Assembly (NCBI GenBank): GCA_035292445.1
Contig: DATDQB010000020.1
Coordinates: forward strand, 91,484 to 155,483
Reading direction: 5' to 3'
Source of the DNA: Candidatus Omnitrophota bacterium
Lineage (GTDB): Bacteria; Omnitrophota; Gorgyraeia; Zapsychrales; Zapsychraceae
DNA length: 64,000 nucleotides
Each line of letters begins with the position of its first letter. Position 1 is the stretch's first letter. Both the position numbers and the translations under genes were made by a program. This document shows, piece by piece, positions 1-64,000 of the stretch. Under the pieces are notes generated by a model, which saw only the letters and a list, made by a program, of their open reading frames with translations, was not told the DNA's origin and did not search any database.

Positions 1-921
1 GATTTTGCCGTAATGTAATGCAGCCATTCGGCATTAGGCTTTTCAATCGCTTGGGTTGTAATATTAATGATTTTCCCGTATTTCCGCTCCGCCATAATAG
101 GGACGACGCATTTTTGGATATTAAAAATCCCTTTAATATTCATATCAAGGTGTCCCTGAATATCATCCCATTTCAAATCGCTGAGTTTAATGTTAGGGAT
201 GTCTTTTGCGGCGCAATTAACAACAAGAGTGATTATCTGAAATTGGCGACAAATCTTATTTACCATTTCCTCAACCTGTTGAAAATCGACAACATCTCCA
301 TTAACCACAATGGCCTTTCTTCCTAAGCCGATAATCTGTTTCTGAATTTCTTGAGCAAGAGCTTTGTTTTGATGATAATGGATGGCAATGTCAAACCCAT
401 CTTTGGCTAACTGTAAACACACTTCCCGGCCGATACCTCCGGTCCCTCCGATAACAAGGGCAATACGCTTATCATCTTTCTTATCTTTTGCCTTCGAGGG
501 TACGGTCTTCTGTTCGACGACCTTGACCTTAGCCGTCCCGGTCGTGACTTTTTGGTTATTTTGATTAAAGATATCCGTTTTTAATTCAATCGTTCTTGTT
601 CTTTCAATCTTATTAAGAATTTCTACTTTGACCGTTATGGTATCACCCACTCTGACGGGAGACAGGAACTCCAAATTTTGGGAAAACCATACCGCTCCGT
701 CCCCCGGCAGTTTTGTGCCGATCACCGTAGAGATAAAAGAAGCTCCCAGCATGCCGTGAACAACGGGTTTCTTATAAGACGTTTTTCCGCTATATTCCTT
801 GTCCACATGGATCTTATTGTCGTCACCGGTCAACTCAACAAACTGGTCAATATCCGATTGAGTGATTTTATGCCGAAGTTCGGCCTTATCGCCAATCTTT
901 AATGATTCAAATCTGTTCATG
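1..921 (-). CDS. MaoC-like (R)-hydratase hotdog domain fused to short-chain dehydrogenase/reductase (3' end beyond window edge, partial)
   Basis: The reverse-strand translation from the ATG at 919-921 reads MNRFESLKIGDKAELRHKITQSDIDQFVELTGDDNKIHVD, a typical MaoC/PhaJ hotdog N-terminus. A classic SDR Rossmann motif KRIALVIGGTGGIGRE follows at about 430-480. There is no minus-strand stop before position 1. The overlapping plus-strand ORFs at 18-902 are antisense artefacts. Confidence 0.7.
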
Positions 922-950
922 TTATATTAGCCTCATTGGAGGTTTTGTTA

Positions 951-2069
951 TTAAGTTTTATAAAAAGACCTGCTCATTTCAATTACCCGTTCAACATTTT
1001 CCAATGGCTGAACCGGGCCACAGGGTAAATACATCCCCTGCTGACTAAAAGTAAGAGAATTTGGCATATCGTCTTGTTTGCCCAAATACCCTGAAATGTC
1101 TAGGCTCGGCGGAACCGGACGGACTTGAATGCCTTCTGAAAGTAAATACTTAATAAGCTCTTGTCTATTCGGGCACAAAACTTCGGCATATAGCGGAATC
1201 TCCCCTTCTGAAACATTAATAGGAATGACCTTCAAAAAAGATGAATTCTTTAAGCCTTCTGCATATCGCCCGTATACTTTCTTTAGATGAGCAACCCGTT
1301 CCTTGACACGCGCCAACTGCACCAGCCCGAATGAGGCCAACAGATCCGTGAATTTAAAATTTAATCCCATTTGGTTCCACGTGTCTGTAAAGTTATCAAC
1401 GACACCATGATTTTTCATCAATTTCATCTTTTCATACAAATCTTTCCTTTTCGTCACGACAAAACCGCCTTGCCCTGTCGATATGAGTTTGCTGACACCC
1501 AAAGAGAAACATCCAATATCCGACTGAGTCCCCAGGAATCCATCGGCATTCTTTGAATAAAAGGCTTGAGCCGCATCTTCGACCACGGACAAACCATGCT
1601 CCTTAGCGATATTTTGAATCTCCCGCATATTGACGGCCCGGCCATTAAGGTGGACAGGCATGATGACTTTTGTCTTTGCCGTGATCTTACTTCTAAGCAA
1701 TGATACATCCATAATAGGAATGTCGGCTCGGACATCAACCAGTTTGACCTTTGCCCCAACCATTAAAGCAGCATGAGCGGTGGCGATCCAGGTACGGTTA
1801 GGAACGATGACTTCATCATCCTGCCCGATACCTAAAGCCATAAGAGCAAGAAGAAGCGCAACACTGCCGCTGGTCGTCATCACGACATAGGGAATTCCCA
1901 GAGTTTCAGCCAGCTGTTTCTCAAGTTTTTGGGTCAGGGGGCCTTCACTAATATGCTCATTAAGAACAGCCTCCCTTAGACTTTGCACTTCCTCATCCGT
2001 GAAGGATGTACGCCACCAGGAAATCATCTGTCGTTGTTGATATTGAATATTGGTTTCCATTTTTTCCAT
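951..2069 (-). CDS. PLP-dependent sugar aminotransferase, DegT/DnrJ/EryC1/StrS family
   Basis: 372-aa ORF with the family-typical length and the SLGVSKLISTGQGG motif, in which Lys is the PLP-binding residue (so not the His-containing E1 dehydrase type). It lies in a sugar-modification operon. Confidence 0.85.
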   Translation of the reverse strand: MEKMETNIQYQQRQMISWWRTSFTDEEVQSLREAVLNEHISEGPLTQKLEKQLAETLGIPYVVMTTSGSVALLLALMALGIGQDDEVIVPNRTWIATAHAALMVGAKVKLVDVRADIPIMDVSLLRSKITAKTKVIMPVHLNGRAVNMREIQNIAKEHGLSVVEDAAQAFYSKNADGFLGTQSDIGCFSLGVSKLISTGQGGFVVTKRKDLYEKMKLMKNHGVVDNFTDTWNQMGLNFKFTDLLASFGLVQLARVKERVAHLKKVYGRYAEGLKNSSFLKVIPINVSEGEIPLYAEVLCPNRQELIKYLLSEGIQVRPVPPSLDISGYLGKQDDMPNSLTFSQQGMYLPCGPVQPLENVERVIEMSRSFYKT

Positions 2070-2070
2070 T

Positions 2071-3354
2071 TTAAATTGAGTTGGATGTTGCCATCATTTG
2101 CTTCGAATCCTGATTGATCACCATAAATTCCGGTTGAGGCACAATAAATTGCCCGCCATTGTTTAAATATTCTTGATGTTTTCTGATAATCGATTCCTGA
2201 TATCGCCATGCCAGGATCAAAACATAATCCGGATTTTTCTCATATAAAACATCTGAGCTCATTACCGGAAGATGGTGTCCCGGTGTATAAAGGTCGAACC
2301 TAGCCGGATTGTCATCAACGATAAGGCTCAGATAATCAGCTAATTCGAATAAATAAATCAGGGTCGTTACACCCACAGAGGCACCGTATCCTGCGATTGT
2401 TTTTCCTTCCGATTTAATTCTTTGACAAAGGGTCAGTAATTTTCTCTTTAATTCAAATACATCGTTAGAAAAACGTTCATAGGTCTCTCCTGAATTAATC
2501 CCATAATCCTTCTCATCATCGATCATTCGATCGACCGAAGAAGAAACCTTGTGAGCGGCATTCTTAACCCTCGCGAAACAACGCAATGAGCCTCCCTTTG
2601 AAGAAATACGCTCGACATCTGTCAATACCATCCCATAACGGTTAAACAGATTTTGCAAAGATAGCACGGTAAAATAAGATAAATGTTCATGATAGATCGT
2701 ATCGACAAGCCGATATTTTATAAGGTCCGTTCCATAGCCTGTTTCAAAAACAAAATATCCGGAAGGATCCAGTACCGTCTTTATTCCATTGATAAAGGCT
2801 CCTAAGTCATCTATATTGGCAAAAACATTATTGGCCGTGATAATTTTTGCGCAGCCGCGTTTCTGTTTTATCTTCTGTGCAAGAGAAGGTGAGAAATATT
2901 CCTGCCACGTTTCGATCCCCGCCTCTTGTGCATGCTGCGAGGCCTTAGGTGCGGGATCTATGCCCAAAACGCTCAGCCCCTGTTTCTTAAAAAACTTCAA
3001 CAAGGTGCCGTCGTTACTTCCGATATCAACAACCAATTGCCCTGCCAAAGGCTTAACCTTATTAATGACATCATCGGAATATTCTTCAAAGTGCTGAACA
3101 AGACCTTTTGAAATGGAGGTCTCATAAATATAATTGCCGTACAAAATGGTTGGATCAACGACTTCCATTAATTGAATAGCCGTGCATTGCCGACAAATAA
3201 ACAGATCAAGGGAATAAGATTCCTGCGATTTATTAAGATTATCGGCTGTGACATACGAATCCCCTACCGGGGTCGAGGGCATCTTCAGCGCACACTCGAG
3301 ATTCCGGCTGTTACAAATTCGACATGTCTTTCGTTTGATTACGCTGTGACCCAT
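2071..3354 (-). CDS. NDP-sugar C-methyltransferase, TylCIII-like architecture (N-terminal Zn ribbon, SAM methyltransferase domain, C-terminal C-methyltransferase domain)
   Basis: 427 aa. N-terminal Cys pairs CRIC...CRQC, a central class-I methyltransferase fold (VVDIGSNDG) and a C-terminal extension of family-typical length. Confidence 0.65.
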   Translation of the reverse strand: MGHSVIKRKTCRICNSRNLECALKMPSTPVGDSYVTADNLNKSQESYSLDLFICRQCTAIQLMEVVDPTILYGNYIYETSISKGLVQHFEEYSDDVINKVKPLAGQLVVDIGSNDGTLLKFFKKQGLSVLGIDPAPKASQHAQEAGIETWQEYFSPSLAQKIKQKRGCAKIITANNVFANIDDLGAFINGIKTVLDPSGYFVFETGYGTDLIKYRLVDTIYHEHLSYFTVLSLQNLFNRYGMVLTDVERISSKGGSLRCFARVKNAAHKVSSSVDRMIDDEKDYGINSGETYERFSNDVFELKRKLLTLCQRIKSEGKTIAGYGASVGVTTLIYLFELADYLSLIVDDNPARFDLYTPGHHLPVMSSDVLYEKNPDYVLILAWRYQESIIRKHQEYLNNGGQFIVPQPEFMVINQDSKQMMATSNSI

Positions 3355-3370
3355 TGTACGAGAATCCTTT

Positions 3371-3925
3371 TTACCTAAATACCTTTAAAGCGCTTTGTTT
3401 CTCTTTAGATTCACTCACATACTGCGTTAATTGACGCATATAGCTTGTGACCTTTTCAGCCTCTTTCTCGTCCGGAGCCCAGGGGGCAAATAGTGTTTCT
3501 TCTCGCCGAAAAGGCCCTTTGGTCGTCTCATGAAAGACCAAAAAGTCCGAATAAATCAAAAGCGTATGGTACAAAGGTCTATTTAATCGGTAATAAAAAT
3601 TTAAGTCCGATGCATAATCGCCCATCGGGATTATCTCTTGAATAACGCCTTCTTCACCAAACATAACAACATCAACCTGCCCTTCCATGACATGAAACGA
3701 TTCCGATTTTCCAAGGTGCTTGTGGGGTCGGACATAGGTGTCCTTCGTGTGAATAATCAGCATTTCATGCAACGTATCCTCCACATCCCGATGCGAACAT
3801 AAACGGATCCGTTGGCGCGGATTTCTTAAAGCCTCTTTCTTCAGGAAATCAATATCCGCGGCAGATACCCGCGTGATCTCTTCATCCGTGTAAAGAACCT
3901 CATCATTGAATTTCTTGAATTTCAT
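3371..3925 (-). CDS. cupin-fold protein (WbuC-like, possible sugar epimerase/isomerase)
   Basis: Cupin motif 1 is present as PHKHLGKSESFHVMEG (HxH-x4-E-x6-G). 184 aa, located between two C-methyltransferase genes. Confidence 0.55.
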   Translation of the reverse strand: MKFKKFNDEVLYTDEEITRVSAADIDFLKKEALRNPRQRIRLCSHRDVEDTLHEMLIIHTKDTYVRPHKHLGKSESFHVMEGQVDVVMFGEEGVIQEIIPMGDYASDLNFYYRLNRPLYHTLLIYSDFLVFHETTKGPFRREETLFAPWAPDEKEAEKVTSYMRQLTQYVSESKEKQSALKVFR

Positions 3926-5133
3926 GGCCGCGCTTCCACTGGATTTAATTGCAGGGCGTGTTTGCTTCCCGGGAAAATGGAAGCAAATGTGCCTCCCTGC
4001 TCAAGGAACGTTTGATTGAGTTTCATGACCTTTTCTTCACTCAAAGGATTCAGACTTAAAAGGCATAAATTGATTTTTTCCTTTATTAACGCTGCTGATT
4101 TATAAATAGGCAGACCACAACCGGCCATGAAAAGCCCTGTTTTGTTAGGATCGTCATCGACAAAAAATTCAATCAAGCCTCGCAGCTCGAACATGACGAC
4201 ATACGTGCAAGCCAAATGTCCTGCTCCGAAAAGGGCAATCTTTCCGGTATTTTTTCGGTAATCGCTCAAGAATTCCCTTAACTGCTTTTTGCGGACAGGA
4301 AAATTGTCGACGAACCTTTTCATGCGTAAAAATTCCGTCTGTGGAACCGATGTAAACTGATTCTTTTCTTCTCTGAGCTGACATATGCTGACCAACGAAT
4401 TTTCAAAAGGATAAGGATAATTTTCAAAACCGGCCAGGGAAAGGCCTAAATGACCGAACGTCCCTCTAAAAGTTTCAGGGGTAAAGTACAATGTATGTTC
4501 TTCCCAAAGGGTCGTGTAATCCAACAAATCAATCGCCCGCGAACAATCCGGGACTTCAAAAACGATATAGCCGTTGGGGCTTGTCAAAATTTTAAGCGCT
4601 TCCACAAATGAATTGATGTCGTACACATGCTCTAGAATATGACGCGCGATAACCACATCAAAACTTCCTTTTTTGCTTCTTATATCCCGAGCTCTCTGCG
4701 GTGTGAGCCGACCCTGAATCGTCTCGACCCCGGCCCCTTTAAAATCAATACCAAGATCATTCTTCATGTCCAAGCGGTAAATTTTTTTGTACCCTTTGTT
4801 TTCAAAACGCTGTAAGGTGGAGTCATCCTTAAAGGTAACTCCGCAAAATGTTGAACCTGTATGAATCCCGGGAAGTTTTAAAATCTTCTCCACCATGCCA
4901 TCAAGATGCGGTTCAGGCTCGTTGTACTTGATCCAGTCATAGGTTGGGACCAACTTCGGCGCCGGAACGCTTTTTGTCAGCTGAACCGTTGAGCAATGGC
5001 CGCACTGCCCCAAAGCCAGAGAGAATGTTTCTTCCTGATCATGCGCTTTCTTCTTGTAGCGATTCGAGATCGGAAAACTCCCGAAATCAATCATTTCCTT
5101 AAGCTCATTTTGGGCGCAAATACGGCAGTTCAT
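3922..5133 (-). CDS. second TylCIII-type C-methyltransferase paralog
   Basis: 403 aa. N-terminal CRIC...CGHC Zn ribbon and the same three-part architecture as 2071-3354. Its 3' end overlaps the start of the cupin gene by 4 nt. Confidence 0.6.
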   Translation of the reverse strand: MNCRICAQNELKEMIDFGSFPISNRYKKKAHDQEETFSLALGQCGHCSTVQLTKSVPAPKLVPTYDWIKYNEPEPHLDGMVEKILKLPGIHTGSTFCGVTFKDDSTLQRFENKGYKKIYRLDMKNDLGIDFKGAGVETIQGRLTPQRARDIRSKKGSFDVVIARHILEHVYDINSFVEALKILTSPNGYIVFEVPDCSRAIDLLDYTTLWEEHTLYFTPETFRGTFGHLGLSLAGFENYPYPFENSLVSICQLREEKNQFTSVPQTEFLRMKRFVDNFPVRKKQLREFLSDYRKNTGKIALFGAGHLACTYVVMFELRGLIEFFVDDDPNKTGLFMAGCGLPIYKSAALIKEKINLCLLSLNPLSEEKVMKLNQTFLEQGGTFASIFPGSKHALQLNPVEARP

Positions 5134-6011
5134 GTTTTTATCAATTCCTGTTTATGTATTTCATACATTAGACGAATACCCTCTTTCAAAGTAGTAAATG
5201 AACGATCACCAACAATTGATCTTAATCGTTCATTGTTAAAGGCGTTATCGACCTTTTCCTTGCTACGCGGCCGGGAGGTCACCTTTAATTCGCTTTGAAG
5301 CGTCCGGGAAACTTCCTTAAGAGCATCTCTGAATGAATAGCTTTTCCCGCTGGCAACATTTACCACGCCGCCGTAATCAGACGTTATGATTTTCTGAACA
5401 ATCTCGACAATGTCATCAACATAAATAAACTCCCGCAATTCGCTGCCATCGCCCCATAATGTGATTTCCTTGCCGGCGATGGCAGACTGCAAAAAGCCAC
5501 TTGGCCCATAGGCATTCGACATATCACCTGGCCCGTAAATCGTCGCCGGCCGCAAAATAACCAGCGATTTTTCGGCTGCTTTCCATAACAGCCGCTCCGA
5601 ACTGAACTTCGCCATGCCGTAATATGACCTGGGATTCACCGGCGTCTCTTCCGTGATCTGAAGGCTGTGCACATCTTCCCCATAAACCGCGGCGGAACTG
5701 AAATAAATGAACCGCTTCACCGGATTCTTTTCAAGGACACGGCAAAGATTGGTCGTCATCAGCATATTCTTTTCATACGCTTCCAAGGTATCGCCCATCT
5801 GACGTTTGATAAAAGCGCACATAATAACAGCAGTTTGACGGTCAAGGACATTGGCCAGTTGGGCAGCCTGGTCAATACGGGTCAGGTCCATCTGCGGCAA
5901 GTCGTACCCGACCACCCTTGTTTCAGAGAATCGTTGACGGAAACTCTCTTCTAAATGAGCTCCAATAAACCCACCGTTTCCTAAAATGATTATCTTTCGA
6001 ATCTCATCCAT
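5130..6011 (-). CDS. NAD(P)-dependent epimerase/dehydratase (extended SDR)
   Basis: GNGGFIG Rossmann motif and a YYGMAK catalytic Tyr/Lys pair. 293 aa. Confidence 0.75.
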   Translation of the reverse strand: MDEIRKIIILGNGGFIGAHLEESFRQRFSETRVVGYDLPQMDLTRIDQAAQLANVLDRQTAVIMCAFIKRQMGDTLEAYEKNMLMTTNLCRVLEKNPVKRFIYFSSAAVYGEDVHSLQITEETPVNPRSYYGMAKFSSERLLWKAAEKSLVILRPATIYGPGDMSNAYGPSGFLQSAIAGKEITLWGDGSELREFIYVDDIVEIVQKIITSDYGGVVNVASGKSYSFRDALKEVSRTLQSELKVTSRPRSKEKVDNAFNNERLRSIVGDRSFTTLKEGIRLMYEIHKQELIKT

Positions 6012-6014
6012 CCC

Positions 6015-7166
6015 TTAACTCTCCATGGCGATGATACACCGCCCCATTTGCCCGCTGCGCATCGTTTCAAGGGCCCGGTTGATTTCAGCTAAACGGAATT
6101 CATGGGTAATTAGGCCGTCGAGCTTTAATTTTCCTTGGCCGTACAACCGGATCAGGCGTGGAATCTCAATATGTGGGTCAACACTGCCGCCGTGCGATCC
6201 TTTTAAGATCTTCTTGAAATGCAACGGAAGCGTGTAAATCGAAACGTTATCTCCCTTTCGCGGGACGCCCACCAGAATGGTCTTCCCGTCCGCATGGGTC
6301 AACTCATAAGCCTGCTCAATGACCCTGGCATTGCCTGTTGTATCGATCACCACATCCGCCCCCTTACCGCCGACCACCTGCTGGATGCGCGCGTTCAGGT
6401 CTTTTGTTGTCTTGGCATTAAAGGTCTGGGTTGCGCCAAATTGTTTTGCCAGATCCAATTTTGAATCGTGAAGATCGATCGCAATAATCTCACCGGCTGA
6501 AACCATCTGGGCTGCCTGCACGATATTCAATCCCACGCCTCCCACCCCAAAGACAACCACTGATTGGCCGATCTTTACTTGGGCGTCGTTGTTGATGACC
6601 CCCATCGCGGTTGTCACCGCGCAGCCGAATAATGGGGCAAGCTTCAGGTCAAAATCCTTCGGGATGGCCGTAAGGCGGTTCTCCGAAACAACGGCGCGTT
6701 CATTAAAGGTCGTCACCCAGCCGGCGTTAACAGTCCTTTCCCCCCATTTGTACTTGGGCGGTTCGCACTGCAAGCCATCACTCGGCCGCCAATGCATGAC
6801 AACATGGTCGCCCACAGCGACCGTTTTGACGCCCGGTCCTACGGCTTCAACTATCCCTGAGCCTTCATGCCCCAACAGATGCGGCAGGAATTTGTCCGGC
6901 CCCTTCGCCCCTTCGATCTCATTTATTTGGGCCCCGCAGATCCCGCTATAACAGACCTTTACCAGAACTTGTCCGAAAGAAAGCTCCTTCGGCAATTCAA
7001 TGTCAGCCACCACCAGCGATTTATTCAGTTCAACCAAAATGGCTGCCCTGGTTGTCTTCACAGACTTGATATCCTGTGTCTTTAACGTTTCATTCGAAGT
7101 AGATAAACTCATAGTCCCCCGTGTAACCAAAATGTTTGTAGAGCCAGACCCATTCTTCTTTGTCAA
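6015..7166 (-). CDS. zinc-dependent alcohol dehydrogenase (MDR family)
   Basis: GHEGSGIVEAVG zinc-ADH signature and a GVGGVGL NAD-binding motif. An alternative start at Met18 (7112) would reduce the overlap with the upstream methyltransferase gene. Confidence 0.8.
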   Translation of the reverse strand: MTKKNGSGSTNILVTRGTMSLSTSNETLKTQDIKSVKTTRAAILVELNKSLVVADIELPKELSFGQVLVKVCYSGICGAQINEIEGAKGPDKFLPHLLGHEGSGIVEAVGPGVKTVAVGDHVVMHWRPSDGLQCEPPKYKWGERTVNAGWVTTFNERAVVSENRLTAIPKDFDLKLAPLFGCAVTTAMGVINNDAQVKIGQSVVVFGVGGVGLNIVQAAQMVSAGEIIAIDLHDSKLDLAKQFGATQTFNAKTTKDLNARIQQVVGGKGADVVIDTTGNARVIEQAYELTHADGKTILVGVPRKGDNVSIYTLPLHFKKILKGSHGGSVDPHIEIPRLIRLYGQGKLKLDGLITHEFRLAEINRALETMRSGQMGRCIIAMES

Positions 7167-7752
7167 AGAACGATTCGCACGTCAGGGCCCAGCACTGTAA
7201 GTTAAACAATTCTTGTTCATTTTTGTAGCTTTCCAGCATGATATATTTGTTTTTCCCGACCCGCTCGATCTCATTAATGGCTGTTTCCAATTCAAAGATG
7301 CGCAGATTATGCAAACAACCTAACGTGATCACCAGGTCAAAATGTTTGTCATCAAAAGGGTAAGGATCCTGGGCGCGGTGAATACGCAAGTACTTTCGAA
7401 TTTCTTGTGGTGCATCAGCTATGCCGTGCCTAGAGATATCAAACCCCACCACTTCTGAATCAGGCAGTAATTTCTTCAATTCAAAGAGAAGATGCGCTTT
7501 GCCGCAACCGACATCGAGAATTTTAGCGTCCGCTTTTAGGTTGTAATAATCGATAAGTTTTTGCGCGACAACACTCCATCGCCCGTCATATTTATAACCG
7601 CCATAACCATAGCGCCGGTCGCCGTCCCAGTAATCAAACTCATACTCTTTGGCCTTGAGCATGCAATGGACCTTCTCATCAACCATGCGGTCGATGTATT
7701 TGCGCGGCGTCCTTTTATGCAGCGGCGTTACAAAATCTTGTAATGAACCCAT
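7090..7752 (-). CDS. class I SAM-dependent methyltransferase
   Basis: ILDVGCGKAHLL SAM-binding motif I. 220 aa. Confidence 0.7.
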   Translation of the reverse strand: MGSLQDFVTPLHKRTPRKYIDRMVDEKVHCMLKAKEYEFDYWDGDRRYGYGGYKYDGRWSVVAQKLIDYYNLKADAKILDVGCGKAHLLFELKKLLPDSEVVGFDISRHGIADAPQEIRKYLRIHRAQDPYPFDDKHFDLVITLGCLHNLRIFELETAINEIERVGKNKYIMLESYKNEQELFNLQCWALTCESFFDKEEWVWLYKHFGYTGDYEFIYFE

Positions 7753-7785
7753 TTTTGAAAACTCCTTGTAAACTGCCTAATGAAA

Positions 7786-8447
7786 TAACCAATAACCAAG
7801 ATGCAAGGTACAAACAATAACCAATATTCCAAATTTCAATTGTATTAATTCTCCACCTTTTTAATTATCGCAGAAAGAATATTCCTAAGTTCTGCCGCTT
7901 CCTTCAATAACAATTTGATTTCAATTGATTTTTCAGAATTAGCTTCTGATATTAAATCAAGCCAATGATGACATTCTTTAGCTTCTCTACGGCTTATTCT
8001 CAACCTTTGCAAAAAATCGTTTTTTCCCAATGCATCGTTGGCCTCACGATAATTAGCTCCTACAGAACCACTAGAACCAACAACTTGACTAATTAAGCGG
8101 TCATTTATTGGTCCTCTTGGCAACACTTTACACATTCGAATAACTTCTTTTGCAAACTTAGTTGTCCGCTCTTCCAAATCAAAAATTCTTGCCATCTTAT
8201 CCTCCATTTCACACTCGACGTTTTGCATTCTCTTTGAAAAATATTTAACGTTAATTTGATGTATTTCATGAAGCCATTCAAGCTTTCTCTTAACGGGAAT
8301 TTTCATAAAGCGGAGTAATCTTTCTTCATCGGTTTCCCAACTCCATGGATTACTCATTTCAATGCTCCAATTTCAGTAATCAATTCCTGTTTGATTATTA
8401 GAAAATTGGTTATTGTTTGGTCATTGTTTCTTGTATCTTGGTTATTT
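7786..8447. mobile_element. AT-rich cassette of about 660 bp flanked by imperfect ~45-bp terminal inverted repeats, carrying a four-helix-bundle (23S rRNA IVS family) gene
   Basis: The left end at 7786-7828 reads TAACCAATAACCAAGATGCAAGGTACAAACAATAACCAATATT. The reverse complement of the right end at 8404-8447 reads ATAACCAAGATACAAGAAACAATGACCAAACAATAACCAATTTT. By eye the interior GC content is clearly lower than in the flanking sugar genes. Confidence 0.45.
7845..8195 (-). CDS. four-helix-bundle protein (23S rRNA intervening-sequence protein family)
   Basis: The C-terminal 116 aa, MARIFDLEERTTKFAKEVIRMCKVLP...GANYREANDALGKNDFLQRLRISRREAKECHHWLDLI, match the family pattern. A strong GGAGGA RBS lies 5 nt upstream of the ATG at 8195. 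The 170-aa ORF extending to 8357 is probably an untranslated upstream extension. Confidence 0.65.
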   Translation of the reverse strand: MARIFDLEERTTKFAKEVIRMCKVLPRGPINDRLISQVVGSSGSVGANYREANDALGKNDFLQRLRISRREAKECHHWLDLISEANSEKSIEIKLLLKEAAELRNILSAIIKKVEN

Positions 8448-8451
8448 ATCA

Positions 8452-9447
8452 TCATTGTTTGAACACCTCATATTCGGGCAGTTCCGCTATCGGTTTTTTC
8501 GATAAGCGAAGGTGCCGGATCGACTGAACAATTGCCTCCGGTGAAATCCCTAAATACTCCATCAGGCTGTCCTGCGATCCGTACCGGTCCGGAAAAACAT
8601 CCTGGATACCAATACGTTTAAATTTCTTGGGCTGTTCAAAGTTCGCCTCGGCAATTGCCTCGGCCACCGCGCTGCCGAGCCCGCCGATAACGTTGTGCTC
8701 CTCTACAGATATAATGATGGGGATGTCTTTGGCATGTTTAAGCAAGGCCTCCCTATCAAACGGTTTAACCGTATGCATATGCAGGATGGTGGCATCCAAC
8801 CCGTCTTCTTTGAGGTTCCCAACGGCTTCTAGAGCCAATCGTAAAGTGATTCCTGTCGTGATGATCAAGGCATCCCTTCCTTGGCCGCGAACGATGGCCT
8901 TCCCGATTTGGAAGGGCGCATCGTCATTGGTCACGATAGGATCAAATCCTTTGGCCAAACGGATGTAGATCGGCCCGGGATAATCAACCGTTTGCGGCAT
9001 GAGCCTGCGCATTTCATCGGCATCAGCAACCGCTACGATCGTCATATTAGGCACGGCGCGCAATATGGCAAGATCATCGATAGCCAAATGCGTCGGCCCT
9101 AATGGCGCATAAACAAGCCCGCCGCCATTGGCAATAAGGCGGACATTTGTCTTATGCAGCCCGGCATCCAGCACGATCTGTTCAAAACAGCGCCTGGATA
9201 AAAATGTTGCGATCGTGTTTGCGTAAACGATTTTTCCCTCCAAAGCCAAGCCGGCCGCTACGCTCACAAGGTTGGCTTCGCTCACGCCTTCGATGATAAA
9301 CCGTTCAGGCATTTCCTTCTTGAACTGTTTCAAGGTATCCACGCCAGGGTCCGAACCGATGAAAAATATGCGCTCATCTTGCTTGGCCAGTTGATATACC
9401 ATGTCTAAACATGTTTTACGCATGCGCGTACTCCTTGAGCCCTTCAA
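8452..9447 (-). CDS. transketolase, C-terminal section (pyrimidine-binding and C-terminal domains) of a split transketolase
   Basis: 331 aa with the typical length and conserved blocks of split-transketolase subunit B. Its start overlaps the end of the partner subunit. Confidence 0.85.
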   Translation of the reverse strand: MKGSRSTRMRKTCLDMVYQLAKQDERIFFIGSDPGVDTLKQFKKEMPERFIIEGVSEANLVSVAAGLALEGKIVYANTIATFLSRRCFEQIVLDAGLHKTNVRLIANGGGLVYAPLGPTHLAIDDLAILRAVPNMTIVAVADADEMRRLMPQTVDYPGPIYIRLAKGFDPIVTNDDAPFQIGKAIVRGQGRDALIITTGITLRLALEAVGNLKEDGLDATILHMHTVKPFDREALLKHAKDIPIIISVEEHNVIGGLGSAVAEAIAEANFEQPKKFKRIGIQDVFPDRYGSQDSLMEYLGISPEAIVQSIRHLRLSKKPIAELPEYEVFKQ

Positions 9448-10255
9448 GTAAACTTTCTATATCCTCATCTGAGATCTTGCTCTTATGGTGCCACTGCATA
9501 TTATGTTCGGCAATTCCGACGCCTTTTCCCTTAACGGTATGGCAAACAATGGCTGTGGGCTTGCCCGCTTCATAAGGCACATCTTTGAGGGCTTTCTTTA
9601 ATTGCGCCACGTTATGCCCGTCTACCTCACGAACACTAAATCCGAACGCTTTCCACTTATCGGCAAAAGGTTCCATATCCAGCACTTCAAACGTTGAGCC
9701 GTAAGACTGATGCTTGTTATAATCGACAATCACCGTCAAATTATCCAGCTTATGCTTTGCCGCACAAAGGGCCGCTTCCCAAACAGAACCTTCATTACAC
9801 TCCCCATCACCGACCACAACAAAGACACGATGATCGGCTTTCTCGAACTTGGCATTGATGGCCATGCCGACACCAATGGATAATCCATGCCCCAGGCTTC
9901 CCGTTGAGGCCTCCACCCCGGGCACTTTATGTTCCGGGTGCCCGCCCAAAATACCGTCGGACTTGCAAAACTTCCAAAGCTCTTCCTCGGCAATAAAACC
10001 TTTTTCCGCCAACAGGACATATAAAGCGATGCAGCCATGCCCTTTGCTTAAGATACACCGGTCCCTTTCCGGCCATTTCGGGTTTTTGGCATCATATTTT
10101 AAGATATCGTCATAAAGGACGCGCAAGATCTCAACGAGGGAAAATGATGCCCCCACATGCCCGCGCCGCCCGGCCTGCAATGTTTTGATGATCATCTCGC
10201 GCAGATGCTTTGAACGATCATCCAGCCCGATCTTACTGTCTTTGAAATCATTCAT
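9416..10255 (-). CDS. transketolase, N-terminal thiamine-diphosphate-binding section of a split transketolase
   Basis: GDGECNEGSVWEA ThDP-binding motif. 279 aa. Confidence 0.85.
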   Translation of the reverse strand: MNDFKDSKIGLDDRSKHLREMIIKTLQAGRRGHVGASFSLVEILRVLYDDILKYDAKNPKWPERDRCILSKGHGCIALYVLLAEKGFIAEEELWKFCKSDGILGGHPEHKVPGVEASTGSLGHGLSIGVGMAINAKFEKADHRVFVVVGDGECNEGSVWEAALCAAKHKLDNLTVIVDYNKHQSYGSTFEVLDMEPFADKWKAFGFSVREVDGHNVAQLKKALKDVPYEAGKPTAIVCHTVKGKGVGIAEHNMQWHHKSKISDEDIESLLEGLKEYAHA

Positions 10256-12058
10256 TTACGCCACCTTGACTTTGTTGAGCATATTCTTGGCTTTTTGCAA
10301 TTGCATGGCCAATACATCAAGCTTGTTAAGCTCATAAGCATTAGAAAAATGCCGGCGCTGCCACTCGCCCACAACAAATTCGTTAAGGAAGATCAAGCAC
10401 CACTTTAAGGCGAATAACGGATATAACGCATCGGCCCTCTCTTGCTGTTTCTTATCAAATTGAAAGGCCTTGGCAAACTCATCTCTAAAAGCCCGCTTTA
10501 GATCATCCTTGAGTTCCATCGCGGGATGAAGCTGAAAATCGGCGATGGTCTTGGCCGGATCATCCCAGCCGAAGTATTCAAAGTCCAAGAATATGATCCC
10601 CTTATCAGGCGTGCGCAAGGCATTATGAAAACCGAAATCCGAAGGGCTTAGCGTTCTTTCTTTATCCAGAAGAACGTTTTCCAATTTGCCCTCTAATCTT
10701 TTCGCAATGCCATCTAACAGCGGCCCAAACTCATTTTTCAAGAACTGCTGGCAATCCTTATAGATCTTTTCTTTCTCATCCGCATCATATAAACGCCCCA
10801 GCCTCATCCGAATATTGGCGATGATATCCTTGGCCGAGAAAAACGCCTCCGATGCCGGGGCGAAATGCCGGCTTTCATCTGCTGCCGTCAAATCCTTCAG
10901 CCGTTTCAAGAAACCGACGGCGAATTTGATATCTTTGGCCGCGATCGTTTCCGGATGAAACGCTTCTCCTTCGATATATTCATAAAGAGCAAACCCTTCT
11001 TTTTCATTCTTAGACAGCGGTTGCGGCACACAACCGATCCCGTTCTTCCTCAAAAAGTTCAAACCTTTATATTCGGTATTTAACCGGTCCCGCTGATCCT
11101 GAGGGTGCCGGAAATAAAACTTGGCGATATACTTTTCCTTTGCGCCTTTAAGGAAGAATACCTGGCTGTTGGCCCCGCCTTTGATCTCTGATACCTCTTG
11201 GATATCATCCGTCAATAGAGCTTGCGCCAGTTCTTTTACCTGCTTTGTGTCACGATGCCGTTCTAGCAGTGGAGCCCTATGGACAAAGCCTGTGGTAGCA
11301 TTTTGTTCTACCCTGCTTCGCTCCAATGTTTCCACGTTGGAGCTTCGCAGGGTTATCCGCCGCGAAAACATTTCGGGCTTTGCCCCTTGGCGAACATCCG
11401 CCGAAGCCCCGACAAGTTCGGGGCGAAGGCGGATAAAGATGTATTCATTGATCTCTCTCCATGAGCCCAAGACCTTGACATCAGCTAAATTCATTCCCTT
11501 GTCCAACGGTGAAAAAAGGACCTTTCGAACGCTTTTGGGAAAAGACGGTTCCATGAACGTCTCCTCCAGATCATCTACAAAATAACTGCACCCTAACGCC
11601 CGGATGCGCTCGATTTTTTCCTGCCTTGTCGATTCGAAATAAACCTGGGATGGATCTAAACCCAACCCGTTCTTCTCAAAGAAACGATTTTCCTTCATCC
11701 AAGCTAAAGCTGTCTTTTGAAGATCAATACCATCTTTATCCATCGAAGCAAATCGGGTCTTATGGCTGATGATGGCGAGCTTAATACCTTGCCTTTGACA
11801 TTGACCGAAAAACTCTGCCACGCCGTCCATCAGCTGGGCCTGTTCCATTCCCCTGCCATAAATATAGGCCTGTAACTTCTGCCACTTCGCCTCGCCATCT
11901 GGCAGTTGGCGTACCGCATCGCGTATCGCTTTTTTGTTTTGCCCCATCTTTTTGGGAATATACCCGTTGCCAAGGGCCGTGCTGTATAAAACCCTGTCAT
12001 AGCTGACGATCGTGTTATCGAAATCGACGCCAAGGATCATATGTTTACGATACTCCAC
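10256..12058 (-). CDS. bifunctional HAD-superfamily phosphatase (N-terminal) and APH/choline-kinase-like kinase (C-terminal)
   Basis: The N-terminus carries the HAD motif I GVDFDNTIV, later KLAIISHKT and YFVDDLEE. The C-terminus carries the kinase motifs DFGFHNAL and FLDFEYFGWDDP. The two domains are joined by a low-complexity linker (aa ~208-251) encoded by a short repeat. Confidence 0.65.
   Translation of the reverse strand: MEYRKHMILGVDFDNTIVSYDRVLYSTALGNGYIPKKMGQNKKAIRDAVRQLPDGEAKWQKLQAYIYGRGMEQAQLMDGVAEFFGQCQRQGIKLAIISHKTRFASMDKDGIDLQKTALAWMKENRFFEKNGLGLDPSQVYFESTRQEKIERIRALGCSYFVDDLEETFMEPSFPKSVRKVLFSPLDKGMNLADVKVLGSWREINEYIFIRLRPELVGASADVRQGAKPEMFSRRITLRSSNVETLERSRVEQNATTGFVHRAPLLERHRDTKQVKELAQALLTDDIQEVSEIKGGANSQVFFLKGAKEKYIAKFYFRHPQDQRDRLNTEYKGLNFLRKNGIGCVPQPLSKNEKEGFALYEYIEGEAFHPETIAAKDIKFAVGFLKRLKDLTAADESRHFAPASEAFFSAKDIIANIRMRLGRLYDADEKEKIYKDCQQFLKNEFGPLLDGIAKRLEGKLENVLLDKERTLSPSDFGFHNALRTPDKGIIFLDFEYFGWDDPAKTIADFQLHPAMELKDDLKRAFRDEFAKAFQFDKKQQERADALYPLFALKWCLIFLNEFVVGEWQRRHFSNAYELNKLDVLAMQLQKAKNMLNKVKVA
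11307..11435. repeat. repeat family 1, copy A (about 129 nt, inside a CDS, in frame)
   Basis: The core TACCCTGCTTCGCTCCAATGTTTCCACGTTGGAGCTTCGCAGGGTTATCCGC ... ATCCGCCGAAGC ... GCGAAGGCGGA is shared with 19334-19453. It contains the hairpin CCCTGC...GCAGGG. Confidence 0.6.
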
Positions 12059-13070
12059 TGATCAACGGTTGCGTTTTCAACATTTTGATATTGTAATAAC
12101 GGATATTGTTCAACGGGTCTTCAAATTTATTGGCCTGAAAGGCTTTGATCAGATCGCGTACCGCGTCTTCGATCGTGTGCCTTGGGACAAAGTTCAATTC
12201 CCTCTTGATCTTTTCGGAGGAGATCCGGTACGAGCGGATATCATCCGAAGGTGTTGTCTCAATGGCGATCTTTTTCTCGGGGCACTTCTCTTCAACTATC
12301 CTTTTAACGATATCGGCAATATCGGATATGGATCTGTTCTGATAACCGACGTTATAGGCTTGGCCGGCGATCCTTTCCTTCGGCATATCCAAGAGCATCA
12401 CATACAGATCCGTTATATCCTCGATATGGATATTGGGCCGCTCCTGCTTGCCGCCGAAGACCATGATCTTATTATTGTTATAGGCATAGTTCGTTAAAAT
12501 GTTGACGGATAGATCAAAACGCTGCCGGGGGGAAAACCCACAAACCGTGGCCGGGCGGATGATGCAGGTCGTAAAATCGCCAGCCTGGTACTTTAAAAGG
12601 ATCGGCTCACAAAGCCCCTTATACTTGTTGTAGTCGGTAATAGGAAGAAAGGGATGGTCTTCGGTAACTTCCGGCGCATCGCTGATCCCATACACGCTGC
12701 AGGTCGAAGCGTAAATAAAGCGTTTAACGCCGCTGTCACGGCTGATCTGAACCAGGGGCTCGAAACACTCATAATTCACCTTCCTGCTTAGAGCGGGGTC
12801 CAGATCAAAGGTCGGATCATTGGAAATGCAGGCCAAGTGAATAACAACGTCACAGCCTGCCAAGGCCTTTTTAAGGAGCGACTTATCACAAATATCGCCT
12901 TTGATCTCTTCAAGGTTGGATTTATCCTCGATCTCATCAAAGACATCCTCACCGTAGGTATATAGATCAATTACCTTTACGCGATAGCCTTTCTTGAGGA
13001 GCTTCGGGACCAAAACAGCACCGACATAACCGGCCCCACCCGTGACAAGAATAGTCCTGAAATTACTCAT
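12045..13070 (-). CDS. NAD-dependent epimerase/dehydratase (extended SDR; candidate NDP-heptose 4,6-dehydratase or reductase)
   Basis: GGAGYVG Rossmann motif and a YNKYK catalytic pair. 341 aa. Confidence 0.75.
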   Translation of the reverse strand: MSNFRTILVTGGAGYVGAVLVPKLLKKGYRVKVIDLYTYGEDVFDEIEDKSNLEEIKGDICDKSLLKKALAGCDVVIHLACISNDPTFDLDPALSRKVNYECFEPLVQISRDSGVKRFIYASTCSVYGISDAPEVTEDHPFLPITDYNKYKGLCEPILLKYQAGDFTTCIIRPATVCGFSPRQRFDLSVNILTNYAYNNNKIMVFGGKQERPNIHIEDITDLYVMLLDMPKERIAGQAYNVGYQNRSISDIADIVKRIVEEKCPEKKIAIETTPSDDIRSYRISSEKIKRELNFVPRHTIEDAVRDLIKAFQANKFEDPLNNIRYYNIKMLKTQPLISGVS

Positions 13071-13668
13071 GGATAACGGCCCTTTCTTTTAACTCAAGTT
13101 TTATGCTGTGGATCACATCGATCAATGAGTGGATAAGAAAATGGTGAAGGCATTCCACATGTCCGTAATGCGATGTGGGCACATAAAAGTTGATGTCCCC
13201 TTTACTTCTTAATGAATTATCCGTCTTAAATCCGGAGAAAGTTATGACGCGAAGTCCTTTTTCTTTGGCGGCTTGGACGCCTCGAAGGATATTCTCGGAC
13301 TGGCCGGAGCTGCTGACCGCGCAAAGGATATCATTGGATTCGGCGAACATCTCGATAGGCTTGGCGAAGACATTTTCGTAGCCTTCATCATTGCTGATGC
13401 AGGTCAGGAGGCTGCTGTCGTTAAAGGCGAGCGCTTTGATGCCGGCGTTCTTCCAGAAATCCGTTGCCATATGGCTGGCGATGGCGGCACTGCCCCCATT
13501 GCCGATAAAAAGGAGCTTCCCCTCGGCGTTACTTTGTTCCATGATCATATTGATGGCCTTCTCGAGGGCTTCCTCAACGAGAACGGATGATCCCTCGGTG
13601 GTGGTGGCCTGGATCTTATGAAACAGCTCCTGCACTTTCTGGCGGTTCTGTTTGATTTTATCGATCAT
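13063..13668 (-). CDS. gmhA: sedoheptulose-7-phosphate isomerase (SIS domain)
   Basis: LLFIGNGGSAAIASHMATDF matches the GmhA SIS signature. 201 aa. Confidence 0.8.
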   Translation of the reverse strand: MIDKIKQNRQKVQELFHKIQATTTEGSSVLVEEALEKAINMIMEQSNAEGKLLFIGNGGSAAIASHMATDFWKNAGIKALAFNDSSLLTCISNDEGYENVFAKPIEMFAESNDILCAVSSSGQSENILRGVQAAKEKGLRVITFSGFKTDNSLRSKGDINFYVPTSHYGHVECLHHFLIHSLIDVIHSIKLELKERAVIHE

Positions 13669-15197
13669 TTTAGTAACCTCGTTATGAATTTGATTAGGTC
13701 AACGGAATCTACGGAATCGCGGTTGCAGACGATCTGGCACGCCAACGAACCGACCGCATTGCCGATAAACGAAACCACTTCCTGAGGTAAACCGGCCGCA
13801 AAACACGGCGCGATAAAAGCGAAAAAGGCGTCCCCCGCGCCTATGGGATCGATGACCTTATCGGAGAATGCCGGCGTTTCATGGAACCCATGGGCCTTGG
13901 AATAGCAAATGGAGCCTGCAGGCCCCCGCGTGGCAATGATGTGCTCACACCCGATCTGTTCGTATATCTTTTTAGAAAGATCGCGCACATCGCCGAATCT
14001 GTCATGGGCGGCGTAACGCAGCTCCATTTCATCGATACAGACACAATTGGCATGCCGGTATTTGGTCACCAAATTAAATCCCGCATTGGCGCTGTTAGTC
14101 TGGACGTTGAGGGCCAGGTATTTGGACTTTTCGCAAAGGATCTGGCGTATCCTTTCCGTTAAGAATCCGTGCCCGAAATCAGATACGACAACCAGATCAT
14201 ATTTATCGATCACTTTAGTTAACTGTTTTATGATCCTTGTTTCCTCTCTTTTGGGTATATCCGTGTCATTCATATAGCAGATCTGGAATTGCTTACGTAA
14301 GGTTTCATTGCTCACAAAACGCCTTTTGACCGTCGTGCCAGTATCATTGCGATAATAAAATAAGGGGTTTATTTTTTTGCTTAACTTACTTTCGATAAAA
14401 TCTTGGTAGGTATTCTCAGCGCCTAAGACCGTTATTAGATCCACGTTCTCGCAAACGCTGGCCACATTATTGGCCGTCGCCAATGCCCCTCCCGCGAAGA
14501 TCTCCTCCGACTTGTATTTATTGACGATCACTTCCGCTTTAGAAGAGCGGCCCATTGGAGTGCAATAATGATATTCGTCAATGATGGCATCGCCGATGAC
14601 CAGGACTTTAAGCTTATTAAGCCCTTTAATTGCGTTGACGATATAATCAATTGTGTAGCGTTTTGAAATAGCTTTCAAATATTTCACGGTGCGCGGGGGG
14701 AAGGTATCTAATTGGCTATTGATAATGCTGGAAGAGCTGAAGGTAATATCATCTGTAAAGGCGAGGCGGCCTCCAATGGATTTGACCGCCTCCTCTTCTT
14801 CGTAGATCATTCCCGTGACATCTTTTTCTTTCTGTTTATACTCGCTTCCCTTAACATAAACATCGGGTTTTAATGCTTTGATGAAATCCGTTGCCGTCGG
14901 GGCATCGATAATACAGACATAATCCGTTATTTGAAGGGATGCGAGGGTCTCGGCCCTTAAATTCTCATTGAAGAAAGGCCTGCCGGGCCCTCTTTTGACA
15001 TGCTGGTCGCTTGTCGTGCTGACAACCAGGATATCCCCTTCTTTTTTGGCCAGATTAAAATGACGGATGTGGCCCAAATGGACGATGTCAAAGACGCCGT
15101 GGCACAGGACGACTTCCTTGCCCTTGCCTTTTAGACCGGCAACGATCTTAGATAATTCGTCAATTGACTTAATCTTATCCAATGTTGTATCGATCAT
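13665..15197 (-). CDS. bifunctional heptose-1-phosphate nucleotidyltransferase (N-terminal) and heptose-7-phosphate PfkB kinase (C-terminal); HldE-like with swapped domain order
   Basis: N-terminal cytidylyltransferase-fold motif CHGVFDIVHLGHIRH (HxGH). The kinase domain begins at KVLVIGDAIIDEYHYC and ends with the PfkB signature DPIGAGDAFFA. Confidence 0.75.
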   Translation of the reverse strand: MIDTTLDKIKSIDELSKIVAGLKGKGKEVVLCHGVFDIVHLGHIRHFNLAKKEGDILVVSTTSDQHVKRGPGRPFFNENLRAETLASLQITDYVCIIDAPTATDFIKALKPDVYVKGSEYKQKEKDVTGMIYEEEEAVKSIGGRLAFTDDITFSSSSIINSQLDTFPPRTVKYLKAISKRYTIDYIVNAIKGLNKLKVLVIGDAIIDEYHYCTPMGRSSKAEVIVNKYKSEEIFAGGALATANNVASVCENVDLITVLGAENTYQDFIESKLSKKINPLFYYRNDTGTTVKRRFVSNETLRKQFQICYMNDTDIPKREETRIIKQLTKVIDKYDLVVVSDFGHGFLTERIRQILCEKSKYLALNVQTNSANAGFNLVTKYRHANCVCIDEMELRYAAHDRFGDVRDLSKKIYEQIGCEHIIATRGPAGSICYSKAHGFHETPAFSDKVIDPIGAGDAFFAFIAPCFAAGLPQEVVSFIGNAVGSLACQIVCNRDSVDSVDLIKFITRLLK

Positions 15198-15200
15198 GGA

Positions 15201-16190
15201 TCAACCCCTTACAAGATATTTAAACCAATCCTCTGTGGCTTTTTCGATGGATTCCGGCGTCCAAACAGGCGCGCTGCGCCAATAATCGATGTTTTCCAAA
15301 ATTTTGCGGACCCCTTCTTCAAAAGATACCTTCGGCCGCCATCCGAGACGATCGCAGATCTTTTTATTGTCGGCCCAGGTACAATCCGGCTCACCCGGAC
15401 GTTTTGGGATGTAAATTTTCTCCCCTCCCAACAAGCTGACAAGTTTATTGACGCTCTGCGGATTACCCGTGCCCACATTGAATACTTCGTTCTCAATATT
15501 TGAGTTAGCGGCCTTGACAAACGCCTCTGCTACGTCCGTTACATATATAAAATCCCGTGTTTGTTCGCCGTCACCGACAACGGTAAACGGCCTCCCATTA
15601 AGTTTTTGGGCCAAAAAGACCCCGAAAACAGCCCCATAAGTTCCTGACGTTCTTGAACGCGTCCCGTAGACATTGAATAACCGCAACGATATGACCGGCA
15701 TCTTATAGATCTGCCCCCAATGCAAAGCAGTCTCCTCCCCCAGATATTTTGTAAGGGCATATGGATATTGAGGATTGATCGGCGCTGTTTCGGCGGTAGG
15801 ATAGAAATCCTGCGGCGGGATGCCATAACAGGAAGAAGACGCGGTATAGATGAACCGCTTGATATGGTGCCGGCGTGAGGCCTCCAGTACATTCATGGCC
15901 CCTAATACGTTAGAGGTGTAATATTCCCTTGGGTTAACGATGGAAGGCACAATATCCGCCAATGCGGCCAAATGGAACACCTGATCTTTCCCCTTAAAGG
16001 CCGGTTCGATGGCCGTGTAATCCCTGATATCAGCTTCGATAAAAGTGATCCGTTCTTTGCAGTGCTCGAGATTGCTTGATCTGCCTGTCGAACAGTTATC
16101 GATGACCGTCACTTTATGGCCATCGGCCAATAAGCGGTCAACCAGATGACTGCCGATGAATCCCGCTCCTCCTGTTACGACAACGTTCAT
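15201..16190 (-). CDS. NAD-dependent epimerase/dehydratase (UDP-sugar epimerase/decarboxylase-like extended SDR)
   Basis: VVVTGGAGFIGSH motif and a YALTKY catalytic pair. 329 aa. Confidence 0.8.
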   Translation of the reverse strand: MNVVVTGGAGFIGSHLVDRLLADGHKVTVIDNCSTGRSSNLEHCKERITFIEADIRDYTAIEPAFKGKDQVFHLAALADIVPSIVNPREYYTSNVLGAMNVLEASRRHHIKRFIYTASSSCYGIPPQDFYPTAETAPINPQYPYALTKYLGEETALHWGQIYKMPVISLRLFNVYGTRSRTSGTYGAVFGVFLAQKLNGRPFTVVGDGEQTRDFIYVTDVAEAFVKAANSNIENEVFNVGTGNPQSVNKLVSLLGGEKIYIPKRPGEPDCTWADNKKICDRLGWRPKVSFEEGVRKILENIDYWRSAPVWTPESIEKATEDWFKYLVRG

Positions 16191-16735
16191 GCTTTCGCCC
16201 CAATAAAAGTGTGGTTTCTGGAAATTTCGGTAATGAGGTCCACGAACCTGTTGCCGTTCAACTGATCCAGACCGACATTTTCTTTGCCAATGAGAAGAAC
16301 GCCGTTGATACCTTCCGAAGGCAAAGTATTTAAGACACTGATGTGGCCATCGGGAAGTTTCAATTCATGGAACGCCTTTTCAATAAGAATGGTCAGATCG
16401 CTCTCGCTGTACACATAAAACTCCCGAATGCCTTCTTTATAAAGGTTCAGAATGACTTCCTTCACATTGTCTTTGATCATGCCGATATGGTTGATCGTGT
16501 TGATCGTATACTTGACTGATTTGCGCATCTTTTCGGAAAAGCCTTGGGGGGTGAGGAGGTATTGGACCTTGCGCTTGTTGAGCTGTATGATGCGGATATA
16601 ACCTTTGGTAATGAGCCGGCGGATCAGCATGTTGACCATCCCTAAGGACAGATCCATTTTTTGGGATAGATCGCGCTGATTGGAATCCAGCTCTTTACCT
16701 AGAATATTTAGTAACTCAAATTCGCGTTCATCCAT
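16187..16735 (-). CDS. winged-helix (MarR/TrmB-like) transcriptional regulator, first gene of the sugar operon
   Basis: N-terminal HTH NQRDLSQKMDLSLGMVNMLIRRLITKGYI. 182 aa. Its start overlaps the downstream SDR gene. Confidence 0.5.
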   Translation of the reverse strand: MDEREFELLNILGKELDSNQRDLSQKMDLSLGMVNMLIRRLITKGYIRIIQLNKRKVQYLLTPQGFSEKMRKSVKYTINTINHIGMIKDNVKEVILNLYKEGIREFYVYSESDLTILIEKAFHELKLPDGHISVLNTLPSEGINGVLLIGKENVGLDQLNGNRFVDLITEISRNHTFIGAKA

Positions 16736-16937
16736 ATTAGCTGCTTATTGGTGATGTAACTCGTTGATATCAATGATTTTTTCGATTAGCATAAATTAGG
16801 CGGAAGATTGTTCAATCTATGAACGTTCATATTCTGAACATATTATAAGCCCATATTCCGGTCAGTCAAGCACAAATTATAGTAACGGGATCACAAAATT
16901 GGGGAGGGTTTTGATTCGACGAGAAGCCGGTGCCAAC

Positions 16938-17306
16938 TCATTCCTGAATATATGGATAATCCTTTGATCTAAGGACCTCTTCCGCCTTTTTTAATTCCTT
17001 GCCGAAATAAGCGATATGCTCCTTACTGGTAAGCCATGGCCGGCCTTGCTGCTTTTCGACCTTAAAAAGGTGATGATAGACCTGCTGACAGCTCTTCCCG
17101 CGGAAGATCTTGATGATCTTATGCATTTTAGTACAAACGGCCACTTCGATAACGCCTTTTTCCCGGTCCACTTTTATTAACAAGTAATGGCCCGAGGGCT
17201 CCATGCGAAAGTCCTTATATTCATCATAAGCGGGACACTCGATGGTTTCGCAGCCCTCATCCATCGATTGTTCTTTCCATTTAAACTTCGGTTCCTTTTT
17301 GTTCAT
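16938..17306 (-). CDS. small hypothetical protein co-transcribed downstream of the BtuB-like receptor
   Basis: 122-aa ORF. The start of the receptor gene overlaps it slightly. No recognisable catalytic motif. Confidence 0.4.
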   Translation of the reverse strand: MNKKEPKFKWKEQSMDEGCETIECPAYDEYKDFRMEPSGHYLLIKVDREKGVIEVAVCTKMHKIIKIFRGKSCQQVYHHLFKVEKQQGRPWLTSKEHIAYFGKELKKAEEVLRSKDYPYIQE

Positions 17307-17318
17307 GTATTTTCCCCT

Positions 17319-19322
17319 TTAGAATTTCAAGTTCACGCCGAAATTGTAATTCTTCTTCGGAGCCGGATAAAAATCCTGTGTGTCGCTCGATTGGGACTTA
17401 ATGACCAGCGTATTGTATCTGTTGTTAAAGATATTATTTACCGCCGCGAAAACCTCTATATTTTTACTGCGAAAGGCGACCTTTCCGTCAACGACATAAT
17501 AACTTTCCGCTTTGGGCGTCTCGTTAAGGGTATCATTGATGGCAAACGTTGAGCCTATATACCTGCCGTTCAATGAGAGATTATAATGCTCTAAGAAACC
17601 AAGAATGAAGCCGTGGCTGAATTGATTATTAGGGGCCATGGGGATATCCCTGCCGTCAAAGGCGCCATCGACGAATTCAGGGTCCTGATAGGTATAATTG
17701 ACAAACGTCTCGAACTGGTCAAGAAAACCTACGTCAAAGAACTCAAGGATATCAACCCTATGCTCGGTCTCGATGCCGAGCCTCCTGGTTTCCCCATAAT
17801 TGGTGTTCTCGCCGAAGAAACCTGCCGTCGGATCAAAGAATATTTCGCTTTTAATATCGATCATATAACCCGTGAGGCTGGAAATTATCTTTTGGTCAAA
17901 ATTATGCTTTATTCCCAGTTCATATTGTTTCCCTGCCTGCTCATCGATATTGGTATTGAGCCCCGTGAATGCGCTGAACCATTCTTCCGTGGCCAGGAAA
18001 CGGAATGTCTGTTGAAAATTAAAATGGACATTGCTGCCCGGCGCATATTCATATTTCATCCCGCCCATCGCCACCGTCACTTCAGGGTCCTGTTCCTCAA
18101 AGGTTCCCGCGCTGCGATTGTCAAAAGTATATTCAGCCCGGTGATGCCTTTTGCCGGCATTAATATAAAAATTCTCGAAAGCCTCAACCTGCAGGTATCC
18201 GAAAATACCCAGCTCTTCTTTCTTGATCGTAAGATCTTCCGTTGAGAACATGCTTGTTGAATAAATATCATTTTTCGCATCTTGAAGGTCAAAGCCAACG
18301 ACAAAATCGACCTTCCGATCAAGGATCTCCCGGTCAAAGATATACTTGCCCGTGTAGGCCCTGGTTATGATATCACGATTGGTGGTAAATGAACCGGAAT
18401 CTTCCGTATTAACAATATCAAACACTTCCCGGTCCCGGTAATAAAAATCAAAAACAATATCGCCCAAATAATCGCTTTCCAACCAAGGCGTCAACTGTGT
18501 TGTTACCTGGACAAACTGGTCTTTGGTATCTGCATAATCATTCGGTGTTGCCGTGCTTTTCCGGCCGAACGTTTCGAGTTCCGATGCATTTAATCCCCCT
18601 GGCAGCTCCACGTTGTCCCGATGCTGTCCAAAAGTGACATCGAATGACACATGATCGTTAGGCTCATAGCCCATGCGGGAATTAAAGTTTCTTGTCAGCA
18701 TATCACTGTTATCGCGGTACCCACGGTCATCCAGATATTGGGAATAAAGATAATACGAAATCCCTTTTTGAGAACCGGAGAGCTCAAGATCCTCGCCTTT
18801 TCTTGAATAACTTCCATAAGTGGCCCCCAGTTTTCCGGAAAGATCCCCTTCACCCTCTTTGGTAATAATATTGATCACCCCGGCGACCGCGTTATCGCCA
18901 TAAAGAACAGAGGCTCCACCGCGTATAACCTCAATTCGTTCAACGGATCCTAAGGGGACCTGCGTAAGATCCGGCCCCGAAACATCGACGTTATTGATCT
19001 TGCGTCCGTTGACCAGAACCAACACATTCCTTCCGGCCGTATCGCCAAAACCCCGGATATCGATCGTCCTGGCCTTGTTCGTCCCGGCTTCATAAATAAA
19101 GACACCCAATACACTATAGAGAACATCCGATATGCTCTGGGCGCCGGAGGCCTCAATTCTTTCTTTGGGTATTACCGTTACGTTACCGGCAACCTCATAC
19201 TGCTCTTGCTCAAGCCGTGAGGCCGACACGACAATAGTGTCCAAATCTACGCTCAAGGCGGCATGCCCATTGCCTGTTAGAACGAATAATAACGAAAATA
19301 ATGCGCCTAAGGATCTTTTCAT
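17319..19322 (-). CDS. btuB: TonB-dependent outer-membrane receptor, cobalamin-type (BtuB-like)
   Basis: Signal peptide, a plug domain (DTIVVSASR TonB-box region) and a beta-barrel ending in a C-terminal Phe (NLKF). It is preceded by a cobalamin riboswitch. Confidence 0.8.
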   Translation of the reverse strand: MKRSLGALFSLLFVLTGNGHAALSVDLDTIVVSASRLEQEQYEVAGNVTVIPKERIEASGAQSISDVLYSVLGVFIYEAGTNKARTIDIRGFGDTAGRNVLVLVNGRKINNVDVSGPDLTQVPLGSVERIEVIRGGASVLYGDNAVAGVINIITKEGEGDLSGKLGATYGSYSRKGEDLELSGSQKGISYYLYSQYLDDRGYRDNSDMLTRNFNSRMGYEPNDHVSFDVTFGQHRDNVELPGGLNASELETFGRKSTATPNDYADTKDQFVQVTTQLTPWLESDYLGDIVFDFYYRDREVFDIVNTEDSGSFTTNRDIITRAYTGKYIFDREILDRKVDFVVGFDLQDAKNDIYSTSMFSTEDLTIKKEELGIFGYLQVEAFENFYINAGKRHHRAEYTFDNRSAGTFEEQDPEVTVAMGGMKYEYAPGSNVHFNFQQTFRFLATEEWFSAFTGLNTNIDEQAGKQYELGIKHNFDQKIISSLTGYMIDIKSEIFFDPTAGFFGENTNYGETRRLGIETEHRVDILEFFDVGFLDQFETFVNYTYQDPEFVDGAFDGRDIPMAPNNQFSHGFILGFLEHYNLSLNGRYIGSTFAINDTLNETPKAESYYVVDGKVAFRSKNIEVFAAVNNIFNNRYNTLVIKSQSSDTQDFYPAPKKNYNFGVNLKF

Positions 19323-19333
19323 TGATTCTCCAT

Positions 19334-19453
19334 TTTACCCTGCTTCGCTCCAATGTTTTCACGTTGGAGTTTCGCAGGGTTTTCCGCTGATGTGTGCTAA
19401 AATCATCAATCCGCCGAAGCTAAACGCAAAAGCAATTTAGCGAAGGCGGAAAA
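19334..19453. repeat. repeat family 1, copy B (intergenic, between the riboswitch terminator and the btuB start)
   Basis: TACCCTGCTTCGCTCCAATGTTTTCACGTTGGAGTTTCGCAGGGTTTTCCGC ... ATCCGCCGAAGC ... GCGAAGGCGGA. Identity to copy A is high over the two core blocks, with a variable centre. Confidence 0.6.
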
Positions 19454-19489
19454 TAAAAAACTCTCAACCGAAATTTCTTCGATTGAGAG
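19451..19489 (-). terminator. Rho-independent terminator (riboswitch expression platform)
   Basis: On the minus strand, CTCTCAATCGAAGAAATTTCGGTTGAGAG (7-bp stem) is followed by TTTTTTATTTT. Confidence 0.6.
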
Positions 19490-19490
19490 T

Positions 19491-19715
19491 GCACCCGTTT
19501 ATCTTATTCTCAATATGTGATCAACGACCTCTGTCTCGCGCAGTTTCGTTGGTTCTTCTATTGGGAGTGTTCTGACTCATCTAGCAGTAAGTCGTAAGCA
19601 ATAAGCAGTAAGCTTATAGCGCTTACTGCTGACCGCTTACTGCTTACAGCTAGAATCACAGTGGCGGGACCGCGCCTGATTCGCACAGGGCTTTCCTTCC
19701 AACAGAAATCGATTC
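19491..19715 (-). promoter_or_regulatory. cobalamin (AdoCbl) riboswitch aptamer
   Basis: The minus strand reads GGAAGGAAAGCCCTGTGCGAATCAGGCGCGGTCCCGCCACTGTGA. This matches the conserved GGGAA..GUGCGAAUC..GCGGUCCCGCCACUGU core of B12 elements, and the E. coli btuB leader contains GUGCGAAUC. A variable long hairpin follows, then a degenerate B12-box-like GAGTCAGAACACTCCC. Confidence 0.75.
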
Positions 19716-19716
19716 T

Positions 19717-20217
19717 TTAAAGAGCACGTGCTAAAACTTTGGCTTTCATCCGAGAAGTAATCCACTCATACGCGCCAAAGAATAGAGCCATATAAACAAA
19801 TGTGCTTAGTAGCGTCGCATCAAAAAAAGGAATGGCTAAAATAAAGCAGGTCTTCAGGCCTTCGGCGGTCAACGGATAAAGCCCACCCGTCAACCACACG
19901 CCCAGGTTGCTTACGATAAAGAATAGGATGCTGGAAGCAAGCGTTGAGGCGAGGACCATCGATAAGCTCTTTCGCTTCTTGAGCCAAATGCCGATGCCGA
20001 CGATCAGCAATATGCTTCCCCACGTAAAGAACATCGTGTTATGGAAACCAATCAAAATGTCACTGATAGCCAGTAGAACCAACGGGAGTATGATCGCCTG
20101 CTTCTTCTCGAAATAAACACCGCTGAACAAGGCTATGGCGATCACGGGGGTAAAATTGGGGATATGAACAATGGCCCTGGAAAGAACACCTAGAACAATA
20201 ATGGCTAAAGCTAGCAT
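19717..20217 (-). CDS. small polytopic membrane protein (about 5 TM), function unknown
   Basis: Hydrophobic 166-aa ORF with the motif HIPNFTPVIAIALFSG. Confidence 0.45.
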   Translation of the reverse strand: MLALAIIVLGVLSRAIVHIPNFTPVIAIALFSGVYFEKKQAIILPLVLLAISDILIGFHNTMFFTWGSILLIVGIGIWLKKRKSLSMVLASTLASSILFFIVSNLGVWLTGGLYPLTAEGLKTCFILAIPFFDATLLSTFVYMALFFGAYEWITSRMKAKVLARAL

Positions 20218-20272
20218 ATTTTCCCTTTCAATTAATCATTAATATAATTATTCCGTTGCGATTCGTCAAGCG

Positions 20273-21346
20273 TTATTTCTTCGATTCCTGCCAACGGGAA
20301 ATATTATTTTCATGGATCTGCTCGATAGTTTCTTTAAGCGTATAGCGCTGCTGCCATTGAGGGTAGTGCCCTTTAAATTTCTTGAGGCTGCTTAAATACC
20401 AAATATGATCCCCGATACGGTTGGTTTCCGAAATAGTATAGTTCAATTTATTTCCGGAAATTTTCTCGCACAGCTCGATCGCCTCTAACATCGAGCAGTT
20501 ATTGAGGCGGCCGCCGCCGATGTTGTAGACTTCGCCCACGCGCGGGTCTTTGTAGAATTCATCAAAGGCCGTGATCAGATCATAACTGTGAATATTGTCC
20601 CGCACCTGCTTTCCCTTATAACCGAGGATCGTATAAGGCTGTCCGGTGACAGCGCATTTCATCAGATACGCCAAAAAGCCATGCAGCATCGCCCCCGAAT
20701 GCCGCGGGCCCGTCAGGCAACCTCCGCGGAAGCAGACTGTCTTCATGTCAAAATACCGGCCGTATTCCTGCACCAAGATATCCGCCGCTGCCTTTGACGC
20801 GCCAAATAGAGAATGCTTGCACTGATCAATGCTCATCGACTCATCGATGCCATCGTAAAATATATGGTCTTCAGGAAGTTCATAACGCAACTTCCCTTCA
20901 ATTAACGGCAGGTCGTTGGGCAGATCCCCATAGACTTTATTCGTGCTGGTGAAGATGAAGACGGCCTGATAGCAATATTGGTGGCTTAACTCCAGCAAAT
21001 TCAGCGTGCCGTTGGCATTGACCGTAAAATCCGTGAGCGGCTCTTTGACCGCCCAGTCATGCGAGGGCTGCGCGGCGGTATGGATGATCAATTTTATATC
21101 TTTGTTATATTTCTTAAAGATCCGCTCTAATCTTTTGTAGTTACGGATGTCAACGTTATAATGGCGGAACCTCTTTATCTTTTCTTCCAGCATCTTCAAG
21201 TTCCAGTCGGTCGAACCATCGGGCCCGAAGAAATACTCGCGCATGTTGTTGTCGATGCCGACGACCTTCATGCCCCTACCGGCGAAATATTCGACCGCTT
21301 CGGAGCCAATCAAGCCTGAGGAACCTGTTATGATCGCAATATCCAT
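20273..21346 (-). CDS. NAD-dependent epimerase/dehydratase (CDP-paratose/tyvelose 2-epimerase-like)
   Basis: [12 protein letters not shown] Rossmann motif and an FGASKAAAD Tyr/Lys region. 357 aa. Confidence 0.7.
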
Positions 21347-21418
21347 GAAAACCCTTGAATCTTTCGAGCTGCCCTTTTATGATAATGACATTATCAGGAT
21401 AATCGAACGAAGTGAATT

Positions 21419-22291
21419 ATGCAAAAGATAAAAGAACTTTTTAAACCAGAGAAAAAGACGATTTCCTTCGAGCTTTTTCCCCCTAAGACCGACAAAGGCT
21501 ACGAGAACCTGTTGGACACAATCGCCCAACTGGCCGAATTAAAGCCTGATTTCATCTCCTGTACCTACGGCGCCGGCGGGGGAAACCGCGACAAGACGAT
21601 GGACATCGTGCAGCACATCGAGGAAAAACATAAAATCATCGGGCTCGCCCATTTGACATGCGTCCTGCACACCAAAGATGAGCTTAAGGCCATCCTTGGA
21701 AACATCCGCTCACGCGGCATTAAAAATATCCTTGCCCTTCACGGCGACCCCCCGCAAGACCATCCCGATTGGAAGCCGGGACCGGATAATTTCAAATACA
21801 GCAGCGAATTGGTGAGCTTTATCCGTAAACTTTTTGGCGATTATTTCGGGATCGCAGTGGCCGGTTTCCCCGAAGGCCATCTTCTGTGTAAAGACAGAAA
21901 TAAAGACGCTCAATATCTGAAAATGAAGATCGACGCCGGCGCGGATTTTGTCATCACGCAGATATACTTTGATAACAAAGACTATTTCGAATATGTCGAA
22001 CGCTTGAAGAAATTGGGCGTGACAAACCGCGTTATTCCGGGGATCCTTCCCATTACCGATTATGAAAAGCTGCAGCGCTTCTGCAATCTTTGCGGGGCAA
22101 CGATCACCGATAACGTGAAAAAGATCTTCGAACCCATCAGAAACGACCCGGAGGCGACCCTCAAGGCGGGAATTGATTTCGCGGTCAAACAGTGCCGGGA
22201 ATTGTTAAAAGGCGGGGCGGCGGGATTACACTTTTACAGCCTGAATAAAGCCCATCCGACCGATAGTATCCTAAAAGCCATCCGGGACTAA
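21419..22291 (+). CDS. metF: 5,10-methylenetetrahydrofolate reductase
   Basis: 290 aa. Family-typical blocks SFELFPPKT, CTYGAGG and ALHGDPP. Confidence 0.9.
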   Translation: MQKIKELFKPEKKTISFELFPPKTDKGYENLLDTIAQLAELKPDFISCTYGAGGGNRDKTMDIVQHIEEKHKIIGLAHLTCVLHTKDELKAILGNIRSRGIKNILALHGDPPQDHPDWKPGPDNFKYSSELVSFIRKLFGDYFGIAVAGFPEGHLLCKDRNKDAQYLKMKIDAGADFVITQIYFDNKDYFEYVERLKKLGVTNRVIPGILPITDYEKLQRFCNLCGATITDNVKKIFEPIRNDPEATLKAGIDFAVKQCRELLKGGAAGLHFYSLNKAHPTDSILKAIRD

Positions 22292-22731
22292 TCATTGCCG
22301 AAAAATTCCTTCTTGAATTGCAGCACTTCCTTTATCTTTCCTATTAAATCAAGGCCGTCGATTGTCTTCACGACATAATCGTTCACGCCTTCGATACGGA
22401 AAATATCTTTCATCCCTTCCTTCATCGTAAAAACGATGATGGGGATCTCCTTCTTCTCTTGCGAGCGCCGCAACTCCCGGACAAAGGTGTGGCCGTCCAT
22501 CCGGGGCATGTGGATATCCAGCAAGATAATATCGGGATCGGGATATTTGTGGCGATCCTGATATTTTTCCTTATGCTGCAGGTACGCCAATGCCTCTTCT
22601 CCGTTTACCACACGATGCACATGGCAAGAAAACTTTTGCTTCTCGAAGGCACGAAGGATGATCTTCACATCCGTTTCGCTGTCTTCGACCAAAAGAACCT
22701 CAATGGGCTTTTCTTTTTGCTGTTGGCGCAT
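22288..22731 (-). CDS. single-domain response regulator (CheY-like receiver)
   Basis: VLLVEDSETD ... DIILLDIHMPRMDG receiver motifs. Confidence 0.8.
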   Translation of the reverse strand: MRQQQKEKPIEVLLVEDSETDVKIILRAFEKQKFSCHVHRVVNGEEALAYLQHKEKYQDRHKYPDPDIILLDIHMPRMDGHTFVRELRRSQEKKEIPIIVFTMKEGMKDIFRIEGVNDYVVKTIDGLDLIGKIKEVLQFKKEFFGND

Positions 22732-23348
22732 TATCCCGCTTTGGCTTCAATCTCGACAATGACATTGACGACATCATCAACGACAAGCCCGCCGCTATCG
22801 AGCGTTTTGTTCCATTTGATATCGAAATCCTGACGGTTAATCTGAATCTGGCCGGCAATACCGATAACATCCGCGCCCGATGTGCCCTTAACAGGCCCGG
22901 CAATCGTCACGGGGATAGTAACGCTCTTTGTCACGCCTTTCATGGTCAGGTCCCCGACAATCGCCGTTCCACCTTCTGTTTTCTCAAGCCGGGCATTTGT
23001 AAAGGTGATCTGAGGATGCGTGGCCACGTCAAAAAAGTCAGCGCTCTTTAAATGATTGTCCCTGGATTCATTTTTCGTATCAATGCTGGCCGCATCGATG
23101 GTGACGTTAGCGCTGAAAGCTTGATCATTGTTAGGATCAAGGGTAATTTGGCCGTTGAAAGTGTCAAAAGCGCCCCTGGTCGTACCAACCACCATGTGCT
23201 TGACGGCGAAACCTAAGGTGGAATGCGCCGCATCAACCTCGTAGGTTTTGGCCTGCGCTTGTTCCATCATGGCCGCTTCATCGGCGCTACTGAAAGATGC
23301 CGCCATCAAAAAAACAGCTGTAATGATTAATAGGTTTAACTTTTTCAT
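22731..23348 (-). CDS. YceI-family periplasmic protein
   Basis: Signal peptide followed by a YceI-like lipid/polyisoprenoid-binding fold pattern. 205 aa. Confidence 0.75.
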   Translation of the reverse strand: MKKLNLLIITAVFLMAASFSSADEAAMMEQAQAKTYEVDAAHSTLGFAVKHMVVGTTRGAFDTFNGQITLDPNNDQAFSANVTIDAASIDTKNESRDNHLKSADFFDVATHPQITFTNARLEKTEGGTAIVGDLTMKGVTKSVTIPVTIAGPVKGTSGADVIGIAGQIQINRQDFDIKWNKTLDSGGLVVDDVVNVIVEIEAKAG

Positions 23349-23419
23349 AACTTCCCCTTTCTTTTTTGTACGGGAGCCTGTCTCAGGCCCCCTCCGAAGG
23401 GCGGCTGGGACAGCCGCCC

Positions 23420-24097
23420 CTACAATAATATCAACATAACCGCCTGATACATAAAATACCCCGCCGCCGCCAATAAGATCACACCGGCGATCTGTTTAAT
23501 ACGCACCAACCATGCTCCGGATCTGGGAAGGTTAGCCAAAATGCCGCTAAAGGTACCGACCAAGATGAGCGATGCCCCAAGGCCATACGAAAAGACGAAC
23601 ATCAAGCTCACCGCATGCCAGATGTTTTGCTGGGAGGCCGTGTAAAGAAGGAGCGTCCCCAAAACAGGCGCCGTGCACGGCCCGATCACCAAGCCGGAGG
23701 CCATGCCAAAGACAATAACGGTCCAAACGTTCTTCGCTTTGATGTGCTCATGGAAAGAAAGCCCCAGGGTGGGCATCGGTATCTTATCAAACATCGCCAA
23801 CGCGAAAACCAACAAAAGTAAGCTGACAATGAAATAAACAAAGGGGTGGTTCTGAAATTGCCCGAATACTTTTCCCGTCAAAGAGGCAAAGATAGCCAAA
23901 GCGCTATACGTTATGGCGATACCAAAGACATAAATCAGGGAAATAACAAACCCCATTAACCTGCTGCCTTTGGTGTTTATCCCGGCGATAAACCCGGCGG
24001 TCAAAGGAAGGACCGGATAAACGCAAGGCGTGAAACTGACCAACACCCCGCCCCAAAACACGACCACATAATCAAATAAGTTTCCGGAAAGCTGCAT
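23420..24097 (-). CDS. ccdA: cytochrome c-type biogenesis protein CcdA (DsbD transmembrane-domain family)
   Basis: Redox Cys residues in TPCVYPVLP and GPCTAPVLG. 225 aa with multiple TM segments. Confidence 0.85.
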   Translation of the reverse strand: MQLSGNLFDYVVVFWGGVLVSFTPCVYPVLPLTAGFIAGINTKGSRLMGFVISLIYVFGIAITYSALAIFASLTGKVFGQFQNHPFVYFIVSLLLLVFALAMFDKIPMPTLGLSFHEHIKAKNVWTVIVFGMASGLVIGPCTAPVLGTLLLYTASQQNIWHAVSLMFVFSYGLGASLILVGTFSGILANLPRSGAWLVRIKQIAGVILLAAAGYFMYQAVMLILL

Positions 24098-24119
24098 CTA
24101 TGTGTATGTATCTGTCCTA

Positions 24120-25244
24120 TTACTGGATTAAAACGCCGCTGCGGGATGTAAAAATGCGATCGCGTATTTTTAAAATAGGCATTTCGACCAATTTCGCCAT
24201 CCCGATACCCACCACCAGGGAACCGGCGATAAAAAAGGTCAATTCCAACAAATAAGGTATCGACTTTTGAACAAGACCCCTTAATAAGGGTAAACCCCAA
24301 ATCAAGACCACCATGTGCCATAAATAGATAGAGTAAGAATAATACCCGATATTCCCTAAAATTTCTACTATTTTATACCTTCGCAACGTGTTCTCATTCA
24401 GGCAGTATAAACTCAATATCATCAGACCTCCGAAACCGACATAAAGCATCGTCAACCCAAAGCTCTGCAGGAAGCGGCTGGTGCTGATGCTCTTTATAAG
24501 CATTGGAAGAATACAAATAACACTCAGTAAAAGAAGCCCGTAACGATACTTTAGTATCAACTCTTTGAAACGCTGGTAATGAAAGTGATGCAGATAAGAC
24601 AATAAAACGCCGAAGAACAACGCATCGATCCTTAGATGCGTCGGGTATAAGTGGAACCAGACGAAAAACCGGGGGACATACAAAGAGGTGATCACCCTTA
24701 AACCTAAGACAAAGACGGCTAAAATAAAATAAAGCTGGACCAACGGCAATAACGCATTGGTTTTATTGGTCTTGGTATACACCAGCACCAATAAGCCTAA
24801 CAGAAGGTAAAAATGCTCCTCGACGGCCAGCGACCACGTATGCCCCCATAAAGAACCGATGTAATTCTGTATATAAAAGAGCTCCCCGAGGATTTGCCTC
24901 CCGGAAGGCCGGGTATCCGTCAAAAACGGCGAAACAATAAGAGTAACCGTCACCAGTACATAAAATCCGGGGTATATCTTTAATCCCCGCCGAACCAAGA
25001 AGCGCACAAAATCAAACTGACCAAAACGCATATATTCTCTAAAGATAAGGCCTGAAACCAAAAAGCCGCTGATCACAAAGAACAGATCGACGCCGATCCA
25101 GCCGCTCATATGCAACCGTCCAACGATCCAGCGCGTAAAACCGTCAACGGATACGGGCAGCGAAGGCAAATGCCGCCCGAACACCAGCAATACGGCGATG
25201 GCCCGCAGCACATCTAATTGGATAAAGCGTTTCGGATGGTCCAT
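24120..25244 (-). CDS. acyltransferase family 3 (OafA/YrhL-like) membrane O-acyltransferase
   Basis: The N-terminus LDVLRAIAVLLVFGRH is typical of acyltransferase family 3. About 10 TM, 374 aa. Confidence 0.75.
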   Translation of the reverse strand: MDHPKRFIQLDVLRAIAVLLVFGRHLPSLPVSVDGFTRWIVGRLHMSGWIGVDLFFVISGFLVSGLIFREYMRFGQFDFVRFLVRRGLKIYPGFYVLVTVTLIVSPFLTDTRPSGRQILGELFYIQNYIGSLWGHTWSLAVEEHFYLLLGLLVLVYTKTNKTNALLPLVQLYFILAVFVLGLRVITSLYVPRFFVWFHLYPTHLRIDALFFGVLLSYLHHFHYQRFKELILKYRYGLLLLSVICILPMLIKSISTSRFLQSFGLTMLYVGFGGLMILSLYCLNENTLRRYKIVEILGNIGYYSYSIYLWHMVVLIWGLPLLRGLVQKSIPYLLELTFFIAGSLVVGIGMAKLVEMPILKIRDRIFTSRSGVLIQ

Positions 25245-25351
25245 TGTTTACCCTATTATACAAATACCCAGGGCCATTTAACCATGAAAATTCTTTCCAT
25301 CATTTTTCCGTTATGATATCATCAACATATTCATTCAACTACCCCTATCCC

Positions 25352-26131
25352 ATGACCAAAACGGATCTTATCTTCTGGACCGCCTATACCGGCACCCTCA
25401 GCTGCCTGGCTACCGGCTTGGGGGCCATTCCCGTCCATTTCGTTAAAAACAACTCAAAGATCGTCCGAGGCTTCGCCTCCGCCATTGCCGCGGGCATGAT
25501 GATCTCGGCTTCCGTTTTTTCGCTGGCCCAAGAAGGCATTTCATTAAAGGATAAATTCCCGATGGCCCCTTACATCGTCATTTTGGGGCTTCTGCTGGGG
25601 GCGGCGTTCTTTCGCTGGACCGACGCAAAATTTTCAACGACCAATCATTTTTACAAATATTACGTTAATCGGGGTTTAACCAGAAGGACCATGCTTATCT
25701 TTATGGCGATGTTCATCCACTCCATCCCCGAGGGGATCGCCATTGGCGTTGCCTTCGCCACGGGAAATATGGAATTCGGGCTGATCATGGCCATTGCCAT
25801 TGCCGTCCACAACATCCCCGAAGGAATCGCGGTTTCCTTGCCCCTAAAAGCCGACGGCGCCTCCACCTCTCGCTGCGCCTACGCTTCCATTCTCACCAGC
25901 ATCCCGCAACCGATCATGGCTGTGCCTTCGGCGCTATTAGCCTGGTTTTTCGAACCACTTCTTCCTATCGGTCTTGGATTTGCCGGCGGGGCGATGATTT
26001 ATCTGACCATTTCAGAGCTTATTCCGGATGCGCTCGAAGAAGGCGGCCCCAGCTTAACCGCCTGGGGCGTCATGGTTGGCCTGTGCGGCATGCTTCTGAT
26101 AACGACCGTGTTAGGGTCAATTTCCTATTAA
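25352..26131 (+). CDS. ZIP-family divalent metal transporter (ZupT-like)
   Basis: Duplicated HSIPEGIA and HNIPEGIA metal-binding motifs. The start is assigned to Met37 of the 25244 ORF to avoid the divergent overlap. Confidence 0.8.
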   Translation: MTKTDLIFWTAYTGTLSCLATGLGAIPVHFVKNNSKIVRGFASAIAAGMMISASVFSLAQEGISLKDKFPMAPYIVILGLLLGAAFFRWTDAKFSTTNHFYKYYVNRGLTRRTMLIFMAMFIHSIPEGIAIGVAFATGNMEFGLIMAIAIAVHNIPEGIAVSLPLKADGASTSRCAYASILTSIPQPIMAVPSALLAWFFEPLLPIGLGFAGGAMIYLTISELIPDALEEGGPSLTAWGVMVGLCGMLLITTVLGSISY

Positions 26132-26179
26132 ATTCTTCCACTTTCACTTCATCTGAAAATCAATTTTAAGGAAGACTGG

Positions 26180-26677
26180 CTATTTAATGCTGGCGATCTT
26201 GACATCAAAATTGAGTGTTTGACCGGCCAGCGGGTGATTAAAATTCACAACGACCGCTTCCTCTTTGATCTCCTGGACAATGCCGGGATAGGCATTACCC
26301 TCAGGGTCCTGCAGCTCAATGACCATTCCGACTTCATAAGCGAAATCGGCAGGAAAATTGGTTTTAGGGATATCTTTAACGGCTTCCTCAATAACAGGGC
26401 CATACGCTTCTTCCGGAGCGACCGTCACTTTTTTTTCTTCCCCGACCTTCATGCCTTCTAACGCTTTTTCTAGACCCGGAATGATTTTCCCTTCCCCATG
26501 GATATATTCAATGGGACTTTTACCTTCCGTCGATTCAACGACCTCATTATTGATCGTCAGCGTGTAATCGAACTGGATTGTTTTACCTTTCTCAATCATT
26601 TCTTCCCCGAAGGCCACATTCGTGACCGCAAGAAAAAATACTACTCCAACCAAACCGCTTAAAACCTTTCTGTTCAT
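26180..26677 (-). CDS. FKBP-type peptidyl-prolyl cis-trans isomerase (periplasmic, SlyD/FkpA-like)
   Basis: Signal peptide followed by an FKBP domain (IEYIHGEGKIIPGLEKALEGMKVGEEK). Confidence 0.8.
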   Translation of the reverse strand: MNRKVLSGLVGVVFFLAVTNVAFGEEMIEKGKTIQFDYTLTINNEVVESTEGKSPIEYIHGEGKIIPGLEKALEGMKVGEEKKVTVAPEEAYGPVIEEAVKDIPKTNFPADFAYEVGMVIELQDPEGNAYPGIVQEIKEEAVVVNFNHPLAGQTLNFDVKIASIK

Positions 26678-26706
26678 TTTCGACCCCTCTCATTGGTTAA
26701 ACGTCG

Positions 26707-27429
26707 TCATTTATGCAACAACTTCCATGGGTTGATCTTTAGATCCTGGGTTAATTCTTTGATGTTGACGGATGTCTCGTTAAGGTTGGCGATGATTTGA
26801 TCAATATGTTCATCGTTGTTTTGCAAACGCTCATCGACGGATTGGGTCAGGGAAGATAAATGGCCGGTAAGCGAGTTCAGTTGCGCCAAAATTTTATCGA
26901 TATTTTCCTTATTAAGCTCCAGGCGTTCGTTCAAATTCTTGGTGATGCCCTCCATTTCAACAGCGATGCCGTGGCCTTTGGAAACCAGCTCATCGAAACT
27001 GGGCGGGTCCTCACCGATGATCAAAGATCCCGATGGTAAAACACCCCCCTGGACATCGCCGGAGGTCAAACCTATAAATTTTTCACCCATCAAGCCTAAG
27101 TTCTTGACGTACGCCTTGGACCCTTCACGGACCATCGCTTTGTCATTGACCCACAATGTTAACTCGATTCTGGTCTGATTGTCAACATCTTTGATGGCGA
27201 TATCCTCAACGACACCGACCTCCAGCCCGTTGAACATGACCGGTGAATTCAAATTGACCCCGTTGATATCATTGAACTGCACCTTTAAGTTGTATCCTCC
27301 CCTGGCCAGATTGAAATTTCCGGCGCCAACGGTAAAAAGGGCCAGGATCACAAACACAACAACGACCATGATGCCGATTTTAGTCTCATTATTCAATTTC
27401 ATCTGAAAACTCCCGTCATTTTTCTTCAT
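26707..27429 (-). CDS. mlaD: MlaD (MCE-domain) phospholipid transport protein
   Basis: N-terminal TM segment plus an MCE domain. Directly downstream of mlaF and mlaE. Confidence 0.8.
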   Translation of the reverse strand: MKKNDGSFQMKLNNETKIGIMVVVVFVILALFTVGAGNFNLARGGYNLKVQFNDINGVNLNSPVMFNGLEVGVVEDIAIKDVDNQTRIELTLWVNDKAMVREGSKAYVKNLGLMGEKFIGLTSGDVQGGVLPSGSLIIGEDPPSFDELVSKGHGIAVEMEGITKNLNERLELNKENIDKILAQLNSLTGHLSSLTQSVDERLQNNDEHIDQIIANLNETSVNIKELTQDLKINPWKLLHK

Positions 27430-27502
27430 TTCCTTATTCAGGAAGGAAATGACGAGGCTCGTCCGATCGCCCCGGCGGGCGGACGGCCTCGCTTTTCAGT
27501 TT

Positions 27503-28267
27503 TTAAGTTAAGTGAATCGGGCCTTCCAACGCCCCGGTGATAAATTGCTTAACAATCGGGTTGCTCGAATGCTTGATCTCATCGGGCGTGCCCACCTCCA
27601 GGAGTTTCCCCTGATACAGCATCCCCACCCGATCCGCGATACGAAACACGCTTTCCATATTATGCGTGACCACAACGGATGTCAGCTTTAATTTCTTGGT
27701 CAGATCCAGGATTAATTTATCGATGACCGCGCAGGCGACCGGATCCAACCCGGCCGTCGGCTCATCGTAGAAAACCACCTCCGGGTCCATGGCGATCGCC
27801 CTCGCCACCCCGACGCGCTTTCTCATCCCTCCCGAAAGCATGCTTGGGTAATAATTCTCAAAACCCGCCAAACCAACCAAGCTCAATTTCATCTTGGCAA
27901 TAATACGGATGATCTTCGAATCCAAATTCGTGTGTTCCTTCAAGGGCAAACTGACGTTTTCCTCAACGGTCAAAAAATCCAACAATGCCGCGGATTGAAA
28001 ACTCATGCCGAAACGCCGTTTGAGCTGTTCCTCCTGAAGGTCATCCAAGACTTTTAAATCTTTGTCATCAAACAATATCTTCCCCAAACTCGGTTTAATG
28101 GCCCCCGTCATGATACGAAGCATGGTGCTTTTGCCGCTGCCGCTTCCCCCCATAATGACGAACGTCTCCCCTTTGTAGATATCAAGGGAGACGTTGTCCA
28201 AGACTTTGCGGCCCTCGAAAGCCTGGGAAATATTTTGCGCGGATATGGCAATTTTTTTATCGCTCAT
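27503..28267 (-). CDS. mlaF: ABC transporter ATP-binding protein MlaF
   Basis: Walker A GGSGSGKST and the signature motif LSGGMRKRVGVARA. Confidence 0.9.
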   Translation of the reverse strand: MSDKKIAISAQNISQAFEGRKVLDNVSLDIYKGETFVIMGGSGSGKSTMLRIMTGAIKPSLGKILFDDKDLKVLDDLQEEQLKRRFGMSFQSAALLDFLTVEENVSLPLKEHTNLDSKIIRIIAKMKLSLVGLAGFENYYPSMLSGGMRKRVGVARAIAMDPEVVFYDEPTAGLDPVACAVIDKLILDLTKKLKLTSVVVTHNMESVFRIADRVGMLYQGKLLEVGTPDEIKHSSNPIVKQFITGALEGPIHLT

Positions 28268-28268
28268 G

Positions 28269-29069
28269 TCATAAATCCGAGAAAAAATAAATTCCCGTTA
28301 AGATACAATCGGCGATGATAATAAGCACAAAGCTGGTAACCACACTGACCGTGGTGGCTCTTCCCACCCCGACGGCGCCTCCTTGCGTTTGCAGCCCCTG
28401 ATACGAGCCGACAATGGCAATGATCATGGCAAAAATAATCGATTTCGACAGGCCCGTATAAATGTCTCTGAGCTCCAAAAAATCGAACGCTGTTTGAAGA
28501 TAAAGCCCGGAGTTGATATTCAGATTAAAAACGCCGATTAAATATCCTCCAAGAAATCCAGAGGCATCGCCCAGCACCGTCAGGCACGGCAGCATAAAAA
28601 ACAAAGACAAGAATTTGGGAACGACCAGATAACGGACCGGACTAATGGCCATCGTGTCCAATGCTTCGATCTGCTCATTGACATTCATCGAGCCGATTTC
28701 CGCCGTAATGGCCGCGCCGATACGCCCCGCAACGACCAACGCCGTCAAAACCGGGCCCAGCTCACGGCAAATCGATATGGTCACCAAACTCGCCACATAA
28801 AAAACCGCTCCCATCTTCTCCAACTGGGGCGCCGATTGCATGGCCAGCACGACACCAGTAAAAAGCATGACAAAAAAAACAATGATAATCGACTGAATCC
28901 CCATAAAGACCATCTGGGCGAAAACTTCCCCCCACTTGATCGGTTTCTTGCGAAACGGCCCGACGAAGACCCAATACAGCGTTTCAATGATCAACTCCAA
29001 CGATTTAAAGAAGACCCGGACCCAATGCAGGATGGTCTTACCGATATTTTCAAAAATATTCATAAACAA
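28269..29069 (-). CDS. mlaE: ABC transporter permease MlaE
   Basis: MlaE/YrbE-family permease, 266 aa, 5-6 TM. Confidence 0.85.
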   Translation of the reverse strand: MFMNIFENIGKTILHWVRVFFKSLELIIETLYWVFVGPFRKKPIKWGEVFAQMVFMGIQSIIIVFFVMLFTGVVLAMQSAPQLEKMGAVFYVASLVTISICRELGPVLTALVVAGRIGAAITAEIGSMNVNEQIEALDTMAISPVRYLVVPKFLSLFFMLPCLTVLGDASGFLGGYLIGVFNLNINSGLYLQTAFDFLELRDIYTGLSKSIIFAMIIAIVGSYQGLQTQGGAVGVGRATTVSVVTSFVLIIIADCILTGIYFFSDL

Positions 29070-29072
29070 CGA

Positions 29073-29483
29073 TTACTTGTTGGGTTGATGGCTTTTTTGC
29101 CCTGATGATCCAACGACTTTGATGGTGCGAAGAAGCTCTTCCATATTCACGGGTTTTGTCAAGTATGCCTCGGCCCCCATCTCCATGCCGATTTCAACGT
29201 CTTCCATCCGGTCGCGGGCTGTCAAGAGAATAATCGGGATGTGTTTTTTCTTATCCTCACTTTTTAACAGCCGGCAAAAATTATAGCCATTAATGATAGG
29301 CATCATCACATCGAGAATAATAAGATCCGGGTGCTCGTTGATGGCAAATTGAAGGCCATCGGCCGCCTGGTCCGCGGTTTTGACCTCATAACCTTTAGCG
29401 CTCAGGGTGGATTGCAGGAGTTTAATCAAGACAGGATCGTCGTCAACGACCAGGATCTTCCTGATTTTCATTGCTTCGCTCAT
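29073..29483 (-). CDS. single-domain response regulator (receiver)
   Basis: ILVVDDDPV ... LIILDVMMP receiver motifs. Confidence 0.8.
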   Translation of the reverse strand: MSEAMKIRKILVVDDDPVLIKLLQSTLSAKGYEVKTADQAADGLQFAINEHPDLIILDVMMPIINGYNFCRLLKSEDKKKHIPIILLTARDRMEDVEIGMEMGAEAYLTKPVNMEELLRTIKVVGSSGQKSHQPNK

Positions 29484-29546
29484 GCTATCATTCTATCCTT
29501 TTGAAAATCGCTAAACAAGACTTTGGTCAACTTTCTTGGATCAATT

Positions 29547-30320
29547 TCATGTCTTTAAACCGATGCCTTTGTGAAGGAAATATAAGTTAATACACCCTAA
29601 ACCCGCGGCGAAGATGACCAGCAGCATAAGGCTTAAAAAAACATTAACGTCCGAGATCCCATAAAATCCATAACGAAACCCATCGACCATGTACAAAATA
29701 GGGTTGAATTTTGAAACCGCCTGCCAAAACAAAGGCAGATCATGGATCGAATAAAAAACGCCCCCCAAATAAATTAAGGGGGTCAGGATAAACATCGGAA
29801 AAATGCTGATATCATCAAAACTTTTGGCAAAAATGGCGTTCAATAACCCTCCCAAAGAGAAAACAACGGAAGTTAGTATGATAAATAAGAAAATAAAGCC
29901 TAAATGGTGAATGACAGGCTTGGTAAAAAACACGGAAACTACAAAAACAAGGCTTCCCACGCACAAGCCGCGAAGAATACCCCCCGTTGCATAACCGGCC
30001 ACTACCACCCAATTCGGCGTCGGGGAAACGAGAAGCTCCTCAATACTGCGCTGGAATTTGTTGCCGAAGAACGAGCTCACCACGTTGGAAAACGAGTTGT
30101 TGATGACCGCCATCATCACCAAACCCGGCACGATGAAGGCCATGTAACTGACGCCCTGGATGTCGCGGATCTGCGAGCCGATGAACTTCCCGAAGATGAC
30201 AAAATAAAGGGCCTGCGTAATAACAGGCGGAATAAGCGTCTGGCTCCAGATCCGCACGAACCGCGTCACTTCTTTGCGGACGATGGTGCTGAAGGCGATA
30301 TAGTTGGACTTGTAATTCAT
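29547..30320 (-). CDS. ABC-2 type transporter permease
   Basis: 257 aa, six TM segments with an ABC-2 pattern. Its partner is the adjacent ATPase. Confidence 0.75.
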   Translation of the reverse strand: MNYKSNYIAFSTIVRKEVTRFVRIWSQTLIPPVITQALYFVIFGKFIGSQIRDIQGVSYMAFIVPGLVMMAVINNSFSNVVSSFFGNKFQRSIEELLVSPTPNWVVVAGYATGGILRGLCVGSLVFVVSVFFTKPVIHHLGFIFLFIILTSVVFSLGGLLNAIFAKSFDDISIFPMFILTPLIYLGGVFYSIHDLPLFWQAVSKFNPILYMVDGFRYGFYGISDVNVFLSLMLLVIFAAGLGCINLYFLHKGIGLKT

Positions 30321-30330
30321 GATTAAGCTT

Positions 30331-30405
30331 TCAGTCGTCAGCTATCAGTCATCAGAAGTCATCAGACTGACGACTTCTGACGACTGAAGACTGATGACTG
30401 AAGAC
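30331..30405. repeat. interleaved palindromic decamers (CAGTCRTCAG / CTGAYGACTG) between the ATPase and the permease
   Basis: TCAGTCGTCAG...CAGTCATCAG...CAGAAGTC/GACTTCTG...CTGACGACTGA...CTGATGACTG, followed by TTTTTT. Confidence 0.4.
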
Positions 30406-31310
30406 TATTTTTTCAATAGTTCCAAAAATAACTTATCCATTCTATTTCCCTTTGGCCGCAAGTCATGGATCACCATGCCTAGGGCGTTGACCTTATGGAC
30501 AAACTCGCCCAGGCGCCTTTTCTTGTCGAGATCGACTTCAAAAACGTTAACATCAACGATCTTTGCGTTATATTCGCTGAGCTTCTCGATGGATTTGATC
30601 TCTTCGGCATGGACAACGTACGTTTCGACATCAAGAAGTTTCAATAACTGCGAAACACGGTCATACGCGATGATCTCGCCATTTTTGATCATGGCGGCGC
30701 TGCGGCACATCTGCTCCACTTCCTCCAGATAATGCGTGGTCAAAAGGATCGTCGTCCCCTGGCGGTTCAACTCGGACAAGAATTCCCACATCGAATAGCG
30801 CAATTCCACGTCCACGCCCGCGGTCGGTTCATCCAGGATCAAAAGCTTGGGATGGTTGATCAGCGCCCGGGCGATCATGAGCCGGCGCTTCATCCCTCCG
30901 GACAAGCTACGGGAGGGATGGTCCCGCTTCTCCCACAACATCAATTTCTTAAGAAGCACTTCAGAATCCTTAAGCGCTTTGCTTCGCTCGATCCCAAAAT
31001 AACCAGCCTGGTTAACGATGATATCCTGCACTTTCTCGAACATATTAAAATTCAATTCTTGCGGCACAACCCCCATCAACTCCTTGGCCTGCGGATGCTG
31101 GTGATCGATATCATGCCCGAATATGCGGACAGACCCTTCGGTTTTGAGCACAAGACCGGTCATGATGCCGATGATCGTCGTCTTGCCGGCGCCGTTGGCG
31201 CCCAGAAGGGCGCAGAAATCCCCGGCGGTCACCTGCAAATCAACGCCCTTTAAGGCCACGGTGCCGTTGGCATAGGTTTTCTTTAAATCCTTAATGTGAA
31301 TGGCCTGCAT
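30405..31310 (-). CDS. ABC transporter ATP-binding protein (ABC-2 exporter partner)
   Basis: Walker A GANGAGKTT and the signature LSGGMKRRLMIARAL. Confidence 0.9.
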   Translation of the reverse strand: MQAIHIKDLKKTYANGTVALKGVDLQVTAGDFCALLGANGAGKTTIIGIMTGLVLKTEGSVRIFGHDIDHQHPQAKELMGVVPQELNFNMFEKVQDIIVNQAGYFGIERSKALKDSEVLLKKLMLWEKRDHPSRSLSGGMKRRLMIARALINHPKLLILDEPTAGVDVELRYSMWEFLSELNRQGTTILLTTHYLEEVEQMCRSAAMIKNGEIIAYDRVSQLLKLLDVETYVVHAEEIKSIEKLSEYNAKIVDVNVFEVDLDKKRRLGEFVHKVNALGMVIHDLRPKGNRMDKLFLELLKK

Positions 31311-31317
31311 AAAGAGA

Positions 31318-32166
31318 TTATTTCTTTACAAGAGAATAAAACTTCGGTTTTTTGCGGGAACTAAGAAGGGCGAGATTGTCCTCCGGAAATTCTTTCCATT
31401 CAAACCGACCTTCCCCTGGGACAATCGAGGAAATTATCGATAAACGGTTTTCTTTATCGTACGTGTAGTAAAGCGAATTGCCTTTACGAAAAGCCCATAC
31501 CTCTTTGCCGTCCGCCAAAAAGAAATTCAGCGACTGAGGCTTATCTTTCGTATGTGCCAACAACTCTTCAACCGCATTCATTAATCCTTTGCGGACATTA
31601 CTGTCGGCCTCATCGATCTTTTTTACCAAATAAATAAAGTACAATTCCGAATCAATCCATGAATCAGGCGGGTTGCTGACGCATATTTGAGGAGAATTTT
31701 GCTTTAAGTATTCCTCTCCTATGAGGCTCATCAACAATTGCTTGTCAATGCCGCCGTTATGGCCGAACAGCCAATTTCTGCCGTTATGAAAAAGCTGGAA
31801 AGGATAAGGATCAGGGGTATCGCCGTTACACCCGGAAGAAGCCTGGCGCAGATGCCCGATCACGATATTGGCCTGCGTCTTAGCGGCATAATCGACCGCT
31901 TGGTCGAATTTTTCATCTTGTGAAGAGGATTTTTCGGAACGCGCCACCAGAGCCGTCGTCCCCTTATAAAACGAAATGGACCAGCCATCGGCAAATTCAT
32001 TGCCCAGATGTTTCAAGGATTGCGGTAACTGCAATAATTGCTCTTTGACGATGTCGGAAGAAATCGATTTGGTATTGGCTACCCAAAAGCGGCTGGCTTC
32101 CGCGGAGGAAATGGAAACACACATCCCAACAACGATCAACAGGATAACATAGGTGTGCCCTTTCAT
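31318..32166 (-). CDS. secreted class-II glutamine-amidotransferase-like (Ntn-hydrolase) protein
   Basis: Signal peptide. A GHLRQASSGC block resembles the GATase-2/YafJ core. 282 aa. Confidence 0.45.
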   Translation of the reverse strand: MKGHTYVILLIVVGMCVSISSAEASRFWVANTKSISSDIVKEQLLQLPQSLKHLGNEFADGWSISFYKGTTALVARSEKSSSQDEKFDQAVDYAAKTQANIVIGHLRQASSGCNGDTPDPYPFQLFHNGRNWLFGHNGGIDKQLLMSLIGEEYLKQNSPQICVSNPPDSWIDSELYFIYLVKKIDEADSNVRKGLMNAVEELLAHTKDKPQSLNFFLADGKEVWAFRKGNSLYYTYDKENRLSIISSIVPGEGRFEWKEFPEDNLALLSSRKKPKFYSLVKK

Positions 32167-32261
32167 AATACCCTCCTCTTATGAAACTTAATCAATAAGC
32201 CTAAAGGTATATTAATCTTAAACCTGCCACTTTGCCACAATAAATTAAAGAAAAGCGTTCA

Positions 32262-32894
32262 TTATTGAGACATGAGCGCTTGTTGAACGGCTTGCTGGTA
32301 TTGTTGCTGGATAGCCTGCTGTATCTGGGCCTGAATGGCCTGCTGGATTTGGGCCTGAATCGCTTGTTGTTGCTGCATGATGAGTTGCTGGGCCACCTGC
32401 TGCTGCACGGCCCGTTGGACGACGGCCCGCTGAATCGCCTGTTGCTGCGCCATGACAACCGCCCGTTGGACAATTTGTTGCTGAATAGCCCGCTGAACGG
32501 TCTGTTGAATGGCGTGCTGGACAACCGTCTGGGCGATACGCTGCTGGATGGTTTGTTGCATGGCCTGCTGGATCATCGCCTGGGCCACTTGTTGTTGGCG
32601 CTGGGCCAGCGTCTGCTGGGCTGCTTGAACATAAGCCTGTTGGATGGCCTGTTGAATAACAGCTTGCTGAAGCCCTTGCATAAGCGTCTGCTCAATAGCG
32701 GCCTCAACAATGGCCTGGTTCACGTTCAGCTGCTGTTGAATGACCGTTTGTTGCACCGCCATCGCGACCATTTGACGATAAGTGTTAATAACAATCTGCT
32801 GGATAATCGGATCAACGGTTTCCTGACCGCGGCCAATGCCGGTGGGAAGCAATAAAAAAACCAACAAAACCATGGGGATCTTATTTTTCATCAT
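32262..32894 (-). CDS. secreted Gln/Ala/Ile/Val-rich repeat protein (probable coiled-coil)
   Basis: Signal peptide MMKNKIPMVLLVFLLLPTG, then about 180 aa of AIQQ/QQAxQ repeats. GGAGAAAG RBS. The antisense Leu-rich ORF at 32265-32855 is a mirror artefact of the repetitive DNA. Confidence 0.55.
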   Translation of the reverse strand: MMKNKIPMVLLVFLLLPTGIGRGQETVDPIIQQIVINTYRQMVAMAVQQTVIQQQLNVNQAIVEAAIEQTLMQGLQQAVIQQAIQQAYVQAAQQTLAQRQQQVAQAMIQQAMQQTIQQRIAQTVVQHAIQQTVQRAIQQQIVQRAVVMAQQQAIQRAVVQRAVQQQVAQQLIMQQQQAIQAQIQQAIQAQIQQAIQQQYQQAVQQALMSQ

Positions 32895-32911
32895 CTTTCT
32901 CCAACGTTCGT

Positions 32912-33604
32912 TTATTCCGGAATAGTTTCGCCTTTTAATATCGGCGGTAATCTTAGGGCGTCTATCCGCAAGCCGCCGTCATGTTCAATTTTAATGGTAT
33001 AAAGGATGCCGGGGACAAACATGGTTCCCGGCGCTTCGATTTGCGCGTTTTTGATGCCGACTTTTTTGGCCTTCTGCGGGTTCAGCGCGTATTCCCAAAA
33101 TTGCTGCCACAACCTTTTCTCCAAAGGATAATCCCCGTCAGCCAATTTGTAACCATCAGGTATCGTGTGCGCCTGGGTGATGTCATATTCCTGGGTATTG
33201 GTGCCGTCCAGCATAAAAACTTTCCAGAATAAATAGGCGCTTTTGCCCTTTAAGGCATCGCCCCGGCGGATATGGATATCGTCAAAACGCACGATGAGCG
33301 TCTGAAACTGAATAATATTGCCAGAGAACGTAAAATATTTCGCCTCCATCGGCTTACCTTTACTATCATACTCCAAAAATTTGATCGTGGTATACGTCTT
33401 TTGGTTTTTTTCGTCATAACGGACGTTGGTGACCAAGACCTCGGCGGCCCTGGAATCCGCTTCCAGGCGGCTGACGATCTGTTTAAGGACGTAATTTTCG
33501 TGTTTATATCTTGAGAACAGATCGTACCCGAAATAACCCGCGACCGCCAGGACACCTAAAAGAATGATAAGTTTAAAAAACCTAAGATCGGACACTTTCT
33601 TCAT
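32912..33604 (-). CDS. membrane-anchored hypothetical protein
   Basis: N-terminal TM segment, 230 aa, no recognisable motif. Confidence 0.45.
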   Translation of the reverse strand: MKKVSDLRFFKLIILLGVLAVAGYFGYDLFSRYKHENYVLKQIVSRLEADSRAAEVLVTNVRYDEKNQKTYTTIKFLEYDSKGKPMEAKYFTFSGNIIQFQTLIVRFDDIHIRRGDALKGKSAYLFWKVFMLDGTNTQEYDITQAHTIPDGYKLADGDYPLEKRLWQQFWEYALNPQKAKKVGIKNAQIEAPGTMFVPGILYTIKIEHDGGLRIDALRLPPILKGETIPE

Positions 33605-33622
33605 GGTTGGTCCTCTTTGGGA

Positions 33623-34540
33623 TTAAATAGCCCTTAAATACGCCTCTTCCTCTTTTGGTTTCTTCTCATGCCCCTGCTGCTGCAGCGTCACGGCCTTCGC
33701 CAATACCTGGGCGGCCATCTCGTCCTTGCCGGCGGCTTTTAAATTCAAACTTAAAAAATAATAAGCCTCGGCGTAATCAGGATCTATCTCAATGGCCTGC
33801 TGCAGAAAATAGATCGACTTTTGATAATCTTCAAGATGGTAGGACGCCACCCCCGCGTAATAATAAAACATCTCCTGGGAATTCAACCCTATGGAAACGG
33901 CTTCATTGGCCAGCGCGATCGCTTTGCCGTAATCCTTAAGGGCAAGGTAACTTAAGATAAGCAACCGATGACATTCGCTGTAACCGGCCTTTAGCCGGGG
34001 CAGGATGATCTCCCCTAAATTCACCACCCCCGTCAACGCCCGTTGGTATTCGATCGATTTTGTGATGATCAACATCGCCATTTCAGGGTTCTTCTTCCGG
34101 GCCATCTCAAAATACTTGACCGCCTTTTCATGGTCGCCTTTTTTATAATAAATGACGCCGAGATTATAGGGAAACCAAAAAAAGTACGGGTTCAATACAG
34201 CGGCTTTCTCCAAAGAAGCGATCGCCTTTTTTTCCTTACCCAAATAATAATAACTGATGCCCAAAAACCCGTGGGCATCGGCCAGCTGCGGCAGAAACTG
34301 CACGACCTTTTCATAATAACGCTCATATTGTTCAAACATTTCCTTATCGGCCGCTGTATTGGGTTCCCGTTCACCGAGCCTGATAAGATGCGTAAACCCC
34401 CCCGGCATATTGTGATTAAGCGTACGGATGATCACCCTCTCGCGGATCACTTTGTAATCGACAATAAGAAGCGAGGCGCCGAAAAGGGCGAGATATAAAA
34501 CGGCGCCACGCGTTAGGATGAACTTAACCGCTGATTTCAT
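33623..34540 (-). CDS. membrane-anchored TPR-repeat protein
   Basis: N-terminal TM segment and several TPR-like repeats (AEAYYFLSLNL, YNLGVIYYKKGDHEKAVKYF). Overlaps the upstream polytopic membrane protein gene by 17 nt. Confidence 0.7.
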   Translation of the reverse strand: MKSAVKFILTRGAVLYLALFGASLLIVDYKVIRERVIIRTLNHNMPGGFTHLIRLGEREPNTAADKEMFEQYERYYEKVVQFLPQLADAHGFLGISYYYLGKEKKAIASLEKAAVLNPYFFWFPYNLGVIYYKKGDHEKAVKYFEMARKKNPEMAMLIITKSIEYQRALTGVVNLGEIILPRLKAGYSECHRLLILSYLALKDYGKAIALANEAVSIGLNSQEMFYYYAGVASYHLEDYQKSIYFLQQAIEIDPDYAEAYYFLSLNLKAAGKDEMAAQVLAKAVTLQQQGHEKKPKEEEAYLRAI

Positions 34541-36677
34541 AAGACGGATTCTCTTTTATCGCTGCGATGATCAATAACAAAAAGGTCAATGAAAATAGCC
34601 CCACATAAAAATATTCTATTCCGTAATCGATGGGAGAACGAAAACGCAACACGAGCGTGTTCTTCCCCTCCGGCAGCCAAACCCCTTTAAAAGAAATATT
34701 CGTTCGCCGAACCGGTGTTCTTTGGCCGTTAACAAAGGCTTGCCAATCAGAATGATAATTGTCGTTATAGACCAAAAATTTAGGCTTGTTATAACCGGTT
34801 TCTATCTTGATACCGTTGAGATCGAAATCCGAAACCTTGAACTGTCCGCTTTCGCCCTCGATGGGTTGCGGCTCAAGGGAAGCGTTTGCGCTTCCAGAAA
34901 AATGATCAACACCCTCTGCGGATTCGATATAAGCGATGTTCTCCCGATCCCTCCATGAACGCTCAAACTCTTTTAAGGCAACCCGATCATCCTCAACGGC
35001 CTTTGTTTTATCATAAACAATAAATTTATAACGGGCGTATTCCGAGAACATATCATCATCCACCCCATTCAAAAGAACATATAGCCATCGCGTGGAGTAA
35101 TAAAGCTGGCGCCCTTTTATGGAAAACTTATTTTCGCCTTCTTCGCTTTTGTGGTACGCCCGCTGATATTCAAATGTAAGTGATGCTGGCATCTCTTTTT
35201 CCAAAGCAACCGCGTGAAAGGCATTGCGGCTGACAAACAAGTACGTCTGCAGCGGCTGGATACCGACAAGGATAATAAGGGATATCAGCAGATTTCTCGG
35301 TGAAAAAAACTTTTCCAAACCGGCGTTGGCCGTCCGTCTTACATAGAGGCTGCACCAAACAAAGCTGAGAAAGACCGTCGCATAGGAAGTTATGCTCACG
35401 CCTTTCTGTAAAAAAAGAAAAACGGCAAAAACGGCGTGGATGAGAAAAACATACAAACCGGCAAGAACCGCATCTTTTCTACGATGGGCCTCAAACGCCA
35501 GAAGCTGACGGAATTGCTCCGACAACAACAAAATAAAGACAGGCAAAACAAGAACCCAGAAAAAATAATAAGATTGCCTGATGTATTTAAAATAAAAAAC
35601 GTGTTCCATGAGAAAATCGTAAAGAGGCGTCGTTGTCGTCAATCCGATCAAAAGGATGATAAAGGCCCACACCGCCATAAAAACCATTTTCTTGTTTAAC
35701 GTTGTTCCCAAGCCAAGCAACAACACAAGATAGGCAAAAACAGGCACATAGGCCACCCCCAGCTCCATCTCATCATGGCCGGAAAAAAGTTTATCGAAAT
35801 AAACCTGCGAGGTTATATCCCCTCCCGCTATATTACGCTCGCTGACGGTGAAAATATTCCCTCCCTGCGCCTCCTGCTGGCGGGCCGGCAGGGCCAATTC
35901 GCCGGATGCGGCGTCTTTATAAAGCCTGTAACCGGGGATCAATGATAATAGAATAAAAAGACAGCACAAAAAGGCAACGAACCTATTCTTTCCGGCAAAT
36001 TGGCCATAACGTGAAAAAATCGTCCGCAACGATTTCATATAAAAGAAAACGAACAGAATTAGAAACGTCACAAAGATTGTGATGAAGTAAAACGGGATAT
36101 ACGTCGTCAGTATCACCATCGATGAGAAGGTCAATCCCCAGGCGTGCACTTGCTTGGGCTCTTGGGTGAAGGCAACGAGAAAATAAAAGAACCAGAAATA
36201 AGGCACAAAGATAAGCTGGATATAACTGAAGAAAAGCATGGTGCTTAGGGAAGAAAAAAGCAGCAGAAGAAACCCTAAAAAGGCGGCCCGTTCGTCCTTC
36301 ACGAGCCGCTTGGCCAAAAGATAGAAACCGACCATGCCCAAAAAATAATAAACGGCCAAAAACCAAAGATAAGCCCCATGCCAACTCAGTCCGAGCTTAT
36401 TCAAAAGAAAGATAACGAAATAAAGCGGGTTGTAATTGCCGATGCGCCGCAGGAAAAACTCCCAGGGAATACCGTAATACCAGTCTGGGTCCCATAAAGG
36501 ATAAACACCGTGGAATAAATTGACAAGATAGAACTTGATGGACAAAGCGTACTGGACGGCATCCAGCACCAACGAAAGTTCTCCGGAAAGAAAGCCTCGG
36601 AACATAAAGACCCAAAGAAGAAAAGACAGCAGGAATGGCCAGGGGATTTGTTTTAAGGCAGCGGGTTTCTTGAACAT
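34524..36677 (-). CDS. large polytopic membrane protein with a C-terminal extracytoplasmic domain (YfhO / GT-C-like putative glycosyltransferase)
   Basis: 717 aa. More than 12 hydrophobic segments in the first 480 aa, then a hydrophilic domain and one terminal TM. Confidence 0.45.
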   Translation of the reverse strand: MFKKPAALKQIPWPFLLSFLLWVFMFRGFLSGELSLVLDAVQYALSIKFYLVNLFHGVYPLWDPDWYYGIPWEFFLRRIGNYNPLYFVIFLLNKLGLSWHGAYLWFLAVYYFLGMVGFYLLAKRLVKDERAAFLGFLLLLFSSLSTMLFFSYIQLIFVPYFWFFYFLVAFTQEPKQVHAWGLTFSSMVILTTYIPFYFITIFVTFLILFVFFYMKSLRTIFSRYGQFAGKNRFVAFLCCLFILLSLIPGYRLYKDAASGELALPARQQEAQGGNIFTVSERNIAGGDITSQVYFDKLFSGHDEMELGVAYVPVFAYLVLLLGLGTTLNKKMVFMAVWAFIILLIGLTTTTPLYDFLMEHVFYFKYIRQSYYFFWVLVLPVFILLLSEQFRQLLAFEAHRRKDAVLAGLYVFLIHAVFAVFLFLQKGVSITSYATVFLSFVWCSLYVRRTANAGLEKFFSPRNLLISLIILVGIQPLQTYLFVSRNAFHAVALEKEMPASLTFEYQRAYHKSEEGENKFSIKGRQLYYSTRWLYVLLNGVDDDMFSEYARYKFIVYDKTKAVEDDRVALKEFERSWRDRENIAYIESAEGVDHFSGSANASLEPQPIEGESGQFKVSDFDLNGIKIETGYNKPKFLVYNDNYHSDWQAFVNGQRTPVRRTNISFKGVWLPEGKNTLVLRFRSPIDYGIEYFYVGLFSLTFLLLIIAAIKENPSYEISG

Positions 36678-36771
36678 AAAAAAATTCGGGCCTAAAATTC
36701 ATTGAGAAATGATCGAATATATACTAACATAAAAAAAGAAGGTGGAATTATAAAATATTTTTCTTAATACT

Positions 36772-36960
36772 ATGTTAGAATCATTTTCCTTCAATTGCCC
36801 CTATTGCGCTTCCTTGAACACAAGCCCTCTTGACCCTTCTCAAGGAAACCGGCAGGAGTGGATAACGGACTGCGAGGTCTGCTGCAGGCCTATCCTTGTC
36901 CGGATCGAATTGGACGGCGAAGAATTACTTTCCGTTTCCGTCCACCAAGAAAATGAATAA
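36772..36960 (+). CDS. CPXCG-type cysteine-rich small protein (zinc ribbon)
   Basis: FNCPYCAS ... DCEVCCRP. 62 aa. Confidence 0.6.
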   Translation: MLESFSFNCPYCASLNTSPLDPSQGNRQEWITDCEVCCRPILVRIELDGEELLSVSVHQENE

Positions 36961-36967
36961 GTATGTT

Positions 36968-38599
36968 TTAGGCAGACTGAAAGATTTGATAAAGGGCAGC
37001 GCGCTGCTGCTTGGTGCGCTCATCTTCAAGATAGTCATCGAAGGTAGTGCCCATCCGGTCGATATAACCACTGGGCGTGATCTCGATGATGCGGTTCGCC
37101 ACCGTTTGGATGAATTGATGGTCGTGGGAAGAAAAAAAGACCGTCCCGCGGTAGCGTTCGAGCCCCTCATTCAGGGCGGTGATCGATTCCAGGTCCAAAT
37201 GATTGGTCGGCTCATCCAGGATAAGGACGTTGGCGCCGACCAGCATCATCCGTGAAAGCATCAAACGTACCCGCTCCCCGCCGGAGAGAACCTTGGCCTT
37301 CTTCAGCGCCTCTTCTCCGGAAAATAACATGCGCCCCAAAAATCCGCGGATGAACGTTTCGTCCTTTTCACTCGAATATTGCCTCAACCAATCGATCAAG
37401 TTCAGGTCACCATCAAAATATTTACTATTCTCTTTGGGAAAATAAGCGCGGTTGGTCGATGCCCCCCATTTAAAAGCGCCCTTATCGGCCTGCGCCTCCC
37501 CAGTAAGGATCTGGAACAAGGCCGTTTTGGCAACGTCAAAGCGCCCGACAAAAGCGATCTTGTCCCCCTTATTGACCTCGATGTTCAAACCTTTAAAAAC
37601 AACTCCGCCTTCGAGCGATTTACTTAAGAATTCGATGTGTAACAAATCGTTGCCAGCGTCTTTCTCGAACTGAAAACCCACGTAAGGGTATTTTCTCGAG
37701 GAAGGACGGATGTCTTCCAGCGTCAATTTCTCCAGTGTTTTTTTGCGGGATGTCGCTTGGCGGGACTTGGAGGCGTTCGCGCTGAAACGGGCGATAAAAT
37801 CCTGCAATTCCTTTCTTTTCTCTTCGGTCCTTTTATTTTGATCCTGCCTCTGGCGTAACGCCAACCGGCTGGATTCCAGCCAGAACGAATAATTCCCGGG
37901 ATAGAGCTGGATCCGCCCGAAATCAATATCGGCAATATGGGTGCAAACCTTATCCAAAAAATGGCGGTCATGGGAGACAACAATGGCGATATTTTCAAAA
38001 TTGTACAAAAATTCTTCCAACCACATGCCTGTTTCAATATCCAATTGGTTGGTAGGTTCATCCAACAGCAAGATATCCGGATTTCCGAAAAGGGCCTGCG
38101 CCAATAAGACCCTCACCTTCTGCCCCGCTTCCAATTGCTTCATTTTTTGGGTATGCAGATCTTCCGGTATACCCAGATTATTCAATAATTTGGCCGCGTC
38201 CGTCTGCGCATTCCAGCCATCGAGTTCGGTGAATTCAGCCTCCAGCTCCGATGCCCGCAACCCGTCCGCTTCGCTGAATTGGGGATTAGCGTAAATGGCA
38301 TCCTTTTCTTTCATCACCTCATAAAGCCTTTTATGGCCCATGATGACGGTTTCCAGGATCTCATAATCGTCAAAAGCGAATTGATCCTGCTTAAGGACCG
38401 AGATGCGCTTGCCCGGGGCGACCACCACTTCACCGGTCGTGGTTTCCAACTCTCCCGACAAAAGCTTCAGAAAGGTGGATTTGCCGCTGCCGTTGGCGCC
38501 GATAATGCCGTAACAGTTCCCCGGTGAGAACGTGATATTGACGCCATCAAAAAGCTTGCGCTTGCCAAATTGTAGGGATACGCCGTTGGCCGAGATCAT
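36968..38599 (-). CDS. ABC-F family ATPase (tandem ABC domains; translation-associated EttA/Uup/YheS-like)
   Basis: Two Walker A sites (GANGSGKST; GRFDVAKT degenerate) and two signature motifs (LSGGERVRL), with no TM domain. 543 aa. Confidence 0.85.
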   Translation of the reverse strand: MISANGVSLQFGKRKLFDGVNITFSPGNCYGIIGANGSGKSTFLKLLSGELETTTGEVVVAPGKRISVLKQDQFAFDDYEILETVIMGHKRLYEVMKEKDAIYANPQFSEADGLRASELEAEFTELDGWNAQTDAAKLLNNLGIPEDLHTQKMKQLEAGQKVRVLLAQALFGNPDILLLDEPTNQLDIETGMWLEEFLYNFENIAIVVSHDRHFLDKVCTHIADIDFGRIQLYPGNYSFWLESSRLALRQRQDQNKRTEEKRKELQDFIARFSANASKSRQATSRKKTLEKLTLEDIRPSSRKYPYVGFQFEKDAGNDLLHIEFLSKSLEGGVVFKGLNIEVNKGDKIAFVGRFDVAKTALFQILTGEAQADKGAFKWGASTNRAYFPKENSKYFDGDLNLIDWLRQYSSEKDETFIRGFLGRMLFSGEEALKKAKVLSGGERVRLMLSRMMLVGANVLILDEPTNHLDLESITALNEGLERYRGTVFFSSHDHQFIQTVANRIIEITPSGYIDRMGTTFDDYLEDERTKQQRAALYQIFQSA

Positions 38600-38605
38600 T
38601 TCGTC

Positions 38606-39193
38606 TTACCTTGCTCTTTTCTTATTAAAAGCGATGAATGCCAGCAGGCCCTGCCCTAATAAGAGAAGGCTGTGCGGTTCAGGAATAACGGGAGTTCGAG
38701 GAAGGTTGGTATTAACGGCCCATCCCCCCAAATTGCTGAAGGTCTGGTTCGTGCCAGAACCGATAGGAGTGAACCATACATCGGTCGGTTGGTTAAAAGG
38801 ATTCGACCCCCATTTAAAATTCCAGCTGCCGCCATCATTGGGATTGCCATCCTCGTCATAATACCCCCATATAAGATTTACTGTCGGGGATGACCCCATG
38901 ATGGATGCATGAAGGTCGAACAGCGTAGGATCGGCCGGTGCCGCCAGTTTCAGCTGCTCGATCTCCACAAAAGTCGCAATATGAAAATCACTGCCCAATA
39001 AAAAGGTATGGATGTCCGTATAGCTCATCCCTAAAAAGTTGTCGACATCCATCCAAGTAAAACCCGTAGCCTGATCCTTAAAAAACCCCTGGCCGTTGGC
39101 ATCCGAAAGATCGACAATGAATGCCTGGGCTTTGGAGCCGCCACACAATAACAACAGGATAATAATCCCGCCTATCACATATTTTCTAAACAT
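38606..39193 (-). CDS. PEP-CTERM-sorted secreted protein
   Basis: Signal peptide and a C-terminal VIPEPHSLLLLGQGLLAFIAFNKKRAR (PEP motif, TM segment, basic tail). Confidence 0.7.
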   Translation of the reverse strand: MFRKYVIGGIIILLLLCGGSKAQAFIVDLSDANGQGFFKDQATGFTWMDVDNFLGMSYTDIHTFLLGSDFHIATFVEIEQLKLAAPADPTLFDLHASIMGSSPTVNLIWGYYDEDGNPNDGGSWNFKWGSNPFNQPTDVWFTPIGSGTNQTFSNLGGWAVNTNLPRTPVIPEPHSLLLLGQGLLAFIAFNKKRAR

Positions 39194-39270
39194 TTTTTAT
39201 AAAAACCCCCTGCCCCCAACGTTTTAAGGGCTTCAAAAGTATAACCTTTCCAGAGAGTTATGTCAATTTT

Positions 39271-40191
39271 TTGAAGCTACCTGGCCTTATCCATCAAGAT
39301 GGAAAATTTTTCACATTATCCTATTTACCAAAGGAGACAAAAAGACTATACTTTTATCAAAAGGTTCAACCAATAATGATCATCCTTCGGCAAAAGAAAA
39401 GCCCTCAACACAACAACCGTAATTATACTCATCCCCAGGAACCCCGCTATGCCGATCTTCATCTCGCCAAAGTGTCCCCCCATCCTGGAAACACGTTGAA
39501 GGTCGTTTCCTATAACATCGAATATTCAAAAAAGATCAGCCAGGCCGTCAAACTCCTGCAGACCCATGAAGACCTCAAGAATGCCGACGTTATTTGTTTG
39601 CAGGAAATGACCCTGGAGGCGGTCCGTACGATCGGCGAAGCCCTTAAATATAACTACGTCTATTACCCGGCGCTCCTGCACCCGGTCCTGGCGAAAGATT
39701 TCGGCAATGCCATCCTTTCCAAATGGCCGATCGTCCACGATCAAAAGATCCTTCTTCCTCATTCAAATCCCAAGAGCTCACAAAGGGTTGCCGTGATCTC
39801 AACGATCTACTTCCAGAACAAACCCGTTGTCATCACCTGCGTCCATCTTAAGGTGCTCATTAAGCCCTCGTTCCGCAAAGAACAGATAACAAAGTTGCTG
39901 AAAAATTTACCCCTGGAGGAATTGCCCATCATCATCGCCGGAGATTTTAACACCTTTACCAAAGCCAATAACCAAGCCATCTCGGACCCCCTCATAAAGG
40001 CGGATTTCATTCCTGCAACAGACGGCTTAGGCTGGAGCCATAAACACTGGACGCTCTTAAACAAAAAGAGCCAGCTCGACCATATCTTCATCAAAGGATT
40101 GGAAATCGTCAAGACAGGAAAAGTCATCAACCGCAAGTCCAGCGACCACATCCCCATTTGGGCGGAATTGGCTTTTTCGTCAGACTCGTAA
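39271..40191 (+). CDS. endonuclease/exonuclease/phosphatase (EEP) family protein
   Basis: VVSYNIEY ... VICLQEM ... DHIPIW EEP motifs. The likely true start is Met36 at 39376, preceded by GGAGA. Confidence 0.75.
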   Translation: MKLPGLIHQDGKFFTLSYLPKETKRLYFYQKVQPIMIILRQKKSPQHNNRNYTHPQEPRYADLHLAKVSPHPGNTLKVVSYNIEYSKKISQAVKLLQTHEDLKNADVICLQEMTLEAVRTIGEALKYNYVYYPALLHPVLAKDFGNAILSKWPIVHDQKILLPHSNPKSSQRVAVISTIYFQNKPVVITCVHLKVLIKPSFRKEQITKLLKNLPLEELPIIIAGDFNTFTKANNQAISDPLIKADFIPATDGLGWSHKHWTLLNKKSQLDHIFIKGLEIVKTGKVINRKSSDHIPIWAELAFSSDS

Positions 40192-40198
40192 CGAAAAA

Positions 40199-41116
40199 TC
40201 AAAAAAGGCGATAAAATAATGCCCCATCAGAAACGGCGCCAGTTTCGTTCAATGCCTTGGCCCTTTGCATGGCCGCATCTGCCATTTTCTCATTTCCCGA
40301 TTCCATATAGACAAGAGCTAAATAATAAAATGCCTTTTTATTCTGGTTATCATGTTTAATAACTTCTTGTAAGAATAAAAGGGCTAATTCGTATCGCTTC
40401 AGCTGATAGGAGGCCAGACCCGCATAATAATAATAGAACGCTTTCCTTGAAAAGTCTTTTTCCAGGGCCATCGGAAAAACTTTCAATAGCCCTTCATATT
40501 CCTTCAAATTGTATAAATTAATTATCAATAAGGCAAAACAGTCCTGGATGCCTTTCTTCAGGTTACTCATAATGACCTCACCGGGTGCGGGAATGTGCTT
40601 CCAAATCTGCCTATATAACGGCATTTGGTTAATAACATAAAACGTGGCTTTAGGATTTGTAACAAGAGCTTGGTGTAATAAATTATTGGATGTGAGGAAA
40701 TCCTCTTTTCGATGGTATAAAAGAGCCAAGTTGTAATAGGACCAAAAATGGTAAGGGTTATCTTTTACCGCCAATTCGTAAGCTTCTATCGCTTTATCAA
40801 AATACTCCGCCTTGGCGTAAAAGTATCCTTGGAAAGGATAGACGGTTTTTAAATCGGGATACTTCTCCTCAACTTTTGTATAGTAAGAAATGTAGGAGTC
40901 GGGTTCTATATCGGGGCTTTCTTCTGGCGAAATGACATGGCGTGCCAGCCCTTCAAAATCCGGAAGATAATAGCTGACCTCGACAGCTTTTCTTTTTTCT
41001 TTCAGATATTTCCTCTCCCGTTCAAGGTAGCTAAAAATGGGCTTGCTCAATAAACACAGAGACAGGATAAGGATTATCCCGGCAAAGGTTAGATAGAATT
41101 TTGGTTTGATGATCAT
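40199..41116 (-). CDS. membrane-anchored TPR-repeat protein (paralog of 33623-34540)
   Basis: Same architecture and shared blocks (NPYHFWSYYNLALLYH; FYYYYAGLASYQL). Confidence 0.7.
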   Translation of the reverse strand: MIIKPKFYLTFAGIILILSLCLLSKPIFSYLERERKYLKEKRKAVEVSYYLPDFEGLARHVISPEESPDIEPDSYISYYTKVEEKYPDLKTVYPFQGYFYAKAEYFDKAIEAYELAVKDNPYHFWSYYNLALLYHRKEDFLTSNNLLHQALVTNPKATFYVINQMPLYRQIWKHIPAPGEVIMSNLKKGIQDCFALLIINLYNLKEYEGLLKVFPMALEKDFSRKAFYYYYAGLASYQLKRYELALLFLQEVIKHDNQNKKAFYYLALVYMESGNEKMADAAMQRAKALNETGAVSDGALFYRLF

Positions 41117-41125
41117 CTGAGTTTT

Positions 41126-42628
41126 ATGATAAAGCTTTCAAAAGTTTCGGTCGGTGATATAATGTCATCATTATCACCGTTCAACATCATGGAAATCAAG
41201 CCCCAAAACCAACGGCTCCTTCATCCTGCCATCATAAGCGTTTTCGTTATTTGTTTTGCGGTCTGGTTTTATTTATTCTATGTCACCCAGCCGGTAGTTG
41301 TCTACGATTCAATAAGTTATGAATCTACGGGCAAAATGATATATGAACAAGGCTGGATTGCCTTTTTAAAAGCCGGATTGTACCGGGAATACGGTTATGC
41401 GTTCTTGGTCTCAATTGCCATGAGGCTCGCTGATTACCTTCATGTGTCCTATCTCACCGTTGTGAAATTCATTCAATTGCTTTTTCTTTTTTCCGCCCAG
41501 CTTCTTAGCTATTATGTCATGCGTCGGCTGCGCATTCATCCTCTTATTACGGCCTGGGCGCTTTTATATATCGGCCTCTCTCCCGGACTATTGTTTTCGA
41601 CCATGATTCTTTATTACGAGGCGGGCATGTACCCATTTGTTCTGCTCCTTCTTATCGGTGCCGCCCATGCCTGGCTTGCTTTAATAAAAGAGAACAAAAA
41701 TATCGTCATACCGACGATCGTTCTTGCCGTGGCCCTGTTTTGTTGCGCATCGATCAAAGCCATCTTTGAGCCTCTTTCTTATTTCATGCTCTTACCCTTT
41801 TTGGCCTTGATCCTTAAGGCCATTATTGCCAAAAGAAAGGCCGTTTATAAAAAAGGCATCGTTTTTCTTATCGTATTCGCCATCTTCTTTTATCTTCCCA
41901 TCACCGCGTACAAATTAGTCAACAAATATTATAATAACGAATACACATTGACAGATCGTTCCGGACGGATATTCCTGGGCAGCACTCTCGTACGGGTTCA
42001 GGACTTTGAGATCAAACAATTGAAATCATTGATCGTTTTTACTTTTATGCTGAACCATTGTGCGACGTTCGCCGATCCAAACGAGTGCGGCCTCTGGGAC
42101 TGGCGGTACGGAGATAAATTGGCCCTATCGTATATGGAAGAATATGCCCATAAGCACAACCTCCCTCTTCCCCTAACTCAACGGCAGTTAACGAACGCTG
42201 CTTTTCAAGAAATCCTAAATCAACCCCTTCGATATGCTCTTGTAACGATCATTCATTCGTTTAAGATTTTTTACTGGGAATACTTTTTCGGTTTTGCGGC
42301 TTACCCGGACTGGATGGATAGGACGTTTCTTGTCGGACGGCTGGGATTAACGATCTCCCTCACCAGCGCCTTCCTGGCTTTCCTTGGGTTTAGTCATTTA
42401 TGCTGGTGGGTGTGGCATAACAGAAGGCGTCTTGTCGATAATTCGGCACCTATGGAGATGAGAACCGTCATGGTTTATATATTGTTCCTTATCCTTGTCG
42501 GCTTTGGAATATTATCCAGCCTCCTATGGATTCTAGATCGCTACATTCTTCCTGTCGCTTCTCTTTATATTATTTCTATTGCCTTCTTCCTTGATCAAAC
42601 TCTTATCCGCCGACCAAAAACAACTTAA
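41126..42628 (+). CDS. polytopic membrane protein, GT-C-like (ArnT/PMT-type) putative glycosyltransferase
   Basis: About 12 TM over 500 aa. Divergent from the TPR paralog. The true start may be Met13 or Met23 (41162 or 41192); a TATAAT lies at 41154. Confidence 0.45.
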   Translation: MIKLSKVSVGDIMSSLSPFNIMEIKPQNQRLLHPAIISVFVICFAVWFYLFYVTQPVVVYDSISYESTGKMIYEQGWIAFLKAGLYREYGYAFLVSIAMRLADYLHVSYLTVVKFIQLLFLFSAQLLSYYVMRRLRIHPLITAWALLYIGLSPGLLFSTMILYYEAGMYPFVLLLLIGAAHAWLALIKENKNIVIPTIVLAVALFCCASIKAIFEPLSYFMLLPFLALILKAIIAKRKAVYKKGIVFLIVFAIFFYLPITAYKLVNKYYNNEYTLTDRSGRIFLGSTLVRVQDFEIKQLKSLIVFTFMLNHCATFADPNECGLWDWRYGDKLALSYMEEYAHKHNLPLPLTQRQLTNAAFQEILNQPLRYALVTIIHSFKIFYWEYFFGFAAYPDWMDRTFLVGRLGLTISLTSAFLAFLGFSHLCWWVWHNRRRLVDNSAPMEMRTVMVYILFLILVGFGILSSLLWILDRYILPVASLYIISIAFFLDQTLIRRPKTT

Positions 42629-42678
42629 CGATCTTTATTCCTTATCCCATCGAATCATTCTTGTTCGCGCAGCCCCCC

Positions 42679-44547
42679 TTATCCGTAATAACACACTTTA
42701 TCTTTTCCTTCTTTTTTTGCCTGATAAAGCGCCCGGTCGGCCTTGGCGGTCAAATCATGGCGCCCCATATCATTACAATATTGAGTAAGCCCGATGCTAA
42801 TCGTCACTTTTTCTTTTAGCCCCAATTGCTTAACAGCTTCCCTGAGCCGCTCACCAATCATGACCGCCCCTTCAAGCGTTGTCTGCGGTAAAATCACAAC
42901 AAACTCATCTCCCGCATACCGGCAGACAACATCGATATCCCGCGAATTCTTTTCCAGGCATTCCCCCAGCATCTTAAGAAGCCGATCCCCCTCGGGATGA
43001 CCGAATTTGTCATTGTAAAACTTGAAATCATCCACATCGATCATCATCAAGGCTAGGTGACCGGAAAAACGTTTCGTGCGCCGGATCTCATAATCAAGGG
43101 CCCTGGTAAAATAGCGGTAATTATGAATGCTTGTCAACGGATCTGTAACGGCCAAATAATTCAATTCTCTATATAACTTAATATTTTCAATGGCGACGGC
43201 TATCTCCCTGGCAATTGCACAAAGAATCTTTAAATCGGTTTTACTGAAGATGCCCGCCTCTGGTTCATTCGTATTTTTCTGGGCAATCGTAATAATGCCA
43301 ATAAGTTTCCCATCTATATGAATGGGTACGCTAATAAAAGAATTACCTAAATATTCCGGTATTTCCGATTTTTCAAACCTCTCATCCTTCTTTAAGTCAG
43401 TAACTAAAACAGCTTCATGATCAAGGGAAACAAGGCCGGCCAAATGATTGCCTAAATGGACCCTTGTATTTTTGACAATATCATCACTGATTCCTTTAGC
43501 TCCCCGGATGTGCAACTCTCCGCTGTGTTCATCAACCAGCATGAGTGAACATTGCTTGGCTTCCATAATTTCCGTCACTTTATTAACTATAAAATCAACC
43601 AGAAGATCAAATTTACGGATAGCACTCACCTTCTCATCAAAGCCGATAATATCTTCCAACTTTCTGCGTTCGGCCATCAGTTGCTCCTCCAACCTCTTTC
43701 TATCCGTAATGTCCCGCCAGACGGAAACGAAATGCGTTATTTGGCCGAAGCCATCCTTGATGGGCGATATGGTTTGTTCGGCGATATAAAGTCGACCTTC
43801 CTTGTTCTTATTAACGATCTGCGACTTGAAGTTCTTCCCAGAAAGAATCGTTTTCCAAAGCTCATCATAATAACTTTTGGGTTGTTTGCCGGACTTAAGG
43901 ATGCGGGGGGTCTTTCCAATGGCCTCTTCTTTCGAATAACCCGTTGTCCCTTCAAAAGCAAGATTGACGTATTCTATGATTCCGTCTTTGTCGGTAATCA
44001 TCACGTTATCAGCGGTGGCCGAAACGGCCTTGTTTAAGACCCGTTGGGATTGTTTGAGATCTTTTTGGGAACTGATATCATGAACAATGCCTTCATAACC
44101 AATCACCTGCTCATGTTCATTGCGGATATAATTGCTGGTGACGGAAAGTAAGACAATCTCTCCACTTTTTTTCTTATAGGAAACCTCATATTCTTTGACA
44201 AACCCCGCCTTCTCCATCTGCTCCAAGAATTTCTTCGCCTCCTTACTCTCGGCATACAACTGCTTGTTGATATTAAGCCCAGTCACTTCGTCTTTGATGT
44301 TATATCCTAGTAAATCCACAAAAGCATGATTCACATAAAGAAGGTTCCCCTTGACATCAGCGACATAAATCCCAATATGGACATTCTCAACCAAACGACG
44401 GAAAGTGTCCGCTGTATCGGAAAAAATGGGATCCAGATATTTTCTATCCTTGTTTGTAGAAAGCATATCCTCTCCCTCCTTTTTTATTAAGATATCGCTT
44501 TCTGATTCTTCTCGCCAAGGCATTTCTTGATCAGGGGCACTAAACAA
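42679..44547 (-). CDS. PAS-PAS-GAF-GGDEF diguanylate cyclase, with an AGDEF active-site variant
   Basis: C-terminal RYAGDEFVVIL, preceded by GAF and PAS modules. 622 aa. Confidence 0.85.
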   Translation of the reverse strand: MFSAPDQEMPWREESESDILIKKEGEDMLSTNKDRKYLDPIFSDTADTFRRLVENVHIGIYVADVKGNLLYVNHAFVDLLGYNIKDEVTGLNINKQLYAESKEAKKFLEQMEKAGFVKEYEVSYKKKSGEIVLLSVTSNYIRNEHEQVIGYEGIVHDISSQKDLKQSQRVLNKAVSATADNVMITDKDGIIEYVNLAFEGTTGYSKEEAIGKTPRILKSGKQPKSYYDELWKTILSGKNFKSQIVNKNKEGRLYIAEQTISPIKDGFGQITHFVSVWRDITDRKRLEEQLMAERRKLEDIIGFDEKVSAIRKFDLLVDFIVNKVTEIMEAKQCSLMLVDEHSGELHIRGAKGISDDIVKNTRVHLGNHLAGLVSLDHEAVLVTDLKKDERFEKSEIPEYLGNSFISVPIHIDGKLIGIITIAQKNTNEPEAGIFSKTDLKILCAIAREIAVAIENIKLYRELNYLAVTDPLTSIHNYRYFTRALDYEIRRTKRFSGHLALMMIDVDDFKFYNDKFGHPEGDRLLKMLGECLEKNSRDIDVVCRYAGDEFVVILPQTTLEGAVMIGERLREAVKQLGLKEKVTISIGLTQYCNDMGRHDLTAKADRALYQAKKEGKDKVCYYG

Positions 44548-44876
44548 TCATAAATTTCAGTCTTGCCGACAAAGGCCGTCACGTTAAGTTTCTTCGACAG
44601 TTCCTTAAATTCCTTCGTATCAAACATAGTCACGACAATGACACAACAGTCAGGATTATCCGTCTTGATATGCGCTATAGCGGCCAACCCGTTGGCCTGG
44701 GGCAAGTTGATGTCCATAAGCACAATATCTGGGCGCGTGAAAGATGATTTGGCCACCCCCATCTCGGCGCTTGAGGCTTCGAATATGGCCAGGTTCAAAT
44801 CCTGCTTTTCGAGGTAAGAACGCAGCATCTTACGGAACTCAATATTATCATCCACAATTAATAATCGCTGACTCAT
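44487..44876 (-). CDS. single-domain response regulator (receiver)
   Basis: LLIVDDNIEF ... IVLMDINLP. The probable start is the MSQRLL Met at 44876, preceded by GGGAGAA. The ORF extension to 44945 runs through a palindromic repeat. Confidence 0.75.
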   Translation of the reverse strand: MSQRLLIVDDNIEFRKMLRSYLEKQDLNLAIFEASSAEMGVAKSSFTRPDIVLMDINLPQANGLAAIAHIKTDNPDCCVIVVTMFDTKEFKELSKKLNVTAFVGKTEIYDCLVPLIKKCLGEKNQKAIS

Positions 44877-45079
44877 TGAATTCTCCCGCTCATTTTTCCT
44901 CATTTCCTTGATTAGAAGGAAATGAGCGAGGCTCGCCCGCTTCATCTAAAATAAATTTAAGGAAAGCGAGGCGGCCTTAATAAAACACTCCATATATATT
45001 TTCTGTAATAATTATAATTTATTTTTACAAATTTATTTATTAGGAAGATTACTGACCGATATGAGTAATACTACGTAGA

Positions 45080-45724
45080 TCAGACGAGCCCTTTAGAGAC
45101 CGCGTATCGAACCAAACCGGCCGTGGTCTTAATGCCCAATCTGTTGGTAAGGTTATTGCGGTGGGTTTCAACGGTACGTACGCTGATTTTAAGCTTAGCG
45201 GCGATCGTTTTATTGGCCAGGCCTTCAGCTACCATCTTAAGGATCTGCAGCTCCCGCTTAGTCAATAAATCTAACGAAGGGGTATCGACGTCGTCCATGG
45301 CACGCAAGAAACGTTCCGCCAATACCTTCTCAACGGAAGGCGAAACATACGATTTCCCTTTCATGAGCGTTCGGATGGCCTTGTTGAGTTGCTCAAAAGT
45401 ATCTTCTTTTAACAGATACCCATCAGCTCCGTACGTCCGGGCATGCTTGAAATGCTCGTGGTCTTTTTGCATGGTCAGGATCAAGACCTTCATTGTGGGG
45501 TATTCTTTCTTGATTTCCTGAAGGGCCTCCATCCCATCTAAAACAGGCATGGACAAATCCACAATAGCCAAATCACAGCTCTTTTTATCCAATAAATCCA
45601 GCAACTCTTCTCCGTTCTTGGCTTCCCCGATAATTTCATAATCTTTATTGCGCGCAATCAGGCTCTTGAGCCCTTCACGGAAGATTTCATGGTCATCGGC
45701 TAAAACAATGCGGACTTTCTTCAT
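45080..45724 (-). CDS. NarL/FixJ-family response regulator (receiver plus LuxR-type HTH)
   Basis: IVLADDHEIFREGL ... LTKRELQILKMVAEGLANKTIAAKL. Confidence 0.9.
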   Translation of the reverse strand: MKKVRIVLADDHEIFREGLKSLIARNKDYEIIGEAKNGEELLDLLDKKSCDLAIVDLSMPVLDGMEALQEIKKEYPTMKVLILTMQKDHEHFKHARTYGADGYLLKEDTFEQLNKAIRTLMKGKSYVSPSVEKVLAERFLRAMDDVDTPSLDLLTKRELQILKMVAEGLANKTIAAKLKISVRTVETHRNNLTNRLGIKTTAGLVRYAVSKGLV

Positions 45725-45728
45725 TATT

Positions 45729-46778
45729 TTACTCCGCAGGAATAATTATAGTGATCCCTGTTCCTTTGCCCTTACCGGAATGGATATGAATTTCACCACC
45801 CAATAGTTTAGCCCGCTCCGCCATCGTTGACAATCCCAACCCTTGGGATTTATTGGCCTTATGATTTCTGGTGGTATTAAATCCGCATCCATTGTCCTCA
45901 ATGGAGATAATCAATCGGCCGTTATCGGACTTAGTGGAAATATTGACCTTGGTTGCCTGCGCATGCTTGATAACATTGGTTAAGGCTTCTTGGACGATAC
46001 GAAAAAGGTTGATCGATTCCCCCTTTAAACGGATTTTATCCAGTCTCCCCCAGTTGGCCGTAATTTTGACCTTTTTTTGGCTGCGAAAATCATTGATGAG
46101 CGATTTTAAAGACGTCGATAACCCAAGGACCTCAAGCGTCGAAGGCCTTAATACGGAAGACATGTGCCGCGTCTTTTCAATAATGGCGTTGATCCGGTTG
46201 AGGATTTTCTTCTTGGCCTTAGTGAGCGCCGCCTTATTTGGGCCAAGCTCAAAAAGGGATGATTGAATAAGCATTTTCAGCGTGGCCAAGGCCTGCCCTA
46301 AATCGTCATGAATTTCGCGGGAGATCCGCTCCCTTTCTTCCTCCTGGGCCTGGATGATTTCCCGGGGCAGCTCCTTAATCGCCTCTTCCATTTCTTTACG
46401 ACGGGTGATCTCGTTACGGATGGCCACGTATTGGTAGGGCTTGCCGCGCTCGTTCAAAAGAGGGACAATCGTCGTATCCACCCAATAATAAGTGCCGTCT
46501 TTGGCCCGGTTACGGATCTCCCCCTTCCACACCCTACCCTGGGCAATAGTGTGCCAAAGACCACGGAAGAATTCTTTCGGATGAGTGCCTGAGTTGACAA
46601 TCCGATGGTTTTGTCCTAAAAGTTCTTGGCGGGAATATTTGGATATCTCACAGAACTTATCATTGGCGTAGATGATGTCCCCTTTAAGATCCGTCATCGC
46701 AACAATGGAAGACACATCCAGCGCATGTTTAATGTCGGAAAGCTCTTTAAGGGATTTTTTAAAATCTTTATCCGACAT
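45729..46778 (-). CDS. sensor histidine kinase (PAS, HisKA_3, HATPase)
   Basis: A PAS domain, the H-box EIHDDLGQALATLK and a C-terminal ATPase domain with DNGCGF. Cytoplasmic. Confidence 0.85.
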   Translation of the reverse strand: MSDKDFKKSLKELSDIKHALDVSSIVAMTDLKGDIIYANDKFCEISKYSRQELLGQNHRIVNSGTHPKEFFRGLWHTIAQGRVWKGEIRNRAKDGTYYWVDTTIVPLLNERGKPYQYVAIRNEITRRKEMEEAIKELPREIIQAQEEERERISREIHDDLGQALATLKMLIQSSLFELGPNKAALTKAKKKILNRINAIIEKTRHMSSVLRPSTLEVLGLSTSLKSLINDFRSQKKVKITANWGRLDKIRLKGESINLFRIVQEALTNVIKHAQATKVNISTKSDNGRLIISIEDNGCGFNTTRNHKANKSQGLGLSTMAERAKLLGGEIHIHSGKGKGTGITIIIPAE

Positions 46779-47037
46779 TTTTATCTGCGCCTCTATTGGC
46801 TTGAAATGAAAAAAAGATGAACTCCGTAGAATTACTTAGGAAGTATTATAGGGGAGAATATGAAGAGGTGTCAATCATTTGGAATATTATCAATAATATG
46901 CATCCAGGTACTTACTAATACTTACGTTATATAACTGAACATCTTATAAGTAGTCCTGAATTGTTCCGGCTGGATTATTGCTTTTCTGGCCTGTTCATGC
47001 ATCCGAGCAAACTCATCTTCTAGATAAATAGCATACA

Positions 47038-48093
47038 TCACCTAACAAAATTTTCAGTAAAATTCTCGGGGTAATTTAAATTGCTTAATGAAAAAAGATA
47101 TTCTTCCGGAACAACGATTGAGGTCGCAGAAACTGCTTCTAATAAATCCCTCATGGCTAACCGTCTTTGAGCGATGTGTTCCCTGACGACAGAAAGAATA
47201 GACGCGGGGTATCGTCCGATAAGGGGTTCCGTGTTCCCTTTATTGTTAAGGACAGCGGGCATTTGGTCTTTTGAATCGATTAAAAAAGAAAACAGTTCAG
47301 GTGTTGCCTTAAAAAGATCGCATGGAGAAATTAAATATTCTGAATCCAGCCCTGAGCTTAGAAGTGCCTCCAAAGCCCCGATCGGCCCCAAGCCCTGATA
47401 ATTATCTTGAATACGTTTTAGATGCCATAGTGAATCAGGCACCCCCTGCCCGTGCCCTACCAGAACAACCTCTTTGCATAATTGTTTAAGAACATTGTAG
47501 ACATGCTCAATTAAAGTATCACCCCCGGGAAGCATAATAGCTGCCTTCGGTTTCCCTCCCATCCGGCTGCTCTTGCCACCGCAAAAAATAGCAGCCGTAT
47601 GCGACCAACAAACAGAAGGAACAACTGTGTTTTCCTGTGGAAGTTTTATCACGTTAATCGTCTCCCCGCTTTTTAAAAACCCTTCTTTAAGAACCCGCGC
47701 ATACATCCCATGCTGTCCCAAAGCGTCATCCTTCAATTTGGGATGAATAGCGTCCATAACATAACAGGGCTTTCTTATCTTTGATATTTCTAAGACCACG
47801 CCACCTGAGAATTGAAGAATGGTACCCAGCGGTAACTTGTTGACCTGTAGACCTTGAACCGTTAAGTTCTCCCCTCCTGTTCCCGAGAATAACTCATATC
47901 CCTTTTCTTTTAGCTCCGCAAGTTTTTCCGCATCCTGCAAACAAACTGCCTGTAGGGGGCTGTTATGTTTCGCATGGTTGTGCCCATCGCCTTCCAGACC
48001 CGATGTGGTGATCCGTACCGATTTAACGGGTAGCTTCGGTATTCCTCCTTTTGAAATATTAATTGAGATAACGACAGGATCATTATGTTTCAT
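47038..48093 (-). CDS. MOSC domain fused to molybdenum cofactor guanylyltransferase (MobA)
   Basis: N-terminal ~150 aa with a MOSC beta-barrel pattern (GENLTVQGL). C-terminal AAIFCGGKSSRMGG...LPGG nucleotidyltransferase motif of MobA. Confidence 0.65.
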   Translation of the reverse strand: MKHNDPVVISINISKGGIPKLPVKSVRITTSGLEGDGHNHAKHNSPLQAVCLQDAEKLAELKEKGYELFSGTGGENLTVQGLQVNKLPLGTILQFSGGVVLEISKIRKPCYVMDAIHPKLKDDALGQHGMYARVLKEGFLKSGETINVIKLPQENTVVPSVCWSHTAAIFCGGKSSRMGGKPKAAIMLPGGDTLIEHVYNVLKQLCKEVVLVGHGQGVPDSLWHLKRIQDNYQGLGPIGALEALLSSGLDSEYLISPCDLFKATPELFSFLIDSKDQMPAVLNNKGNTEPLIGRYPASILSVVREHIAQRRLAMRDLLEAVSATSIVVPEEYLFSLSNLNYPENFTENFVR

Positions 48094-48309
48094 TCAAATC
48101 TCCCAAAGAAAGAAGCCATATTCAAAAAACTGCGGATGTCGGGCAAACACAAAAATAATTCCCCGATAAGACCTGCTGGGAATCTTCAACCATTACAATA
48201 GATTCTCATTAAAACAAAAATATGCCACCCAAAAAAGAACAATTAATATTCATTTTCTGACCTCTTGCAAATGCTCTAAAAACGGAAGCCTTAAATCTTT
48301 TTACGGTAT

Positions 48310-49275
48310 TTATCCTCCGATCTGATACATCGCTTGCTCTATGTGATCAATGCGTGTAAAAGGCTTCATCCGTAGAACAGTCCTAAGAATTGCTGGATAT
48401 TGCTCCTTTGATATCCCTCGTAAATTAACCCCGGCTTCAGACATAATACACGCTCGTAATTTTCCAGTAGCCGTCAAACGCAAGCGGGAGCAAAAAGAAC
48501 AAAAAGATTGCGATTCGGAAGCAATGAAACCAAGCTTTGCACCTGATGGGGTTGTAAAATTAAAAGACGTGGAATCACGATTGACTGACTGTGGTAGCAA
48601 AATTTCGGATTCCTCAATTTTTTTTATAATCTCCCTGGCCGATACAAAATAAAGACTGTGATATTGAATAGAACATCCTATCTTCATTAATTCCAGAAAT
48701 CGAACCTCAATATCATGATCAGCAGAAAATTTGACAAAATCCAAAATTTCATCGTCATTGATCCCGCGCATCACAACCACGTTTACTTTTACCCGGAATC
48801 CCTCCGTCCTTGCCTGAAGAACGGCCTTGTAAACCTTATCAAAATATCTTGTCTTTGTAATCTTGTGAAATCGCTCTGCCCGAAGGCTATCCAGACTTAT
48901 ATTAATATGCTGACAACGTGTTTGTTTCAGAAAATCAAATTTCCCATCCAATAAGAAACCATTCGTCGTCAGGCCTAACTTTCCTAACGAAAGATTGGAA
49001 AGGCCTTCGATAATGGCCTCAAAATCACTTCTTAAGGTTGGCTCTCCACCCGAGACTCTGATTTCATCAATTCCAAAATCAACCAAAGCGGAGCATATTT
49101 CCAGCAACTCACCAGAGGAAAGAAGTGCCGAGGAGGGTAAAAATTCAGGCAGCAACGGCATGCAGTAAAAACAGCGGAAATTACACGCATCTGTTAACTG
49201 AACACGTAATTTATGGATCTGCCGACCATGAGCATCGACCAAAATCGACTTTGAGTCCATCTTCTTCCTTTCCAA
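48310..49275 (-). CDS. moaA: GTP 3',8-cyclase MoaA (radical SAM)
   Basis: LTDACNFRCFYCMP CxxxCxxC motif and a C-terminal second-cluster Cys. 321 aa. Confidence 0.9.
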   Translation of the reverse strand: MERKKMDSKSILVDAHGRQIHKLRVQLTDACNFRCFYCMPLLPEFLPSSALLSSGELLEICSALVDFGIDEIRVSGGEPTLRSDFEAIIEGLSNLSLGKLGLTTNGFLLDGKFDFLKQTRCQHINISLDSLRAERFHKITKTRYFDKVYKAVLQARTEGFRVKVNVVVMRGINDDEILDFVKFSADHDIEVRFLELMKIGCSIQYHSLYFVSAREIIKKIEESEILLPQSVNRDSTSFNFTTPSGAKLGFIASESQSFCSFCSRLRLTATGKLRACIMSEAGVNLRGISKEQYPAILRTVLRMKPFTRIDHIEQAMYQIGG

Positions 49276-49400
49276 ACACGGGAAGCTATATCGTTTCCAA
49301 CACAGCCGTCAGCTCCTGCTAACAGTCAGCTAACAGGAGCATCGTCCTTAAACCATGGCCGAAGCTTTAGGTTTCAAGGATTAGGGAATTTGATGATTAT

Positions 49401-49601
49401 TTAAACATTCTTTGTAATCGAATCTTTACTTTTATCTTCTTTTGTCTCCACCACATCATCATTCATGCTTCGTAATGCGTTCCTAAACTCTTTGATGCCT
49501 TTCCCCAGCCCCTTAGCGATCTCAGGAAGGCTCTTGGCACCAAATAGAAGAAAAACTACCAAAAATATTACGATAAGTTCTTGCATCCCTAGACCAAACA
49601 T
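49401..49601 (-). CDS. tatA: twin-arginine translocase subunit TatA/E
   Basis: MFGLGMQELIVIFLVVFLLFGAKSLPEIAKGLGKGIKEFR. Confidence 0.85.
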   Translation of the reverse strand: MFGLGMQELIVIFLVVFLLFGAKSLPEIAKGLGKGIKEFRNALRSMNDDVVETKEDKSKDSITKNV

Positions 49602-49653
49602 TTGCCACCTCCTATTTTGTTTCTGAAAATCTTACTCTCTCAATGTTAATCAC

Positions 49654-50022
49654 TTAAGCCAAAACTAACCTTATAGCAACTGTATCATTCACCGTTTGAC
49701 AGGCAACGATACATTTAGCACAACCATCGCAAAATGAGGCATTAATAACCGGCTTCTGATCTTCCATCAAAATAGCCCTGTCACGTAAAGGGCATACCAA
49801 ATAACAAAGCTGACAACTGCCTCCACTCCAAGCCAGGCAACAGTTCGTATCTACTTTAGCCGTCTTTGCACGTTGGTTATCATTAATCACAATTGTTTTG
49901 ATTTCTGTTGTAACGTCTGTCGGCTTAGAACCTTCCTGGGTAAACAAAGACAGGCTAGAAGCCAAGTATTTGGGAAAACCCTTTAAAAAATCACGCCTGT
50001 TAATTTGCTGAAAATCCTGCAT
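49654..50022 (-). CDS. Tat-signal 2x[4Fe-4S] ferredoxin-type protein
   Basis: RRDFLK twin-arginine motif, then CxxxCxxC..CP and CxxCxxCxxxC clusters. Confidence 0.6.
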   Translation of the reverse strand: MQDFQQINRRDFLKGFPKYLASSLSLFTQEGSKPTDVTTEIKTIVINDNQRAKTAKVDTNCCLAWSGGSCQLCYLVCPLRDRAILMEDQKPVINASFCDGCAKCIVACQTVNDTVAIRLVLA

Positions 50023-50027
50023 TTTGT

Positions 50028-50990
50028 CTAAACCTCTGCTTTTATCTTCAAACCATAAAGATCAAAGCATTGTGAACAAATACCCTGCTGTGGATCCCAA
50101 TGGGGATAATCTTTCTTAATTTCATTAACGACCGAAATCGTCTCTGCTCCACAAAGATCCATCGAGGTAAAACTTGTAAAATCACACAACGGACAACGCA
50201 AACCGCCTTCCCCTAAAACTTTTATGCTCCGCGGATCCCCCGCCCAACTTAACAGATCAATTTGCATGAGGCTTTCACAGCCGTGAATCTTGATAAGTAT
50301 TCGTTCTCGTTCCAGCGGATCCAAGAAAAAAAATTTTCTTTCAAATTCTTCCTTATATTCGTCATAAGACTTGACGGTCTGAAATTTTTTTTCTCTTAAA
50401 CGAACATCAATATAAAAATCCCACAAAAGACGAAACCGCTCACGGATCAAATTATCTTCAATTTCGTTCTTACCACCGAGTACAGGATGAGGAGAATATT
50501 GAAAATTGTAACTAAGCATATCCGAAATGCGCATCAATTCGTGTCGTAAAAATGATTCGAGAAAGACTAAATCTAACATCCTGCGCACCAATATTCCCAA
50601 ATAAACCGTTTTTTGATGCGGATGAACATAAAGCTCAGCTTCTTCACGTTTCTTATTCCACACTCTTTTGACAACTACTCGAGTCTCTGGTTTATACAGT
50701 TGTGGAAAATCTTTGCAAATATTCAGAAAAAACTCCTCTAACCCAAGGGTGCAGAAATATCTTTCATAAAGCAATTTAAACGCGTCCTCACGTTCCTCGT
50801 TTGAGGTAGCTTTCTGATAAATCTCCTCTTTTTCGTTATAAAAACCCGTAAAAAAAACATCTCCCTGCTTTGCTCTCATCAACAAAAAAACAGCTTCTTC
50901 AATAAACGTTGAATCAAAATTTATTTGAAGAGAATTGTTCATAGAAGCACCTATTGGGGAGTTGTCGGCCGTAGTAAACAACTCACACAA
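50028..50990 (-). CDS. hypothetical protein with a C-terminal Cys4 ribbon (possible assembly factor of the molybdoenzyme operon)
   Basis: CPLCDF...CSQCF at the C-terminus and no recognisable domain. The start is possibly Met17. Confidence 0.4.
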   Translation of the reverse strand: MCELFTTADNSPIGASMNNSLQINFDSTFIEEAVFLLMRAKQGDVFFTGFYNEKEEIYQKATSNEEREDAFKLLYERYFCTLGLEEFFLNICKDFPQLYKPETRVVVKRVWNKKREEAELYVHPHQKTVYLGILVRRMLDLVFLESFLRHELMRISDMLSYNFQYSPHPVLGGKNEIEDNLIRERFRLLWDFYIDVRLREKKFQTVKSYDEYKEEFERKFFFLDPLERERILIKIHGCESLMQIDLLSWAGDPRSIKVLGEGGLRCPLCDFTSFTSMDLCGAETISVVNEIKKDYPHWDPQQGICSQCFDLYGLKIKAEV

Positions 50991-51718
50991 CCGCTATCTT
51001 CCTTTTCTTGGACAGGACGGATAGGCAGATCTTCCGGCCCGGCCGTCACCCCCAACCATTCACAATCTGCAACAATGTACGCAAAAGTAAAATCCGCTAG
51101 GTCTTTTAAAAAACCTTGCTTGGCCTGCCGGCTAAGTTTTAACGCAAAAGAAGGGGCCCATCGGCCCAAGTGATCTCTAAGAAAACGTACCGAAGTCTCA
51201 TGACATATCTGAGCGTTATCGATTTCCTCATTCAATAAAGCATGGACTTCTTTGAAAAGCAAATAATGCATAAATTCACACTCAATAGCGATGTGATCGA
51301 TGCGTTCAAAATTTGTTTCTTTTATCTTTAAACCAAAAGCATTGTAAAATGCGGCGATGTCGCTCAATTGTTGCGGCTGGCGGTGCGTGTGTTCTTCCCC
51401 ATATTCGAGCTCATAACAGGGGACCGGACCGCTTGCGGTATATCCAAAACAATCTTCATATTGCATGACCCAATCTTTATAGGTTTTCTGATGGTATTTT
51501 TCTGACAATTTCTTTAACTGTCCCATTAACTGATCTTTATTACGAAAAGATAACGCCTCAACAATTTCATCCCACGGCAGATCCATGTTTTCTTTCTCAC
51601 AATCCGTCTTATTTGAATCCGGCTGATGGAAAAAATAAGCCATCAAGCGGTATATATGACTTCGGACAATAAGAGAATCAATATCAGATGGAATTTTGGT
51701 GCTTGTCTGGTCTGACAT
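50951..51718 (-). CDS. NarJ/TorD-family redox-enzyme maturation chaperone
   Basis: TorD-like length and helical pattern. Located directly after the beta-subunit gene. Start at 51718 with a GAGGAG RBS. Confidence 0.55.
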   Translation of the reverse strand: MSDQTSTKIPSDIDSLIVRSHIYRLMAYFFHQPDSNKTDCEKENMDLPWDEIVEALSFRNKDQLMGQLKKLSEKYHQKTYKDWVMQYEDCFGYTASGPVPCYELEYGEEHTHRQPQQLSDIAAFYNAFGLKIKETNFERIDHIAIECEFMHYLLFKEVHALLNEEIDNAQICHETSVRFLRDHLGRWAPSFALKLSRQAKQGFLKDLADFTFAYIVADCEWLGVTAGPEDLPIRPVQEKEDSGCVSCLLRPTTPQ

Positions 51719-52922
51719 GAAATGGCTCCTCGACTTGTGTCCGGAAAATCTCCTGTCCGGCTTTGTTATAGGCAATGATCGTATCGTTATATAACGTAAA
51801 CGGTTTGCCGTGAATCTGTGTTTCAAACACTTTGGGCCCTTGCTGGATCTCATAGCGGAATATGATTTGGTTCGATCGACGGAACATTTGCTGAACCGCT
51901 AAAAGCTCGCGATCAGGGACCATGTATGATTCAATGGCCTGATCGACGCCGGGGCCAAACATCTGCTTTAAAAATGGCCGTGGGACCCAGCGCGGAGGAA
52001 TATAATAACCATTAGGCTCTGTCCCGAATTGGGGATATAGGGGTAACGCCACTTTGGCGACTTTTACAAGATAATAGATCGGATTATATCGATCCTCCTC
52101 CCAACTCCCATCTTCTTTGATCTTGACTAATCCCTGAAGGCGAATTTGCCCAATGCATGCCGACATGCATCGTGTTTCCATCGGCTGTCCATTTCCTGAA
52201 GGGTCTTTTCCTTCCAACCGCGGATAGCATGCGATACATTTTTCAGAAACGCGTGTGGTCGGCCGATACATTGCCTTTTTATACGGGCAGGCTTCCACGC
52301 ACTTTCGATACCCACGGCAACGCTCCTGGTCTATAAGCACAACTCCGTCTTCGTGTCGTTTATAAATGGCATTGCGCGGACAAGCGGCCAGACAACCCGG
52401 GTAAGTGCAGTGATTGCAGATCCTCGCCAAATAAAAAAACCATGTTTTATGCTCAGGAAGGGTCACGCCATTTTTATGAAACGTGTTCTTAACACCTTCG
52501 GGGCCAACAGGACTGTCTTCGTAAATATTCGGAGCCCGCCACTCCTCATCCGTTGGAAGATACCCTAAGACCTTTTGGGATTCGTCCCCAATGTTTTTTT
52601 TAGCGGCCTCGAAAATTGTCATGCCATCAAAAGTCTCGCCGTTCCATTTTTGTCCATCGGGATTAACTTGATTCAATAATTGCAACAATTTAACGTCCCA
52701 ATGTTGTGGGTACCCTCCGTACGGCTTGGTTTCCACATTGTTCCACCACATATATTCCTGTCCTTTGGAAAATGTCCAAGTGGATTTGCAGGCCATTGTA
52801 CATGTCTGGCAACCGATACAACGATTCAAGTTAAACACAAAAGCAAATTGGGACTGAGGATGATGTTCCTCGTGAGGATACTCCATCTTGCGGTTGATCT
52901 GCCAATTATAAACTTGGCCCAT
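51684..52922 (-). CDS. molybdoenzyme beta subunit, NarH/NxrB-like 4-cluster ferredoxin
   Basis: CIGCQTCTMACK, CNHCTYPGCLAACP, CRGYRKCVEACP, CIACYP. The block EYMWWNNVETKPYGGYP matches E. coli NarH EYAWFNNVETKPGQGFP. Start MGQVYNWQ at 52922 with an AAGGAGGA RBS. Confidence 0.85.
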   Translation of the reverse strand: MGQVYNWQINRKMEYPHEEHHPQSQFAFVFNLNRCIGCQTCTMACKSTWTFSKGQEYMWWNNVETKPYGGYPQHWDVKLLQLLNQVNPDGQKWNGETFDGMTIFEAAKKNIGDESQKVLGYLPTDEEWRAPNIYEDSPVGPEGVKNTFHKNGVTLPEHKTWFFYLARICNHCTYPGCLAACPRNAIYKRHEDGVVLIDQERCRGYRKCVEACPYKKAMYRPTTRVSEKCIACYPRLEGKDPSGNGQPMETRCMSACIGQIRLQGLVKIKEDGSWEEDRYNPIYYLVKVAKVALPLYPQFGTEPNGYYIPPRWVPRPFLKQMFGPGVDQAIESYMVPDRELLAVQQMFRRSNQIIFRYEIQQGPKVFETQIHGKPFTLYNDTIIAYNKAGQEIFRTQVEEPFHVRPDKHQNSI

Positions 52923-53220
52923 GATGTTCCTCCTTCGCCGGATTATTTTCATTTGTTCTGTCATAAGGTCGCCACATTCTCAAGGCCTCGAGAATAACGG
53001 AACGAACAAAATCGTCCCCTTTTTGATTCCAAACAAGATGCGGCCCATGATATAAAGGATTCCTGAACAATTTCATTAATTGCTCTTCCTTCCAACCTTC
53101 ACGGACAAACTCCTCAGCAAAGCATAAAGCCATATCTCGCAGCTGTTCTTCACTTTGATTGGGAATCTCCATACCAATCATCTCGATTGGATCATCTGGT
53201 TCAAATTCTTTTTTATTCAT
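52906..53220 (-). CDS. small hypothetical protein between the alpha and beta subunit genes
   Basis: 104-aa acidic ORF, tightly packed (20 nt after alpha, 16-nt overlap with beta). Confidence 0.35.
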   Translation of the reverse strand: MNKKEFEPDDPIEMIGMEIPNQSEEQLRDMALCFAEEFVREGWKEEQLMKLFRNPLYHGPHLVWNQKGDDFVRSVILEALRMWRPYDRTNENNPAKEEHHGPSL

Positions 53221-53240
53221 GAATATAACCTTTTATAAAA

Positions 53241-56200
53241 TTAAGACCAAAAATCTTCCTGGGAAGATCCTTCAGCGTTGAATCCTCCTTCTAAATACTT
53301 CTTCATCGCATCATTTTCATTAGAGGGGGTGTATCCCGTTGTAGCCGGTTTCCATTTACCCACTCCATCGATCCCCCCGTCTTCAGCCTTCGTGATCCTC
53401 ACTAATGTCTCCTTAGGAACTGTGTTGACGGCGTGATTATCTGCTTCTCCGCCAAAAATAAATGACATAAACACTTTGGCTTTATGAAAGAGGGTATCCG
53501 TCTGATGCATAGGCATATGCCAATTACGCGTGACACTTTGTTGCGAACCGTAACGATAATTGGATTGATACATGCCTCCCTCGGAAAGCGCCCGCTTATC
53601 AGGGCGGGTTTCATGGGCTTTAACAGATTTCTCCGTTGCGATGTATGTTCCGTGCTTCATCATCACAATGTTATACGGATAGGCTGGGTTATACTTCACG
53701 CGAAGCATCAACCGCGCGACCTTATAAAAAGGATCGTCCGGTTTAGCACCAACATACGGCCGGTCGGCCGGGTTGGCATCCACATAAACATAATCTCCAT
53801 CGTTGATGCCTAAATCTTTAGCGGCTTGGGGATTAAGATGGATTTGCTGTTCCCCGACGCCAGGGGCTCTTTTATCCATGCGATAAGGATCTCCAAAATT
53901 AGAATCCCAAATCTGATGCCAATCCACATTACTCCACATCGAATGGACACGATGCCGTGTCTTAGGCGTTAAACAATAAAATTTAAAGCCGCGGTCCCAA
54001 AGGAAATTCGAAGTTTTCTTGACTTCCGACCATGGCATTTTGATATTACGGATAGTTCGTTTATCCCAATGTTCTTCATTTAATGGAATCCCATAATCTT
54101 TAGGACGAATGTAAGGGTTGCTGCTGACGATAACGTTTTGTAAATAAGGGGTCGCCTCCACCCCTTCGCGATGGACGATAAAATTTTCTCCATATTCAAC
54201 GGCTTCAGGAACATCGGTGTAGGCGTGTAACCTGCCCGTATCTGTATAAAACGGCTGGCTCTCATGGATCTGTTCCCAAAATGGAATACGCGGATACGTC
54301 CTATAAAGCATAAGCGCTCCACCTGAAGGACCATATTTACCATTCATGATATCCTCTAATTTATACCCCGTGGTTGTGGTTGATGAGTCCAGCAACCTCT
54401 GGATATAAACTTCACGCTTGCCTTCCAAGGCGAATTTCCAATAATCATAGAAACGCTTATCTCCCGTTAGCTCACTTAACTTTGCGGCGATTTGAGAAAG
54501 AATCATGATATCGTCCCGGCTATCAAAAACAGGTGGGATTCCGCCTTTCCAAATCTGCAAAAACGGATTTGAACACGACGCGGTTACTTCCAATCCTTCG
54601 AATTCAAGCCAACTATTGGCCGGCAAGGCAATGTCAGAATATTCAATGGATCCGGTCATCTGAATATCAATAGACACAATCATCTCAACATTTGGATTTA
54701 CATTTTTTATAATGTCATAACAATGTTTTGCGTTATTAATAAGATTGACGTTCGTGTACAAAATTGCTTTTGTTGGACTGGGCATATGCGTCTGCCCAGT
54801 GAAGACCTTACGCCCTTCTTTCGGCGTTTCAACGATAAGCGGCCGATCGCCATGGCCCCAATACGCCGGCTCTTCATCCTTAAAATACGCATGGACTTTG
54901 ATATCTTTTCCATGGACGTTAGGATCAAGGGTCGGCTCAAATGGATCTTCGGCCACCCATCCTTTAAATCCAGGCCCGGTCCAAGGTGATCCTTGGAAAA
55001 CAGCGGCTTTATAATTTCCTGCCCAAGCGTACACCCCAGCACCTTGCTTGCCGATGTTGCCGGTGAGCATAAACGGCAAGTAAGCGGCGCGGTTCATCTG
55101 GGTGGCATGGAACCAATGATTGATCCCTTCCCCCTGATGGAGAGCTGCCGGTTTGATCGTAGCGATATCCTCGGCTAACTGAACAATCAAATCTTTAGGC
55201 GCATGGGTTATCTCAACAACCGAATCTAAATCGTAATCTTTAAGGTGAAGTTTATAGAGGGAGAATAATGTCATCACTTCGATTTCTTTTCCATCGACGG
55301 TGATCACTTTAAAGCGCCCCTCCAACGCCGGCTGAAGGCCTTTTACTGATAATTGTGCGCCCACATCATCGCGCGTAATCGCTGCCGGCTGATTCCTCAT
55401 TTTGTCCCAAATAACAAAATCCCCTAACTTCTCATATTGTTCTTTCTTTAAACCCTGATATTTAAAACTCGGCCCATCCGGAGATAATGCCAATTCATAA
55501 TTCGGGAAGATTTCATGCGCTCGCAAACGCTTAAGATTGTCCGTCCGCACTAAAAGCGGAAAATCCGTAAATTGAAGCACGAAATTCTCGTCATATTGTC
55601 CCTTGTCAATCATTAAACGTGCAATTCCTAAGAATAAGGCGGCATCCGTTTGCGGCCGGATAGGGATCCAATAATCAGATTTCGTCGCTGGAGGGCTGTA
55701 TTCGGGAGAGATCGTCACCAACTTAGCTCCCCGCTCCATACATTCAATGAACCAATGGCTATCGACAATTTTATTCTCAACCAAATTTTTTCCATCCTGA
55801 ATAATGAGCTTACTAAACCGCAAATCATTAAAATCACAATCGGCATTTTGCAGGCCATGAACCCACGGATGCCCGGGGGCTTGATCCCCATGCCACGTAT
55901 AGTTAGACCATGTTCTGCCGGCTTTAGCTTCCTCCTCATGCACCCCTCTGATATGGGAATCCAATAAAGCTAATGTATTACAAAGTCGATACATGCCATA
56001 TTTTCCAAAAACACCCAACAACCCCATCCCTCCGCGCATTTTGATCGTTCGTGTTCCAGCCCCATCCATAATATCTATCATTTCTTTAGGGTAACCCTGG
56101 GCCAAAAGTCTCTGCCGACCATCCTCACCGCTATAACGCCTGGCAATCGCGATCAAGGCCTTACCCATATAGGTATAAATTTCGTCCCATGAAATTTTTT

Positions 56201-56708
56201 CAAACCTATCTGATCCGCGGGAATTAAACTTATATTTGTCCTTATTGGCATCCGTCAGTTCCGGAAAACCGTCATCAGCCCACTCTCGCCATCCCTGACG
56301 GACAATCGGATGTTTTAATCGATACGGCCCGTAGACCAATTTATGAAAAGTATATCCCTTGGCGCATTGACGAGGATTCCAATTGGGAGTTGCTTTATTA
56401 CCATAAATGTCCGTATACGTCTGATAATCATATTGATTTCCCATGCGGATGACGATGCCGTTACGGACAAAAGCCGTAGCACGGCAGGCATGCGTATCAT
56501 TGGGGGAACATACCCAAGAAAATTTACTATCATAACGATACTGGTCACGATAGATCTTCTCCCAATCGCGGTTAGGATAATAGGCTAAAGGATTATCAAT
56601 CGCAGGGTCAGCCTCAAATGCCCAAAGAGAAAGGTCGTTTGAGAATAAAATAGCCCCTAAACTGGAAGCTGCCGAAATTTTCAAGAATTCTCGTCTGGTT
56701 AATTTCAT
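53241..56708 (-). CDS. Tat-exported molybdopterin oxidoreductase catalytic subunit (DMSO-reductase family type II, Nxr/Nar-like)
   Basis: MKLTRREFLKISAASSLGA Tat signal. 1155 aa, and co-operonic with a NarH-like beta subunit and a NarJ-like chaperone. An N-terminal Cys/His cluster region (CSPNDTHAC) follows the signal peptide. Confidence 0.8.
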   Translation of the reverse strand: MKLTRREFLKISAASSLGAILFSNDLSLWAFEADPAIDNPLAYYPNRDWEKIYRDQYRYDSKFSWVCSPNDTHACRATAFVRNGIVIRMGNQYDYQTYTDIYGNKATPNWNPRQCAKGYTFHKLVYGPYRLKHPIVRQGWREWADDGFPELTDANKDKYKFNSRGSDRFEKISWDEIYTYMGKALIAIARRYSGEDGRQRLLAQGYPKEMIDIMDGAGTRTIKMRGGMGLLGVFGKYGMYRLCNTLALLDSHIRGVHEEEAKAGRTWSNYTWHGDQAPGHPWVHGLQNADCDFNDLRFSKLIIQDGKNLVENKIVDSHWFIECMERGAKLVTISPEYSPPATKSDYWIPIRPQTDAALFLGIARLMIDKGQYDENFVLQFTDFPLLVRTDNLKRLRAHEIFPNYELALSPDGPSFKYQGLKKEQYEKLGDFVIWDKMRNQPAAITRDDVGAQLSVKGLQPALEGRFKVITVDGKEIEVMTLFSLYKLHLKDYDLDSVVEITHAPKDLIVQLAEDIATIKPAALHQGEGINHWFHATQMNRAAYLPFMLTGNIGKQGAGVYAWAGNYKAAVFQGSPWTGPGFKGWVAEDPFEPTLDPNVHGKDIKVHAYFKDEEPAYWGHGDRPLIVETPKEGRKVFTGQTHMPSPTKAILYTNVNLINNAKHCYDIIKNVNPNVEMIVSIDIQMTGSIEYSDIALPANSWLEFEGLEVTASCSNPFLQIWKGGIPPVFDSRDDIMILSQIAAKLSELTGDKRFYDYWKFALEGKREVYIQRLLDSSTTTTGYKLEDIMNGKYGPSGGALMLYRTYPRIPFWEQIHESQPFYTDTGRLHAYTDVPEAVEYGENFIVHREGVEATPYLQNVIVSSNPYIRPKDYGIPLNEEHWDKRTIRNIKMPWSEVKKTSNFLWDRGFKFYCLTPKTRHRVHSMWSNVDWHQIWDSNFGDPYRMDKRAPGVGEQQIHLNPQAAKDLGINDGDYVYVDANPADRPYVGAKPDDPFYKVARLMLRVKYNPAYPYNIVMMKHGTYIATEKSVKAHETRPDKRALSEGGMYQSNYRYGSQQSVTRNWHMPMHQTDTLFHKAKVFMSFIFGGEADNHAVNTVPKETLVRITKAEDGGIDGVGKWKPATTGYTPSNENDAMKKYLEGGFNAEGSSQEDFWS

Positions 56709-56736
56709 ATTATTTTATCCTTCCTGTTGGATAAAT

Positions 56737-58431
56737 TTACTTCCCAATAACCAACTCATTCCAAATCGATACTGATTTTTGACCGTTACGATCATGGGCT
56801 GAGCCGTCCCAAATGGCGAATGCGATAGAAACCGTATTAGCTCGATCTAACTGTAAATCTTTCTTATTCGATACCTTTAATGACCGGACGAATACAACAT
56901 GCCATCGGCCATCCTTCCAGACGCCGTTAGCGTCAACATCGGTCGCGGCCGCAGGATAAGCTTTATAGGTTCCCTGACCAGCAGCAACCGCCTGTTCAGC
57001 ATTTTCAGTTTTTTCTACATCAGCCACTGGATTCCCTGCTCCCCATGCTGTCAAAAACTGAGGATCGTGATATTTGGCAGACGATTCTTTTGGATCGAAT
57101 TCTTCTCCATGTTGATAATGCTTGTCGGATGAATACCAATCCGTTCCGATATTGGGATAACGCGATTCGATGTCCTTTCGCCCATCGGTTGTATTTTGCC
57201 AACCGGACTTCCAATGCCACATATAAACCGAATCTTGCGGGTTTCCCATCCCAAAAAATGGCGGGTCTTTTTTCATCGAGAACTGGAGGGCTGCTCCATC
57301 GGAAAATGCCTGCATGGCCACTACATCATCGTCCTGAATAGGGTCATTCCATGACAAATAAATGGCCATTTTATCTTGATTGTATACAACTTTAACATCC
57401 ACCTTTTCAATACGCTCATCTCGCCACCATAAAGGAGTCAGCCCTATCGATATCGGTTCAATCTTAGACCATTCCTCCCAAAGAGGATCAGGATTGATGT
57501 CTAAATTAATTTTCTTTGAATTAATTGTGGTCTGCTTAAGCCGTGCCCTTGCTTCCGCTTCAGGGGTCGTAAGCGTCTGTACAAAATGAATCAGATCCCA
57601 TATCTGCTCTTGAGTAAAAACGCCGTTATAACTTGGCATGGGGGTCCCCGGCATTCCCGCCATCATACGAAAATATAATTCTTCTGAACTTGAATCACTT
57701 TTAAAAATACCGGCTGTCAGATCACGGGGTTTTGTTGGAAGCCCTTGGCTGTCAGTCATATTTTGCTGACCATCCCCCCTGCCCTGTAGCCCATGGCACC
57801 CCGCACAAGAAACCACAAATAATTCACGCCCTCTTACCAAAGTCTCTTGCGTGACTTCTGGTTCTGGAGGAATCTTAATAATATTTTCGGAAGCAATTTG
57901 TTTATTGACTATTTCCTTTATATCATTCCAAGAAAATTCATTTTTTATTCCCTTCTCTAGAACTTTTCCAGATTCTTTGAACTCATCTGCTTCAGACAAA
58001 TATCGGACATAATAAACCAATGCCCACCTATCCCTCTCTCTAAGATGCGCCCATGGTGGCATGGAAGACCCGGCCATCCCCCGGGTAATGACCTTAAAAA
58101 GATCCTCATCCGTTGCCTGTTGATTTGTCGTTGAGATAAACCGAAATTTATCACCGACAAAGTCCCGTGGTTTAGGAGACAAAAGGTACGCCGCCTTGCC
58201 ATCCCCTTTCCCCTGCGGCCCGTGACAGACGGAACATTGTTTTTGATATAATGTTTCTCCTCTTGAAAATAATTCTTTGGTGACTGGGGGGTTTTCCTTA
58301 TAAGATCCTTGCGACTCCGCTTCCTTATTCATCCCTAGGGAAATCCATAGAAAATGGATAGCTATGAAAAATAATAAAAGATTATTTTTTCTCGGGACAT
58401 CGCTCGGATATTTCCTCATAGTACCCCCCAT
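56737..58431 (-). CDS. membrane-anchored dihaem c-type cytochrome with a large C-terminal domain (candidate gamma/electron-transfer subunit)
   Basis: Two CxxCH motifs (CSVCHG, CAGCHG). The ~300-aa C-terminal domain is not assigned. Confidence 0.6.
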   Translation of the reverse strand: MGGTMRKYPSDVPRKNNLLLFFIAIHFLWISLGMNKEAESQGSYKENPPVTKELFSRGETLYQKQCSVCHGPQGKGDGKAAYLLSPKPRDFVGDKFRFISTTNQQATDEDLFKVITRGMAGSSMPPWAHLRERDRWALVYYVRYLSEADEFKESGKVLEKGIKNEFSWNDIKEIVNKQIASENIIKIPPEPEVTQETLVRGRELFVVSCAGCHGLQGRGDGQQNMTDSQGLPTKPRDLTAGIFKSDSSSEELYFRMMAGMPGTPMPSYNGVFTQEQIWDLIHFVQTLTTPEAEARARLKQTTINSKKINLDINPDPLWEEWSKIEPISIGLTPLWWRDERIEKVDVKVVYNQDKMAIYLSWNDPIQDDDVVAMQAFSDGAALQFSMKKDPPFFGMGNPQDSVYMWHWKSGWQNTTDGRKDIESRYPNIGTDWYSSDKHYQHGEEFDPKESSAKYHDPQFLTAWGAGNPVADVEKTENAEQAVAAGQGTYKAYPAAATDVDANGVWKDGRWHVVFVRSLKVSNKKDLQLDRANTVSIAFAIWDGSAHDRNGQKSVSIWNELVIGK

Positions 58432-58617
58432 ATACTAAACTACCCGTTGATACTCCAGATGATGCAGCTTTTACCAATTCCTACCTTATTAAATTATTGA
58501 ATAATACAACATTTTTTTATTTAGCTTTACTTTAATAATAAAAAATAGAATTTAAAATAGTCTGTAATACCTAAAAAGATACGTAGGACTACTTAGAAAC
58601 AATTATTAAAAAACTAA

Positions 58618-59892
58618 TTATTTTTCTAACTTCCTCTTCGCCTCCTCATGCATCCGGGCAAACTCATCTTGCGGCGGGACGATAAAAACCTTAGGGAGGA
58701 TATAGATCAACCAACAAACAGCCGCTACACTCCAAGAAATGGCGGCGTATCCCATAAATTTAAAATATTCATCTGGATAAACGATAACGATTGTCCTTTT
58801 CATCATTGCCAAAGCAAGAGCGAGAAACACTATCCACAAAATAACAAGAGGCTGATTTAACTTTTGCGCTTGGCCGATATGCGAAAGAACGACCATGGTA
58901 GCGATAGCATAGATCATTAAACTAAACCCACCGATAAAGCTTAAATGAAGCGCCACTATTTTATAATCAGGAAAAATGCCCGCTAACCATAGACCTAAAA
59001 CGACCAACCATGCTGATATCCAAGCAAGCTTAATGTAGAAATCTTTCTTTTGAGGAAAATTCAATAATGTCTTCGACCATATAAATTCGGCGGTTACCAC
59101 TAAAGCCCGTAGAAAATAAGCGTATCTGACCATATCCGCGCCCTCCAGCCAGAAGCTTATAAAGAATAAAAATGCGCATCCCGAATGAAAAGAAATAGCG
59201 TACTTCTTTCTCAAAGGCACCGAATGATGCTGACAACAGACCCTTTCATTATCATTGTGTTGATGGGTGTCTGCCTGGTAAGTGCCCATAATACGCGGAA
59301 TGAGAAATCCCCCTACGCCCAGAACCACGCCTAAAATGAATCCCTGCTCCATCATCGGTTTTCCCACTTTGATAACAAATTTAGGCAAAATACCGGCTTC
59401 CCCTAATATAAGCAGAACTGTTCCGATGATGCCATGCAAAACAGCCAGCGGAATCCACATCATTTCTTGAGGGGCATTGCCTTTAGGGCCTTCTTTCTTC
59501 CGACGGGGTATTCTAACGAGAAAAAATCGGATAAGAAAAATAAGCCAAATAATATAAAAAACATGAGCCGCCATCCACTGTTCTATGCGAAGAAATATGG
59601 CTATACCAATGAAAAGAAATAAAAGGGAAAAAACTTCTGATTTACTGGCATAAGAGGTTTGTATAAAGCGTGGAATGAATGTCGTTAAAAAACCTATGAC
59701 AAAACAGTTAATATAGACAAGCGTCTGGATTGAAGAATGAAATTGAGGCGAATAGTTTTGCGCCAATCCAAAGCCGTATAAAATCCATGGGCTAACGCCC
59801 ACCAGCCCCATCCAAATGCCAACAGGAAAGAATAATCGATAAGGCTCACGGCAAACGGCATCAATGGCAGAGAAAATCTTATTAGTCAACAT
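58618..59892 (-). CDS. nnrS: NnrS-family haem-copper membrane protein (NO-stress associated)
   Basis: The N-terminus EPYRLFFPVGIWMGLVGV is typical of NnrS. About 12 TM, 424 aa. Confidence 0.65.
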   Translation of the reverse strand: MLTNKIFSAIDAVCREPYRLFFPVGIWMGLVGVSPWILYGFGLAQNYSPQFHSSIQTLVYINCFVIGFLTTFIPRFIQTSYASKSEVFSLLFLFIGIAIFLRIEQWMAAHVFYIIWLIFLIRFFLVRIPRRKKEGPKGNAPQEMMWIPLAVLHGIIGTVLLILGEAGILPKFVIKVGKPMMEQGFILGVVLGVGGFLIPRIMGTYQADTHQHNDNERVCCQHHSVPLRKKYAISFHSGCAFLFFISFWLEGADMVRYAYFLRALVVTAEFIWSKTLLNFPQKKDFYIKLAWISAWLVVLGLWLAGIFPDYKIVALHLSFIGGFSLMIYAIATMVVLSHIGQAQKLNQPLVILWIVFLALALAMMKRTIVIVYPDEYFKFMGYAAISWSVAAVCWLIYILPKVFIVPPQDEFARMHEEAKRKLEK

Positions 59893-59904
59893 GTCTTGCG
59901 AAAT

Positions 59905-60597
59905 TTAATTAAAGAGGTGAACGTTCTCCTGTTTCTCAAAACGCGCCTTCAAATCGTTCATCTCTCTGTTGGTATACTGCTCTTTGTCAAGAAATGTTTT
60001 ATCAAGAACTTTGCTGCTGGGCAAAAAAGCTTGGAGCCGATACGCCGTAGCCCCATCCAACAAACCATGTATTTCCTTAATATCTTCCTCGGAAAGAAGT
60101 GTTTTGACAACCGTGGTCCTGAATTCATACTTTAACCCCGATTGAAGAATGATCTCAATGCTTTCTTCGATCTTATCAACAGGAAAAGAAATGCCTATAA
60201 CTTCGTGATAACGGTGTAACGGCGCTTTGACATCCATGGCGATAAAATTAATGAGCTTTAGTTGTATCAATTTACTCAAAACATCGGGACGGCTGCCGTT
60301 TGTATCCAATTTTGTGAGATAGCCCATCCGCTTGAGCCGGTCCAAAAAAGAGATAAGATCGTTTTGGAGGGTTGGTTCCCCTCCGCTTATAACCACGCCC
60401 TCCAAGAAGCCCTTTCGCCTTTGAAGAAAATCAAGCACTTCGCTTTCATCAACGTCGTTCTTGGAGGGCGCAAATGATATGAGCTCGCTGTTGTAACAAT
60501 AAGGGCAGCGAAAATTGCACCCGCGCGTAAAAATAACGGCCGCGATCTTTCCCGGGTACTCGATCAAGCTGAACTTTTGGAATCCGCCTATTTGCAT
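59905..60597 (-). CDS. nrdG: anaerobic ribonucleotide reductase activating protein (radical SAM)
   Basis: GCNFRCPYCYN CxxxCxxC motif, adjacent to nrdD. Confidence 0.85.
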   Translation of the reverse strand: MQIGGFQKFSLIEYPGKIAAVIFTRGCNFRCPYCYNSELISFAPSKNDVDESEVLDFLQRRKGFLEGVVISGGEPTLQNDLISFLDRLKRMGYLTKLDTNGSRPDVLSKLIQLKLINFIAMDVKAPLHRYHEVIGISFPVDKIEESIEIILQSGLKYEFRTTVVKTLLSEEDIKEIHGLLDGATAYRLQAFLPSSKVLDKTFLDKEQYTNREMNDLKARFEKQENVHLFN

Positions 60598-62708
60598 ATT
60601 TTATAGGTCTTTCGATTAACAAATTCTTCCTTTTTACCTTTATTCCACTGCTGCACGGGCCTTAAGTAACCAACGACACGCGAGTAAACTTCACAGGCAT
60701 GGTGGCAAGTATTGCAAATCGGCTCCTCTCCTGCTTTGTAACCGCAGCTGGGGCAAACACTAAAGGTCGGGGTAATTGTAAAATACGGCAGATGAAACTG
60801 CTCACAGATGATACGAATCAAATGCTTGAGCCCCTCAACATTGGTGATACGTTCTCCGACAAAGCCATGCAAAACAGTACCGCCGGTATAATGGGTTTGC
60901 AACTCATCCTGGAGCTCCAGCACCTCAAAAATGTCCTCGGAATAGTTGACCGGCAAGTGCGTTGAGTTGGTATAAAACGGCTCGTGCCCTTTCTGGTAAT
61001 CCGCTTCATTGGCGCAAATGATGTTGGGAAAAAGGGCTTTATCGATCTTGGCCAGCCGATAAGACGTCCCTTCGCCCGGTGTCGCCTCGAGATTGTACAT
61101 ATTGCCCGTTTCTTCCTGGAACCCGATAAGCTTCTCTCGCATGAAATCAAGAACGGCTTTGGCAAACTCCTGCCCCTTATCGGAAGCGATATTTTCCCCA
61201 AAAAGATTAAGGCAGGCCTCATTCATGCCGATCAACCCTATCGTTGAAAAATGATTCTTCCAATATTCGTTAAATCGCATTTTTACATCCCGTAAATAAA
61301 ACTTGATATAAGGATAAAGTTCCTGATCGGTAAATTTCTCCAAAACTTTGCGCTTGATTTCAAGGCTCTCCTTGGCCAACTGCATTTTCTGATCCAAGCG
61401 GTGGAAAAAAACCTCCTCATCTTTGGACAGAAAACTCAAACGCGGCATATTGATCGTCACAACGCCGATCGAGCCGGTCAAAGGAGACGCCCCAAATAGG
61501 CCGCCGCCGCGTTTGCGCAACTCGCGGTTGTCCAGCCGCAGCCGGCAACACATGCTGCGCGCATCATCTGGGCTCATATCGGAATTGACAAAATTGGCAA
61601 AATAGGGAATTCCGTATTTTGCGGTCATCTTCCAAAGAAGGTCCAAATTGGAATCGTCCCAATTAAAATCCTTGGTGATATTATAGGTAGGAATGGGAAA
61701 CGTAAAGACACGGCCTTTGGCATCGCCTTCCAGCATCACTTCCATAAAGGCCCGGTTAAACATGTCCTGCTCTTTCTGAAATTCCTTATATGTTTCTTTC
61801 TGGATCTGGCCGCCGATGATGACCCCATGATCGGCATAAAATGAAGGCGGTTTAAGGTCTAAGGTGATATTGGTAAACGGTGTTTGAAAACCAACCCTCG
61901 TCGGCACATTGACATTAAAAACGAATTCTTGCAAGCATTGCTTGAGTTGCTTAGAATCGAGCCCGTCATAACGAATGAATGGCGCCAAAAGGGTATCGAA
62001 GCTCGAAAAAGCTTGTGCGCCGGCGGCTTCGCCTTGCAGCGTATAAAAGAAATTGACGATCTGCCCCAAAGCGCTCCTTAAGTGTTTGGCGGGCGCGGAT
62101 TCCATTTTTCCGGAAGCCCCTTTAAACCCCTGCATCAAAAGATCCTCCAGGTCCCAGCCCACACAATAAACGCTGATAAGACCCAAATCATGGATATGGA
62201 TGTCACCATGGTTATGGGCTTCTTTGATGGGAGACGGATAAATCTTACTTAACCAATAAACTTTACTGACTTCCGATGATAAATAATGATTTAATCCTTG
62301 TAGCGAATAAGCCATGTTGCTGTTCTCATTGACCCGCCAATCGCTTTGATCAAGGTAACGGGAAACCAGATTGATATTAAATTGAGAGGTAATTTCACGA
62401 ATCTGCGCATGTTGCTCACGATAAAGAATGTACGCTTTGGCCGTTTTGCGGTAGGGGGAAGTCAGCAGCACTTCTTCGACGATATCCTGGATTTCTTCCA
62501 CAGAAGGGGCATGCTCCTTAATGGTCTGATGCATAATATTAAGGACCCGTATGGTTAATTTTTTAGCAACATCACGGTTAAATTCGCCCGTTGCCTGCCC
62601 TGCTTTTTGGATGGCGGTTGTTATTTTTTCTGCATCAAAAGCTTCCTCTTTTCCGTTACGTTTGATCACTTTGGTTAACATTTTTATTGTCATAACCTTC
62701 CCCCTCAC
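60588..62708 (-). CDS. nrdD: anaerobic ribonucleoside-triphosphate reductase (class III)
   Basis: N-terminal ATP-cone (VIKRNGKEEAFDAEKI). A C-terminal Cys4 site and the glycyl-radical motif RVVGYLRP. Confidence 0.9.
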   Translation of the reverse strand: MRGKVMTIKMLTKVIKRNGKEEAFDAEKITTAIQKAGQATGEFNRDVAKKLTIRVLNIMHQTIKEHAPSVEEIQDIVEEVLLTSPYRKTAKAYILYREQHAQIREITSQFNINLVSRYLDQSDWRVNENSNMAYSLQGLNHYLSSEVSKVYWLSKIYPSPIKEAHNHGDIHIHDLGLISVYCVGWDLEDLLMQGFKGASGKMESAPAKHLRSALGQIVNFFYTLQGEAAGAQAFSSFDTLLAPFIRYDGLDSKQLKQCLQEFVFNVNVPTRVGFQTPFTNITLDLKPPSFYADHGVIIGGQIQKETYKEFQKEQDMFNRAFMEVMLEGDAKGRVFTFPIPTYNITKDFNWDDSNLDLLWKMTAKYGIPYFANFVNSDMSPDDARSMCCRLRLDNRELRKRGGGLFGASPLTGSIGVVTINMPRLSFLSKDEEVFFHRLDQKMQLAKESLEIKRKVLEKFTDQELYPYIKFYLRDVKMRFNEYWKNHFSTIGLIGMNEACLNLFGENIASDKGQEFAKAVLDFMREKLIGFQEETGNMYNLEATPGEGTSYRLAKIDKALFPNIICANEADYQKGHEPFYTNSTHLPVNYSEDIFEVLELQDELQTHYTGGTVLHGFVGERITNVEGLKHLIRIICEQFHLPYFTITPTFSVCPSCGYKAGEEPICNTCHHACEVYSRVVGYLRPVQQWNKGKKEEFVNRKTYKICK

Positions 62709-62718
62709 TTAATTGGTA

Positions 62719-63540
62719 TTAATGGGCTCTATCCGTCGCTACAAAACATCCGTGGCGCCTCATGGTATCCTGCGCATCCAAAGGAGATGACGGCTTCTGC
62801 TCACCATCATAAACACTCACCACGGGTAATCCCGCGAAGCAGTTCTTAATCTTCTTTATATTTTCTTTATCCAACGCAGGCGTTGCCGAAGGTCGTAAGG
62901 GCGTATTGATTTGGATTTCATCGGCGGGTATTTCCCGGACAAGCTTGGCAATCCCACTCGCATCAGGTTGGTTGGTCTCGACAAACATAATTTGCAGTAC
63001 CAATTTGCCGGAAAATTGACGGCTGAACTTCTTGATGCCTTCGATCGTTTGCCCAAACGTCGTTCCGATGATGGGCCGGTTCACCTTCAAGAATACAAAT
63101 TCGCTGGAGGCGTCCAATTTGGCTGAAACATAATCGGCCAAAGCCAGCTCTTCACGAACTTCGGGAAGACCCATTAATGTGGCATTCGTAATAACGGCAA
63201 CCCTCTCTTTTCGCAGCTGTTTGATGCCGCGAATGATCTCGCCTAAATTTTTGGCCAACGTCGGCTCCCCCCGGCCGGATAAAGTCAGATAATCAATACC
63301 GCGGGTTATTTCTTGGTCCACTGAAGAAACCTCTGTAAAGAACCGCTTGATTTCCTCAAGGATTTTATCGGTGGGCGTGAATAGGCCGCGCTCATTCGTA
63401 TAATCACGCGTCCGGCCAAGCTGGCAATAGAGGCAGTTCAAATTACAAATTTTATGGTCACTGCAGATGGGGTCTATCCCCAATGATTTCCCCATGCGCC
63501 ATGATTGAACCGGTCCGTAAATGTAGTTAAATTTCAACAT
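62719..63540 (-). CDS. radical SAM domain protein (unassigned subfamily), co-operonic with nrdDG
   Basis: CNLNCLYCQLG CxxxCxxC motif close to the N-terminus. 273 aa. Confidence 0.6.
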   Translation of the reverse strand: MLKFNYIYGPVQSWRMGKSLGIDPICSDHKICNLNCLYCQLGRTRDYTNERGLFTPTDKILEEIKRFFTEVSSVDQEITRGIDYLTLSGRGEPTLAKNLGEIIRGIKQLRKERVAVITNATLMGLPEVREELALADYVSAKLDASSEFVFLKVNRPIIGTTFGQTIEGIKKFSRQFSGKLVLQIMFVETNQPDASGIAKLVREIPADEIQINTPLRPSATPALDKENIKKIKNCFAGLPVVSVYDGEQKPSSPLDAQDTMRRHGCFVATDRAH

Positions 63541-63719
63541 CGATTAATCTCTTGTTATTACTATATAGAAATGAATAAATTTATAAATAAGATATACTAC
63601 TTAAAAAGCTACGTACAATTACGTAACACCGATCAGGCAAATATTGTGAAAGAATTCATGGAAAGCCAATCAAATTGTGGTATGTTAAAGAAAATAAATC
63701 ATAAGGGAATTCCATTAAA

Positions 63720-64000
63720 TGGCCAAAGACGGATACCAATCCAAGAAACCAGGCTGGCTGATCAAGGCCTATAACAATTACGATTTCTTGAACAGCCCCG
63801 TTGCCCGCCCGGTCCGGATTCTGTCAGAAATGATCGAACCGGCGCACCGGTTGCGTAAGCACGGCATTCATAACACGGTCGTCTTCTTCGGCTCCGCCAA
63901 GACAATCCCCCACGCGCAAGCCCAGAAGAATTTAAGAATGATCGAAAAGAAAGCCGATCAAACGAAACATCATGCCTCTACCATAAAAAATGAGCTGGAG
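63720..64000 (+). CDS. LOG/TIGR00730-family Rossmann-fold protein (partial, runs off the window end)
   Basis: MAKDGYQSKKPGWLIKAYNNYDFLNSPVARPVRILSEMIEPAHRLRKHGIHNTVVFFGSAKT has the typical LOG-family N-terminus. It is in a different frame from the listed ORF at 63505-63774. Confidence 0.55.

Follow-up and report, generated by a model that had tools for sequence, protein, structure and literature searches.

The window analysed here, a stretch of 64,000 nucleotides from a Candidatus Omnitrophota bacterium, contains an open reading frame (ORF) of extreme glutamine content. We sought to determine whether this ORF is a genuine gene, which strand carries it and what kind of protein it encodes. The putative mature part of its product has 186 residues, among them 70 Gln (37.6%), 30 Ala (16%), 22 Ile and 21 Val (Ile and Val together, 23%). 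Charged residues are limited to 11 Asp, Glu or Arg and no Lys (about 6–7%). About half of the residues of the protein are hydrophobic, and its C-terminal half is 43% Gln. The genes in the window average 3.6% Gln, and against this average the content of the Q-rich protein has a binomial P of ~2e-51. The ORF ranked first for Gln among the 1,260 ORFs of 100 aa or more from 89 Omnitrophota loci, for which the 99th percentile is 10.9%. The features of the locus are listed in Table 1.

Table 1. Positions of the features at the Q-rich locus, numbered from the first nucleotide of the window
Feature	Position	Strand	Basis or remark
Secreted class-II glutamine-amidotransferase-like gene (GATase_4, Ntn-hydrolase)	31318..32166	-	Pfam GATase_4, E = 6e-18
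Hyper-Gln exported-protein CDS, 210 aa + stop	32262..32894	-	ATG-to-stop ORF fills the interval exactly (ORF listing); composition, codon usage, dN/dS
Mirror Leu-rich ORF, 196 aa, 37% Leu	32265..32855	+	Codon-aligned antisense frame; interpreted as a by-product
C-terminal Q-rich tail, residues 123-209	32268..32528	-	AF2 single 87-residue helix, pLDDT 73-88
Tandem DNA repeat, 24-nt unit x 2.2 copies	32307..32360		Tandem Repeats Finder, 86% matches
N-terminal helical region, residues 25-122, four predicted helices	32529..32822	-	AF2, family alignment
Putative signal peptide, ~residues 1-24	32823..32894	-	Hydrophobicity scan; cleavage site inferred
Ribosome-binding site GGAG	32899..32902	-	4 nt to first ATG; read from sequence
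Partner gene, 230-aa membrane-anchored protein	32912..33604	-	Stop 17 nt upstream of the Q-rich start

To judge from its pattern of substitution, the minus-strand ORF is a genuine and strongly conserved gene. The comparison with an orthologue in another locus (L091; 86% identical) comprised 104 substitutions, of which 71 fell at third, 13 at second and 20 at first codon positions. The dN/dS of the sense frame was 0.104 over the whole gene and 0.070 over the mature part, where dS was 0.87. The neighboring genes are under similar constraint (0.060 for the upstream partner gene and 0.120 for the downstream GATase_4-like gene). Twenty-two CAA and CAG codons had been swapped for one another, while only two Gln residues had been replaced. 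The Gln codons of the gene (CAG:CAA, 40:31) agree with genome usage (54.5:45.5), and its synonymous-codon score was −0.93, compared with −1.06 ± 0.04 for reference genes. By this evidence, the neutral hyper-Gln state is kept by purifying selection and is not that of a drifting low-complexity sequence. The position of the ribosome-binding site, together with a family alignment that begins at Met1 or Met2, supports Met1 as the start over Met8. Some gene callers take Met8 as the start.

Next, we searched for relatives of the protein. Scans against Pfam, NCBIfam, PHROGs and PADLOC returned nothing past the curated thresholds, an exact look-up of the called products in a collection of 15 billion proteins found neither of them, and in the literature no paper linking Omnitrophota with glutamine-rich proteins was found. 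A first search of 5.8 billion proteins gave one weak match, P0001 (E = 2.7e-7; pairwise E = 3e-12). The profile search that followed this match yielded 6 relatives, and an exhaustive profile search of 1.84 billion proteins yielded 68 related clusters, 63 of them at E ≤ 1e-10. The clusters share one architecture, in which a signal peptide precedes a helical N-terminal region (~100 residues) and a helical tail rich in Gln ends the protein; this tail carries a conserved QQY motif whose Tyr aligns to Y199 of the window protein. The initial annotation knew of no comparable bacterial family. This holds for described families, none of which matched, but not for the 68 clusters, which by profile similarity are a small, undescribed and Omnitrophota-restricted family, herein referred to as the Q-tail family.

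Membership of the window protein in the Q-tail family is supported by significant similarity, a signal-type N-terminus, adjacency to the partner gene, a period of ~4.1 residues and the Q-rich QQY tail. What it lacks is the ordinary charged N-terminal domain with a near-invariant loop Pro: at this column, conserved in at least 90% of members, the window protein has Gln (residue 60). Its Gln content over the whole length is 34%, compared with 7–21% in the family, and its charged residues amount to 7%, compared with 15–26%. At positions where the window protein has Gln, the family has Gln in 31%, basic residues in 19%, acidic residues in 17% and other polar residues in 17%, while at its hydrophobic positions 67% of the family's alignment cells are hydrophobic too. 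The alignment thus reads as a derived and atypical member, the compositional extreme of the family, in whose lineage almost all charged surface positions were replaced by Gln and the hydrophobic pattern was kept. Besides the L091 protein, an orthologue 63% identical to the window protein was found in locus L090. Two further loci (L020 and L059) also contain Q-rich ORFs, and these encode BatC-like TPR proteins that carry poly-Q linkers and are unrelated.

Similarity to characterized proteins was sought for the family as a whole. Scans of 60 members against Pfam and NCBIfam gave nothing above the curated threshold, only sub-threshold matches to DUF445 (PF04286). These matches, in 10 of the 60 members, were weak and roughly co-linear, covered the central helical part and reached E = 4e-4 at best. 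The window protein scored 9.9 bits and the other members inspected 13–19 bits, all below the gathering score of 33.8, and hhalign gave a probability of 0.2% for the family profile against E. coli YjiN. DUF445 proteins such as YjiN are membrane proteins of larger size, likewise of uncharacterized function, and we rejected this assignment. Likewise rejected was a relationship to the CpxP/Spy (LTXXQ) chaperones: even at E ≤ 1, LTXXQ appeared neither in the Pfam matches of the window protein nor in the list of the 25 families that the 60 members matched most often. Sequence searches of the PDB with 7-member and 60-member profiles found designed helical repeat proteins as the best matches, which were not convincing (E = 0.003–0.008), and a PDB fold search with the model of the Q-rich protein found nothing significant.

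The gene immediately upstream encodes a membrane-anchored protein that is far more widespread. It has more than 2,177 homologues at 58–82% identity, nearly all of them in Omnitrophota. A hydrophobicity scan placed a transmembrane segment at residues 9–26 with Lys/Arg ahead of it, and the AF2 model (pLDDT 83) has a long helix and a beta domain. The protein is thus predicted to be anchored in the inner membrane, with its N-terminus inside and its domain in the periplasm. The PDB fold search gave no function-suggesting match for this model either. The Q-tail gene lies next to the partner gene, on the same strand, in 11 of the 12 contexts that could be evaluated. The spacing varies between a 20-nt overlap and a gap of 48 nt, and the remaining flanking genes are not the same from locus to locus. 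One Q-tail member, P0133 (locus L100), lacks an adjacent partner gene. The Q-rich and partner genes are probably translationally coupled. Among 80 partner loci at species level, only ~2 have a Q-tail gene as well; therefore, the partner works without the Q-tail protein. Companion-bearing partners do not form a clade in a neighbor-joining tree, which is poorly resolved and lends no support to a single origin. No conserved operon surrounds the partner, its commonest neighbor family occurring in 15 of ~84 loci. A YfhO-like gene was seen near the partner in 3 loci only.

The Q-rich protein itself is predicted to be exported by the Sec pathway to the periplasm and to be all-alpha. Its N-terminus, MMKNKIPMVLLVFLLLPTGIGRG, resembles a signal peptide, with two Lys, a hydrophobic core of 12 residues (mean Kyte-Doolittle of the best 10-residue window, 3.1) and GIGRG followed by QE. 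A hydrophobicity scan found an N-terminus of similar type in 63 of 70 Q-tail family members. Neither a lipobox nor a transmembrane segment was detected in the Q-rich protein. The AF2 model, built on a 7-sequence alignment, is all-helical (pLDDT 78, pTM 0.58). Helices at residues 29–53, 60–74, 78–100 and 105–120 (pLDDT 87–93) make up the N-terminal region, which matches the family's domain of ordinary composition in the family alignment. The secreted, Gln-rich and helix-prone protein of the initial annotation is thereby supported. The beta-branched residues Ile and Val are less than ideal in a helix, which counts against the helical reading.

The spectra of hydrophobic residues and of Gln both peak at a period of 4.1 residues, where the power was 4.47 and the 99th percentile of shuffled sequences was 2.55. 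Pairs of hydrophobic residues occur more often than expected at i+4 and i+5, and less often at i+3 (z = −2.5) and i+7 (z = −3.3). The two halves of the window protein peak at 4.06 and 4.12 residues (4.12 in the tail), and the family medians are 4.04 and 4.10. A non-heptad period of ~4.1 residues occurs in 61 of 69 N-terminal and 48 of 69 C-terminal halves across the family. Around a straight alpha-helix, a hydrophobic stripe of this period takes a steep course, with about one turn per 30 residues. Therefore, the single 87-residue helix of the tail may be wrong or may need unusual packing.

We infer that the Q-rich protein is a periplasmic helical accessory subunit, with a structural or adaptor role, of the conserved partner, a reading to which we give roughly even chances. 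Here, gene order is what suggests a physical interaction between the two proteins. The Q-rich protein would dock on the membrane-anchored partner, and its tail would add a long helical rod, which, should the 87-residue helix prove real, would measure ~13 nm. The surface of the helix would present i/i+4 ladders of Gln beside a spiraling Ala/Ile/Val stripe, and ladders and stripe might mediate self-association or binding to the partner. Lpp and domain II of TolA offer a likeness, as exported or membrane-tethered long helices of biased composition. Both are spacers or connectors of the envelope and are heptad-based or rich in charged residues; the Q-rich protein differs from them in having neither sequence nor fold similarity, nor a lipobox or transmembrane segment.

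A second reading adds one step to this accessory role and is compatible with it. The secreted class-II-amidotransferase-like protein encoded downstream might have the hyper-Gln protein as its dedicated macromolecular substrate, whose Gln would be deamidated to Glu, as a charge switch or for ammonia release, or transferred as gamma-glutamyl to an envelope amine, forming a crosslink. The downstream protein also matches PDB 1TE5 (E = 5e-7). All three hyper-Q genes (in the window, L091 and L090; 32–38% Gln) are directly followed by such a gene (76% identity in L091 and 48% in L090), which is absent from the other ~95 loci, ordinary family members included. The neighbor has a predicted signal peptide, and its predicted mature N-terminus, Ser25 (SRFW), falls, by alignment offsets, at the place of the N-terminal Cys nucleophile of its family. 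Both the window and L091 proteins have the HxRxAS..G and HNG motifs. However, the three hyper-Q loci are one clade and thus represent a single evolutionary event, and the nucleophile would be Ser instead of Cys. Furthermore, the L090 protein has Glu for the conserved Arg and HTG for HNG, which suggests a degenerate or non-catalytic protein, and the neighbor evolves faster than the Q-rich protein, which retains 63% identity to L090. To our knowledge, no class-II amidotransferase acts on protein-bound Gln. On balance, we consider the substrate reading unlikely.

In its fullest form, this reading would make the hyper-Gln protein and the Ntn-type amidotransferase-like protein a periplasmic protein-glutamine modification pair, which we regard as improbable. 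Cleavage of the signal peptide would expose the N-terminal nucleophile of the enzyme. Docked on the conserved membrane partner, the rod would have its Gln ladders deamidated or transamidated by this enzyme, and would thus turn from a neutral into an acidic or crosslinked envelope element. If true, class-II amidotransferase-like enzymes would gain a new class of substrate, and an uncharged helix of Gln ladders, non-canonical in its 4.1-residue period, would have a use in nature.

Gln-rich sequences can form coiled coils, and the initial annotation had described quasi-heptad spacing and a long periplasmic or extracellular coiled coil. A helix-compatible composition (Gln, Ala, Met, Leu) and the 87-residue helix predicted by AF2 agree with such a fiber, as does the regular hydrophobic/polar alternation that coiled coils, with periods of 3.5, 3.67 or 3.75, share with the long helices predicted here. 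However, at periods of 3.5, 3.6, 3.67 and 3.75 residues the spectral power of the Q-rich protein was only 0.03–0.19 (0.19 at 3.5), and the 3.5-residue periodicity of a canonical heptad, with joint enrichment at i+3, i+4 and i+7, was not found. The non-heptad period is moreover shared across the family, and the AF2 model had no fold match to coiled-coil structures in the PDB fold search. We know of no coiled coil with a period of 4.1 residues, which lies outside the known range. The quasi-heptad spacing was thus not borne out, and a long canonical heptad-type coiled coil is very unlikely.

Single helices were considered as well. Uncharged Gln-rich sequences mixed with hydrophobic residues fold as alpha-helices (Escobedo et al. 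2019, PMC6497633; Escobedo et al. 2022, PMC9674830), and natural uncharged Gln-based single helices have been proposed (Escobedo et al. 2022, PMC9674830). The published rule places Gln at i+4 from a bulky acceptor [LFYWIM], concatenated with a 3-residue step (PMC9674830). The Q-rich protein contains 8 pairs of [LFYWIM](i)-Gln(i+4), compared with 14.4 expected from shuffling (z = −2.4), and the concatenated motif has 0 matches in it; we therefore rejected a single helix of this type. The hydrophobic half of its residues argues for burial rather than for a monomeric helix. An ER/K-type single alpha-helix was also rejected, with Asp, Glu, Lys and Arg at ~6% and no Lys in the mature protein.

The initial annotation had alternatively proposed a Q/N-rich, amyloid-prone fiber. 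We considered this as a functional amyloid or prion-like subunit comparable to curli or Fap. Curli (CsgA) and Fap resemble the Q-rich protein as exported, Gln-rich and imperfectly repetitive bacterial proteins; a composition high in Gln, Ile and Val can form steric zippers, and the Q-rich protein is nearly uncharged and predicted to be exported. In contrast, its spectra have no 2-residue periodicity, and with 1 Gly, 3 Asn and 1 Ser the mature protein holds no strand-turn-strand repeats. Curlin and Fap were not among its Pfam matches, and no csgG/E/F-like or fapF-like export genes were found nearby, the neighbors being TPR, GATase_4 and ABC-2 genes. The relatives are 15–26% charged with an ordinary helical composition, purifying selection is position-specific, AF2 predicts a helix, and the periodicity is of the helical type. 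We consider an amyloid of this kind highly improbable.

The Leu-rich ORF on the opposite strand does exist, as had been observed, but its cause is codon complementarity and not repetitive DNA. Its Leu codons arise because Gln CAG and CAA read as Leu CTG and TTG in antisense, and it stays open because TTA, CTA and TCA codons are nearly absent from the sense frame. The DNA of the gene is in fact weakly repetitive: the tandem array in Table 1, which encodes IQQAIQAQ octads at residues 179–196, is the sole true one, and the other repeats are 60–80% identical. Repeat-number variation between strains, a suggested check, was not seen: independent assemblies of one population, 4 of them full and 2 partial, all carry the gene at 100% identity. 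Only L090, which is more distant, differs in length; its protein aligns with 22 extra residues of similar octads ~30 residues N-terminal to the window array.

The ambiguity of strand is real, since one public annotation (JGI 3300002124) placed its gene call, a product of 190 aa, on the opposite strand, and the mirror frame is open across 196 codons. Nevertheless, its dN/dS against L091 was 0.58, and its synonymous-codon score, −1.25, lay ~4.5 SD under the reference genes. As many as 71 of its 73 Leu codons are CTG or TTG, compared with 43.5% genome-wide (P ~2e-23), a usage impossible for this genome. In family members of ordinary composition, 5–9 stops break the mirror frame while the sense frame stays open, and the ribosome-binding site, the putative signal peptide and operon polarity all point to the minus strand. 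By these measures the mirror ORF is a by-product and not a gene, and the chance that the plus strand carries the real gene, or that the region is non-coding simple-sequence DNA, is practically nil given the third-position bias, the constraint on the sense frame and the single short array. The evolutionary evidence thereby goes against both refuting conditions named in the initial annotation, as the region codes for protein and does so on the minus strand.

The wrong-strand annotation and the exact look-up that missed the called product in a collection of 15 billion proteins indicate that such genes are easily missed or mis-annotated. No coiled-coil or single-helix rule described so far accounts for the 4.1-residue period, which makes the Q-rich protein useful for testing how ladders of Gln, together with small hydrophobic stripes, may build stable helices or assemblies. 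As a putative accessory, it gives a first handle on its partner, a phylum-wide, highly conserved and uncharacterized envelope protein of the Omnitrophota.

The glutamine-rich gene is an ATG-to-TAA frame of 210 codons; its coordinates in the initial annotation stand, and its strand is minus. The encoded protein (calculated mass 21 kDa, pI 10.2) begins with a sequence of the signal-peptide type, MMKNKIPMVLLVFLLLPTGIGRG. The mature part of 186 residues contains 70 Gln (37.6%), 30 Ala, 22 Ile and 21 Val, with 11 charged residues in all (7 Arg, 3 Glu, 1 Asp) and Lys absent. Gln makes up 3.6% of the window's reference genes (binomial P ~2e-51), and no ORF is richer in Gln in a set of 1,260 (each at least 100 aa long) drawn from 89 Omnitrophota loci (median 2.9%, 99th percentile 10.9%). 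The Gln-rich composition first claimed for it is therefore confirmed. No second Gln-rich ORF was found within the window.

The Leu-rich mirror ORF reported on the opposite strand is present. It is open because CAG and CAA (Gln) are read there as CTG and TTG (Leu), and also because the sense frame has one TTA codon and no CTA or TCA codons. Codon usage was compared with that of 38 genes of the window. In the mirror frame, 71 of 73 Leu codons are CTG or TTG, versus 43.5% in the reference genes (P ~2e-23), while CAG:CAA in the sense frame (40:31) matches the genome ratio of 54.5:45.5. The mean log probability of a codon given its amino acid was -0.93 in the sense frame, -1.25 in the mirror frame and -1.06 +/- 0.04 in the reference genes. 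A GGAG ribosome-binding site precedes the first ATG, with 4 nt between them, and the start lies 17 nt from the stop codon of the upstream gene, inside a long run of minus-strand genes.

A full-length orthologue (locus L091, 210 aa, 86% identity) came from a scan of metagenomes. In a codon alignment of the two genes, the 104 nucleotide differences fall at third, second and first sense codon positions in 71, 13 and 20 cases; 58 of the changed codons are synonymous, 30 are nonsynonymous, and 22 are CAA/CAG swaps. For the sense frame, dN/dS comes to 0.104 over the whole gene and to 0.070 in the mature part (dS 0.87), versus 0.58 for the mirror frame; neighbouring genes gave 0.060 and 0.120 over the same divergence. 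Family members whose composition is ordinary have 5–9 stops in the mirror frame and an uninterrupted sense frame. From these three independent tests (codon usage, signals and evolution), we conclude that the gene is protein-coding on the minus strand and that strong purifying selection acts on the Gln-rich sequence itself. Neither of the two outcomes that the initial annotation named as refuting holds. The strand ambiguity is nevertheless real, since the JGI 3300002124 annotation picked the mirror ORF (190 aa, in L083). The remaining public annotations start the gene at Met8 (203 aa); both the ribosome-binding site and the alignment of the family point to Met1. Neither called product has an exact match in a collection of 15 billion proteins, in which the products of neighbouring genes are present.

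The DNA is hardly repetitive, contrary to the initial annotation: besides one 24-nt tandem array, all repeats in the gene share only 60–80% identity. The product of the gene upstream has 100% identity to a protein of a Candidatus Omnitrophota metagenome-assembled genome. Six independent assemblies of that population, four with the full Q-rich gene and two with part of it, carry 100% identical copies, so there is no repeat-number variation between these strains.

Coordinates of the features in the window and in related Omnitrophota loci
Feature	Locus	Coordinates	Strand	Description
Q-rich gene	window	32262-32894	minus	210 codons
Mirror ORF	window	32265-32855	plus	196 aa, 37% Leu, codon-aligned antisense frame
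Mirror ORF as called by JGI	L083	3363-3935	minus	same DNA as window mirror ORF
Tandem array	window	32307-32360		24-nt unit, 2.2 copies, encodes IQQAIQAQ
Partner gene	window	32912-33604	minus	230 aa, immediately upstream of Q-rich gene
Split partner	L089	3-368; 374-649		two ORFs
GATase_4-like gene	window	31318-32166	minus	Ntn-hydrolase
GATase_4-like gene	L090	722-1546
GATase_4-like gene	L091	1086-1569
YfhO-like gene	window	34524-36677	minus	717 aa
YfhO-like gene	L057	409-2532
YfhO-like gene	L098	4803-6977
ABC-F ATPase, then Zn_ribbon_21 gene	window	36968-38599	minus	Zn_ribbon_21 gene on opposite strand
ABC-F ATPase, then Zn_ribbon_21 gene	L095	1829-3680		Zn_ribbon_21 gene on opposite strand
Weak PEP-CTERM protein	window	38606-39193	minus	195 aa
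Mo/W cofactor riboswitch	window	49251-49398	minus	RF01055
BatC-like TPR protein	L020	11116-11979
BatC-like TPR protein	L059	7624-8463

The Q-rich protein matched no family in Pfam, NCBIfam, PHROGs or PADLOC. Searching 5.8 billion proteins by word index produced a single weak match (P0001, 29% identity, E = 2.7e-7), a three-sequence profile yielded six relatives, and 68 clusters, 63 with E <= 1e-10, emerged when 1.84 billion representatives were searched exhaustively with a HMMER profile. The protein belongs to a family not previously described, the Q-tail family, of which it is an atypical, derived member. All clusters are 145–275 aa long, and 63 of 70 members have a signal peptide. Members share a helical N-terminal region of ordinary charged composition and a C-terminal tail rich in Gln, at the end of which stands a conserved QQY-type motif. 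A G-[VI]-[LY]-x-[ST] motif directly after the signal peptide occurs in 34 of 69 members (alignment A5) and is missing from the window protein.

The window protein is the compositional extreme of the family, with 34% Gln overall versus 7–21%, and 7% charged residues versus 15–26%. At the columns of its Gln residues, 31% of family residues are Gln, 19% basic, 17% acidic, 17% other polar and 15% hydrophobic; at its hydrophobic columns, 67% of the family's cells are hydrophobic too. The window lineage thus retained the hydrophobic pattern while its polar, charged surface became Gln. Even the family's single nearly invariant Pro is Gln in the window protein. Two BatC-like secreted TPR proteins (L020 and L059), encoded ~4.4 kb downstream of the partner gene after a MoxR-like ATPase, carry long poly-Q/acidic linkers with homopolymeric Gln runs of 10–12; they are unrelated to the Q-tail family and show that exported Gln-rich segments recur in the phylum.

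The Q-tail gene adjoins the partner gene on the same strand in 11 of 12 evaluable members, with spacings from a 20-nt overlap to 48 nt. It lies downstream of the partner in the window, L091, L001, L058, L088, L089, L094, L095 and L098, and upstream in L056 and L093; L100 is the sole exception. Flanking genes beyond the pair vary between loci. The partner has more than 2,177 homologues at 58–82% identity, nearly all in Omnitrophota, and 62 invariant columns in an alignment of 39 sequences, with no known domain in Pfam or NCBIfam. A single N-terminal TM segment is preceded by Lys/Arg. Its AF2 model is confident (pLDDT 83, pTM 0.72), with a long helix that leads into a beta domain, and the fold has no significant match in PDB or BFVD. 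A Q-tail gene is present at only 2 of 80 species-level partner loci, whose neighbourhoods are otherwise variable, and partners with Q-tail companions do not cluster on a poorly resolved neighbour-joining tree. The Q-tail protein therefore accompanies a conserved core protein only now and then, as an accessory.

Several observations concern the surroundings of these genes. The partner beside the Q-tail gene P0125 (L089) is split in two, by either a frameshift/pseudogene or an assembly error. A gene for a polytopic membrane protein weakly similar to the YfhO family, whose members are extracytoplasmic GT-C-type glycosyltransferases, is found close to the partner at three independent loci, of which two also have a Q-tail gene; with so few cases, no interpretation of this association is warranted. 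The ABC-F/Zn_ribbon_21 pair, whose small Zn_ribbon_21 gene was read in L082 (DNA identical to that of the window), is separated from the partner by a few genes on its upstream side, both in the window genome and in the distant L095, which also has a Q-tail gene; the arrangement represents residual synteny. A weak C-terminal PEP-CTERM sorting signal, sub-threshold in Pfam (E = 0.002), is a hint that the window genome has an exosortase system. The riboswitch (54 bits, E = 3e-10) was the sole Rfam match over the window, and no tRNA genes were found.

A hyper-Gln subclade is formed by the window protein (mature part 38% Gln), L091 (38%) and L090 (32%; 63% identical). The L090 protein is longer by 22 residues of QAVKQQVxE octads, so the tails of different lineages differ in length in steps of an octad. 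Behind each of the three genes lies an orthologue of one secreted class-II-glutamine-amidotransferase-like gene (Pfam GATase_4, E = 6e-18; closest solved relative 1TE5; 76% and 48% identity to the window copy in L091 and L090), which is absent from every other locus examined. The Q-rich protein could accordingly be a substrate of this neighbour, a reading compatible with the structural role that we favour, though an unlikely one. Predicted signal-peptide cleavage (AEA/SRFW in the window, ASA/SRFW and AQA/SLFW in the others) would place a Ser at the mature N-terminus, which, judged by alignment offsets, is about where the family has its Cys nucleophile. Two conserved motifs are degenerate in the L090 copy (a conserved Arg and HNG are changed), which may be a pseudo-enzyme.

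The quasi-heptad spacing initially described did not hold up, and with it a canonical coiled-coil fibre becomes improbable. Hydrophobic and Gln positions give a Fourier peak at 4.1 residues (power 4.5; shuffle 99th percentile 2.55), versus a power of 0.03–0.19 at 3.5–3.75 residues. Hydrophobic pairs are in excess at i+4 (z = 3.6) and i+5 (z = 2.8) and in deficit at i+2 (z = -5.4), i+3 (-2.5) and i+7 (-3.3); Gln–Gln pairs are in excess at i+4 (z = 3.6). Like residues thus face each other at i and i+4. A hydrophobic period of ~4.1 residues characterizes both halves of the family's proteins, with peaks at 4.0–4.2 in 48 of 69 C-terminal and 61 of 69 N-terminal halves. The AF2 model (7-sequence alignment; pLDDT 78, pTM 0.58) is all-helical, as a coiled coil would be, with helices at 29–53, 60–74, 78–100 and 105–120 and then a single helix at 123–209; Foldseek found no meaningful match in PDB (best E = 0.63, TM < 0.31). 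On a standard alpha-helix, stripes of period 4.1 would precess ~12 degrees per residue, far steeper than in any coiled coil known to us. The defining features of heptad coiled coils are lacking, as are those of ER/K single helices, DUF445 and LTXXQ chaperones. A Q/N amyloid, which the Gln content might suggest, is very improbable; the features that define curli/Fap amyloids are likewise lacking. That the region is non-coding simple-sequence DNA, or the mirror ORF the real gene, can be dismissed almost entirely on the codon usage, the third-position differences and the dN/dS of the two frames.

Among known systems, polyQ and Gln-based single alpha-helices (PMC6497633, PMC9674830) come nearest in concept. 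The Q-rich protein departs from their rule in that i+4 pairs from a bulky residue to Gln are depleted, and the published motif (PMC9674830) has no match in it. In general type, it resembles exported, compositionally biased helical envelope proteins. The explanation to which we give roughly even credence is a periplasmic helical subunit or adaptor that works with the membrane-anchored partner. The protein would be exported by Sec to the periplasm and would give the partner a rod-like helical element, with Gln ladders and an Ala/Ile/Val stripe mediating association; in the window lineage, its surface has been neutralised to Gln and is maintained so by selection. The data establish which strand is coding, the selection on it, the family to which it belongs, its composition and its linkage to the partner gene, whereas its export, its fold, any physical contact with the partner and its structural role are inferred. 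The partner, a conserved protein found phylum-wide, merits separate study. The Q-rich gene thus encodes an unusual but real protein of an undescribed family, with an informative gene partnership.
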